Positions 1-64,000 of a stretch of DNA of 64,000 bases are shown piece by piece. This DNA comes from Trichodelitschia bisporula (Eukaryota). The stretch is from the NCBI GenBank assembly GCA_010356995.1, contig ML996706.1:315789-379788 (forward strand), given 5' to 3'. Made by a program: the position numbers and the translations under genes. Each line of letters begins with the position of its first letter. The first letter of the stretch is position 1. The notes beneath the pieces were generated by a model that worked only from the letters and a program-made list of their open reading frames with translations, did no database searches and was not told the DNA's origin.

Positions 1-404
1 GGGATTCAGACCAACCAAGCCTAAACCGGCAAAGAGCCGAGCGACCCCAGCCTTACGGGCACGAATATACACACCCGAGCAACTCGGATTCGCCTAAGTC
101 GAGCAGGTATACATACACCCTAACCGAAAGATCAAGTTAGTATGCCGCCAGAAAAGTGTATATTAACACCCTACCATCCGGTCTTCCGCAGGCGAGCTCG
201 CCCAGATTGCGCATCGCCATGCCATCAACCTGAAGGCCACTAATTCCCCGGACCGACAAAGTGCGGCTTCCCGCACCCTACATGTGATCCCCGCGATGCA
301 TGTATATTTAATTTTCGTCCCGACGTGCCTTTGTTATCGTGGCACCCTTCGTTCTTTTCCATTCCAGACCGCTCGTTTCCGGGGTCGTATCCCGTACAGG
401 CACC

Positions 405-2491
405 ATGCCGTCCCTCCGCTCGTTCCTGTGTCTTGCATTTGCCGCGCTGGTCCGTGCCGGCCCCCTTCCCGATGGCTACAATACCCGCGACTCGCTCGGG
501 ATCGATGCCGAGGCTGGTCCGGCCGTAGATGCGGCGAATGCCGCGACTATGCCAGTGGTCACGCTGCCATACGGCCAGCACCGTGCGAGCAAGTACGACG
601 CGGCAACCGACGTGCGTGGGCTCCTTCCCTTCTGAGCACAACCCCACGTTTTTACCCCACTCTATGAAACACGTTCCTTTCTCCGATGCCGGCTAGCCCT
701 AACCCACGCAGATCTACACCTTCAATAACATCCGCTTCGCCGCTGCTCCTGTGGGCGACCTGCGCTGGAAGAAGCCGCAGCCTCCACTCCCAGTAGCCGG
801 CGTGCAGGATGGATCGAAGGGCGCCGCGTGCATTTCTATCGTGCCGAAGGTCGGGCTCAACTTCCTCGGCGACGCGAACTACAACGCTTCGGCTGCGGCG
901 CAGAATGCCATCATCGGTGGGTTGGGAGCGGCCGCGGCGCCGCTGATTTTTGGCGGCGCTGAGGACTGTCTGTTCCTCGATGTGTATGTTCCTGGCAAGG
1001 CGGTACGCGAGCCGGAGAAGCATAAGTTGCCGGTGGTGAATTGGATATATGGTGGTGCTGTGAGTACTCCCAGTTAACGATGAGACGACAGCTAACGTAC
1101 CAGTTCCGTATGTCACTCCCCCCCTCAACCTCAGCCACTCTAACCCCACAGTCCTCGGCTCCAAAGACATGCTAGGCGTCTACTCCGGCAACCACCTAAT
1201 CGAGCTCTCCAACAACAGTATGATCTTCGTCTCAGCAAACTACCGCCTCGGCACATTCGGCTGGCTCGCCGGCCGCACAATGGAAAAGGAATCGACCCCA
1301 AACCTCGGCCTCTGGGACCAACGCGCCGCCCTGCAATGGATCCAATCCCACATCCACCTCTTCGGTGGCGACCGCACCACCGTCTCCGCCTGGGGCGAAT
1401 CCGCCGGCGCCTCTAGTATCCTCCACCACCTCATCGCCTTCGGCGGCAAGCAGGACCCGCTCTTCCGTCGCGCTGTCCTGCAGTCTCCCGCCTTCGAACC
1501 TATGGGCGACCGCCTACCCAACGGGACACTCGAAGCTGTCTTCCAGAACTTCACTAGCCTGGCCGGATGCGCAGGTAAAGGGCTGGCGTGTCTGCGCAAA
1601 GCCCCACTGTCGGCACTCAACCGTGCCAACCAGGCAATCCAAGACGCAGCCCCGCGCGGGGCCTTCGGCGTCGGTCCCGCAGCCGACGGGTCCTGGGTGC
1701 GCCAGTTTCCGGCCATAGAAATGAAGCGCGGGGCCGTGTGGCCGGGTCTCGAGAGCGCCATCATCAGCCACACCGCCGACGAGGGGACCATTTTCGTCGA
1801 CGGGCACATCCAGTCCGACGCCGCGTTCGACGGCTTCGTGACGCAGGTCTTTGGTCAATTGGCGACGAATACCGGGTTCCTGACCGCGCTGCAAACCCGG
1901 TATCCCGCGGCGAGCGCAGCGGGGACTAAGTACGCGAATGTCACGGCGCGGGTTAAGGATTTCATCCGGGATAGCAGCTTTACGTGCAATGTGCGGTACT
2001 TGACGCAGGCCCTCGGGCCTAAGACTTGGAATATGCAGTACAGCGTGAGCCCGGGCTGGCACGGGCTGGACATCCTCGCGACGTTCACACGCGGCGGGTT
2101 GAAAATCGGCGGGACGACGTACCCAGCCACCGGGGAATTCGGGCGTTTCGCTCGCACATACCAGTCTTACCTCGTCAGCCACGCCGTGACGGGCGATCCG
2201 AACACGCTGTCTATCAAGACCGCTGATACGAGCACCGTGGCTGCGGTGCCCTGGCCCAAGACGCCGCGGTTCGTGGGGGAGAATATTGAGAACGTTCTTG
2301 ATGCGGGGAATGGGACGTTCGCTGTTGTCGTTGATAAGCAGGTGCCCAAGACGAGTTGTGAGTGGTTGCAGGAGTTTGAGGAGAAGATTACGAACCAGCT
2401 GGGGTTGGCGCCAGGGCAGGCGCTGTATGGCAATTCGCGGATGGCGGAGGTGCGCCGTGCGTTGTCGAACCTGGTGAAGGGGGTGTGGTAA
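405..2491 (+). CDS. Secreted type-B carboxylesterase/lipase (COesterase family)
   Basis: Signal-peptide-like start MPSLRSFLCLAFAALVRA; motifs IRFAAAPVGDLRW, EDCLFLDVYVP, WIYGGA, NLGLWDQRAALQW, nucleophile GESAG. Inferred introns 612-711, 1060-1103, 1108-1151 with a 4-nt exon at 1104-1107. Confidence 0.9.
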
Positions 2492-2846
2492 TAGCTAACA
2501 TCAAATGTAAATGCGAGGTACTAGAGTTGATGTATATCAGCGTAGTCACCTCAGCAAGTTCTGATGAACAATCAGCGACGATGCCGATTATTTTCATTGC
2601 CATTAGCCAAGGAAAAACACCCCTTGACAAAATCTAGCGAAGGTATCCGACAGCCTGCACGCAACGAAGGTGAGCCCTCTACTCCAAGGTATGTGCGGTC
2701 TAGAATTAGACGGAGGAAAGGGGGAGGATTATGTAACTGGCTCGCTCCCCGACACCGAGCCAACGCACAAATATCAACGCCGAACCTCCACCACACTTAT
2801 GCAAATGTGCGGTGGACGACCATCCAACACGCCGCAACCACGCTCC

Positions 2847-4190
2847 TTACTCCAGCGATGTGATGAACGTCGCCTCAGTGAAGAGTGTGCCTTCCTCCTC
2901 GATGACTTCATCTCCGATCTTGAGCTTGATAGTAAGCTTGGGGGCGAACTGTTCAGGTTAGGAAGGAACGTCTACAAGGATAATGGGTGCTACCTGGTAG
3001 ATGTAGGGCTTCGTGCCCGCCGCAGCCGCAACAATTTGCTTGACAAATTTGGGCACTTCGGCCATGATATCAATGCGATCACGTCTGGGTCCAAGGGACC
3101 CGGACAGCTCGGCTTCCACAACGGCACCGTCCTTGTTCTTGCCCTTCCACGTGTACTTCCCACCGGAAGGCTCCGGCCAGCCCGAGTCCTCGTCACCCTT
3201 GATTTCAGTGTGATCGGCTGTGCAACCTGCACCGGCCATGAGGATTTCGTTATTGCGAACGATACCGCCAATTTTCACAGGAGTACGGCCATACGACGGA
3301 GGCGTCGTGAAGTCCATGATGACGGCCGTGATGTTGGGCGAGTGGAAGTTGACAAAGTTCCACGTTGCGGCTGAATGCGTGTCTCAGTAAGGTAGATCCA
3401 GCCCATGGCAAGTTCCGACGTACCTGCGTGATGTGGCTTCATGCCCTGCAGCGCATGCACGTACATGCCCGTCCCCTTGAGGTCCGTCTCGCCAGACTTC
3501 GTGATGAAGGTCCCTTCAACCTTGCAGCGAGGCCAAAAGGCGTGGCGCATGGAGCCCCAGGGCTTTGCGGGGTCAGTGCCGAAGTACGAGGTGCCATCCT
3601 TGCCGACTACGAAACCCGGAGCGTCACGCGTGAACTTGATGTTCACGACGCACTGCTTGCCCGTTGTAGACTGGATTGTATACGAGTTGCCATCCTCAGA
3701 CAGCTCCATCGAGCAGTTGTTCGCGTAGAAGCTGCACTTATCCTTGCTGAAGCGGTAGTTCTCCAGCGCGTCGGTGGACCAGATGACGGGTTCGTCGTGG
3801 TTGGGGAAGATTAGCTTGGAGCTAAACTGTACCGTTGTTTTGATTCCACTAGAATATTCAGCGCTCAGTGCACCGTGCAAAATGGGTATACTGGCTACTC
3901 ACGCGACGTTGCTGTAGATAACCTGGGCGAATGCGACATGGCCGTCGTCAGAGGTTATATAAAATGTTTGCGTCTCGACGCTGGTAACGTCTATGGTGCG
4001 CCATTGCAAGTCCTCCTTCTTAAGTTCGGTATAGGGGACGGTTTCGCATTGCTTCGTGACGGGCTGGATTGCTCCGGGACCGTATTCTGGCTCCTGGGTG
4101 CCTGCGACGTTTGCTAGTCTAGGGGGCAACGGTTAGTTGAAGAAACGCGGGAGCGGACATATCATACTGTTGTTTTGCCCAGTTGAACAT
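2847..4190 (-). CDS. SVF1: Survival factor 1 (Svf1-like oxidative-stress/lipid-binding protein)
   Basis: Spliced ORFs beginning [21 protein letters not shown]; motifs [52 protein letters not shown]; last exon ends ...EATFITSLE* (TAA 2847-2849). Confidence 0.88.
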
Positions 4191-5208
4191 GATTGCGAAG
4201 TGTGTTTGTGTTTGCGGGGAAAAGAGAAGGGGTGGCGGAGGTTAGAGCGGAGAGAAAGCGTTGCAATGCAGGTGAAGGTTAGGTTGGTGGTTGGGTGAAG
4301 TGAAGTCATGTTCAGCCACTCACGCCAGCGGATGCGGGGTGGGCGGCGGAGTGGCGGTGCGGGGCGACTCGGGGCGAATTTGTGGCGTTTCTTGACACCA
4401 TGGCGGGGAGGGATAAGAGGGGGTGGAGGAGGACGAAGGCGGGACTGGTTGGAGGGGGGCGGAGATACTTGGCAACTGGGCGTTCTTATGTCATGCTGAG
4501 TCTCTCTTCTCACAAGATTGCCGAAGCTCGGCATTGGCACGACAAGACAAGACAAGAACAAGCCGAGAATCGGACTTGTGGGACCTTGGTTGAGAATAGA
4601 ATCGCCACGGGTCGGGACCGCCGTGTCCTCCACACGAACCCTTGAAGAGTGGGGCATCTCGAGCCTTGTTATGGCTCTGGACGCGGGGGCAGAGATGCTT
4701 GGGACACACACATCGGCACGCGGCAGCCATGGTGACAACGTGAAGCGGTTACCGGCACACCGTAGAGGGCGTTGGTGGTACCGTTGTGGCCGTGTTCCGA
4801 GATAGCGTCTCGTCACTGGTACAACAGTCATCGTACCTTATCTAGGCTATGGCATTCCGGCTGAAGGGAGCTATGATCAAGCTCGGCAATCTCATCAATG
4901 ATCGTCGTCAAGCTTTCAAAGACTTCGAGGCTGATGCAATGAGGTATTTGAGAGAGTACATTAGAGTAAAGAAGCAACGCCACCGATCTATTCATACAGT
5001 AAAGTAGTGTCGGCGGACGCATAGGAATGCTCAGAAGAGCTAGCGGGGCAAAGAGATTTTATTCCAGCTTCCCCCAACGCCCAACGCCCAACACGATGCC
5101 GTGCGCTTAACTATGGGCCAGTAGTCCAGACACTTGAACCAGTGGCGGCGAAGACGGGGACAGGGTTACTATGGTAGATACCGATAATGGGATTCCTTGC
5201 TCATACCG

Positions 5209-5272
5209 ACTCTCTCTGACTCTCCTCACTCGTCTCTCTCTCTCTCTGCCCCCCCCGCTCTCTCTCTCTCTC
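5209..5272 (+). repeat. (CT)n-rich microsatellite tract upstream of the kinase gene
   Basis: Runs such as tctctctctctctc at ~5234-5247 and ~5258-5272; typical of fungal core promoters/5' leaders. Confidence 0.7.
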
Positions 5273-6161
5273 TAGTTCTAGCAGCTCGTTACCGTACTGC
5301 CTCGCTCAGTGTACTGCTGAAAGCAGAATAGCTGCCTCTACGGCATTCCCGTCCTGCCCCACCTTGTCTCTCTCAAACCCGTGCCTTCCGCTCACTCGCG
5401 TCATTGGGCGTCCAGCTAGGATTGTTTTGCATTATTACTTATCACTGCTTCTTCCAATCCAACCCCTCCTTCACCCCCCCTCTTTTCTATCTGTACATCA
5501 CCAAGAAACCTTCCCTGTGCTCTCTTATTCCAAGCAGGTTCCGCTGAGAGGCCGTAAGAGGCAGAGAAAGGCAATTTTGTCCCTGACCACCTCTCAACCC
5601 CACCTTCTCTCTTCTCTCGCACAACCTCACTCCCCCAAACCGCATAGTCTGCTACCTCACATCAAACCCGCTTCTAATCTTGTGTCTTTTCCTGCCCCGC
5701 TTCTAACATCTCATATTTGCGCTGTCATTGTCGCTCCTTCGCTACGCCGAACGCTTCCGAGTAGCAGGCCAATATCAGTAGCACCAAGCTTACACATATT
5801 GAACCCCGCACCACGCGCACAACGCACAACTCTGGGTCACCAAACACAACTGCGGTTGCCCCCCCACTTCCCGCTGCGGAAAAGCATTCTTTCGCCTTCA
5901 CACCACATTTACGCCGCACAATTCGCAACCGCACTCCGCAAAGTTCGTTCAACCTTCACAGTTGCGGATACTGGCGGTTGTTTCAAGCTGCAGACGGTCT
6001 TGAGGAGCCTCCCTACACACAGCTAGTCTTGCTTTCCAAAGGGTGTGGTAAGCGTTCTTTGTTCGCACGTCTTCCGTCAGCTCTTCGCGGCGCAAACGTC
6101 ACCATACATTCGACGAGCCACCACTAATGCCGAACGCGCAGACACTCTCCCGTAGCCCGCC

Positions 6162-8499
6162 ATGGTCAATCGGTCGGACCAAACCCAGCCCGCTGTCCGC
6201 TTCAGCTCAGTACAGCAAGAGATCCCACCAGACGAAAGCATGCAGCATGCCGCCCCGAGCAGGTCTGAGGAACGCGAAGAGGACTTTCCTCTTGAAGCCA
6301 AGCAGGAGATCCGCAGCCTTGCTATGTCGCTGCAGAACGGTCGTTTACAAAATAAGAGGATGGAAGACTTCACCTTCGAGCCGGTGTCGCTTCCGGTATC
6401 GCGAGTACGTCCCTCGCCATTTCGTACGTTCGATGCTCATATATTACAGGTGCCTTCTGGCTCCAGCTCTAACATCAACCTTTCGGGCGCTCCCTCGCCC
6501 CAAGTAGGCGCCGTGCATTCACCGCCCCTGACCCCGGCAGCATCTGGTGGTCGTGACGGAAAGCCAGTCCTCGGGCATGTGAAGCATAACTCAGAGTCTC
6601 AGTCCGTTCCTGTCACTCCGCAAACCTCACCTCCCCACGAGCAGCCTCCAACGTCTATTCCGAGTGGATCTCAAGAGTTTAAGCCATCTTCTGCTGCCCA
6701 GGCGCGCCTTCCGAAGTCTCCAGGCTTGCGGCCCTCGTCCATGTACGAAGGCGTTGAGGCCGTTCCGAGCCATCCGAAACATCCTCCAGCTGGTAGCTTT
6801 GGCCCGACCGGAGATTCACTTCCACCCTCTCACGACGGTAGTCCTGCTGGTACTCCTCGGCCCGGGACTCCGAACATTCCGGCAGGTGCTCAGTCGCCTT
6901 ATCCTAGGCCGTTTTCACCCCACGATGACCACAATAACCCATACGCGCGTGCAAAGCGTCCGCCTCAGCCTCAAAATTTGAATACAATAGATCCGCGGTT
7001 CGTTTTCGCGCGGGAGCGTCCCAAGAGCCCGTTCTTCATGCTCAAAGACGAGCGGAGTCGCGACTCGAAGGGATCCGAGAAGCGTTCCATTTTCGGAAGT
7101 GGCAGCAAGCACGATGAAAGTGACTCGGGGAAGCGCCCAACAGATAAGCATCATCATCACGGGTCCATGACTGATTTGAAGCGGTTCTTCAAAATTGGTG
7201 GGAAGAAGGACAAAGACAAGGAGAAGCGCGAGTCGTCGCCGGTGGGGGTCAGTGCAGCTGGAACGCGCACACCCCCTTCCATTCAGCGCAACGGTTCTGC
7301 CTTGCCATTTGCGGATGATCACGGGATCGAGTCCAAGTACGGCAAATTCGGAAAGATCCTCGGCTCGGGGGCTGGCGGATCGGTCCGCCTGATGAAGCGG
7401 AGTTCGGACGGCGTCACGTTTGCCGTCAAGCAGTTCCGTGACCGTCACAGCTATGAGTCAGAGAAGGAGTACAATAAGAAGGTGACTGCGGAGTTCTGCA
7501 TAGGCTCGACTCTCCATCATGGCAACATCATCGAGACGATGGATATCGTGTACGAGAAGGGCAAGTGGTTCGAGGTCATGGAGTATGCACCGTTCGACCT
7601 CTTTGCCATCGTCATGACAGGCAAGATGTCACGCGAGGAGATCGGGTGCTCGACTCTTCAAATCCTGAACGGTGTTTGCTATTTGCATAGTATGGGACTG
7701 GCGCACCGCGATCTTAAGCTGGACAATGTGGTGGTCAATGAGCATGGGATCATGAAAATCATCGACTTTGGCAGCGCTGTTGTGTTTCAATATCCCTTCG
7801 AGAACGAGATTGTCCTGGCTAGCGGTAAGTTAGATCGAGCTGGGGTTTCGTTTCTGGATGCTAATTGAAACAGGGATCGTGGGATCCGATCCATACCTCG
7901 CCCCTGAAGTCTACGATCTGCCAAAGTACGATCCGCAGCCGACCGATATCTGGTCCCTCGCCATCATCTTCTGCTGCATGACGCTTCGACGCTTCCCCTG
8001 GAAGATGCCCCGTGTCAGTGACAACTCGTACAAGCTGTTCATCTCCGAACCGACGGAGGAAGAGCTTCGCAGCAACGTCTACCCGCATGACCAACGCTCA
8101 CCAATCGCCTCCTCGGAGTCGGCCTCACGCCAATCCAGCGACCCATCAAACCCGCGCTCCCACCGCCGCGGCAAATCCGAAGAAGCCCGATCCGAACCTG
8201 TTACCCGCGCGCCCACCGACGACGTCCAGCCCGCGCAGCCGGCACCTCCTACCGTGCTCAAGGGCCCCTGGCGCCTGCTCCGCTTGCTTCCTCGCGAGAC
8301 CCGCCATATCATCGGGCGCATGCTCGAGGTGGATCCGAGGAAGCGGGCGACGCTCGAGGAGATTCTCTCGGATCAGTGGGTGCGGAAGACACTCTTCTGC
8401 ATGCAGGACCCGAGCGGTAAGGTGCTACGCGCCGAAGGGCATACGCATACCCTGGAGCCTGGGAGTGGGCAGGCGCCGGCACCGGCGGCGAAGAAATAG
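6162..8499 (+). CDS. Hal4/Sat4-type (HAL/NPR family) Ser/Thr protein kinase
   Basis: GSGAGGSV glycine loop, [41 protein letters not shown]; long Pro/Ser-rich N-terminus; intron ~7825-7873 joins ORFs 6162-7868 and 7858-8499 (a possible in-frame intron ~6405-6449). Confidence 0.9.
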
Positions 8500-9337
8500 G
8501 ATTTCTTCGATGATGGTCCTGAGGTTAAACGGCGTCGGGTGGAGGAAAAAAGTACTAGAACTGCGCTTCCAGGTATCGGGGAGTTGCTGTCGTCTGGGCA
8601 TATTATCGGCGCCCGCTCCCGATAGGATGTGCGGTTTCATTGCCTATGGGCTTTATAATGATGAAGAGGCGGATAAAAGGAGTGAGTGTATAGAAGGGAA
8701 AGAGGTTGCATATGGGACGTTTTGCATATGCGCAACATGCATATGCACGGCATGCGTATGCAGGTTAATAGAATGAACACTGGTGAAATGGTCGGGTCGT
8801 TAGGGATGGCGGGCTGGGCATTTCCGGGTTGTGTTTAGGGGGGGATGGTATCGAAGCTTGTCCATATGATGAGCTAGCTGAATGGACGTGTCTTTAGTGC
8901 TCTCGCTATGTGCCGTGTGCCGCTGTGATGCGATGTTGGTGACTCAGTGGCAAGCTACTCGGGCCGCTGAGGGCTTATCCGAGGCGTGGCGGGAGGCCCG
9001 CTCGAGCGAGTACCGAGTACGGCGACGGGGGCTTCTCCGATGCTAGGGCGGCGGACCGAGGTCCGATTTCTGGCGATTCGAGGTCTGACTGTACGCTAGG
9101 GATGGGAGCGGAGGGCGGGGCGGAGGGCGGAGCGGAAGGAGCGGGGTGGAAGTAGTGGAGTGGAAAGAGTGAGTCTAAATCGCGACTGCCTCCTGCCTGA
9201 CTGAGACATGCACATGTGATCGGAGATTGAGTCTCGCTCGATCATCACGATTACATTACTACGAATACGGGTATATCACCAGCACACACATACACAGTCC
9301 GGATTACCGCCTCTCATTCCCCATTCTCAAAGCCCGT

Positions 9338-10237
9338 CTACCGCTTCTTCCCACCCCCTAGCCCGACCGCCGCTACATCCTCCAGCACAGCGCGGTATGC
9401 AGCTTCTTTGCGATCGAACGGGGCGTTGTACATGGCGGGAAGGACGCGTTTAGAGTCTGACCATTAGCTTTCGCTCAGTGATATCAGAAGGGTAGGGAAC
9501 TTACTCGCATGCTTATCGTCGAACACGATCTCCTCTCCTCCCTTCTCCGCGACAATCCGCACCGCCTCTTCAAGTAGCGCCACACCCACGCCTTTTCCGC
9601 GATACCGGAGCTTCGTCGTCCATCCCCGCACAACGCCGCGTCCCCCCTTCCGCCGCCTGTTTCCCCGTCCCTCGCCCCGTTCCCACCCCAGGATTAGGGA
9701 GCCAATGACATCCCCCCCGAACTTTGTAACCAGCACCACATCCTCCCCAAGCCACTCCCGTCCGACCGCTTCCGCGGCGTAAATATACCCTGCCGTCGCG
9801 GCCCGCGCCCCGACTAGCACCGCCATCGCGACTCCGGCGCCAGTCGTGAATATCAAAGGGATGTCGCCGCGCGTCTTGTACATCAGATGCCACAGCCCAG
9901 CGAGCAGCGCAGCGAAGAGCGCGCCGTGCAGCGGGTGGTAGAGTAGGATCCGCGCAGCCAATTGCCGCTGCTGGGCCACAGAGTCGGCAACGAGCTTCAG
10001 CCCCGCAATCTGATCGGCCGGCGTAATCGCAACGTGCGTTTCCAGCGGCGGGAGTTCCTCGTCCGCGGGGGCTTCGGTGGAGGAAGGCGCGAGGGGAAGC
10101 GAAGGCGGGGACGACATGCTGCCGTTTGGTTGTGCGGTTAGGGGAGGCGTGGTTGCGGGACTGGGGAGCAGGTCGTCGTCGCTTATGCGCAGGTTTGCGC
10201 TGAGGGAGGAGAGGAAGGCTGGGTGTGTTAGGGCCAT
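9338..10237 (-). CDS. GNAT-like acetyltransferase with hydrophobic N-terminal helices
   Basis: Start MALTHPAF (ATG 10237); LKLVADSVAQQRQ, two hydrophobic segments, acetyl-CoA motif A-like VRGWTTKLRYRGKGVGVALLEEA; intron ~9457-9504 then SKRVLPAMYN...GGGKKR*. Confidence 0.72.
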
Positions 10238-12002
10238 TGTTTTTCTAAAGTTTTTGGGTTTGAGTGAGAAAGAGGGCGAGTGCGCGCGGTATATGTCGCC
10301 TCGCCGTCCCTGGCGCCGCTGGCATGTCACTGGCGGCGCGGGGGGCGCGGCCAGATCTAGTCCACGGCCCCGCTCCACGTCCACGCGGTGACATTTCGCG
10401 CGGCTCAACGCGAGGGGCTAGCCCGCGCGGCCGGCGCTCGTTGCCCAATTTTCTTTTCTAGAAGGACACGGAGACATGGGACTCACTTGCGCTGGTCTTG
10501 AACCCGGGGATCTTTTCGCCCACGCTGCCGCGCGACACGTGCCGGGGCTTGAAGCTGCTGGAGCTGGAGCCCGCGCCGCTGGCTGTGGAGGCGGAGAGTT
10601 GGCGTGAGTGGCCGTGGCCGTGGCCGTGGGAGTGGGTGCGGGGGAGGGAGGGGTCGCGTGGTGGAGGGGCTGGGACTGGTGGTCCTGAGGTGTCGCGCAT
10701 CGTGGGTGCGGCTGAGGGGGTTTTTATGTACTTCTCGCTGTAGACGGGGCGGGCGGGGCGGAATCGGAGGCTACGAGTCGGTGGGCGGAAGAGAGTGGAT
10801 CGTACAGCAAAGCGGAGGAAAATTTCAGATGGGATGAAAGACGTTCAAGAGCCCGCGGGGCGCAACGTGCCGGGGGACATGCTCCTGATAGGCAGGGAGC
10901 CAAGAGGCGCGGGCGGTGCTGGGCGAGGCTTGACGGTGGGAGTTTAGCCTAGCAGATTGCGGTGTTCGTCGTGGCGTTGTGCGGAGCGTAAGAAAGCGAT
11001 GAAAGAAAGAAAGGAGGATGGTGATACGATGCGGTGGGGATCTCGCGATGTTTGATCCCTTCCTCCCCGCGAGCTGACGTCTGGGATAACAAGCGAACCT
11101 CGTCTCACTTCCGCGGCGCCGGAAGCACCGCAAGGTCGAACCGCAGACTGCCCACGAACCGCCCGACATCCCGCTACGCCGCACACACCGCAGCCTACTC
11201 TACCGGCCACGGGCAGGCTGGCAGATAGACGCGCATCCGCGAACCGGGCTCGCCCCCCGACGCCGCGTCCGCGCTCCTGGTGCGGAATAGATGAAGCCCG
11301 CCGGGGGTACGCTGGGACGCGCGGCGGGCGAGCCGAAACGGCCCCAACATCCCCAATACCCCTCCCTCTTCCATATTAGCTCGTCTTGCTCTTAACATTC
11401 CCTATCTTGTGTTGCTGCGGCGTTGGTATCGCGCGTTCTTAGCCTTACGGTACGACGCCGCGATGCTGTGCCCCTCGTTGCGATAAGATATGCCCCGCTC
11501 CCGCAACGCCCCGAGGCCACTCGCCAGCCTCGCCGGGCCGTTGTGCGACGATCCACCCGGCACGTCGCGTTTCACGCCCGCGGGTTGTTCCACCATTGCG
11601 CACAGCTCGCGTGCTCGCACGTCATACGTCACTGCTGGTTAATTAAGCCGCACTTTGTACCCTGAACGGTTGACCCGTGGGTAACTATATTAGTGGTTCT
11701 TGCACTTCACTGAGAGCCGAATCGGAACTTCCGCAATTGCTACGTAGAAGCCCTCTATACAGATTAACGCTCTCAAGTTACAATTCTACAGACAGCTCTC
11801 AACTAAATGCACGTCTGATGCTACCCGGGTATAGTGGCTGTAAGTACTCGCAAAAGCAGCAAAGCAGTCCCAACTACAAACGCCCGCACCCCCCCTCGGC
11901 CATGCAAACTGCCCTCCCACCACCTCACAACACCCGCAACAAGCCCACAGTAAGAGCTGAAAAACAAAAGCACAAGGAAATTTTCACAAAGTGAAAGACA
12001 CT

Positions 12003-15000
12003 CTACATCTCCACCTCCGCCATGACCTGTTCGCCCTCGTCCAAAATCCCCATGATGAGGCTCAAGTTCCGCATCATCTCCTTCGCCTGCCCAACCAACA
12101 ACAGCTTCTCCGCATTTGCAGGCAAGCCCAGGAACGTCGGCGGCTCACGCTCGGGCAGGCTGCCAACCCACCCCATAAAGTCCTTCCATCCCGCCCCGCT
12201 CGGCAGCACCAGCGGCGTGTACTCTTCGCCCTCTGTCTTGACCTGCACGTCCTGTACAATATCGTAGTCCTCTTCAAACGCCGCCGGCGTCATCACGCTG
12301 TCAACCAGCTTGCTCAGCGTAGCGTAGTCTTCCTCGTCATCGATTTTGCCGCCGTACATCTCCGTCAGCAGCGTGCGGATCATGGCCCACGGAATGTTCT
12401 TAGGATTGACGTTCGTGCGGCTCTGCGCCACTGTCTCCACCCAGTAGTCGATGATGTGGCTGCAGCATTCGTACTGTGCGGGTTAGCGTGGTTCAGCACA
12501 GATGCAAAGGGAAACTTACGTCGCTGTCATTGAACTCCCAGAAGCCCTTCCACCCCAGGTTCGGTGCATACCGCAGCCGCTCCTGTATAACCGCATGGAG
12601 GAATGAAAGCAGGAGGTACACACGCGCGCGTTCAACAGGCTGCTTGGTAGCCTTCGTCGACAGTGATGAGAGCGAGTCCTTCATGTTGGCTTTGATACCC
12701 GCCGGCTGCTCATTCATCAGGATACGCGACGCGCGCAGCAAATTGACTGGAATCTTAGGGCTCGTCTCCATGCACAAGAAGAGCCGGAAATCGGGATGCG
12801 GCTTGAGCGAGTCGATGCGCTTCTCCAAGCTCTGCAGCCACGCCGGCGACAGGTGCACGTTCTTGACCAGCACCCAGTTGCCTGTAGCGGCGGCGTTGCT
12901 GACGGCCTTGTCTGCCGTTGCCACACCCTCGTTCGAGCCCATGGCGATGTTCGTGCACGACACGTTGTTGCGCTCCACCAGGTTCTCGACGCGGTAGCTG
13001 GCATCGAAGCCGGGGCTGGAGCTGAGCGCCACGGGCGTCACGGCCGATACTTGCTTGATGATGTCGCCGAGGTCGCTGCTGATGTCGAGGAGATTGCTGC
13101 CAAAGACTGTGGTCACGAAGCGCTCGACCGCGGGCACGAACCGGTCCACGCGGAACAGCTTGACCAGGATAAGGGATAGCAGTTGCTGATCGAAGGATTC
13201 CGTGCTCGCGGGCCATGGGTTTGGCACGTCGTTTTCGGCTAGCTCCTCGGTGAGGAACCGTTCCCAGTCCGCGCTGGAAATGTTCGACATGACGTCCTTG
13301 AATTGCCGCAGTTTGAGCACGCGGGCCATGGCTTCGTCTTTGCGGTGGGTCTCGGTTGACACATCCACGCCCTCGAGATCACTGTCAAGGCACAAATCGA
13401 TTAGGCTCTTATCCATCTTGTACGGCGCCGCCTGCGCAAGAAGCATGGCCAGCGCGACCCGATCCTTCTGCAGCATGGCAAGAGACGTACGGCGGTACGT
13501 CGAAATGAACAGATTCCGGACGATGAAGTCGATGCGCGCATTGTTGTTCGTCTCCTTTAAAGCCTTGGCTTTTGCTAGCACATCGAGGAAGATGCCAGTA
13601 AAGTACTGCAGCGAAAACTGGTAGAAGTGGTTCATGCGATGCAGTTGTTCAAGGACAGCGAAGATGGCAGCGCAAGACCGTGCAACGACCTTGTACTGCA
13701 GCGTGATGTTCTCAACTTCGGCCCACACGCCTTCAGTCTCGGCAGCCTTCGCCGTAATGATAGCTGCTTCGGTCTTGAGCTTCTCCAACGTCTGGAGCAC
13801 GTTGTCATCATCGAGGATGTTACCGCGAGACTCGTTGAGCGCCTGGAGAAGCTGCTTCTCGAGCCGGCGCAGATGCACACTGAATTCTCCTTGCATCTTA
13901 ATGACGTTTGACCGGCGCTCATCTACGTCGGGCCGCTCGGACTTGAGCACCTCATTGAGAGACTGCGTTTGCAAGCTGCTCTGGGTGACGGTGAAATTGA
14001 CTAGCGTGGTGCGACTGCAGATGTCTGGCGCGAAGTTGGCTGACGGATCGCGAGTGGACAGGAAGAGCTTGAACGCAGGTGAAAAGTCAATCTCTTGCTT
14101 GCCGAGCTGGATGAGTACACGGCCGCCGGTCTTCTGGTGCTCCTTATTCAGCACGTGTGTGAGAATGGGGTCGAGATGCTCCGCATCCTGGATGAGGATG
14201 GGATTGCCGAAGCGCAGCGAGCTCTCCAGCTGCTTCGTGAATGAATCGTCCAGGAAGCTCGTCACCGTCAACTTGCGGTTCTTGAACTCATTTTGCAAGA
14301 ACTCGGTAACACGGCCGGACGGGTCGATGATGAGCGGGTACCGGTTGAAGCGCTTGAGCATAATAGCGTTTTCCGTGCACAGGTCGTCCACCGGCAGCGT
14401 GTTCTCCTGCCACTTGAGACGCTCATCTGCGGTCGAGAGGTATTCGGTGACCGGATTGTGCTCCTTGTAGCGGATGCCAGACAGGGAGAGATGGTGCAGC
14501 CAGTCGTCCATCATAGCCTTGCGATACTGCTGGTCGTAGAAACCACCATACGCCATAACAGCCGCTGCAACCAAAACGTCGCCGACAAGTGTGTCGATTT
14601 GCGTCTCGAAGGACTTGCTGCTCTCTTCCCAGCGGATACGTTCCGAGGACAGGCTCTCCAGGAGGCGGACGCTGCGGTCAACCTTGGACTGCACACGATC
14701 CATCTCTTGCTTGATGGTCTGTGTCTCGCTGATAAGCAAAGCGTACTCGGCCTTATACTCCTCGATACTCTTCTCGAGGGCCTTGATCTTGTCCTCAATC
14801 ACGCGAGCCTGCTCTTTGGTCTGCAGGGCTGCATTCTCGAGCTGGCCGACCTCCTCGCGGAGCGGCCCGACGCGCTCAAGAATGTCGGCATAGTTGACTT
14901 GTGCCTCGACCCACTGCACCAGCGGACCACACGCCTTGCTAGCACGGTTGACACGATCGTACGTGAACTCTTCCTTGGACAGATAGTCGTTGCGCATCTT

Positions 15001-18000
15001 GATGCGAAGCGCCCGAGTCATCTGCTTCTCATTGTCGTAGTTGACGATGCTGGGAATAAAGCCTTCTTGCCGGATGACACTGGTGACCGATCCCCAGTCT
15101 CCCAGATTCTTGTGGCCGAGCAGTGTGCACACGGCCTCCATGGCTAGCTTGACACCAGTAGGAGGACGTGCCATAGACCGCACTTCCTGCAAATGCTGCC
15201 GCTTGATGTTGCTGACGCTCTTCTGCGCTTCAGCAACCGCCGGCTCAGCATTCGCCAAATCCCTCATCACCACCTCTTGCCGCTCCGCCACATCCCGCTC
15301 TTGCTGCTCCAATGCCTTCTGCACCTCCTCTGAAGCCTTCTTGCGCGACTCGGCCTCCTTCTGATCTGCCAACATGCGAGTAAGCTTGTCGTTAGCTTCG
15401 CGATTCTTACGCTCCAACTGGTTCTTCTTTTCGGCGAGATTCTGGCGCAGATCGCGCACCTTGTCTACCGTCTCGCGCAGCTTATCGAGACCAACATTAA
15501 GATGGCGTTGCTGCTCTTCCAGGTCCTCACGCTTCTCGCGGTGCAGCCTAACAAACTGGTCCACAAAGTCCAGGAAGTGGCGAGGCGTGAGATATGTGAT
15601 CTTGTCCTGCTGCTTCGCCAGCCGCTCATTGAACCGATGCAGCGAGTAGTGGATGTGAACCATGCCGTTGACAACTGCGTCACGATGGCTCGGAGGCAGA
15701 GGCAAGTCCCGATACGCAATCTCCAGCGACTGCGGCGCGGCATAGCTTGAGCGATCCAGGTCGATGGATTGAGTGAGCTCTGAGCCGACTTGATACAGGG
15801 CCTGGTCAGACCAGTCGCCGAACCAGTTGAGAACGCATCTGTTGAACAGAGCTGGGCTGGTGGCAGCCTTGCCGGAAAGGCCCTCGGTCGGTGGATTCAT
15901 CGTGAAAACGACGTGAAGGTTCTTTGAAATCTGCGCCTTGAACCACTTGTAGAGCTCCTCTGGCGAGTCGAGCATATGCCCCTTGTCGCCCTCGCGCTGA
16001 GCACCTTCGCGGCATTGCGTCATGAGCGTTGCAAACTCATCGCCTTCGAAGAGACCTGGGATTTCAGCATTAGCCAGGAGCGTGTTCATGCGCTCAAGGA
16101 ACCCAGAATCCAGCACATTGGACTCGTCCAAGATGAAGCAAATCTTCTCGCCCTTGCAGCCGCACCGCCTCAGGACGTTCCGGAGATCCTCATCGAAGTC
16201 TTCGGCGGAGTATTTGCCATGCACCTTGATTTGGTACACCTTCAAGCCGTTCATCCAGGCAACGAATCGAGACAGCGTCGTCTTGCCACTGCCACTGACA
16301 CCGATGAGGATCAAATGACCTTGTGACTGGCGGAATACGCGATCGATGCGGAGCACATGTTCAAGCAAGTCGTTGAACGGAATAAGGCGGACGTCCACCT
16401 CTTCCTCGCAGAAGGTCTTGAGGCGCTCATTGACAATGTCGCGGAGTCGCTCGCGCTCAACAGGCACGTAGTTCTTGGAATCCCAGCTGGAGAACAAGAT
16501 CGGCGCGGCAAGTGCCTTCTCCTCATCGAGGGTCGGGAAATGCTCTAGCGCTATGCGATGAATTGCAGCCTCAGTCCACTTGCGTTCGTCCTCCGCAATT
16601 AGACGATCCTGGAACAGACGCAAGGCTTCATGCGCCCAGATCCGCACCAGTCCCTCGAGACTCAGCGTGTCAAGCGGTCGAATGGCTTCGTATACGCCAC
16701 GGACCCAGCGCGTAAGTTCACGAGGTGAGTACACGTAGTGTGGCTGAATGTCGGGCGTGAAGCGTTTCTGCGACTCTGAGTAGACCTGGACCATGGCCTT
16801 CGTGAGTGGTTCAGAGTAACCACGCAGCGAAGAAATGATCTTAAGCACAGCGCTATTGAATGTGCCATAGATCTGGAGGAGCGATAGCTCGCCAGGGTAA
16901 TCGACCATGACGACCGGGGCATGGCGCAAGAACCGCAGGCCGAGAGGTGTCCGGCCAGGGTCTGTAGGTGGATTACAAGCACCAACGAACTGGATGCGGT
17001 CAAGCGTAACCCAAGTCTTGTCGCTCGTGCGCCAGAAGCCATTTTGCTCAATGAGCTGGCGCAGGAAGGAAATGGCGCGCGGTGTGCCGTACTTGTCAGG
17101 CGCTGGCAAGTTGATTTCATCGCAGAAGAGCACCAGCCACCTGCCCACTTGTGAGGGCGTAAGTACCACACCGTTGAGCGTCTTACGATACTCGCAATAT
17201 TGCTCAAAGGTCTTGATGAGCAGATCCGGTGTGGTGGCACTCGAGAAGTTGAGACCAACAACCTCCATGTGCTCTAACTTCTTCAGCGCATTAAAGAGTG
17301 TCATGGTCTTACCCGAACCGGGAGGACCACAAAGGATAAGCGGCTTGTGCTCCGCAAGCCACGAGTAAAGTATGTCTTCATGGCGGACCGTATCCAGAGT
17401 GGGAATGACGACATCAGTATCCGTGACCGAATGCGTGTCGACCTCAATGCTCGTGACTTGCGATTGCCACGACGACCATTCGCCCTTCGGAAGGGTAACG
17501 TCGAAGTCGATGAGTGAAGTGTTCTCCGTGATCGAAGGAAGATCCACGGCCGTCATTGAGGTAAGCACATCCCCGAAGGCCTTCCGGTCGCTCAACGGAC
17601 AGTCTCCGGTTAGGGACCAGACCAGAGCCAGCAACAATCTCTTGGACAAGTATGCCTCGATCTGAGATGCTTCCAGGGGGAAGTCAGAGTGCTGCACATT
17701 GTAGTCGAGTACGTTCCGGCAGGCCTTGTTCAGCAACGAAAAGAGCGTGTTGAGAACTCGTATGTCCGTAACTTCCATGATGTGGCGGAACTGGCGCGCC
17801 TGGTCAAGCGCCTTCAGAATGAACCCATCATCCATAAGCCTTTGCTGGAGGATGCCGGCCACCTGGCCCTGAGTTGCGAGCAGTTTCTGCGTAAGCTGAC
17901 CTGGAGCGACGGACGCGTCCTCAATGTCGTCGAATGCAATCTCCCGCAGATTGGAAAGGTAGTTGGAGACGATCATATCCGTTGTGACGGTGTCATTGCT

Positions 18001-21000
18001 GAACCACACCATACCGCAACGACTGACGGTAGCCAGCGTAGCATAGCGCAGCGTTTCGACTTCGAACATTATGCGAACGTTAGAGGGAAGGTTGAGGCGT
18101 TCACCATTGGGCAGCGTAAGCATCTTGTTGTCGTCTAGTACGCTGTTAAGATTCTCAACCCACACAGGATCGACATCACCGTCGAACACGATCCAATGAC
18201 GCTTCGACTCTTCACCGCGGAGGTTGTCTACGATCTTGCGAAGAATATTGGTGAAGAGACCGTCGGTCCACTCGCGAGTGGTGCTGTCGAGCGTGCCGTA
18301 GAGATGCTCCTTGGACATGACCTTCGGATCAATGACATGGCAAACGCCCTCAACGCCTTCGACGCGCTGCAGCGCTTTGAGCAAGATCCGCCAGGCACTA
18401 GACTTGCCGGAGCCAGCAGACCCGACCATCATCACACCGTGGTGCAGCATCTGGATCTGATAGAGCTGAAGGACCTTGGTCATCCAGGAGTCGGTAGCGA
18501 CAAGGCGAGCTTCAGCTGCTTCTTCGCGGATGGCTTTCTGCAAAGCCTCGAGCGGAGCTGGCACGTAGGCAACACCAGGGAAAGACTCTCGCTCAATGTC
18601 AAGCATCAGCTCGACATCGGACCGAATCAGCTTTGGCGCAATCGTCTCTCTCAGACTCTGGACGATGATTTGTGGCTCAAACACTTTTTCATCCATCTCT
18701 TCATGTTCCAGAGTTACGAGCCGTGCTCGCTTGAGACCACCGGAGCTGACCAGGACACTCTTGAGCGCACGAAGACCGAAGTCGTAGTGGGCTTGCTTGG
18801 AAAGACGAGCCAGGCAGAGCTCGAAGAATGGTACTGTCTGGCGAGAAAGCTCCTTCGCGCAGGAGAAGCCCTGAGAGTACAGCATGACTTCGGCAATAAG
18901 CTCCTTGTCGGGCTTCGACATGGCGACGCTTCGAAACAGCTTCTTGAGATTGTCGGGCAGGTTAGAACGCCCCGCATAGCCGGGATTCATCGTGATGAAG
19001 ATACCCGTATTGGCATGGACCTTCAGGTTGCGGCCTATCAGCTCGATCTCGGCCTTGTCATCAACCATGGCCTTCCGCAGGCCGAGTTGAATGTTCTGAA
19101 TCTGTTGCGAAACGGCGGACAGAATGCGCTCCTCCAGACGATTGAACTCGTCGAAGCAGCCCCAGGCACCGACCTTGCAGATACCCAGGAAGATTCTACC
19201 CATAGCTTGGAAATCGAATGTGTCGTCACAGCAGAAGACCAGCGTAAACCGACCCAACTGCAAGCCGAGAGCCTTGACGGACTCAGTCTTACCGGTACCA
19301 GCAGGACCGTAGGGCGAACCGCCCAAACGCTGAGACAAGGCTTGCGTTAAGGTCAGGAAACAACGGTCGGTGAGAGGCGTGCGGACAAGGCGGTCGGGCA
19401 CTCCGAGGTATTCGTAACCGTACACGATGCTCGCATTGGCCATTTTGACGTGAAGGCGATCGAGCGGCTCAGCATCAAGACGATAGACGTAGCGCATCTG
19501 TAGCTGCCACATGTGATGGCTCGGCGAGTCGGCGGCGACCTTCTTCAACTTAGCCACAACATCCCGTTGGTGGACAAACTCGGTGATCAGGTGCTCGCAC
19601 TTCCGGCGCTGGATTGTCTCCATGTCCACCAGTACAGCATTCGCAAGAAGGCGTAGGAAGGACACCAGACGGTCGTGTAACGTGCCGAGGGGCGAACCGC
19701 CTTCCTTAAGTGCCTCTTCCACAGCGTCAGTCCAGCAAACCTGCGCCGCCAGCACGACAATTTGAGCTGGATACGCAGCGATGTATGCGGTGAAACGGTC
19801 CGACTCGGTCTCTGGAGCATTGAGAAGCTCTGCGAAATCTTTTACCGCATCGGCAAGGAGAGCAGCAAGAGTGAGCTTCATGTTGTGCTCAAGCGCGGTC
19901 AGCCACTCGTTCACCTTGGGCGTCTTAATGAGAGAAATGTCGCGCTGCAGGAAGACCTTTTCGCCCTCCTTCGAAATGAAGCCGACGATGCTTGACTCGT
20001 CATCAGTCACGAGTGTAGCCAGACCAGCAAACATCTTCCGCAAGTGCTTGGAAACGCGCTGAGTGTCGCTGCTGTTGCCAATGATTTCCAGCAGATCCTC
20101 GTCACCAACAAAGTAAAATCGGGGGAAGGCAATCCGCTCGCGCTCGAGGTACTCGCCGAGGGCTTTCTGAATCTTGTTCAGCAGAGCCGCAAGCTCCTCC
20201 AAACGGTTCTGAATGTCCGGAATAGCCAAAACGTCCATGACAAGCGGAGACTTGGACACCAGCTTCATGACCTCGAAGAACCGGCCATTGATGTTCTTGA
20301 AATGGGCGGATTCCGTTCTAAGCAGATGCTTGATATCAGCGTTCCCGGTGAAGACGCCTTCGAGGTAGACCCATTGGCGCTGAACATCGATCCACACGTC
20401 GAACAGGACATGGATCTGGTTGAGCCGGTCCTCGTATAGGGAGGCCTCTTGCTGGAACTCCCGGTAGTAAGGCGAGTGGCGCATAGCTTGCAGCGAGTTG
20501 AGATGCTCACTGCACTGCTGGAACAACTCGTCCCAGCCGCGGATGAGCCGGCACTTGTTCTGGTAGTTGACAAGATCGAGGCTGTAGTTCTGCCACGTCT
20601 CGCGAACCTGCCGCAGGAACTCCTCGAGCGCCAATTCGCCTTGGGCCTGTATCAACACCTCCTTGATGGTGTTTTCGTTGATCGAGAGCTGAAGGTCGTA
20701 CACGTCGCCCAAAGTCATCGAGCTCTTCGCGTACCGCTTTTTGGGGCTCAGCTGCTTGAAGACCTTGATCCAGTGCCGATCTTGCATCGCATCGGACCGC
20801 ATTTCGGAGAGCAGACTGTTGACCTTCAAAAGCTGGCGGAGGCGGCCCTGCATGTGTTCGAAAGCCGCATATTGCCGCATACGAGCTGGCATATCCTTCA
20901 TCATCTTGAGTAGGTCATCCAGGCGATGGCGCAGCTTGCGAGGCTGGACACTCGCCCAAGGCTGTTCGCGAAGGTCGTTGAGATTGTCCCAAATGGTCTT

Positions 21001-24000
21001 GAGGCTAGCCCAAACGGATCTGAAATCTTGAACCTCCTCAAGCAGTGACGGAAGAGTGTTTTGCGGGCTGGGCTGCAAATCGAGAGCCTCCTTGGCCTTG
21101 GACACGCCATCCGCCTCGTCCCTCAGCCTCGTCAGCTTCAGCTCAAAGGCCTGCAAGACAAGCTCGGCTTCGTTAGGCGGGATGTTGCCAGAGATAGGCT
21201 TCTCTTCCACCCACTGCGCGCTGATCTCCTGGATCTTCTTGTGTACCAAGTTGTCTTCGGCAATGATTTTGGCTCGGAGTGCGTCGCTCTGGTCCTCCAC
21301 GATCCTGCCCTTTCGCTCGAGGACTTGGTTGAGCATGGTCCATTCATTCTCGATCTGTTCCATGGATAGCCAGCCCTTGGGGAACTGGTGACGTTGGCGG
21401 CGAAGCGTGGTCTCGCCTTGCCGGAAAAGCTCGACATCGACGGCCCAGGACTTGACCTTGCGCTTGCATTGCTGGACAGTTGTGATGAACGACACAGCTT
21501 GCTGCGTAGATGAGGCCTCCAGCGCTTGACCCTCCAGGTCCTTACGAGCCTGCTGGATCTCGGTGAATACCAGGTTCATCCGCGCACCCAGCAGCAGCGC
21601 GAATCTAGCCAAAATATCCTGCTGCCACTGATCATAGCGGCCGTTGACCTTGAGCTGAACTTGCTCGTAGTTGACAGTGATGTGGCCGAAGCTGACGCTG
21701 ACCTCGGACGTGTCGAAAGTATCCCGGTCGTTCAGAATCTCTTGGAGGATCTGAAGCCACAAGGACAGGTCTTCCTGGAGCTCTTCGAAAACCTGTTCGA
21801 TACGAAGATCCCACAGCGACTGGAACTGGAGCCATTTGTCCACATATTCCGATACAGTTGACAATTTGCTCTCCACGTCAGTGTGAACTTGGCTCAAGGT
21901 CTCGGCACAACTACCGGGAAGATAGGAAAAGTCTTGAACCACTTCCTCGACATCCGGCTGCACCTTCATTTCGTAACGCGAAGCCTCGACCTTCTTCAGT
22001 GTCCCGATAACGCCCAACCAGGTTTGAAGCTCCTCCAGCCATTTGGCACGGGCGTACTCCAGTGGCGGCTTCAAAAAAATGGCCTGGTTGCGGATGGTAA
22101 TCTCATGCACGAGTTGGTTGAGCTTGGGAAGATTTTTGGCGGAATATTCGTCGCTATGGGACGCGCTGCGCGGTAAGGCATCGTTGTATCCATCCGCGTT
22201 GTTGAAGACTTCCAACCATTCCGCAATGGCCCGCCGAAGTCTGCCGAGTAAAATGCGCTCCAGTGCCAAGTTGGTCTCCTCTACCCACCAATGCAGGTTG
22301 GCATAGTTCTCGAGGTTGAGTTGATCAACCGCCTTCTGGATGACGTCGATGTTCTGCCGGAAAGCACTAGCGCTGTAGGAGCAGACTTCAAGATCCTTGA
22401 GTGCTGCTTGCACGGTGACGTTGATAGAGGCGAGGGCCGTCGTCTTGCTCTGCAATACGTTGATGGCGTTGGTGAATTCGCGGACGAACTGAACATGTCT
22501 GCTCTCGCTTCTCCCTGCAGCTGCGGCAGCCTCGGCTCCAGAAAAGACTCCCCTAGAAGCGTGGATGTCGTACACATTGACGAAAGACTCCCACTTTAGG
22601 GGAATTCCCTTAGTAACGAGGGCATACGCCTCGTTCTGGTACCCGTTGAGAAGGGCGGATATCTCACTCATCTCCGAGATACTCCGGCTGGTTTGCGCAA
22701 AGTTGCGAATAGTCTCCATCAGGGTGACCGCGTACGGATAAACACGCTTTGCATCCTTGGACACATTGTTTATGGCGTGCGGGACTTGAAAGTTCAACCA
22801 CCATAGGTTCCGGACTTCCTTGAACAAAGTGATGACCTGCTCGTCAAAGTTGACGACGAGCTCATAAGTATTTGCGGAGGCGCGGATCTTTTCGATCTTG
22901 AACAGACGCCCGGAGATGGATACATTGCGGCGAGCGACTTCATGGAACCACGAATCGAAGATGGGCTTCGTATCAAGCTTTTTGCGGAACATGCGGCTCT
23001 CCTGTTCCAGCTTTTGTCCTTCGGTGTGCAAGTGCCAATCCCGGCCAAGAATGTCTTCAACCTTGCGCATGTAGCTATCCAGCTGGCGCTCAATTTGTCG
23101 CGCCCAGATGATGGCTCCAGACACAGGAGGCAAGTCACGCAGCTGGGCCATAGCATGCGACTCTGAATGACCATACCGTTGCTTAAAGCGCTCGTGCAGC
23201 GCCTGGATGTCGCGCTTGACCTCCTCAATCAGCTGCGTCTGATACTCGGAGATGGCGCTCCGGATCTTGGGGCGAACAAAGAGGGCGTTGAACTTTGAAA
23301 AGACGCGGAACATCTCGTTTGCGCCCTTAGCGGTAGCTAAACGGTCCCTCAGCCTCGCGATGATAGAGTTCTCGACCCGGGAAGTGCGGTCGTTGTATTC
23401 GGCCTCTGCCCTGCTCCATCTCGCAGTTCCCTCAGGGGATACATCCAGCACGTCAACGTCACGCAAGGCTGCATAGGCCTCCGCAACCTCCTCCGCAGCA
23501 TCGACGTCTCCGAGCTCATCGACAATGATGGCACCGATGCCATCGCCATTCTCGTTGGCGCCCTTGATCGACGATCCAAGAACGTTGACAATCGTCCGCT
23601 GCAGTTGGTCGTGATTGTGTCGGAAGTTCGAGATGTACTTGAGCCGGGCCTGGGTCTCCAGCTGGCGCGGGTTAATCTTGATCGGGATGAATTTTTCGTT
23701 CCGTCGCCTAGTCACTTCACGAGCCACATTTGTAAACTCCTTCGCGTTGTCGTCCCACGCGCGGAAGATGCTCTCCGCTTCCGCCATGAGGGTCTGGAAA
23801 CGAGGATACTCTAGGTGCATGATGGTCCGGCCATTGAGCAGGCGGTGTAGCCGGGTATCGAGGTCGCCGGATATGGATTCCACGAGGGGAAGTGCGCGCC
23901 GAACGGGATAGGGGCAGAGCTTGAGCTTCTTGTTGAGATGCGTGAAGATGAGATTGACCGCCTCGGCGATCTCGGTGAGGGAGTCCGCAGAAAGGAGCTC

Positions 24001-25113
24001 TTTCAGCGGAAAGTCGCGCATCAGCAAGTTATACTTCTGCACAGTTTCCGCCTTTTCCCTGAGGCCGGTGTCTGCCGTGAAGCTGATGGTCGCCTGGAAC
24101 CGCTTCGCATTGCGCAGGACCTCCAGTGTCAGCAGGACACCCGCACTGCTCAACTGCTGCTCTATCAGCTCCAACGCATGCTCCATCTGCAACCAAAAGT
24201 TTATCTCCTGACTAGCGCTGATCTTGCTTGGATCCCTGTCCACCTTGGTTGTGTTCTGGATGGAATGGATCCATTGGTTGACATTAGACTGAAGTTGGTT
24301 CAAGAAAGTGCTGTCGTTCAGAAGCTTTGGAGGAAGCATCTCTATGCTAGCTGGATATTCCTCCTCGGCCGCAGTGTCAACGGCAGACTGGATCGCGGGG
24401 TGGAGATGCAAGACGGGTGGCGGGATATCGGTGTTTTGCTGTAAATGCAGTAAAGCCAGTTCCAACTCAGTCAGCTTCCTCTTCGCGGCAGCTATGCTTC
24501 CTATCCGCGTGTCTTCGGTCTTGTTCCATTTCCGCGTGCTGCTGTCACTGCTCTTGGTGGCGGCGTCAAATGGGGCGGACACGCCGTAATGTAATAAGGA
24601 GGAGATGCCCTGAACTCCTCCCGCATGGTCTACCGAAAAGCTGCTGGGTCGAATTTGAGAGTGTATCGGCAGCCGCGCATCGATCTGGCCTGAAGATTTG
24701 AGTAGTAGGATGCAAGATACACAAGTAGAGGAGAAGGCGAGATCCGGGGTGAGCCTGTAGATAAATTCCAGGGCGGCTATGCGCACCGGTTAGCTGGTCC
24801 CAGAAGACTTGGGATGAAAATTACCTGAAGAGTCATTGGAACCGTCGACGTTGAGTTCCACGCCCTCCTGCACCAAGTACAGCGCGGCATCTTGTGATTC
24901 CTGGGCGAAGCGCGAGCATCGTTGGAGGGTCTCGGAGAGCTTAGCAGGGTTGAGAAAGCTGCCGGGGGCTTTGAGATCCTCGTCAGTCGCTCCTAATAGG
25001 AGTTTGGCGATGTTGTGAAAGTGGTCGACTAGCAACTCGGGGTCTACGGTGGAGGGTACGGGCGTGCCTAATCCATTGCCGTTAACCCCCGCGACAGCCA
25101 CGGGGCCGTCCAT
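12003..25113 (-). CDS. DYN1: Cytoplasmic dynein heavy chain (NudA/Ro-1/Dyn1 orthologue)
   Basis: 4097-aa ORF with four P-loops ([32 protein letters not shown]), [10 protein letters not shown], stalk coiled coils; introns 24777-24824 and 12474-12519 add first exon (MDGPVAVAG) and last exon. Confidence 0.97.
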
Positions 25114-25664
25114 CTCGGATTACAAGGTCGGATCGCAAAGCATGAAGTCATGAGGGGTTGCGGAAAAGATAGAGAGAGCGTGATGAGTTTGCCCGCAGCA
25201 AGAGGAGACGTGTGGTGGGTATCTTAGCGGGAAACCTTTGACGGTGTTTGTGACAACTTTGAGATGCAAGACAACGCACGGCGCACGCTTACTCGCCCGG
25301 CGCGCGTTCCTTGCAGTGGCGTTCCGCGTTGGCCTTCATCACGTGATACCGCAAAGTCGAAAAGCCACCTCCTTTCCCCTCCTCCTGATTATCTCATTCG
25401 ACCGCCTGCTGAGCACCTGCTTCGTATAAACAGCTGTCTACCCAATTGCTGTCACGCCGAAGAGACTGCTGCAGGCACGTCGTTCTCCTGCATATTGCCT
25501 CTAGTGTTTCGACAGAAGAAAGAAGAGACGCGCAATCAGCCGGTATCTGTCTCATCAAAGTTCTCATGCGCAAGCAAATCGTGTCCTTCACTCAACATGC
25601 GCCTATTCTAACAGCAATCGACATTTAGACCAAAAACAACTCCCGTTTCCTTTATTCTAACCTA

Positions 25665-26854
25665 TCAGATCTTGATGCACAGCTTACCAAAGTGCTTCTG
25701 GTCCCACATGTATTGATACGCTTCCTTCAGTTGGCCCAAGGTAAACACCTTCTCATCCACCACGGGATGGATATCGTTCGCCTCAATGGCCCGGATCATC
25801 TCCTCCATCTGGAGTCTCGAACCGACAAATACAGCCCGCACGGTGCAGACGTGAGCCAGAGCCTCGAGGAAGCTGGGCTCCGGCTCTTTGGAATTACCGC
25901 CGACGAACCCGATTAGGCTAATGATACCGTCCAATTTGATGCAATTCAACGACTGCGAAATCAGTACAGACATTCAACCGAGTAACAGCACAGTGGATCT
26001 CACCTGCTTGAGCGTGGTCGCCCCGCCGACCTCAATGACGTGGTCGACACCCACCTGGTTGGGCGTCAACTTCTTCGCCGTCTCGCCCCAGTTCGGGTCT
26101 TCCTTGTAGTTGATGATATGATCGGCACCCAGCTTCTTGAGAAGCTCAGCCTTTTTCGCCGACGATGTCGTAGCGATGACCTTCGCGCCTGCCGCCTTGG
26201 CAAACTACATTCCGTCAGATTCCCGATTCGATGACGTCAACGACTTGCTCACCTGGACGGCAAAGATGCTCACACCCCCGGTGCCCTGCGTGAGGACGTA
26301 CTCGCCCGGCTTCAGCTGCTTCAACCCGTAGAGGGCATTCCACGACGTCAGCGCAGCACAAGTGAGCGTGCTGGTCTCGATGTCGTTCAGGTTCTTGGGC
26401 GATTGCAGCAGGCCTTGCTCATCGAATGTGCCGTATTCGCGCTGCGTACCGGGGAGCAGGCCGCCAATGGCCGTCTGAATGGAGTGGGGATCTAGCGATC
26501 CGCCGAAGTGTTCCTGGTGGAAGAGCGTGACGACGCGGTCGCCGGGCCGGAAGCGCGTCACTTTCTTGCCCACGGCTTCGACGACGCCGGCGCCGTCTGA
26601 TCCCGGGACGATGTTATCGGAGACGGGGAAGGGATAGAAGCCTTTGGAGATGCAAAGGTCGCGGTAGTTGAGGGATGAGGCATTGACTGGAGAGTTAGCC
26701 GGGCCTGGGGAGGGCAGTTGCTATGGGAGTAAATACACTTGACCAGCACTTCCTTATCGCCAACCTCGGGGACGGGAGCCTGTGAATCGAACTTGAGGCA
26801 GTCAAAGCCGCTGGTGCCTTGCACGCGCCATTGCTTCATTGTTTTAGGAGCCAT
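25665..26854 (-). CDS. Zinc-binding-dehydrogenase-family (MDR) NAD(P)-dependent oxidoreductase
   Basis: Exons give SLNYRD, PGSDGAGVV, TLTCAALTSWNAL, Rossmann QGTGGVSIFAVQFAK, GVDHVIEVGG, HFGKLCI; three GT-AG introns. Confidence 0.88.
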
Positions 26855-27231
26855 TATCTTCGAATTGGGTTCAATTGAGGCTGTTCGGGGAGTGGATCGG
26901 CTGCGAAGTAATTGGGATGATAATATGACCGGGGGGCTCGCAGCCTTTTGGTATGACTTTTATACGGGACTTTCTCACTAAATCCGACATGATTTGCAAT
27001 CACTAGAAAGTTCCTAGCTGCTGAAGAAGCTCATGGACGATTTCCAATGGGCTAAGATGACGCAGGTTCGACGACAAGCTTTCACTAGCCGCTCCGGGAG
27101 TACCCACTCGAGGTCACTACGTAGACTCCTCACGTCCGGAGGTCACATTCTAGAAGTCGTTCTGGCGGACGATCACTTGCTACAATCATGCAATTCAAAT
27201 CATTCAGGTGTAAGCCTCCTTTGATTCCGCC

Positions 27232-28522
27232 TTAAGCACAGCTAACCCCCGAAGGATGAATATTGTTACAACTGAACGCCTTACTCCCTCCCGGCGCCCT
27301 GACATTGATATCCTTCAGCACAATATTCTTGCACCCAGCAGCACTCGCACACGTCAAACTCCCCACGGTATTCTTCTTCCCACTCGTCGTGCCCGAAAAT
27401 CCCTGCATCAGGATATTCGAAATGGTAACCTTCGACGGATTCGCCTTGCACTTCGCCATATCCTTCTCCATATAGCACTGCGTGATCTCAATCGCCGAGT
27501 CCACCTTCGACACCCGCATATTCTCATACGTGACATTTGCCACACGGCCGGAGCCTCCTCCGCCCTCCAGCCCCCCGCCGGCCGAGTGCCCCCCGCTCCA
27601 CGTCTTGATCCGCGCGCCGTTGCTCGCGTTCGCCATGCTGACGTTGTACACCATAATGTTCTCGACGATGTCCGTCTTGCCGCGGTACTGTCCCAGAGAT
27701 CCGACGCTGATGCCATGGCTCCCTGAGCATACGAGCCCTTGGACCAGGATATCGATGCTGCCCGGCTTGAACGACACGCAGTCGTCGCCGTTGTCGATGT
27801 TGCTGTTCTGGATCACGATGTTGCGCGAGTTGTACGTGCTGCTGGTCAGCCTGGTCCCACGATTACGGGGAGAGGGGGACTCACTCCCATCCATCCGTGT
27901 TCCCGTTGTGTCCGCTGATGCGCAAGTCCGAGTAAACCACATCCTGGCTGTCCTTCACGAGATGGAACCACTGCGGCGAGTTCCTGAGCGTGAGGTCCGA
28001 GATCCGCCCGCCCTTAAGCCCAATCGTGCCGAACAGAATTGGGCGCGGACTCTTCCCCTTCCACACACCCCCATTCCCATCCAGCGTCCCCCCACCATAA
28101 ACATTGACATCCACCCCCCCAAGCTGGAAAAACGTCATCGCGTCCTGGAAGTTATGCTTAAACCCATGTTTCTGCCAGTAGGCAACATCGTTCGTAAACG
28201 TAATCTGCCCGTTGATAACCAGATCCACATGCTCCAGCTTACTCAAATCCATCGCCGTGCCCACGGTGTACTTCACCCCGCGCGTAAACACCACCTTCCC
28301 CCCGCCATTACACGCCTTAACCGCCTCCATGATATGCGGCGTATCATCCCCACCACCCCCGCTCTTGACTACGCATTCCTTCGTCCGTGGCGTCGAGGGC
28401 GGTATAGGCTTGAACGGCGGCTTGGGTCCGACGGCGATGTCGAAGGCGACTTGACCGGTCAATTGCGTGACGGTTGCGCCGAGGGCGAGCCCGCTCGTTG
28501 CGAGGAGGTGGAGGAGGTGCAT
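27232..28522 (-). CDS. Secreted GH28 polygalacturonase (exo-PG-like)
   Basis: Signal peptide MHLLHLLATSGLALG; catalytic motifs NTDGWD (across intron ~27839-27884), GDDCVSFK, GSHGISVGSLG, RIKT. Confidence 0.92.
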
Positions 28523-29272
28523 CGTGGACTTGGCGGTGGTGGCATGGGAAGGATCCCGGGGCGTGGGGAGCTTAAGAGGGACATTTCTTTTGCAGGAGAT
28601 GGGATAGGTGGGATTTAGGCGGGTGGATGGGTGGGTGTTTATGTGGAGAGAGAGCAAGTGTCGTTATTAGGTGCTCGATTTGGGGAGGCGGGGCCTTTAT
28701 CCGGTTTTAGATTGAGGATGGGGATGGCTCCTGGAAGGGGGGTGTGATTCGCGGTTAGGCAGTCACGAGGGCTCGAGATGAAGATTCCCCGTTTTGGGAT
28801 ACATTTGGTCGTCTATGGTACGAGATGCGTGAGAAATTCTAGTCCCGAAGAAAGACTCCTTTCCCCCGTTTCCTAGCCTCCAGTTCCGACGTACACATGA
28901 AGTTCAGATAGAACGCCGCAAAATGACCACAATGACGCCCATGTAATGCCGCAAAAACGTAGAAGGAAGAGACTCTCTCATGTCCCACTGTGTCGTCAAT
29001 GGTAGTGTGATCAGCAGCCTCCCGCGACCCAGACTACTGCTTATGCGGAGTCATAGAATTCCGACGCGCGCGCCGCAGCCCAGCACGATCATCGACACGC
29101 TGAAGACCACTGCCCCAGTACTCTTTACCCGCAACCGCATGGCGTAAGGGAACCATATCGGTACCACCATCGGTGCCCCTTATTCCGAATTCAAGTTAGC
29201 AAACGGCTTCCAGGAGATATAAGCTCTACGAGAAGGCCTGGTTGGTCCGGGCGTGGGGGGTTAATGTGGGGA

Positions 29273-30365
29273 TTAAAACCAGATTTTGATCAGCTCCTCG
29301 CTGACGGCGCTCGGTGTGAGAATGCCTGCTTCCGTGATGATGCCGGAGATGTACTCGGGAGACTGGCAGCAGGTTAGCGCAAAATTCATATCGGGAACGG
29401 TTGTAACATACCGTGAAGTCCACGGGGTCTGGCGTCATATCCCAAGGGTTAGGTTCATCCGTGCGGAAATCGACAATGCGCTGCTCGATCCCAAGATCGC
29501 CCTGGCTAAGCGGGAACATTCGAACGAACTTATGGCTCTCAGCCACCACGTAGAAAGGGCGATGCGCAGCCTTAGCCAGCATCCCAATCTGACACGTCCC
29601 AAGCCGCGAGATGATACCGCCGTTCTCAACAACGCCCTCAGCGCCAACGATAACCATATCGACCTTGCCGCCCCCAACGCCGCCAGCAAGCGAGTACCCG
29701 ACGGCGCCTTCCGACACCGTGGCAACGGGGACTCCGCGCTCCCGCAAGTCTTTTACCAGGTCCAGCCCCTCGGACTGCGGGCGCCCGGGCCGAGGCGGCG
29801 GGAGCACGTAGACGACGCGGAAGCGAACACCCCCCTCGGCAGCCTCGCGCAGCAGCGCAGCGACAACACGCGAGCCGCCCGTCGTGAGAACCGTGCAGCC
29901 CTCCTTCATCAGGTTGCGGCCAAAGGAGGCGATGCGCGCACGCGCGGCCTTAGCGTTGGCTACGAAGCTGCGGCCGTGCTTAAGGAGGTGTGCGCGGATG
30001 GTGGTGAAATCGTCCGTCGCGGGAAGCTTCTTCGTTCCCTTTTTCGAGGCGAGGGGAACGTTACCAGGCCTCAGGGACATGATCAGGTAGCGTTGGAAGA
30101 GGTCCGTTCCGGCGCTCAACGAGATCGGGTTGGGGGTTGATTCGGCCAAGCGCTGGCTCAGATCGCGCAGCAGGTCCAGCGTCTCGGAGATGGTGGTGGT
30201 CGGATGGGCGGCAAGGCCGAGGACGAGGGACTCAATGGCTGCCACGGGCATGGTCAGGTCCGGGTCCATGGCGAGGAGGTTGCGGTAGGTTTCGACAACA
30301 TCGAAGGATGAGTCGTCGACAGCCTCCGGGGTCAGGATCTGTTCGGCAGGAGTCTCAGTCGACAT
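29273..30365 (-). CDS. GCN3: Translation initiation factor eIF2B alpha subunit
   Basis: MPVAAIESL, AGTDLFQRY, VDMVIVGAEGVVENGGIISRLGT, PFYVVAESHKFVRMFPL; intron near 29364-29411; ends TPSAVSEELIKIWF*. Start could lie further upstream (ATG 30962). Confidence 0.9.
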
Positions 30366-31959
30366 GATGGCGGGTTGGTCAGATCTCGAAGCTGTCTCGG
30401 GTTGGGTAGCGTTACCGATGTTGTCCTTAGGAAATGGCTCGTCAGCGGGGGGTTCCGTAGCTGCAGGTTCGGCCGTTGGCGTGTGAACTGAAAGTTCAGC
30501 TACCGACGGAACGGAAGATCCAACTACGACTCCAGTCGTCTCGGATGGGAGAGCTTCCTCGCTGCGTTCAGAAACTGTGCCACCAGTAGTCGCAATGACT
30601 GGCTCCTCGGTAGAAAGCTCCGCAACCACAGGGACGTCCCGCTCAATTGACTGCGTCACAGGGGACTGCAGGAGTGGATCGTGCTGCGATTCAACAATTG
30701 GAATTTTCTGGGTATCAGAAGTGCCCGACAAACTGGTTGGTGCGTAGGATTCCGAATTGATAGGAAATTCACGAGATCCGGAAAGGATTTCGGGCTGCGA
30801 GCTCACAGATTTATCCTGATCGTCGGTTTGGCGCTTTTTCGGGGAGCTGAAGGAGCGCAATCTGGTGGTAAGGTTGCCAATCCAAGATTTTCTGGTGGCT
30901 AACTTTGGGGTGGTTGGCGAGGAAGCCAGTGAATTGTCGCTGTCGGCTATCTTTGAAGGCATCGAGTCATCGCCGTCGCCAGGCAATCCTGCAAATCGCA
31001 CGGCTTTCTCAGCATACAGACTTGGCAAATTTGTGTGGCGCTAGGCGAAGTTTGGCATAGCCGGGCATGTGCCAAGGGTGATTTGAGAGACGTACCTTCA
31101 CGTCGCTTCTTCTTGAACCTCAGCGACATCTTGCAGCATATGCCTCACGACTGAAAGACCCGGAGGATGATGAGTTGGACTCGGTTTAAAGAGCTAGCGG
31201 ACTGCGTATGCGTGAGTGGGAATGAAGTGTACCTTGGTTGGTCTATAAGAAACAGTGGTGGAGGCCGTCGTCAACTTCGTACAAGTAACTACAGCGAGGA
31301 GAATGTTGTTTGCTGCAGAAGCAAGAGGCCGCGAAGATTCATAATGGGGCGTGGCAAACACATCAGCATACGACCGCCGAGTGTGTCGTTCAACTGTTCA
31401 ATGTTTGATTTGCTGCTGCGTGAGCAAATGCGCGGAATGTGTTTGCTTCGGAGAGGAGCTTGGCTCGAGAGTCTTCGGCAGGCATGAGCTCGGCTTGGGA
31501 TAAAAACAAGTCGCCAGATTTGCATGTCTTCAGGATACTCATTCAAGGGGTAGCATAGGCTTATCACCTTCTTCCATTTCCGTTGGCCAGCTGTGGCATC
31601 CAGCGATATGCTGTGCCAGTGCATTGGGTAGCGACGCTTGCAGCTTCTTGCTCACAGTCAGCCTTGCTTTGCTGGAGCACTCGATGCCTCCAACCACATT
31701 TCCAACATCCCGCATGTGCCAATTCAAATACCACTAGATCACCAACCGAGTCAGAGTTGCAAGGCAGCAGACAAAAAGTGAAGATGCATCCCCGAAATAG
31801 CCTTGCAAAAACTGCCTAAAACCAGGCACCAGCCTCAGAATGCGCCACACACCGTTGACTCTCATCCCTCCCTAATTGGCCCCCACCTCCCATCCCTTGA
31901 CGACCCGAATAGCTCCCCGCACGCTAATACCTGTATAAAACACGCTGGACCCACTCCCG

Positions 31960-32187
31960 ATGCCCCCGCCTAGCACGACGTCCTCCTCCTCCTCCTCCCA
32001 ACCCAAATCCTCAATCTACGACCAAACCTTCCTCCTCGCCGTCATCACCCTCTTCGGCACCGGCCTCCTCTACACAATCGACACTCTCTTCCCGATCGTC
32101 GAGCCCAAGCCCCCCTCCCTCGATCTCGCCTACGGCATCGACCCTAACGCGAACGGTGACGGCGGCGACGACGGCGGCGACGACTAG
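31960..32187 (+). CDS. Putative 75-aa single-pass membrane microprotein / uORF of NECAP gene
   Basis: ATG 20 nt after TATAAAA (31934); hydrophobic stretch FLLAVITLFGTGLLYTI; acidic tail; strong third-position C bias like neighbouring CDS. Confidence 0.45.
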   Translation: MPPPSTTSSSSSSQPKSSIYDQTFLLAVITLFGTGLLYTIDTLFPIVEPKPPSLDLAYGIDPNANGDGGDDGGDD

Positions 32188-32235
32188 CCCACTCTCTTCA
32201 CCTCCCATCTCTTTACACCCTCCCAACCCGCCAAA

Positions 32236-33018
32236 ATGGACATCAACCCCCTCACCTCCCAACCCTGGCCCAGCAACACCCTCCACCGCATCCTCCACAT
32301 AACCCCAAAGGTCCACATCTACCTCATCCCCCCCGCCGGCCCCGGCTCCCTCACCGCCCGCTCCTGGACCCTCAACCCAGCCGATCACATCTTCACCGCG
32401 CGCCTCCGCATCCTCGAGTCCGCCGTCGGCGAATCCCTGTCCCTAACCATCCTCCTCGAAGACCCTTCAACCGGCGCACTCTTCGCCGCTGCACCCTATA
32501 CATCCCCGGCCGCCGTCACACAAGCCACAGACTCGTCCCGCTTTTTCGCGGTAAGGGTGGTGGGCGAGGGGGGCAGGCGCGCGACGCTGGGCGTCGGGTT
32601 CGAGGAGCGGAGCGAGGCGTTTGATTTCGGTGTTGTGTTGCAGGATGCGCGGCGCGGGATGGGCATGGATGCTCCGGCGGGTGCGCCTGCGGCTGGAGCC
32701 CGCGGCCGCCGCGCGCCGAAGAAGGAGGAACCCGAAGTAAAACGCGATTTCAGGCTTAAGGAGGGGGAGACGATTACGGTTAGCATTGGGGGCAAGGGAA
32801 AACGAGAAGCGGAGCCGGCGGCGGAGGGAGCGGCAGGCGGTGGGCTGTTTGCGATTGCGCCGCCGCCGGGCTCGGCTGGCGCCTCGGGGGGCGGGATGCC
32901 GGTGCTTGCGCCGCCGCCGAGTGCGGCGCAGGTTAGGGCGGGGAGGAGGGAGGGAGGGGCCAAGAGTGCGGCGGAGGAGTTGGGGTTTGATGATGGGGAG
33001 TTTGGGGAGTTTCAGTAG
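32236..33018 (+). CDS. NECAP-like adaptin ear-binding coat-associated protein (PHear/DUF1681)
   Basis: LFAAAPY, DSSRFFAVRV, LGVGFEERSEAFDF, DFRLKEGETITV, C-terminal acidic-aromatic FDDGEFGEFQ. Confidence 0.88.
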   Translation: MDINPLTSQPWPSNTLHRILHITPKVHIYLIPPAGPGSLTARSWTLNPADHIFTARLRILESAVGESLSLTILLEDPSTGALFAAAPYTSPAAVTQATDSSRFFAVRVVGEGGRRATLGVGFEERSEAFDFGVVLQDARRGMGMDAPAGAPAAGARGRRAPKKEEPEVKRDFRLKEGETITVSIGGKGKREAEPAAEGAAGGGLFAIAPPPGSAGASGGGMPVLAPPPSAAQVRAGRREGGAKSAAEELGFDDGEFGEFQ

Positions 33019-33499
33019 CGAGGCGTTTGGGGGTGGTGGGTTGGATAGGCGTAGAATATATGCCACGCTTGAATGTTAAGACGTTGTTGTGGCATCGTGA
33101 TGCCTCTGTCGTGTAACTTACACTGATCACCGTACAGTCACAATCACTCATGCGCAGTAAAGTTTAATACACAGTACATTGAATTCCTAGGCAGACCACT
33201 CTCCTGAGTGGCGGAATGAGGATCGCCCACCCCGCCTGTCTGCCAGTACACACTAAACCAAGGCAGAACCATTCTACCTGGGGGCGGAATTGACACGCCC
33301 AGCCCACCTGTCGCCCATTCTACTCCGTAAATTGCATCATACACGAGGGTATCTCAAACATCCCACCACCGTACACCGCGCCAGATGCTTTCCCAGACCG
33401 ACAAAATGAAGTAAAAAAACAAACGCCGAAATGCAAGACAGTTTCCACCTGACGCCTAACAAAGCATAACCCATACGCCGTTCCACCTGTGCCGATGCG

Positions 33500-34495
33500 A
33501 CCGTCGTGATTGTCCGTTGCGCCGTGAAAACCGATTGAAGTTGAGGTAGAGATGTGTGTCACGCCCGTTGATTGGGGAGGGAGTCTGCAAAACTTGAAGG
33601 GAGATCTCGAATAAGGGTATCGCGAATAGACGTTGATGTGGGGACAGGTGACAGTCGCCATCATCCGTGGCGCCGTGAACAAGATAAGATTGAGGTAGAA
33701 ATGTGCGTGTCGCGCCGTCAGCTGCAAAAAGAGTATGCAAGATCGAGGAGGGCATCGCGAGCAGATATTGTTGTGGGGAGACGTATGATGAGGTGAGGCA
33801 CGATTGGTTGCGCTGAGGTAAGGTATGGGTGTTGTCCGTCAATTGGAGGAGTCCGCAAGATCCAGGCAGGGTTCTCCAACAAGGGTATTGCCAATACACA
33901 TTGATGTGGGGAGAAGATGTAAAGCTGCACGGCATGGTCGCAATGTGAGCTCTATCCTGGAGCGGACCCGAGTGACAATAAACAAATGGAGGGCCTTTGT
34001 CCATCCCGAAGTGGCCTTAGAAAGTATGAGATGTTGAAGAGCCGATGATGTAATGTTGTGACGGATGGGCCTGAGAATATCGGTAGAAGGATGATATTGG
34101 CATCGTGCAGATGGAGGGCCGTTGTCCATCCTGAAGGAGCTCCATGAAGTAGGGTCAAGCAGAGTCGATGATGTGATGCTGCGAAGAATGGGCCTAGGAA
34201 TTTCGGTAGACGGATGAGATGTGGATCGTAAAGATGGAGGGCCGTTGTTCATCCAGAAGAAGCTCCGTGAAGTAGAGGTCAGGCGGAGTCGATGATGTGA
34301 TGTTGTGACGAATGGGCCTAAGAATTTCGGCACATGGATGAAATATGGATCGTACACATGGTTGAAGGGTCCAAGGTGATGGTTGAACCAGATGGAGGGC
34401 CGTTGTCCATCCAGAACCAGAGTCAATGATGCCATGTCGTGGCGAGTCGGCCTAAGAATTTTGGTAAAACGATGAGATGCGGTTGGGACACTTGG
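33500..34495. repeat. Degenerate tandem repeat array, about 7 units of ~125-165 bp
   Basis: ATGGAGGGCC(G/T)TTGT(C/T)CATCC at 33986, 34111, 34234, 34392 with homologous following sequence; TGAGGTA at ~33542, 33691, 33814 and TTG(A/T)TGTGGGGA at ~33633, 33768, 33901. Confidence 0.8.
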
Positions 34496-34619
34496 ACGAA
34501 GGGGGTTCTCGAGCGAGGCCAGTGTGATTATGTGGTCAAAGTTCGGGCCAGTCAGAGAAGGATCGCAGAATGATGTTGTCGGGGCCCAGATATTCTGCAA
34601 GAAGTGGTGTCCAATGGGT

Positions 34620-36645
34620 CTACAGCTCAAACTCGCCGGTGTATGATCCATGCATCAAGGTGGCAGCAAGCTGGAAGCGAGCGACATTGATTTCCTCCGG
34701 ACGAACAACTTCCCTCGGGATTTCGTTACGAAGGATTGCATGAGCGTTGCAGCAGACGAACATGCCGCAGTCCCTGTCGTTGTTCTGAAGGGCACTCAGA
34801 CCTTGGAGATCCTGCCATTCATCCCCGTTGTACTTGTCGCCTAGTTCGAACTGAAGCCAGTCACGCGCGGCTTTGAACTGTCGGGTTGAAGGCCAGTTCA
34901 GGGAGTCGTAGTATTCGATCTTGCGCACTTGAGGGCAGATTACCAGGAGAGTCCAGTGACTGCCGGCGCAAACCGGGATGAAGATCTTCTTGACTTTCAA
35001 GATGCCCTCGCCAGAGACCTTGAGGCGCTTGCCCCAACGAGTGACTGACGCCGGTCCCCTACCGCCAGTGACATTGTGGAACCATGCGGGATGGAATGTG
35101 GCGTATGGCGGCGGTGCGCCGGTGCTCTTGTCGTAACCTTCCTTGTCATTGGCGCGCTGAACAAGCGACTTGAGGCTCGCTTCGACTGCATCGTCATTCA
35201 GCCAACCGCCAGGTGCGCCAGCAAGGCTGCGGCCGCCATCAATGATGGTAGAGATGGTACGAGTGTTAATTTGCGGCAAGGGCCCGTGAGCGGCATCGTG
35301 GCGGGTATCCAAAGCTTTCCAGATCTTGAGCTCCGTTTCGTCATCTATCTCGCGGATAAGAGGCGGGCGTAACGCAGCAACTTTGGCCTTGTGCTTCTCC
35401 TCTTCAATTCGAGCGTCTTCGGCAGCCTTCGCCTTGCGCTGTTCTTCAGCGATCCGAGCTTCTTCAGCGATCCGAGCTTCTTCGGCAATCCGAGCCTGAC
35501 GCTCTTCCTCTTCGATCCGGGCGCGCTCAGCAGCTGCAAGGCGCTCTGCCTCCTGCCGGGCGAGTTCGTCGTCTCTCTTCTTCTTTTCCTCAAGGATGCG
35601 GACCTTTTCTTGAGCAGCGGCGAGTTTCTGCGGAACCCGCTTGCTCCGCTTGTAGGCTTCTGAGGTCTCCAGGCCCTCGAGGGACTTGAAGGGCTTCAGC
35701 CGGATTTGCTGCAACTGGCTGGCAATATTGCCATCGGCGCCGACGTATGCGGGCGATTCCTCCGGCTGCTCGTTGGAGCTGGCGCCAGCTTCGACGGCCT
35801 CCCAATCATCTTCGTCCATGCGCTCATCTTCGTAGTAGCCCCTTGGCGTGATGTCGAGCTGTCTGCTGACGACACTGGGCGACGGCCAGTGGACGGTCTT
35901 GCGTGGCCTAGGACGGGTCGGGGTGGTGTGAGTGTGGGCATCGGGCCGGCCGGCTTTAGCGCGGCGAAGAAAGTCGGAGAGCGGAGGCCTGACGCGCTCC
36001 AGGTTCTGTGCGCGCCTCAAGATTGTCCCGGGGAGTGGCGGCCTCGTCGGCGGACGCACCATGCCTGGCCAACCAGATTCATCCTCCACGCGAGCCATCT
36101 CTTTCGCCCTCCGCAGCCTGACCTGGCGCCGCATCTCGTAGATCTTGGCCAGCCCCGGCCCCGTCGGCTCCTCGTCCACCGTACGGTAGAGCGATTCGCG
36201 GTGCCGCACCCCGGTCGCGTCGGAGACACCCCAGAGCTCCGAAGCCCTCGCGCGAATGGACTCATCCGCCGACGGCCCGCTGCCGTACGCCGCAGCACGC
36301 GCCTCGAGGAACGACGCCATTGTGGCGGCTGGAGGGGAGTCATGGGGAGGAGAACCGCCCCCGCTTGCGCTCCTGGAGCGGCGCGAGCCCGTGGGCGATG
36401 CCGAAGGGGAAGCCTGCGCCATTGGCCGGCGGAAAATGGAGACGAAGGCACCAATGGCGCCGCCAACGTAGTTATGAACGGCCCCGAGGACCGATTGCTC
36501 GGGCTGAGGCGGGTCGATGCGGGCGCGCTGCGCAGGAGGCTGTTAATCACCATCAATCAGTACTGTAAGGCAACGCGATGAAACCGCCAGAAGGTGGAAA
36601 TACCTCGTCCTCGGACGGCTCCGCGCGACGCTTCAAGGAAGACAT
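34620..36645 (-). CDS. ULP1: Ulp1-family SUMO protease (peptidase C48)
   Basis: WLNDDAV, catalytic HWTLLV, YYDSL, QNNDRDCGMF; short first exon MSSLKRRAEPSEDE (36645-36604) spliced in frame into the 600-aa ORF. Confidence 0.85.
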
Positions 36646-38416
36646 CGCGCTCCGCGATGTGGGAGCGGAGACAGAAAGTGATGCGCGATATGCGCAGGTT
36701 TTCGGGGGTTGCGTGATGGGTTTTTTTTTCAAACGGTGGAGCTGAGAATGTCGGGGAGCTGGTTGTGGTGAGGTTTTGGGTGGTGCTGAGGAAGTTGTAC
36801 GGAGAGGGAGTGGTTCACGATCTCAGAGCTGTCTGTGAACGGGGAAGCCTTTGCGCGTCGGGCGCACGGACCACCTTTTTCAATGGAGGCCAAGGGCCTG
36901 AGTCTTGGCAGTTCTGCCACTTTTGCTGTGCAGCCGGTTGAATTGGGGAGAAGCGACGGAGCGATTGGGGGGTGATAGGGAAAGAGCAGTTTGCCAAAGA
37001 GAGTTTGTGAGTGTCGGAATTCGAGGAAGGAGAACTTGAGGGCCAAGGAGGAGAAGGAGAGGGAGGAGGGTGACTTGCATTTTTTCAACACCAAAGAAGC
37101 CCTCCGTGAAGAAGGCGTCGAGGTGTGACGCCTGGCCGTTTTCATCCCATCGCGACAACAGGAAGAGAAAGAAACACCTCCTTCCTTCTCATAGTTGGAG
37201 AGTTGAGGTCCGATGAAAGCAGCGGCCCGACCCGGTAATAATGTAAGGCCGCTTTCAGCTTTCAACGTAGACAATAGGGTCCCCTCTTTTTCTCTCCCTG
37301 CAGTTAACGGCTACCTCATAGCTTCCCTTCCACTCATCTTCCCTTACTTTTTCCCTGAGCTTTGCTCCTCTCTCCCTTCTCAGCCCTACCCGCACATGGC
37401 GTGCATTAGCGCCCAGAATGTTGTGGGGAAAGGTTTTGATGGACGCGGCGATGGTAAACACCACCCAACACCACCCCAGGGGACTGTCCTCCCCCACACC
37501 CCCCCGCCAGTTCCGCCTTGTCTTTTGATGCTTGCGGCCCTCGTTCACTCTCACTCGTCCAATTACACCCACTTCAATCCACCAGACTCCATTCCAATTG
37601 CCGCCTTGTCCCTGATCATATGCAGAATCCGTTTCCTGTCTCTCCGTTCAACCTCTTCAGCTCACTCTGACTCTGCATCGTAGAACGCTGCACGCCGTAT
37701 GTTTCATCCTAATTCCTGTCGCTGCTGCTTTCTATGCGGCAAGGAGCTTGTGACGTTGTTGAATCGGTATATATCTATGCGAAGGATATATCATCGTGTC
37801 TACGTAGGTTTGTAGGGACGTATATATACATTGCACAACAAATTATCTGAAGATAGCAAGCTTCTGTCGGCCAAATGCTGCATGGACAGTCGGGTTTGTC
37901 GCCATAGTTTGCCCACAAAGCCGAGCTGCTCACCGGGTTGAGAGATTGCATCAAAGAGCCTGTTTTGTTCCTGTCGTTGGTGGAAAAAATAATTGTGCAG
38001 TAACTGGCTGCAGAGCACATGGAGTGGAGATGTGTTTAAGCTGGAATCCCTAGTTGTTGCATTTCGTCGATAATTCGGCACTGCCGGCATCGGTTGATAA
38101 GGAGTGTGAATACGGGTCTGCTTTTCGAGCACCCTTGTTGAAGGCCCAAACCCTCCGAGCTTGACAGGATAGGATTTGGATATTGAGATAGACGTAATAA
38201 CACCCTGCTATCATTATACCATGGGAGCAAGAAACGAAGAGCACATCTCAAGATTCGGTTCTGCCTGAATACCTCGACTCGCTTCACTGCCTCGCTTCAC
38301 TGCTATCCCAGCCGAATTCAATGTGGATGCCTTGCTGCCTGACCCTGGACTTGGCTCTTCCGCAAATCTATCACAGCTTGAGTGATCGCGACACTCTGCC
38401 ATCACCACACCACACG

Positions 38417-39047
38417 ATGCCATTACCCTTTCTTTGCCGGCTCATCCGGACGCAGGCATCGATTCTGTCTTTTTCCGCTGTCAGACCTGCCCGTCCGACA
38501 CTCCCTGCTCGCCCCGTCGGCGCCTTAGCTGCTTTCGCTGCGCGTTCCTTCTCCGCCTCCACCCCGTGTCCCGCAACCTTCAACCAAGTCCTAAGAGGAT
38601 GTCGAGTCGCTCAGCGCGCGCGTAAGAAGACGTCCCCGCAACTGTCGTACCGTCCGGAGATGAAGGGTGTGTGCCTGAAGGTCGGCACGACGAAGCCCAA
38701 GAAGCCCAACTCCGGCGACCGGAAAATCGCCAGAGTGAGGTTGAGCAACGGGAAGGAGATCACGGCTTATATCCCTGGTGAAGGTGGGTTCTGGTCATTT
38801 GCCATATGCTGGATTTGGAGGCTAATGGGGCTAGGTCACAATGTGCAGCAGCATTCGGTGGTGCTCGTGAGAGGTGGAAGGGCTCAGGATTGTCCTGGTG
38901 TGCGTTATCATCTGGTTAGAGGTGCTTTGGATCTGGTAAGTTCGCGATGCGCGACCTTTGACGGGTGTCTGACGCGCATAGGGTGGTGTTCCGAACAGAA
39001 TCACTTCCAGGTCGAAATACGGGACGAAAAAGCCGAAGACCTCATAA
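38417..39047 (+). CDS. MRPS12: Mitochondrial ribosomal protein S12 (uS12m)
   Basis: Arg-rich presequence, [54 protein letters not shown], two introns, ends [13 protein letters not shown]. Confidence 0.93.
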
Positions 39048-39572
39048 TTACATCTCTTTGCATGGCTCGATGCGTGTACCGTGATCGTGATACCGTATCG
39101 CATCTGCAAGCCGGAGACACATGCTGTGAGCCATTGGCTTAGTCTTCTCCACCATCTTCACCTTAGCGATGCAGCGTTAAGACCGCATTGCTCCGAATGC
39201 CTCCTGGATACTTGTCAATTCTGAGGAAGCTACAGTAGTGGCCATCTTGGCCCCATATCCCACTGTCAATCGCAGCATGAAACCCCAAGGAACCAGAGTT
39301 AGAGGATTTGAGCTAATCTTACGAGTATCCAGGCGTGTTCGACTCCAGAGGGAGCTGAGCCACGGATATTGTCCCTGCGTCTGTATTTGATTGCTTAGGG
39401 TTGGCCGATCACTCCACACCAGAGGGCGACGTTCTCGCTCCAAGCGAAATTCATTCGAAAGGAAGACATCCCACACGAAGCACTATATATATCCTTATCC
39501 TTATATCTTGTGCCAGTACCTGCGCAGGTCCGGAGCTGTGCGACCGCCATTTCTCCGCCAGCTGTCATCGCA

Positions 39573-40081
39573 ATGCTTCTCAATCAGCTTTCGGTCATTC
39601 TTGTTGGCCTCCTGTAAGATGGCCGAATCCCCACTAGACTGCTAATTCAAGTGTTAGCATACATGCACTCGCCCTCCCTCAAGACTTCCCAGCTTACCTA
39701 TGCCCGGCGCATACAACCTTCGCATCGCCATATGTAACTATGATGATGCCGCGCCGTTGTCCAGTCGTCTACACGACAGCCACAACGCCCGCACCCGGCG
39801 TGCGATGCACTTTCGACACTGCCACTTGTATCAACTTGCTCTGCATGGCCTACACGACTGTCGCCAAACCGTGTCCGCCGATTAACACGGATCCATGTTG
39901 CACGAACCTCGAGACCAGGACTGCGTATAAGGTCCGCCGATTCTCATCCCTTGCCTTGTTACTGAAGCTGAACCGCGAGCAGGCATGTCCGACGGCCTGT
40001 CCTACGGGGTGCGGAGCGACGCAGACGATTACGGTGTCTAAGGCTTGTCCGACCGTGGAGGCGTTGGCGACACCGCTTTGA
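39573..40081 (+). CDS. Small secreted Cys/Thr/Pro-rich protein (one module)
   Basis: Signal peptide MLLNQLSVILVGLLIHALA across intron 39614-39657, which puts exon 2 in frame with ORF 39740-40081; probable in-frame intron 39932-39982; CINLLC and CPTACPTGCG motifs. Confidence 0.75.
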
Positions 40082-40785
40082 GGAGCGTCTGTCTTTGTCG
40101 CGACCGGCATCGCGGACTAGGCTCTCTGGTTTTGACGGCCTTTCGGAGGGCGATGATGTATAACGTGTGTCTCCATGTATTTACGGATGTCAAATCCAAG
40201 CATGCGGCTCGGAGCAGAAAACCGCGTCCTTCCGTCTCGCAACTAATCTCCTGTGTCGTGCTCTAACGAGAGGCAAAACCAGGTTCGCGTTTGGGATCTT
40301 CATAGTGCCCGCACTTCCCTCATAACATACGACCAGATTGCGGGGAAGCCCTTCAATTTCAACCAGCTCGTGTTTGTCAAGTTCAGAGTCATCCAATCAC
40401 TGAAGATTCGACCAACCCCTGCGCCCGCATCGTGCGGGGAATCTTATACGTTCCAAATTTGGCATCAAAATGTTCAATTGGTTGTTGGAAATACGAACTT
40501 TGCGCCACGAATGTGCGAACGATTGATAGATTTTGAGTGCCCGTTGGACGGAGTTGTGTAAGGTGACGGAGAATTAGAGGATTCCGCGGCGATGGAGCCC
40601 GAGCTGAGTGGGTGTGTTTCTGACATTTGTACGTCGGACGTTCGTATTTCACATTTAACGGGCTGGGCGGTCGCACGGCTGATACTAAGGCTGGATATCA
40701 CGAGTGATCAGGCTGTGTCTCCTATAACCAAAGCACTCTCCCAACGAGCCTCAAGCATTCCTATCTTCCTCCATCATCAATCACC

Positions 40786-41411
40786 ATGCTCTTCACAACT
40801 CAAATCCTCCTGGCGGCTCTCGCCCTCATCGCGTAAGCTCCTACTTGATGACCGAATCCCGCTAACAAGCCCAGCACCGCAACATCTCTCAACTGCCCCT
40901 GCTACACCGAAACCAGAACCATCAGTCCAAGCAATTGTCCTCCCCTATCAGGGCCATGTATCCGACCTCTCTGCATCCGCCTCGTCACCAGCACCATCCC
41001 AGGCCATAACCCGCACTGCCCGAACACGCGCACAGTGCAAGTCCACAAGCCGTGTCCCACGAAATGTGAGACCGGGTGTGGGACTTCAGTACGTCTCCTA
41101 CCCACTGCATGTGCCGTCTGATGTGGAAGCAGGTCACCACCGTTACAGCGCCGGTAGCATGTCCAATGCCAACGTCAACCGGGTGCTACACGTACACCAC
41201 CGGCCCGCGGCAGCCGTATCTCTGCCCTGATGTTGCTGCGACTTGTATCCGCCCCATGTGTCTCGTGCAGAAGACGTTAACGGTGCCGGCGGAGGGTCCG
41301 GCATGTCCGAGTACGCCGACGGTGACGGTGACGCCGAGTTGTATCCCGACGTGTGTGGGGGCTTGTGGGACGGTGATTGTTACGGTTAAGGCGGAGCCGA
41401 CGGAAAGTTAG
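40786..41411 (+). CDS. Small secreted Cys/Thr/Pro-rich protein (two tandem modules)
   Basis: Signal peptide MLFTTQILLAALALIATA; introns 40833-40874 and 41089-41132 with canonical signals; CYT..CIRPxC..CPxT..CxxxCxxxCGT occurs twice. Confidence 0.8.
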
Positions 41412-42618
41412 GGGAGGGAGGGGAGGGTTAGGTTGGAGTTAGTTGCGGATTTGTCTTGCTGATCGAGAGTTTAGCGGATCAGATGGCAGTTGGTTTCGTT
41501 CTACCCTGTAACCATTTCTGTATGTCTAGTTTAGCGAACAGCGAGGCTCTTGTTTCAGCAGGTGTTTACGGATGGAGTTAGCATTCACATTTAACAGCAC
41601 TCATTCCCTCTGCGCCCTCGCCCTGATGTAGACAAGGCAGGAGCATTGCTATGAAGGAGGGAGTATGTGAGGACATTTACCACATCGTGTATTTAGTCTC
41701 GAGCGTCTCTTGACTCTTCTTCTCTTTGTCTCCTATCAACCTTCCCATTCACGCCGTGGCCTTTTACACGTGTCAAGCCTATGCTTCCATAACACCCCTG
41801 ACGGCCATCATTTCTTCAAGCCCTCCACCTCCCAGCAGATGCCAACATAAAGTGCTTGTTCCAAGTAAGCTGCCATACCACGTGATACTCAATAAGTCGG
41901 CACAAGCGATCTCCCGACAATATTCGATCTGCCAGCGACAAGGGGCCAACATCAAGCGAAGATCTTTTTGAATGAGCTATCCGAGATTCGGGTACTATCC
42001 CTGATTGCTTGCTATATGCTTCCATGGCCGAATGCTCTCATCTCCCGGGCCAGCTATGGGGTTGAATTGAGCGTGCTGCTCCCTGGCTGTGCCAGAGGGG
42101 AGACCACTCAGGAGGCGCGGCAATCTGGACTTCATCACGACGGTGATGAGATTTCGACCGGTGGGGTAGATACTTGTAAGGAGTTACTGTCGTCCTTTTG
42201 TCCACCACTCAACGTTATAACCGGTCTGATATACCCCGATCTCGCCTGCCGACTCCGAGCTCATCTATCTGAGCCAGGACGGTACGCATAGTAAATCAGG
42301 CCTCATAATTTTATACAGGGCGCCCATGGGCCACCTCATAACGCCTATATGCGCCGCCAACCCATTGGCTCACTTCCTTCGCCTTCATCAACGCGCGCAA
42401 GGCCTTGCAAGTCCATTCGACCACCAGCCTTCCCGCTCGCTAGTTACCGAAGCAGCGGTCATGGGAGACGATCACGCCCATGACGGGCAAAGGTGCGGAA
42501 TGGCGTATGCCCACCCACACCCTTCAAGACACCCTCCCCGACGCACGTTCTCGGCATCTCGCACCTTTATGATCCCCGCTCTCTACGCCCACGCTCGCTA
42601 ACCCACACTCCTTAAGCC

Positions 42619-44527
42619 ATGCACCACACCGCCCCTCTCCTGGCGGCGCTCCTCGTGGCCAGCGTCTCTGCCCAACTCCCTGGCCTCCCCCGCCGCGGCT
42701 CGCCAACCGTATCCCTCGACTCGGGCAGCATCGCAGGAACAACGACGACGGTACCAAAAGGGAGCGCCACCGTCGACGTCGAGAAGTACCTCGGGGTGCC
42801 CTTCGCCGCGCCGCCGGAGCGCTTCCGCGCACCGAAGGAGCCCCGCAGATGGCGCGGGACGCGGGACGCGAAGGCGTACAAGCCGGCGTGCATTCAGCAG
42901 TTCGTTTGTAAGTTCCCCACAAGCGCGGTTTGGGAGTGGGGACTGATTGTGGACAGCTGGGCCCAACCGCGAGTTTACGATGAGCGTGTTTAATAACCCG
43001 GCGCCGCCGGAGAGCGAGGATTGCTTGTATCTCAATGTGTATGCGCCGGCGAATCGCATGAGGAATGGGCGCGGGCGCGCCGTGCTGTTCTGGATTTATG
43101 GTGGGGGGTTGCAGTTTGGCTCGGCGTCGATGCCGGGGTATGATGGGTCGTATTTGGCTGCGTAAGAGGGACTGAGTGGGAGATGGGCGCATGCTGAGAT
43201 GCCGCAGAAACCAGGATGTTGTCGTTGTGACGGCGAATTATCGGACAAATCGTGAGTCGCAGATCGACGGCTTGAGGGTCGCGGAAGGCTGACGCATACT
43301 GATAGTCTTCGGATTCCCGGCATCGCCGCAAATGAAGCCAACGGATCGCAACCTCGGGTTCCTGGACCAGCGGCTTGCACTCGACTGGGTGCAGCGGAAC
43401 ATCGATGGGTTTGGCGGAGATCCGCGCAAGGGTGAGCGGTTCTTGTTCTGTTCTGCTATAGCTTCTGTAAGCATACTTACTACTTCAGTTACCCTGTTCG
43501 GAGAATCCGCCGGAGCCGTCTCGATCGATGCGCTGTTGACATCGTACAACGCCACCAGCAGGCCTCCGTTCCACGCCGCCATTCTGCAAAGCGGACAAAT
43601 CAGCGTCAAGAGGCGAAATACGAACCCCGCACAAGCTTTCGAGAACTGGGCCCTCCTCTCCGCCGCCGTCGGCTGCATGGGAAACCGAACGTTGACGTGC
43701 ATGGAGCGCGTGTCGGCCGGCAAGCTCAAGATGGTCGGCGAGACGAATAACCTCAACTTCAACCCGGTGACGGACGGCGTGACGCTGGTCAATAATCCTG
43801 CAAGCCGAAGGATAGCGGGCCAGATCCCTAGGATCCCGGTGCTCATTGGGAGTAATGCCGGTGAGGGGAGGGTGTTCGTCAAGGGTGCGACGAATATCAC
43901 TCAGTACATTGCGCAGACGTTCCCTGGGCAGCCGGAGCGGAGTAAGGCTGTTGCGAAGGAGTATGCTGTTGGAAAGGATGGATTGAAGACGCCGTATGAT
44001 TCGATAGCCCAGATCATGACGGATGTGCAGTTTGGATGCGTGAGTACCGATGTCTCTAATGGGAATGCCATGCTGACGACTCTTGTGGTAGCCTGTTGGT
44101 CGGTTCGTCAGCGATTCCCTCGCGGGGCGGTATCCGGTCTGGCGTTACTACGTAGGGAACCCATCTCGCTTGGTCAACTAGCACTGCTAACCGGATGTTA
44201 CAGTACAATGCTACCTTCCCGAATCTCGAGAAGTTCCCCAACGCCGGTGCCTTCCATTCCGCAGAAATCGACCTCATCTTCGGCACGTACGGCAAGAGGC
44301 TCGCAGGGCCAGAGAGCGCGTTGCCGAGCACGCCGCAGGAGAATGCGCTGTCAGCGTACATCCAAAAGTCCTGGGCCAATTTTGCGAAGAATCCGCTTGA
44401 CGGGCCTGGGTGGTTGGCAGCGGGTACAGCGAGCGCCGATGTCCTCGAGTTCGGGTCAGCCGAGGCAAAGCTCATACGGGCGAGTGACATTGATTCCAGA
44501 TGCTGGTTGTACAATTCCTTGTACTAG
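42619..44527 (+). CDS. Secreted type-B carboxylesterase (COesterase family), second copy
   Basis: Signal peptide [75 protein letters not shown]; about six introns. Confidence 0.9.
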
Positions 44528-45152
44528 GATGGACAAGAAAGAGGGCGTCTTGAATCCTGGGAAATGGCTTGCTTTGGGGCTATGTAAATTGGGGGAGGTT
44601 GTGAGATTACTTGGACATGGCTTTTAACTGTCTGCTGGAGCACGCTGCGTTGATACCACTAATCCATGTTTTGGTCTGCCTTTTAGTTCTACTTGATACA
44701 TGACGTGCTGCATCACTGCAAGACGACTGACAAGCCTCACTTCGGGGGCTCGTGCGCCACTTGGATAGGATTTTCGACGCGGGCCGGGGTGGACGGGACG
44801 GACGGAAAAGCTTGAATTCGGCGGTCGATGCTTCACCTGACAAGCGACCGGGTTTTGGATCGAGGGTGGGGGGGGGTAGTGATGGTGGGGGAAGATGGGT
44901 GAGGAGAGATCGGCTGATCGGGCTGGGCGGCGGTGGTGGCGATCTCCTTAGCGGTGGTACTGCAGCGAGGCTGCAGGAGTATTCTACTGGGTGTGTACCG
45001 TGCAGAGTACACAGTACGAGTAGACGGGGATAGAAGGATGATGTTTGCTCATTTGAAAGGGTCAAGAAGCAGTGAAGTTGAAGTTTCGTGATAATTCCGG
45101 ATGATAAAACTTCCACACAGCCACGATGCACTCGCCACACCAAACGAGATGA

Positions 45153-45254
45153 AATGGGTGTGCCATGATTGGCTATAACGTTGATCTCGGCTCGGGGCTC
45201 GGACCAGCGTGCTAACTCCGACTTATGTGCTTGGCCAATGAGTCGCAGAGGGTT
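45153..45254. promoter_or_regulatory. Candidate CBC:HapX bipartite sites (CCAAT-N12-RWT) upstream of sreA
   Basis: Minus strand CCAAT(45172-45168)-N12-ATT and plus strand CCAAT(45235-45239)-N12-GTT. Confidence 0.45.
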
Positions 45255-45683
45255 TGTCAGACTCACCAGGTCTCGGCCAATAAGCGTGCGGCTTGGAGAT
45301 ACGCTGTACATCTCAACCGTCGACATCGTTGGGTGCGGCTCGTCTCAAGTCCAGTGACATGTCCAGTGACGGCAAACCGGTGCATGAAAGACGCGACGTT
45401 CGCTAACATCAACATCTTCCCTCGTTCATCTCCTCCTCATCTCACATCGCGTCGCATCGTCGACATTTCCCCCACGACGTTGATAGTGCATCCCGTCCAT
45501 CGGCATCTCGTCCGTCCCTAACCTCTCTCCACCGCTATCTCGCCTGCGGGCTCCCAATAGAGTCTTGATATCAACTTGATCCTCTAACCTCTTAACCACC
45601 TTCACCTTCTTCTTACCACCACTACTCCTATGCTTCAGCAACACTCACTCTGAACGCCCATTTTTCCACAACTAACAACTCCA

Positions 45684-47185
45684 ATGTCGCCCGCCCCCAT
45701 TCAGCAACCCTCCCCACAGGCCTCTGCGCCCTCCCCTTCCTCCTCCTCCGCCGCGCCCACCGCCTCCCCTCTCCCCTCACAAGAAGATCTCGCCACTGCC
45801 GCCGTTCTCAACTCCTTCAACCAGTACCAACCGGGCATGGCGACGACCACCTCTCCCGGCGGCCAATCTTCCCCCCGGCAACCCGATAACCCCGCTCCGA
45901 CCGCGGATATGACGCGCGTCCCATCCCGAACCGCAAGTGAGACCTCGGAGTACCAACTCGACGACATTGCTGCCTACCAAACTGGACAGCGGCGTCCCTC
46001 TGCCGGCAGCACGCCGGCACGCATTGGAGTAGGCGGGCAAATATGCAGGTTCGTCCTATTCCCATCTCATATCAACCTCCTGCTAACCCCACAGCAACTG
46101 CGGAACCACGCAAACCCCTCTCTGGCGCCGCTCACCCACCGGCCAAACCATCTGCAATGCCTGCGGCCTCTACTGGAAAGCCCGCAACCAGTCCCGGCCG
46201 ATCAATCTCAAACGGGCCCCGCCGACGCCTTCCGGCGCACTGAGCACCTCGCCCGCCCAGCACGAGGCGCGGAGTACCTCGCCCGCCGGGCATGCCGCGT
46301 TGACCACGACCTACGTGCCAGCCAACCAAGTTACCTCGGGGACGTGTCCCGGCGACGGGCGGTGTAATGGCACCGGAGGGCACGCAGGATGTAACGGGTG
46401 CCCCGCGTTCAACAACCGCATTGCGAAGACGCAGCAGATTGCGCTCGCCGCGGGAGGCGGAGTGACGGACGCGCCGCAGCACCAAATGCAGCACGAGGGT
46501 GTCGCGCCCGTAATGCCGGCGTGTCAGAACTGCGGGACGACGGTCACGCCGCTCTGGCGCAGAGATGATGGCGGACATACGATCTGCAACGCGTGTGGTA
46601 CGTTGTGCTCATATGGACTATATGCGCGGTGCTGATTATCTAGGCCTTTACTACAAGCTACACGGCCGCCACCGCCCCTCGGGTATGAAAAAGGGCGAGA
46701 TCAAGCGCCGCAAGCGCGTCATGCCCGCGCTGCCCCCCCACGTAAATCAATCCGTCTCCCCCGACCCAGCATACTCCGACGCCCACCACCAGCAGCACGC
46801 CCACCCACGCCCGCAGGGCGATTACCCCTCCCCCCACGAACCGCCAGCCCAGTCCTACGGTCCTCCGCCCGTCGACTTCACCGGCTATACGCTGGCCGAC
46901 CAGCTCCGCGCCGCCGAACAGCTCCGTGCCGCCGAAGAGGCCCGTGCCGCCGCCGCCTCCGCGAATACGCGGAAACGCACACACAGCATCTCCGAGGAGG
47001 ACGGGCCGGATGAATCGGGCACCTTTGCGCTCAGGCCTAGACCTGGGACTATTGATCCCGAGCTGGGGGGGAAGGAGGAGAGCAAGGCGGAGAGGCGGGC
47101 GATGTTGGAGAGGGAGAGGCAGGAGATGAGGGAGAAGTTGAGGGCGCTGGATGAGCAGGTTGCTATGCTGGAGGGGGAGGAGTAG
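45684..47185 (+). CDS. sreA: GATA-type iron/siderophore repressor SreA/Sre
   Basis: Two GATA fingers ([14 protein letters not shown]...[21 protein letters not shown]...[12 protein letters not shown]) flanking the Cys-rich [20 protein letters not shown] region; C-terminal coiled coil; introns ~46049-46094 and ~46598-46643. Confidence 0.93.
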
Positions 47186-47659
47186 GCGCGAAGGGGGTGG
47201 GGTGTATTTTTATGTGGGATGGGTATATTCCCCTGGGTTGGGCTTGGGTCGGCGCTGATAATGATGAATGATGGACGGATATGAATGTGGTATGGGCATA
47301 CGTAGGCTCCATCTGCGGTGGTTGATATGGACCAGATACGCCCCTCCGAGCTGGTTCTAACACCGCTTGTAGAGAATAATCATAAGGTGCGAAGTCACCT
47401 CTCAAAGCATATCTGAACACTGCTCTTAATGCACTTGGAACATGCCGATTGCATGTCACAAATTCAGAAAGAGCATAATGCATGAAGCAGCCCAAGGCCG
47501 TATCGACATTAGGAGCGACATTGCAATGAATCTATCTGACTAACCCACCAGCTCTATGCCATCTAGATACCGGAACGCCCGTTCAAACAGCCTCATAAGC
47601 CTCACCCCATCTCCATACCACCATAAACCCGAACCGGAACGCCGTCCGTCAGCTAAACG

Positions 47660-50600
47660 CTAAACCGCCGTCCCAATATCAAGCTCCGCCACCGCCTCAG
47701 CCAAGTCTCCATCCCTCCAGCACTTGCACCCGAACCTCGCACGGAAGTCCGGCACACTAACCTCCCTCAGCTCCTCCGTCGCCTGCAAGCACGCCTTCAT
47801 CTTCGCAACCCGACTACTGTTCGCCACACCACTCGCCACAACCTCCGTATGCACCAGCACCGCCGCAACGACCTTGCTCGGCATACCAGGGGCTATGGGC
47901 TCGGGCTCCTCGGCAAACAAGCGGAATGCGGAGCAGGCGAATTTCTCGGTGAGTAAGTCGCGCAGCACGAGCGTGGGGTGGTTGTTCGCGAACGTGTCGT
48001 AGATGGTCATGTCCCCGAAATACGGCAGCATGTGCGTGGTGAAGAAGCGCTGAACTTGCGCGAAGTCGAAGCCGGAGTCGACGAAGATGGCGCCTACGTA
48101 GGCTTCCAGGACATCGGGGAGGCATTTGGGCGGCAAGGGGCCGTGGGTCCAATAGTCCGGCGCACCGTTGGAAACGCGTTCTGCCTCCTCGACGCTGAAA
48201 ACGTAGTCGTTAATTTGTGCTGGGAGGTTCGCGTGGCTGTGGCGCATGTGCTTGTGGAAGCCGATTTTGACGCATAGGGCGCCGAGAAACTTGTTGCTCA
48301 CCATGGCCATTTTGTGCTCCGTCAGCCATTGCGGGTCTTTGTCCGGGTACTTGTAGAATATGTAGCTGACACACACGGTGTCGAGCAGAGAGTCGCCTAG
48401 AAACTCCAGGCGCTGGTAGGAGGGCATCTGGTCCCACATGGCTGGGTAAGAGGGGTGATTGAAGCTCGTGCGCAGGAGGAGCGGGTTGTTGAAGTGGTAG
48501 TTGTCCTTGGTCTCGATGATGGCCGCGAGCTCGCGGATGGATGCCGAGATAGGCAGTGAGAGGTAGTTCGGCGGCTTGTAGGCGGCAAAGTAATCATCCC
48601 ATTTCTCCATTGTGTGGTCGAAATGGTCCACAAGCTCCTTCACTGCTTTGACTGCGTCGTTCCAGTTCTCCTTCTTCCATCCGAGCTGATCGTTATGCTG
48701 CACGAAAGCGGCACCAATGAGGGCTTCGCAGACGTCGGCAACAGACTTGTCAGACAAGCCGTGCGTGGGCGAAGCCGCAGGACCGCTCTTCCAGCCTTTG
48801 CCGAATGTCAACTTCAGGCCTTCGGGATACCAGGTGCGACTGTGGCTATTAGCGTTTGATATGTCATGGACAGGGATAAACTTACCGCGAGAAGGCCTGG
48901 GTACGAGCATACTCATATAACTTCAGATCCTTTGCACGACGGAACAAGTTCTTGTTGCACAACATCACCATGCGGGCCACATGACAAAGGTACTCGTCAT
49001 CACCAGGGTATCGAGCAATGAGGGAAATGGTGGTGGCCATCTTCAGGAAACAGTCCCCCATGAACTCGAGACGCTCGTAGTTGTTTCCCATTCCGGGACG
49101 GAAGTTGATGAGCTCTTCTTCATGATCACCGCTATTATCCGAGTCCTTGGTGCAAGCCTCAAGCGCAAGTCTAGCGGACACTTCAATCCCGATCAGCTGA
49201 GACGCCTCGAGAGCGATGAGATAGTCCTCGATACGGTGAATAATGGCTGGCAGCATGTACGCCGAAGTCGCCGCTTGAGGAGCGAGCGCAGATATCTGGA
49301 AAGGCTCGGGGCAGAGCCACGCCTTGGTCCGCAACTCAGTCTCCCTGGTCTCGGGCCGAGCCAGAAGGTTGCGACGATGGGCAATTTGCGTAGCTTGGAA
49401 GACAGGTTGGTTTGGAGTCCATTCCTTCCGCTGACGAGATGACTTCCACAGGCTCACGGAGTAATCCAGGATGTTATCCGTGTGTTTGAATGAGACCGCC
49501 TCCTCCGGGACAGGGTCAGTCTGCTTGAACTCTGGTGCCAGGCGATCACAGAAGAAGCGACGACCACCATCCCACTTATCAACAAGGAACTTGCCTTCGA
49601 AGTCTTCATTTGGCATGGACGGATCCCACCGGAAACCTTCAGGGTTGTCGAGAACGATTTTCATGGCTTTCCAGTCAATGAGACTCTCGGTCTCCGCATT
49701 GGCGGGCCCAAACTGATGGAGGGGAACGATCCAGTATGACATGTTAGCATCATCAGCCTCATACGTCTTATTGAAAAGATCTTTGAAGACCGTGAGGGTG
49801 TAGGACGTCATCAGCTGTATATTCGCAACGTCGACGTAAATCCGCTCCTTCACCTTTCGCGACTTGACCATTGTCATCTCTCCCCCGGTGAGGAAAAGAG
49901 GAAACTCTGGCAAATCTGGAAGCGGCTTTCGAGTGATGAAGCCAAGAGGCCGGTGCTCACGCTCGAGGCCATCAGTGAAGTCCAGCATAGTCAGACACAC
50001 TTCAGTCGGCACAGTTCCCCGCCCCTCCTGCCACATAGCTGGCTTCAGCCTCATGGGATACTGGCTCGTCTTCTTGGAGTTCAAAGCCAACTGGGCGTTT
50101 CGCATCGCTGGAAGGCTCTTGGTGTAAATGGGCATCATGTGCTCATCGAGGTACTCGCCCTCGACCAGCTTGAGGACCATTTCAAATGCAGCTGAGCGCT
50201 TGGCTAGGGACTTGCGAGGCTGAGGATCCCCAATAGCTGACCTAATTGGCGAATTCTCTGGGAGGATAACTTCGCACTGAAACTTTCCACTTTCAGCACG
50301 CATGACGAACTGCGGCGGCTGCGCAACCGCCTGGTCTTTGAGAGGAAGAGCTGAGCAGAAATGGTGGACGACCACAAGGCTGGAGTTATAGGTCACCGTT
50401 GCCCCACTCTTCGGATGGCGAAAGTACTTCCCCTTGCCTTTACAGAACTCATTGGCACTCTCCTCATCGTTTGCCTCTAGCAGCCGGTCTGCTGGCAACT
50501 TGAGGCACCACTCCTGCATGGTTTTGGCTGCCGCTCGAGCGTCCGTTATGATTTTGAGATGGACCATGTTTCCAGATTGGACCATGTCGATGAATTCCGA

Positions 50601-52539
50601 ACCCTTCGCGCGAGCCCGACCTTTGGATTGGATGTATTGGATCATGCTGCGATACAGATCAAAGCGGATGACCAGATTGCACTCGGGGATATCCAGTCCC
50701 TCCTCGGCGACTGACGTGGCAAAGATGCAGTTCAGAGTGCCTTTCTTGAATTGGATGAGAGTCATGATTTGCTCTCGGAAGGTTATCGAAAGCTCGCCGA
50801 GACGCTTTCCCGTTCCAGTGAGCACGCCGACGCGGACATTCGGGAGATCGAGCCGCTCGAAGATGGCATGGAGAAGACGGGCTGTATGCCGCCGCTCCAC
50901 AAAGACGATGCAGCGGGAGTTCGCAGAACTGGCAAAGTGCTCCTCAAGAAGTTTGTAGAGGATAGTGACTTTGCTCGACAGATCAGGCGTGCCCACCTCC
51001 GGACATTTCTTGAACTCCCACTGTGATATGAACCCGGCTGTTTCACGCAGCTTGGCAACATGCGCATCGAATTTCTCCGTTTGATGCACTTTGTCGTTGG
51101 CTGAGTACATGCGCTCCATTTCCATCTCGGCCTTACGGGCCTCGTCCTCATCCAGGGCAAAAGACCAGTAGAAGTCGGAGGCCCAGGTCCCTAGGCTCTC
51201 GCTCGTCTCAAGTGCAATACCCGCATACCGACGGATGATGTCGAGATGTGCAAAGCGTGACTCAATCTCTTTAAACAAAGTGCTCTTAGGAGATTTTGTC
51301 GAAGCTTCATAAGCCGCAACAAAATCCTGGCAGCGGTTACGCCAAGTATCGGCAATCGGAGTAGTCGCAATCCGCGAGTCTAGCAGCTGCTCGAGTTCCC
51401 TGTCAGATGTTAGCTAACAATCCCAATGACGGAACGAGGGATTAGGACCTAGCAGCCTCTACGACGTCTACTTTCGCATCAACCGGCGAAGCTGTCATTC
51501 CGAAAATCCTGGGCCGCGTGGATGGATCGGCCGGGAGGTAGAAGTCCCTAATGAGCCTTGACGAGTCAGTTTCATGTGTAGCAGGTATAGGCCAGAGCAG
51601 CAAATCTTACCGAGCATAGGGATGCTCCTTCTTTGCATGATGGGCTTCATCAAAAATCAGAAGGTTGATCTGGTCCATCTTGATATACGAGTGAAGCATG
51701 GCTTGGTGCAACACTTCAACAGTGCAGACGATGGCCATGTTCTCCCGGAGGTGCTTGTCCCAAACCGACTTGTTCCAGAGATCTGTTCCCATGGCCCCGC
51801 AGAAGCGGTCAATCTTATGATCTAAGTTGCAATTGAGCACCGTGAACTGCTGAAAAACCAGAGTGACGGAGTCGACCTATATCGTGTTAGCAATGGCAAG
51901 GCGTATGGGAAGTGCGATAGCAACCAGGAAGAATGCCATGCGCGGCGTCTTTTTGGCTGCACGTTCTTCGACTTCCTTATCGAGCGTATAGCGCAAAAGG
52001 AGTACAGCAATGAGAGTCTTCCCAGATCCGGTGTCAAGAACGGCAATAGTATTTTCCTTTTTGGCGCGCTCGAACAGGTCGATTTGGTAGTCTCGAGGAT
52101 CAGCGATAGTGACTGATTCCTGCTTGGCCATCAAGCCAGTAACGGAGAGGTCTTCGTCGGCAATTGTCTTCAACTCCGCCGTGAACTCTTCCTTGGAGAT
52201 AGTCGTCACTTTCTTCGCAAACCATTTCTTGAACACAATACGTTGGTTGTATTTGAGCTCAATCTGGGCGGCTACAGCATCGTCAGCAATCTCTTTCGGC
52301 TGAACTTCTTCCTCATCCCAGCCCCAGCTCTTGTCGTCGAACTCTTCGCTAGGAGTGTGTTTGTGCTCAAACTCGCGAAGGGGTGGTTGCGCAGGGGTTG
52401 GTCCATGAGTGATATCATCACCGATGACTTCATGTCTAAAATCTTCCAAATTGGGATGTTCGTTCGGGGAGTCATCCAAAATCGAGCTTAGCTCACGTTG
52501 AGCGTCGTCACTGTGGGAATCGTCCCCGGAATCTCCCAT
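47660..52539 (-). CDS. dcl1: Dicer-like protein 1
   Basis: [33 protein letters not shown] helicase motifs; dimerisation domain; two RNase III signatures ([20 protein letters not shown]); C-terminal dsRBD with CKC; about four introns. Confidence 0.93.
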
Positions 52540-53083
52540 GATTACAACGAACGAGAACGTGTGGCAACCACGAGAGGCAACGAAAGCCTAGAGAATGGCG
52601 ACGAAAAAAAGGCGAGAGAGTTGGAGGGAACTCGTAGGGTGCCGTGGTTTTGACGAAGTCGGTGATCAAGTGGGCATGTCGAGCAAACAAACACTAGGGT
52701 ACCGAAAGAGCACAAGGCCGCAATTGCCGACTTGTAAATGGAGAGTTCAGCTTGGCATTTGGTTCTACGCGCTATATGAGGCTGCATTACCGCGTAGCGA
52801 GGTAAGGGACGGATAGAAGTTGAAGTTGAAGTTGGCAAGTGTGATGGGATGAAGAGTCGTGGTCACTGGAGCTCGATAAGAGCGCGTTTGCTACGCCTTG
52901 TCCCGTGACGTCTTGCCCCACCATCAGGATCAGCCCCACTCACCCCCGCGCTACGCCACATACGCCACATACGCCACATTTTCTGCGGCAGGAGCCCCGC
53001 CACCCGCAGATCTACACCACCAGTCCAGCGACATCGCTCTCCCGTACGTGAACATACATACATCGTACACATCCTCAAGAGCT

Positions 53084-54195
53084 ATGGACTCTCAACCAAG
53101 AACACTTCGTAGTGCTTTTCTCGAAGCTGAATCCCGCCGGAGAGATCTTGAGTCGTCGTGGGAAAGTTCCAGCGCCACCTTCCAGGACAACCTTGCCGCT
53201 GCTATCGCCCTATATGAGGAAAGCTTGAAGGCAGCGCGCGAAGTTGCGCTCTTCAGTCCGAATGAGACGCTGGAAGATGTCAACTCTGGCGACCTCCAGT
53301 ACATGCTCATCAACTACCATCTGGCGGAGCTAAGCACAAAAATCACCGGTGGAGATCGCAAGGCGCATATCCTTCACGCGAGACGCTACTATGAAGCTTT
53401 CCTCAAGCTCTTAGACTCTTATGATATGCTTTCCAAGTCTGATTCGAAGCTATATGGGCAATACACGGAGGCGCCAGACATGTTTTCCACAGCATCCAGA
53501 ACAGACGCGGCAGCCCGCAGAGAGACAAAAATTGCTCGTTTCAAGGAAGAAAAAGCGCTGAAGAGCAAGCTCGAAGTACGCCACTTCAAGCCTGTAAGGT
53601 CATACTAACCGCACCGCAGCATCTCCGCCAGAACCCCCAAGCCCTCGAAAACGACGAAGACGCCCTCCGCGACCTGCACCTCACCAGCATCTCCCTCTCC
53701 ATCTACCAGACCTTCCAATCCCTCGAGTCCATCGCCCAAGAGCTGCACATACTAGCCATGGCGCCGCCCTCACAACCAGAAGGCGCCTCGCCTCGCGGAT
53801 CAGATACTCGGGAGCGCGAAAGTGCAGACAAGAGCGGGTATTCGGACCGGTTAGACTCGCGCGTCGGGGGTCTGGCGGGCTTGCAAGGCCCCATCCTGAG
53901 CAAAGATGGGAGACCGCTTCGGCCGTTTACCATACTAGATAATCGGACAAGGTTTCAGCAGGGGGTGTTCCGGCCGGATCACAGTCTTCCGACGATGACT
54001 ATTGATGAGTACCTTGAGGAGGAGAAGAAGCGGGGTGGGATAATAGAGGGTGGCGGCGAACAATCGGGTGTCAGGCCGGAGCCTGATGAGGATAACATGA
54101 CGAAGGCGGATGAAGAGACTTTGAAGGCGCGGGAGTGGGATGAGTTTACGGAGGCGAATCCCAAGGGCTCGGGGAATACGTTCAATAGGGGCTGA
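53084..54195 (+). CDS. TAP42: Tap42/alpha4 PP2A-associated protein
   Basis: LFSPNETLEDV, RRETKIARFK, GRPLRPFTIL, VFRPDHSLPTMTIDEYL, KAREWDEF..NPKGSGN; intron 53577-53619. Confidence 0.92.
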
Positions 54196-54833
54196 GTGCG
54201 AGCCTCTGGGTGCCGTCAGAGCTACCATCTCAATGCCACTCTGTCTTTGCCCCTTTCCCGGTGATGTTGTGCTTAACCCGTACGATGTCGGTCATGGTGA
54301 GGCTCCCGGGGCAAAAGTTCGTCGTCCTGAATAGTTGCCTATTGGGGCTAGCGAAGTGAAGATTAAGGGACTCAGGTTGGGCTACGCCGGATGTCAAGCT
54401 CTCACGATCCCGGAGGTAGAAGATTGCTTCTAGTGAAGGCTAAGAAGACAACACGACACACCAAAAGCACGACACTACACGTAGTTCATTACCATTACAC
54501 ATACACATAATAGTACACATATACACGCACGCACTTAGCGAGCGAACCCAACGTACGCCATACGCAATGCATAAACGCCACTCAGCAACTTAAATGCCGT
54601 TGTATCATGCACATGCGACCGCCATGCCCGAGTCTGTCTACAGCTCTCCCGTAGATGACATGCATTATATCAAATGGAAAAGCAAAGACTTTTGTTCCAC
54701 CCATACCACATTTCCCGTAACTCATGCCATATCCCCTCGTCCCCTTAAGCAAACTCCAATTCAGAATGCCCTTCGAAACAGCCTCGAATTGTGCTCTGCT
54801 GCCCTGATGCCTTCTTTACCTCTCCATCCTGCA

Positions 54834-57800
54834 TTACGGCGCCATGACAAGCGCCAGCAGGGCCATGCGAGTGTAGAGTCCATAGCGCATCTGCTTTGTG
54901 TTAGACCGGTCCAAAAAAAAGGGATAATGTTCCTTGGAACTCACCTGGCGGAAGTACGCCGCGCGCGGATCAAAATCCAGCTCCTCGGCGATCTCCTGGT
55001 TGCGCGGCAGAGGATGCATGACGATCATGTTTGTTTTAGCCGTCTTGAGCACAGCATTGTCGACGACAAACGCCGCCTTAACACGCTCATAGAGGTCTTG
55101 GTCCTCGAATCGCTCCTTCTGCACCCGCGTCACGTACAGCACGTCCGAATGAGCGACGATATCCTCCGTGAGCGTGGCCTCTTCCCTACCGAGCTGTCCG
55201 CGGCGCTTCAGAGCGTCGCGCACCTTGGCGGGCAACTCCAGCCCAGCCGGCGCCACGAGCTGAATGGTCACGTCGTAATGCTTGAGCAGCTCGCAGAGGG
55301 AGTGGACGGTGCGGCCGTAGCGCAGGTCGCCGACGAAGGTGATGGTCAGCCCGTTGACTGTGCCCAGTTCCTCGCGGATGGTGAAAAGATCGAGGAAGGC
55401 CTGGGTTGGGTGCTCGCGCGCGCCGTTGCCCGCGTTGATGATGGGGACATTGGAGAACTTGGCCGCGATGGCAGCGGAGGACTCGTCCGGGTGCCGCAAC
55501 ACGATAGCATCGCCGTAGCAGCCCAGGGTACGGATGGTATCGGCCAGTGATTCGCCCTTGGCAGTCGAGGAGTAGGCTTCGTTGATCTGCACGACCTCAC
55601 CGCCGAGACGCTTCATGGCGGCGTCGAAGGATGACGAGGTCCGCGTCGAAGGCTCGAAAAACATGGTGCACAGCACACGGCCCTTGAGGATGTCCAGGCA
55701 GCCTTGACGCTGCACTCCAAGGCGCATTTCTTGGGCGACCGTGAAGAGATCGTGAAGATCGGCGCGAGAGAACTGTGACACCGACAAGATATGCTTACCC
55801 CGGAACGGAGAGCGAGCGAGAAGCTCCGGGAGCTGAACAGCTTTGGGAGCCTGCAGCTGGCGGTAGAGCGGAGCGGTCGTTGACTCGGATTGGGGAGCGG
55901 GCACGAAAGTCTGATAGTCGACCTTTGTGACCTCCAGATCGTATTGACGCGCGAGAGCCTCGATCAAGATCTTTGCATTCTTCACGTTGGTGACCAAAGG
56001 CGTTTGGTAGTCCACGGCCATGCGGCGCGTCAGGTAGCCGCGGCTCATGTAGGTGGCAGGGCGGCGGAAGCGATTGCTCGAGGGCAGATTGATGTACAGA
56101 TCGATCATGTTGTTGGCGAGATGTTGTGTCAGCGAGTACTCGGGCTTCTGGGCGTCGGAGCCCTCAGGCAGGACTTCGAGAAACTTGACCGGGATGCCAT
56201 GCTCCTGAATGTAATCTGCCGTGCCCGCCGTAGCAAACAGGCTGTAGCCCATCTTGTGGAGCCGCTCGATAGATGGAAGCATCTCCAGCTTATCCTTGAA
56301 AGAACCAATGGACAGCAGGATGTTCTTCTTGGGCAGCTTGAATCCGGTCGAGAGCAAAGCCTTGATGTACGCTTCGTACTTCGTACGGCCAAAGCAAGCG
56401 ACCTCGCCCGTAGATGCCATTTCTACGCCAAGCACGGGATCGGCACCAGACAGACGAGAAAAGGAGAACTGCGGCACCTTGACACCAACATAATCGGGCG
56501 GAATGGTCACCGGGGGGTATTCAACGAGCGGTAAACCTGCCATGGCCTTGGTGGCCATTTCGATCAAGTCCACTCCCATCACCTTAGACACGAAGGGGAA
56601 GGAGCGGGATGCGCGGACGTTACACTCGATAACCTTGATCTCGTTGTCCTTGGCGATAAACTGGATGTTGAAGGGCCCAGTGACGTTGAGGGCATTACCG
56701 ATCTTGCGCGTCGCATCTTCGATCCGACGGATGGTCTCCGGGTCTAGATCCTGAGGAGGCAGAATCAAGGTGGCATCCCCAGAGTGAACGCCTGCGTTTT
56801 CAACGTGCTCGGAGATAAAATGGCCAATCATGGTGCCGTTGCGCGCAACAGCATCCATCTCGATCTCTTTAGCGTTCTCAATATACTTGGTGATGACAAC
56901 TGGATGCTCGCGGGAAACATCAGCAGCTTGCTTCAGGTACGCGGCCAAGTCATCCTTCGAATAAACGGTGTTCATGGCAGCGCCAGAGAGGACATAAGAC
57001 GGCCGGACCAGCACAGGATACGAAACCTTGTCGCAGAATTCGAGTGCTTCTTCGAGGCTGGTCAACTCCTTCCAAGCCGGCTGGTCGACCGAGATGCGAT
57101 CCAGCATACGCGAAAACTTGTATCGGTTCTCGGCGGTGTCGATCATCTCCGGGGATGTGCCCAGAATGCGGACATTGAGGCGATACAGCGGGAGCGCAAT
57201 GTTGTTGGGCGTTTGACCACCCATGGAGAGGATAACGCCACTTGAGTTCTCCATTTGATAGATGTCAAGGATGGACTCCAGGTTGATATTCTCAAAGTAC
57301 AGACGATCAGCTTCGTCGTAATCTGTGCTGACAGTCTCCGGGTTGTAATTGACCATGACGGTTTTGAATCCGTGTTCACGGAGAGTGCGGATGGCCCGCA
57401 CAGAGCACCAGTCAAACTCGACAGATGAGCCGATGCGATACACGCCAGATCCCAAGACCATGACACCGTGATCGTCGAAAGTTATATCGCTCTCCCGACC
57501 ATTGTAAGTGAGATACAAATAATTCGTCACGGCGGGGAATTCAGCAGCCACAGTATCGATACGCTTCACGATAGGTGTGATGAAGACGTCAAGCCGGGCG
57601 CGGCGCACCTCAAGTTCCGTCGAGCTCCAGAACTTAGCAAGCTGGCGGTCGGAGAAGCCGAGCTTCTTAGCCTCCACAAATTGCGGCCGGGGAACAGTGC
57701 GTGGGCTCCACTGGCTGATGACCTTAGAGAAGTCGCTCAGCTTCTTAAGGCGGCTCAAAAACCACTTGTCGATCTTGGTCATCTCCCAGATCTTGTTGAC

Positions 57801-60478
57801 CGAATAACCAGCGTGCATGGCATTTGCGATCGCAAACAAGCGCTGGTCAGAGGGAGTCTGAAGCTCCTGGTCAATGGACATAAGGGCACTCGTTTCGTTG
57901 AAGCCCAAGTTAGAAGGATCAACACCCCGGATGGCCTTCTGAATGGCCTCCTCAAAGGTGCGACCAATGCTCATGACTTCTCCAACACTCTTCATCGAGG
58001 AACCCAGGGCCGTGGAGACGCGAGTGAATTTTTTGAGGTCCCAGCGGGGAATCTTCACCACGACGTAGTCAAGAGAAGGTTCGAAGCACGCACAGGTCGA
58101 TTTTGTGACGGAGTTCGTGATCTCGTTCAAGGGAATTCCGAGACCAAGCTTAGCCGCAACGAAAGCAAGAGGGTAACCAGTAGCCTTAGACGCCAAAGCG
58201 GATGAGCGAGACAGACGAGCATTGACCTCGATGATACAATACTCCTTTGAAAACGGATTCAAGGCGTACTGGATGTTGCATTCGCCGACAACCCCAAGGT
58301 GCCGAATGACGTTAATAGCCGTAGTCCGCAGCATATTGTAGTCGTCATCGGAGAGGGTCTGTGACGGCGCAACAACGATGGAATCGCCCGTATGGATGCC
58401 CAGGGGATCAAAATTTTCCATGTTGCACACCGTGATGCAGTTGTCATGCGCATCACGGACAACCTCATATTCGATCTCCTTCCATCCCTTCATGCTGCGC
58501 TCAATGAGCACCTGGGGGCTGGCAGCAAAGGCCTTGTTGCAAAGCTCGATCAGCTCCTCCTTGTTATCGGCAAAACCGCTCCCGAGGCCACCAAGGGCAA
58601 AGGCAGCGCGGACAATTAGTGGATAGCCAATCTTCTCGGAAGCATCGAGCGCCTCCTCGAGCGTCGTCGCGGAAGCCGACTTAGCACACTTCTCGCCGAT
58701 CGACTCCATGCTGCGGGCGAACAGCTCACGATCTTCGGTGGTAATGATCGTATCAATAGGAGTGCCGAGTACCTTGACGCCGAGCGCCTCCAACTCATCC
58801 TTGAGCTGAATGCCAACCTGGAGCGCCGTTTGGCCACCAAATGTAACGTAGATGGCATCGGGCTTCTCGTAGGTGATGACCTTGCGGACAAACTCGGCAT
58901 TTACCGGAAGGAAGTATACCTTGTCGGCAAGCCCTTTGGATGTCTGAATTGTGGCGATGTTCGGGTTGATGAGAATGGTGTAGATACCCTCCTCCTTCAG
59001 GGCCTTGATAGCCTGGCTGCCCGAGTAATCGAATTCACCAGCCTGTCCAATGCTGAGACCACCGCTGCCCAGAACCAGTGCCTTCTTCACAGAGACGCGC
59101 GGATGCAGCTTCAGGTTCTCTTCAGCCTTGCCACCGGGGAAGATAACGGGCTCAGTAAGCGCCGCTGGTGACTCAATGCACTTCTGAATGGCGTCAATGA
59201 AGATGTCGAAGAGAAACTCGGTATCTTCCGGACCCGGTGCGTGTTCTGGGTGGAACTGGACGCTGAAGTACGGCCGGCCGATGTGATGTATGCCTTCATT
59301 GGTGCCGTCATTAGCGTTTACGAACAGCTCCTCCCAACCGGGAAGGAGAGACTCGGTCTCCACAGCGAAACCATGATTCTGCGACGTGATGTAACAGCGC
59401 CCTGAAATGCGGTTGGTGCAAGGAATGTTGTGGCCGCGGTTGCCAAACTTCATCTTCGTTGTCCGCGCACCAGAAGCGCGCGCCAACAGCTGATGACCCA
59501 AGCAGATACCAAAGATGGGAGTTTTGGCCTTGTCTAAAGCGTCCTTGATATGGCTCACAGTGGTTTCGAGCATCGCAGGATCGCCCGGCCCGTTTGAAAT
59601 GAACAGGCCATCATACTCCTCACCCAAGAGCTGGGTGAAGTCATAGTCCCACGGCACGACCAGCACCTCGACGCCGCGCTTTACTAGGCAGCGAAGCTGG
59701 TTGTACTTGAGGCCGACATCAACGCAAATCACGCGCACGGCTCGACCAGACGGGTGCTTGAGAGCGGTCGCCGGCTCTGGCGAGTAGGACTTGGGAACTT
59801 TTATGGATACTGCAAGCTGTCAGATATAGATCTCCGAGAGATTTGCGGGAAGGTTTAGCCACCTTCTGCCACAAGGTTCTTCAAATTGGGATTGACCCAG
59901 GGAAGAGTCTCAAAGTCGTCTTTCCAGCTGTGTACACCGTTCTGAGTGCCGTTTTGCACAGGGGTCGTAGAGCGAGTAATGACGGCAGAGAGATCGGTGG
60001 TGGAAGAGATATCAGGAGAACTAGGAAGAAGCAGACGCCCAAGCATGCTGCCCTCATCGCGGATCCGCTTCGTCAATGCCCTAGTATCCACGCCATATAT
60101 GGCCGGGACGCCCTGCTCTTTCAGCCACGTACCTAGCGACGACGAAGCCAGATAGTGCGAGTACTCTTCACCGGCGTATGTAGCCACCACCAGGCCAGCA
60201 ACATGGATCTCATTGGACTCGAAGTGTGCGGGGAGATCTTTCAACAGTTCGTCCCTGGTCTCTCTCGAAGGCACGCCATAATTGCCAATGAGCGGGAAAG
60301 TAATGACGAGGATTTGGCCGCGGTAGGAGGGATCAGTCAGAGACTCCGGATATCCCACCATTCCCGTCTGAAAGACGAGCTCACCGGAGACGCTCTTGTT
60401 GGCACCAAAGCTGGTACCGTAGCAATGGAAACCATCCTCAAGTTCGAGGGCCATCTTGAGTATGTCGGTAACTGCCAT
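54834..60478 (-). CDS. URA2: Pyrimidine multienzyme: glutamine amidotransferase + carbamoyl-phosphate synthetase + aspartate transcarbamylase, without a DHOase-like domain
   Basis: GATase [31 protein letters not shown], duplicated ATP-grasp halves, MGS domain; ATCase [17 protein letters not shown]. Introns 59810-59862 and 54891-54944 give about 1845 aa. Confidence 0.95.
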
Positions 60479-62158
60479 GATGGCGACGACGTGATCTTAT
60501 GGCGCCTGGAGGCTTGCACAACTGGTAGGTGCGCAGTTGCAGATGTCGTTGGGACTGTGATGCGGAAGGGCCTCGGTGCGTCTGCGGGTTCCGGCAGCAA
60601 ACTGGCTAGTTATGTGCAGAATTGACGGAATGGCACATGAACCGGTACCCCGCTTCGAGGTTTGCGGTCTAGGACCGTGGTAGTAGGAGGTAGCGTAAGG
60701 GTGAAACGAATGATAAAGACGAGTACGCAGATGCAGGGAGCAGACGATGTTGAGGAGAGAAAAGGGTTGGAGTGATAGGAAGAGGAAATTTGTGGTTTGC
60801 AACTTTTTGGCAAAGGCGGCGGACTGGCGGGGGAATATTTTTCTCTCTACGAAACCTCGACCCAAGACCTGGACTAAGAATTAAAATGGGGACCTGTTGA
60901 GCTACGGTAAAAGCCCTTCAAGGGTCTAGCACCCAGGTTATGCACCAGCCTGATTTGGAATGGTGTGATCTCGTTGGGCAAGCGAGCTGTACGTACCGGT
61001 TCGGGTTATGAATTGTCGGTAATCGTGGGTCCCATGGCTTGCGACTTGAAGAGATGCGCAGCGGGGCTGGCGAAGAGCTCGCGGGGCCAACGGTCTTTCG
61101 GTTTATTGGTTCGCTTCAAGCTATTCAAGCCTTTTGTCTTGGTATCATATCCCAGTCCACTCTTGAAGCATTCAACCACCAGCGTGACCGACATTGTCAG
61201 CCTAATGGCCTGCCGATGCTTCGTCGCCTTGGAAGCAGTGGTATACAGCTATTATCTTGCTGTGCCTCCGTGTCAGATGATGTTACAGATGATTGTTCCT
61301 ACCGTACCGTATAGTGCAGAGTTTTGCGACCCGCTCAGCTGTTATGCATGGGTGACATAATTGTTTCTAGACCCGGGGCCACCCAAAAAAGGTTGTGACC
61401 GCACCCGTCCGCAAAGTTGCTCAGTAGGGCGGCCCATGGTTATTTCGATGGCCCTTGGACCCTCGATCCCGTCTAATGATCCCGTTTATACTCCGTAAAC
61501 CCGCAGCTAGTCGCCTCTCTAGCGGAGAGTATGGCGAATTTTATGCGTGGTTGGTAGATGCAGGTGCGGCTAGGTGCAGGGCACGCCATATATGGACATT
61601 CGTCCACTGCCTTCGCCGGCCTTTGCCTCATGCTGCAGGTGGAGCGTTGTGGTAGATGCTATTTGCGAGAGAGCTGCAAGGCGGTGTGCGGGTTAATGCA
61701 ACAGCGGGAAAAATGCTAGCGAATATATGGAGCGAACAATGATGGTAGCTACTGCCGTCTACTCCGTAGATGCTTCGACAGACAATTGAACCATGATGCT
61801 CCTTCTCTGTTTCATGAATCTATCTACCCCTCCACTGCCTTCCCCCCAAAGAGGGGATAGCGCTCCCGCAAGGCACTATCACGGGGCCTCTGCGTCCGTG
61901 CGCCCCTTGGCCTTGGCCCGCCGCATGGTCCACATCGATCTTGACAACCCCGAAGATAAGGATCAATCCATTCCTCAAGCATCCCTCTTCCTCCCCCTCA
62001 TTCTCGACTTCTTAAGTCATGGCATGATCGTTCTGGTCGCCGCGAATACTCTTTTCCCCGAGCATATTCATCGTTGGATTTAGTTCTTTGAAATGCAGGC
62101 ATTTCTGGCTGTCAACATGCCCTTGGGTATGCGCCAGTGAGTACCGGTGCTATCTGCA

Positions 62159-64000
62159 ATGTTCGATTCTCTCTTGCGCCTCTCAAGGGCTCGCCGACGT
62201 GCAGAAAAAGCTCGTCAGTCCTCGACAGATCGTGACAGGCGGCGTGCGCGTGTTGAATCCACGTCTTCTAGCAACAATGGCTTTTACCGGTCTGCGTCCG
62301 AGGGGCCAGCGCGACGAGTCGGAGATGTCGAGGCATCTCTGCTGCTGCCCATATTCTCAGCGCCTCATCTTGGTATGCCTTTATCTAGAGAATCAGAGTG
62401 CTTACGGTTACTGATAAGTTCCCTAGATCGAATTCCTGTTTACAATCTCCAACACCGTATCCGTATGTTGGTGATGCAAAGGGCGGAGACCACATTGTCT
62501 TGGGACCAGCTCCGCTCGCCGCAAGTTTCACAGTTCTTGGTGAAGCCCATACACAGACAGATTCAGGACTCGAATCCACCGCGCGGCACGCTCTACGCAC
62601 TGTTGGCCAACTGCCTGCAATTCCAGAAGGACGGCGAAATGAACCCGGGTAACATCGGTGTTTGTCGCACAAGGGCAATGATATGCGAGCTTTTGGCGAT
62701 GCGAATGCTCAAGGAGCTAGACACTCAAGAGGTTCGTTTCGCTTCATTTCGCTTCCCGCATCCGCTAACCGCATTCAGAGGATCGATGCCCTGTTTTACG
62801 ACTTCGACCCTCTACAGGGCATGACCGGCTACAAGTCAGGCACGACCACGCCGGTTTTTGGGAAGCAGAGGGCGCGTATGCGAATATCAGCCGTCGAAAT
62901 TGCAATCCGAGCACAGGCCAAACGCTTTCTCGCACATCCCCTTGTCGTCGCACAACTCGAGGCTATTTGGGCGGGAACAATTGTGTTCAATTCCGTGGCA
63001 GATACACTCCACCGCCGGCCAGTTGCCAAAAGGAGACACCGGAACATGCCATACGGTACTTTTGATGATTCCCACCCATCGTCACGTACCAGAGGACCCC
63101 CTGCTGAGATCTCATCTAGACGGTCGGTAACTCTTTACGATCCATCTGAAGCTTCATTCTTCAAGCTGTCGCGCCTACGTGTACCTCGGTATCGCCAGAT
63201 CTTTTCAACCTTGTCTTTCGGTGTGATGCTCGGCCTATTCCTAGCGGTTCTTGCGGAGAGATCTCTCGACATCACGGGACTCGAATTGATCTTCTGGTTC
63301 TGGAGCGCCGGCTACATGATGGACGAGATTGTCGGCTTTTCCGAGCAGGGCTTCAGTCTCTACATCATGAGTGTCTGGAACGCCTTTGACATCGGCATTC
63401 TCCTTCTATTTGTGGCCTATTATGTCCTCCGACTCTACAGCATCTTGATTCCGGACGGGAGGAGGGTCCGCTTGACGGCAATGGCTTATGATGTGCTGGC
63501 CTCAACTGCTGTGCTGCTTGTGCCGCGCCTATTCTCTGCGCTGGATCACTACCAGTACTTCAGTCAGCTTCTGATAGCATTCCGGATGATGGCCGTCGAT
63601 CTGGCTGCCATCCTATTGTTGATCGGGATAAGTTGTAGTGGCTTCTTCGTCGCCTTCACAATGTCCTTTTCCTTTTCCGACAGCATCACCGCCTCGAATG
63701 TGGCATATGCCCTCTTCCAGATCCTGATGGGATTCACGCCGGCTGCGTGGGAAATGTGGCCGAACTACAACTTCCTGGGCAAAGCTATCCTGACTCTGTT
63801 CCTCATCATCTGCCATTTCCTCATCGTCACCATCCTCATCACGGTGCTGACCAACTCTTTTACGGCTGTGGCGGTCAATGCGAACGATGAGCATCAGTTC
63901 CTATTTGCTGTCAATACCATTTCGATGGTGAAGAGCGAGGCCCTTTTTTCCTATATACCGCCGACCAATATCCTGGGTTGGATCCTATCGCCACTCCGGT
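62159..64000 (+). CDS. Yvc1/TRPY1-like Ca2+-permeable nonselective cation channel (runs off the window end)
   Basis: LSWDQLRSPQVSQFLVKPI, LYALLANCLQF, CELLA, EIAIRAQAKRFLAHPLVV, RLRVPRY then several transmembrane segments; start codon uncertain. Confidence 0.82.

Follow-up and report, generated by a model that had tools for sequence, protein, structure and literature searches.

The question raised by this locus is whether a fungal Ura2-type multienzyme can have lost its inactive dihydroorotase-like (DHO-like) domain altogether, how far such a loss extends among the fungi, and how an enzyme of this kind would hold together. In the CAD model, as given in the accessible parts of the literature, ATC trimers are joined into a functional hexamer through a DHO or pseudo-DHO domain that acts as the hub of dimerisation, and the available text of current CAD reviews has fungi keeping the DHO-like domain, treats its dimerisation as necessary for function and describes the DHO scaffold as conserved from yeast to humans. 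A sequence-only reading of DNA from Trichodelitschia bisporula (a window of 64,000 nucleotides, the whole stretch that was analysed) had proposed that the URA2-like protein encoded there lacks the entire domain. With a probability of roughly 0.9, the gene is a functional URA2/pyrABCN orthologue that encodes a GAT-CPS-ATC fusion and is DHO-less throughout a whole fungal class by one ancestral in-frame deletion.

The T. bisporula gene lies on the minus strand (60478..54834), is interrupted by two short introns and encodes 1845 aa. The spliced coding sequence (60478..59863 + 59809..54945 + 54890..54834) comes to 5538 nt, and the deposited T. bisporula protein (P0002) is identical to its product. 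A Dicer-like gene, TAP42 and a gene for the YVC1 channel are neighbours in the same window. From the 5' end of the gene onwards, the features are:

59863..60478, minus strand: exon 1, with the start ATG at 60478..60476; N-terminal lobe of the glutaminase domain (Pfam CPSase_sm_chain, E 5.7e-47); its end was set by the spliced contigs.
59810..59862, minus strand: intron 1, 53 nt, GTGGCT...TTGCAG on the gene strand; skipped in the X1 and X2 contigs, retained in the DNA contigs X3 and X4.
54945..59809, minus strand: exon 2, running from the class-I GATase through the two ATP-grasp halves of CPS, the MGS-like domain and the linker into the ATCase, most of which it encodes.
59193..59723, minus strand: class-I GATase domain (Pfam PF00117, E 8.5e-52, residues 33-209 of the exon-2 frame, P0001).
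56310..59087, borders approximate, minus strand: CPS part, two preATP-grasp/ATP-grasp halves and the oligomerisation domain (Pfam PF25596, PF02786, PF02787).
55908..56285, minus strand: MGS-like allosteric domain of CPS, together with the C-terminal tail that closes with ...VDYQT (Pfam PF02142, E 6.1e-19, residues 1179-1277 of P0001).
55803..55907, minus strand: CPS-ATC linker, 35 residues (1507-1541), in the place of about 400 residues of other fungi (the DHO-like domain together with the bulk of the DHO-ATC linker).
54837..55802, minus strand: ATCase domain, split by intron 2 (Pfam OTCace_N, PF02729, E 1.3e-47; OTCace, PF00185, E 2e-26).
54891..54944, minus strand: intron 2, 54 nt, GTGAGT...AAGCAG; in frame and stop-free; skipped in the X1 and X2 contigs.
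54834..54890, minus strand: exon 3, 18 residues and the stop codon at 54836..54834.

This gene model was supported by transcripts. The contigs of two RNA-like runs (X1 and X2, one sample of one study, with an RNA label that is a guess argued for by the spliced contigs themselves) have just two joints, which skip stretches of 53 nt and 54 nt, each bounded by GT..AG on the gene strand. Exon 2 is collinear in these contigs, which run unbroken from 54945 to 59809 and cross the CPS-ATC junction with neither joints nor differences. The raw sequence likewise holds an uninterrupted minus-strand frame from 59819 to 54834 that spans the MGS-like domain, the linker and the RGKHILSV with which the ATCase opens. 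This raw frame reads through intron 2, which shows up as an 18-residue insert relative to the solved ATC structures, and fungal CAD-like proteins have an intron or insert at the same near-C-terminal place. The DNA runs X3 and X4 also cover the gene without joints or differences, but are possibly the assembly's own source and so not independent. The open frame and the collinear transcript contigs bear out the earlier statement that no intron or frameshift conceals extra sequence. The length of about 1845 aa and the letters at the junction proved to be as first read, and the linker falls inside the stretch 55790-55925 that had been singled out.

The catalytic parts of the protein appear to be complete. 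The N-terminal glutaminase comprises the CPSase small-chain lobe (PF00988) and the class-I GATase (PF00117), with the Cys of GICLGHQ and the His-Glu of FHPE, whose catalytic roles we take to be those known from the family. The CPS halves are duplicated, with two stretches each of PF25596 and PF02786, and PF02787 and PF02142 were also matched; the Pfam domains of exon 2 are GATase, CPSase_L_D1/D2/D3, MGS, OTCace_N and OTCace. The carbamoyl-phosphate domain of the ATCase begins, by Pfam, at residue 1342 of the exon-2 frame, and the motifs STRT, HPTQ, RVQKER and HPLPR, for the binding of carbamoyl phosphate and aspartate, are all present. Across 31 Dothideomycete sequences, STRT, R-H, HPTQ, R.Q.ER and HPLPR are invariant and the mean column identity is 78%, figures that point to strong purifying selection on the short URA2 in this class. 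With intact motifs, expression and splicing, the T. bisporula URA2 is not a pseudogene, as had been argued before on the motifs of GATase, CPS and ATCase.

The DHO-like domain itself is wholly gone, just as the sequence-only reading had it. No amidohydrolase or DHOase family (PF01979/PF12890) was found in the protein by Pfam at E <= 0.01, and blastp gave no similarity between the protein and the DHO-like domain of A. nidulans. A tblastn search with the same domain found nothing DHO-like in the 64-kb window (best E = 0.22), and just 35 residues separate the flanking domains. In a MAFFT alignment of eight short and five long forms, the difference is one clean gap with common borders, and in long-form fungi, the DHO-like domain starts straight after DYQT. 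The ends of the linker (DYQxF and L..LLARSPF) and its length are conserved, while the middle 22 columns are just 0–40% conserved. The AlphaFold2 model has pLDDT below 50 at residues 1495–1528, a stretch that takes in the first 22 residues of the linker, followed by a short helix, LPELLA, docked on the confident ATC domain. The linker is thus modelled as a tether of about 35 residues, constrained in length, free in sequence and predicted to be disordered. The DHO-like domain of fungi goes unrecognised by Pfam, that of A. nidulans included; therefore, architecture databases show long and short forms alike, which may be a cause of the difference having passed unremarked.

Set beside the fungal CAD-like proteins (S. 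cerevisiae Ura2, A. nidulans pyrABCN and that of Chaetomium thermophilum), the T. bisporula protein keeps the domain order GATase, CPS, MGS-like, ATCase, but is without about 400 residues between ...DYQT and L..LLxxSPF, a stretch that comprises the inactive DHO-like domain in full and the greater part of the DHO-ATC linker. In its C-terminal 560 residues, it shares 65% identity with A. nidulans pyrABCN (P0110, 2275 aa), and the ATC structures of the C. thermophilum CAD-like protein (8bpl/5nnn) align from ‘ELLARSPF’ on (E 6e-123). In the available text of PMC8442968 and PMC9863657, the inactive DHO-like dimer is held to link ATC trimers into hexamers. Animal CAD (GLN-CPS-DHO-ATC, around 2225 aa) has the same GLN-CPS...ATC fusion, with human CAD ATC (5g1n) matched at E 1.2e-96, but it has an active DHOase domain (PF01979/PF12890), whereas the T. 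bisporula protein has no DHO domain at all. For human CAD, the accessible part of a 2024 preprint (10.1101/2024.07.30.605799) comes to the conclusion that the enzyme cannot function unless its DHO domains dimerise; a DHO-less enzyme would therefore need another solution.

The sequence-only reading carried the implication that the short form was peculiar to one genome, and this was overturned by the database relatives. When the DHO-like domain of A. nidulans was compared by blastp with the 120 best relatives, 20 proved to contain it, at 61–100% identity, while the other 100 gave no match up to a threshold of E <= 10. Both flanking anchors could be located in 115 of the 120, and the distance between them is 107–131 residues in 95 relatives (118–124 in 89 of these) and 495–532 in 20, with none between. 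All 26 short-form species that were checked in taxonomy, out of 65 species-named short forms among the best 120 matches, belong to the Dothideomycetes and are spread over 14 named orders and the two subclasses; the remaining species-named short forms presumably belong there too. No Dothideomycete was found among the seven named long forms of the best 120 matches (three of them checked in taxonomy). Long forms are listed for chytrids, Zoopagomycota, Mucoromycota, Basidiomycota, yeasts, Pezizomycetes, Sordariomycetes, red algae, animals and Dictyostelium. It had been granted from the start that the reading would fail if such a short architecture proved to be widespread and already described. Widespread it is, being found in every Dothideomycete examined, but no description of a DHO-less Dothideomycete enzyme was found in the literature searched, which did not take in the 2017 Structure paper on the DHO-like/ATC domains of C. 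thermophilum.

A FastTree phylogeny of 54 rows, with the DHO columns left out, placed the 27 Dothideomycete short forms in one clade with an SH-like support of 100 (local support only, and without the sister class Arthoniomycetes). This clade is nested within the long-form Pezizomycotina, and the remainder of the tree agrees with fungal phylogeny. By its position in the tree, the T. bisporula protein is placed as orthologous to fungal Ura2/pyrABCN. A single nested clade of short forms points to one ancestral deletion of around 400 residues, which fell at the base of the Dothideomycetes or earlier and has persisted throughout the class. The deletion took out the catalytically dead DHOase-like domain along with the greater part of the DHO-ATC linker, beginning right after the allosteric domain of CPS (...DYQT) and stopping some 10 residues short of the conserved segment L..LLxxSPF, which runs on into the ATCase.

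Other explanations can be weighed against this one. The idea that the assembly collapsed at the junction, or that the gene model is at fault there, merits hardly any credence: nothing was found in its favour, apart from the DNA runs being perhaps the assembly's own source, and it is opposed by the continuous frame in the raw sequence and by 100 independent database sequences with the same borders. The check by reads that had been proposed for the junction has the same outcome, the transcript contigs crossing it without break. Just as little can be said for a decaying pseudogene in a fungus that obtains its pyrimidines by salvage, given an open frame of 1845 codons, correct splicing, invariant catalytic motifs and an identity of 72–79% within the class. 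A specialised short paralogue that accompanies a normal long URA2 in the same genomes is very unlikely as well, for the short forms occupy the Dothideomycete position in a tree that otherwise matches fungal phylogeny, none of the seven named long forms is from a Dothideomycete against 65 species-named short forms among the best 120 matches, and the short form is well covered by spliced transcript contigs.

Somewhat less improbable, though still improbable, is that the pseudo-DHOase was split off, so that another gene in the Dothideomycete genomes provides the DHO-like scaffold, which would bind in trans to the ATCase trimer. Its model is the Pseudomonas aeruginosa ATCase, which, according to the available text of PMC7053772, needs a separate inactive pDHO chain as an unfused assembly partner. 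The conserved linker ends (DYQxF and L..LLARSPF) could serve as docking sites for a separate protein to which the scaffold role had moved. Against this stands the 64-kb window, in which no separate pDHO was found, the tblastn search peaking at E 0.22 and the neighbours being the Dicer-like gene, TAP42 and YVC1. As a weak test, language-model look-alikes of a fungal DHO-like domain were sought; the matches listed were all bacterial DHOase clusters, with no stand-alone fungal one among them.

With a class-wide deletion in a functional orthologue as the preferred reading, some features of the enzyme can be proposed, although the activity, oligomeric state, channelling and UTP inhibition of the Dothideomycete form are all deduced here from sequence. 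Like Ura2, it would make carbamoyl phosphate and carbamoyl aspartate, and the dihydroorotase step would fall to a distinct Ura4-type enzyme, as it does in other fungi. Since ATCase active sites lie between subunits, the enzyme would be at least a trimer through its ATCase domain, with three GLN-CPS lobes arranged around the ATCase trimer on short flexible tethers. Any higher assembly could not be formed via DHO-DHO dimers and would have to come about through CPS-CPS contacts or a separate partner, or there may be none. That this is a natural ‘minimal CAD’ without any pseudo-DHOase, either a free trimer nucleated by the ATCase or a hexamer held by CPS-CPS contacts, has about an even chance of being right. 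If so, the DHO scaffold would be dispensable for CPS-ATC coupling and UTP control, and the smaller particle, at around 200 kDa per chain, may be more tractable for the long-sought GLN-CPS-ATC structure. A whole fungal class without the hub also amounts to a natural experiment on the need for a hexamer, on the passage of carbamoyl phosphate over a 35-residue tether and on the survival of UTP feedback. The Dothideomycetes are the largest class of the Ascomycota and include major crop pathogens in Alternaria, Parastagonospora, Venturia and Plenodomus, for all of which the short form is listed among the best 120 matches.

Short fusions were also seen outside the fungi, all from metagenome contigs. 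One set consists of environmental GAT-CPS-ATC proteins of 1797–1842 aa (P0188 group, nine clusters), in which the ATCase follows 50–70 residues after the MGS-like domain with no DHOase family, and the other of CPS-ATC proteins of around 1400 aa without a GATase (P0152 group, five clusters), which have the same short spacing between MGS-like domain and ATCase and, again, no DHOase family. They are 37–46% identical to the T. bisporula protein over the junction region and sit on long branches in the tree. These environmental short fusions are independent events in other lineages.

The URA2/pyrABCN multienzyme of Trichodelitschia bisporula, a Dothideomycete of the order Phaeotrichales by taxonomy look-up, joins its CPS part to its ATCase part without a DHO-like domain, and this loss traces to an ancestral deletion shared by the whole class; it is neither an artefact nor peculiar to the one genome. 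The gene lies on the minus strand, with its main frame (the exon-2 frame) open from 59819 to 54834 over 1661 codons and its N-terminus in a second frame, 60496..59855:

60478..59863, 59809..54945, 54890..54834, minus strand: URA2/pyrABCN spliced coding sequence, 5538 nt, 1845 aa
59810-59862, minus strand: intron 1, 53 nt, GT..AG ends, skipped in RNA-like contigs
54891-54944, minus strand: intron 2, 54 nt, GT..AG ends, skipped in RNA-like contigs
55803-55907, minus strand: CPS-ATC linker FVPAPQ...ARSPF, 35 residues, protein residues 1507-1541
Residues 1179-1277 of the exon-2 frame, minus strand: MGS-like allosteric domain (Pfam)
From residue 1342 of the exon-2 frame, minus strand: two ATCase domains (Pfam)

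Contigs from four public runs were placed on 54700-60600, two of them RNA-like (one sample of one study) and two from DNA. Outside both introns the RNA-like contigs are collinear with and letter-identical to the window, the CPS-ATC junction included. The DNA-run contigs cover the whole stretch unspliced and, since these runs are possibly the assembly's own source, are not independent evidence. Intron 2 is in frame and free of stops, so that the raw ORF runs through it. The spliced product is identical to the deposited T. bisporula protein (P0002, NCBI).

Pfam reads this protein as a CPSase small-chain lobe, a class-I GATase, a CPS part of two preATP-grasp/ATP-grasp halves with an oligomerisation domain, the MGS-like allosteric domain and the two ATCase domains, with no amidohydrolase or DHOase family match at E <= 0.01. 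Among solved structures, the ATC domain of the Chaetomium thermophilum CAD-like protein aligns with the last 330 residues at E 6e-123, from 'ELLARSPF' onward, and about 39 residues separate the start of that match from the end of the CPS allosteric part. A tblastn search of the whole 64-kb window with the DHO-like domain of Aspergillus nidulans pyrABCN (P0110, residues 1534-1900) gave a best match of only E 0.22. The sequence-only reading had described a protein of about 1845 aa with a junction of about 35 residues, no DHOase-like domain and no intron or frameshift hiding further sequence, and the gene model, the linker position and the identity with P0002 confirm that observation in every detail.

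Pfam is blind to the fungal DHO-like domain: no amidohydrolase or DHOase is found at E <= 0.001 in residues ~1534-1900 of P0110, which carries the domain, and PF01979, which is present in animal CAD, is missing from the precomputed Pfam lists of fungal proteins with the domain (long forms). Pfam architecture is therefore identical in long and short fungal forms, and architecture views cannot separate them. When the final 562 residues of the exon-2 frame were searched against the database, 120 relatives were among the matches listed; blastp found the A. nidulans domain in 20 of them (61-100% identity), and the other 100 had no match to it even at E <= 10. Two anchors, RRxAVDY in the allosteric domain and EPSTRT in ATCase, were both found in 115 of the relatives listed; they lie 107-131 residues apart in 95 (118-124 in 89 of those) and 495-532 apart in 20, with no intermediate distance among the 115, and a cruder motif count agrees. 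In an alignment, one clean gap separates 8 short forms from 5 long ones: the long sequences pass from DYQT-SHR..LPGL.NV.AF.PG directly into the DHO-like domain, and the short ones pick up again about 10 residues before L..LLxxSPFK.

Species names stood on 65 of the 100 short forms listed (our own count), and all 26 species looked up in taxonomy are Dothideomycetes, spread over 14 named orders, both subclasses and incertae sedis such as Coniosporium and Cryomyces; we place the other named species in Dothideomycetes as well. No Dothideomycete is among the seven named long forms in the same listing (Sarea, Caeruleum, Xylona, Paecilomyces, two Aspergillus and Chaenotheca). Two further searches found long forms of ~2100-2400 aa in chytrids, Coemansia, Mortierellaceae, Mucorales, rusts, agarics, yeasts, Pezizomycetes, a Sordariomycete, red algae, insects, fishes and dictyostelids, which makes the long form the rule and Dothideomycetes the named exception. 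The junction is thus no peculiarity of the T. bisporula genome.

A FastTree phylogeny was built from 54 proteins (27 short forms of Dothideomycetes, 21 long forms sampled across eukaryotes and 6 short forms of environmental origin) on 1826 of 2743 columns, the DHO columns having been removed by a 70% fill rule. The 27 Dothideomycete short forms make one clade (local SH-like support 100), nested within Pezizomycotina and sister to Eurotiomycete, Xylonomycete, Sareomycete, Coniocybomycete and Caeruleum long forms, and the rest of the tree matches fungal phylogeny. This single clade and the identical gap borders indicate one deletion, probably in the stem of Dothideomycetes or a little before it, in a sample that does not extend to their sister class, Arthoniomycetes. 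Tree position and borders likewise indicate that the T. bisporula gene is the orthologue and not a side copy.

An assembly or gene-model artefact is rejected, with the junction letter-identical in the RNA-like contigs and the deletion class-wide. A pseudogene, against which the sequence-only reading had argued from intact motifs, can in practice be ruled out: across the C-terminal 483 residues, aligned with 30 other Dothideomycete proteins (72-79% identity to that of T. bisporula), the ATCase motif residues STRT, R-H, HPTQ, R.Q.ER and HPLPR are invariant, the GATase motifs GICLGHQ and FHPE are present in the T. bisporula protein (motif roles being those assigned in these families), and the RNA-like contigs show the gene transcribed and correctly spliced. 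It is an expressed, conserved orthologue.

Both ends of the linker are conserved in 95 short forms, as DYQxF next to CPS and L..LLARSPF next to ATC, and about 22 middle columns show only 0-40% conservation; despite this variable middle, length varies by only a few residues. An AlphaFold2 monomer model of residues 1363-1845 (31-sequence alignment; mean pLDDT 77.7, pTM 0.64), which bears on fold and not on assembly, places residues 1495-1528 below pLDDT 50 without secondary structure, followed by a short helix, LPELLA, and a confidently folded ATC domain.

As established for these enzyme families, glutaminase supplies ammonia to CPS, the allosteric domain controls the synthesis of carbamoyl phosphate by CPS, and the product of ATCase is carbamoyl aspartate. 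ATCase is active only as a trimer, since its active sites lie between subunits, as a preprint likewise states (10.1101/2024.07.30.605799). Three chains would be joined through their ATC domains, with each GLN-CPS lobe kept near the ATC trimer by a tether that is flexible but constant in length, with about 25 disordered residues. In CAD and fungal CAD-like proteins, dimers of DHO or DHO-like domains are thought to join two ATC trimers, and CPS-CPS contacts have been raised as a possibility for Neurospora and CPS dimers, according to two papers (PMC8442968, PMC9863657). With the DHO dimer route unavailable, three alternatives are left for the short-form enzyme: it would stay a trimer, form a hexamer by way of CPS-CPS contacts, or rely on a separate partner.

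Current CAD reviews describe the domain as retained in fungi. Short-form proteins are already in public databases under generic names. A full-text literature search, with subscription journals mostly outside its coverage, found no mention of a fungal lineage without the DHO-like domain and no paper joining 'Dothideomycetes', 'carbamoyl phosphate synthetase' and 'aspartate carbamoyltransferase'. The sequence-only reading had allowed that the short architecture might prove widespread and already described; widespread it is, and the Dothideomycete form is apparently undescribed so far, an earlier mention being possible. A class-wide deletion has less value as a unique find than that reading gave it, and its biological weight is higher, as a large fungal class keeps its pyrimidine multienzyme without the domain regarded by the field as the assembly hub.

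When the 522-residue junction region was used in an exhaustive profile search, it also drew low-identity matches (37-46%) whose allosteric domain and ATCase are covered by one uninterrupted alignment. These form two groups and two singletons, all from metagenome contigs, with linkers of 50-70 residues:

GAT-CPS-ATC group, 9 clusters, 1797-1842 aa, without a DHO domain: P0188, P0418, P0420, P0435, P0444, P0448, P0468, P0476, P0480
CPS-ATC group, 5 clusters, ~1400 aa, without any GATase family: P0152, P0274, P0275, P0276, P0143 (an 853-aa fragment)

The GAT-CPS-ATC group appears to be an independent DHO-less lineage; amino-acid composition is odd in all three members tested (P0188, P0418, P0448), and the linker of P0188 is rich in Asn, Lys and Ile. 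The CPS-ATC group, ~50% identical to eukaryotic CAD proteins, starts at the CPS large-subunit N-terminus and passes from the MGS-like domain through about 50 residues into ATCase. The environmental short fusions fall outside fungi on long, compositionally odd branches of the FastTree phylogeny. They show that the DHO-less junction arose elsewhere too.

Neighbouring genes in the window are Dicer-like, of the TAP42 family and for a YVC1-type channel; one further ORF is listed with them:

47660-52587, minus strand: Dicer-like gene in several frames (domain matches: DEAD/ResIII helicase, Helicase_C, Dicer dimerisation and platform, two RNase III, dsRNA-binding)
52880-54195, plus strand: TAP42-family gene in two overlapping frames, presumably intron-split
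62141-63999, plus strand, running off the window end: YVC1/TRPY1-type vacuolar calcium channel gene (domain matches: linker helical domain, YVC1_C, ion transport domain)
43293-44627, plus strand: ORF with a carboxylesterase-family match, E 2.2e-30

Near its C-terminus the exon-2 frame carries an 18-residue insert relative to solved ATC structures, which resembles an in-frame intron. At exactly the intron-2 position, between AAYFRQ and MRYGLY, P0110 (2275 aa) has an extra 19-residue stretch missing from those structures, which looks like a conserved intron kept unspliced in the A. nidulans gene model.
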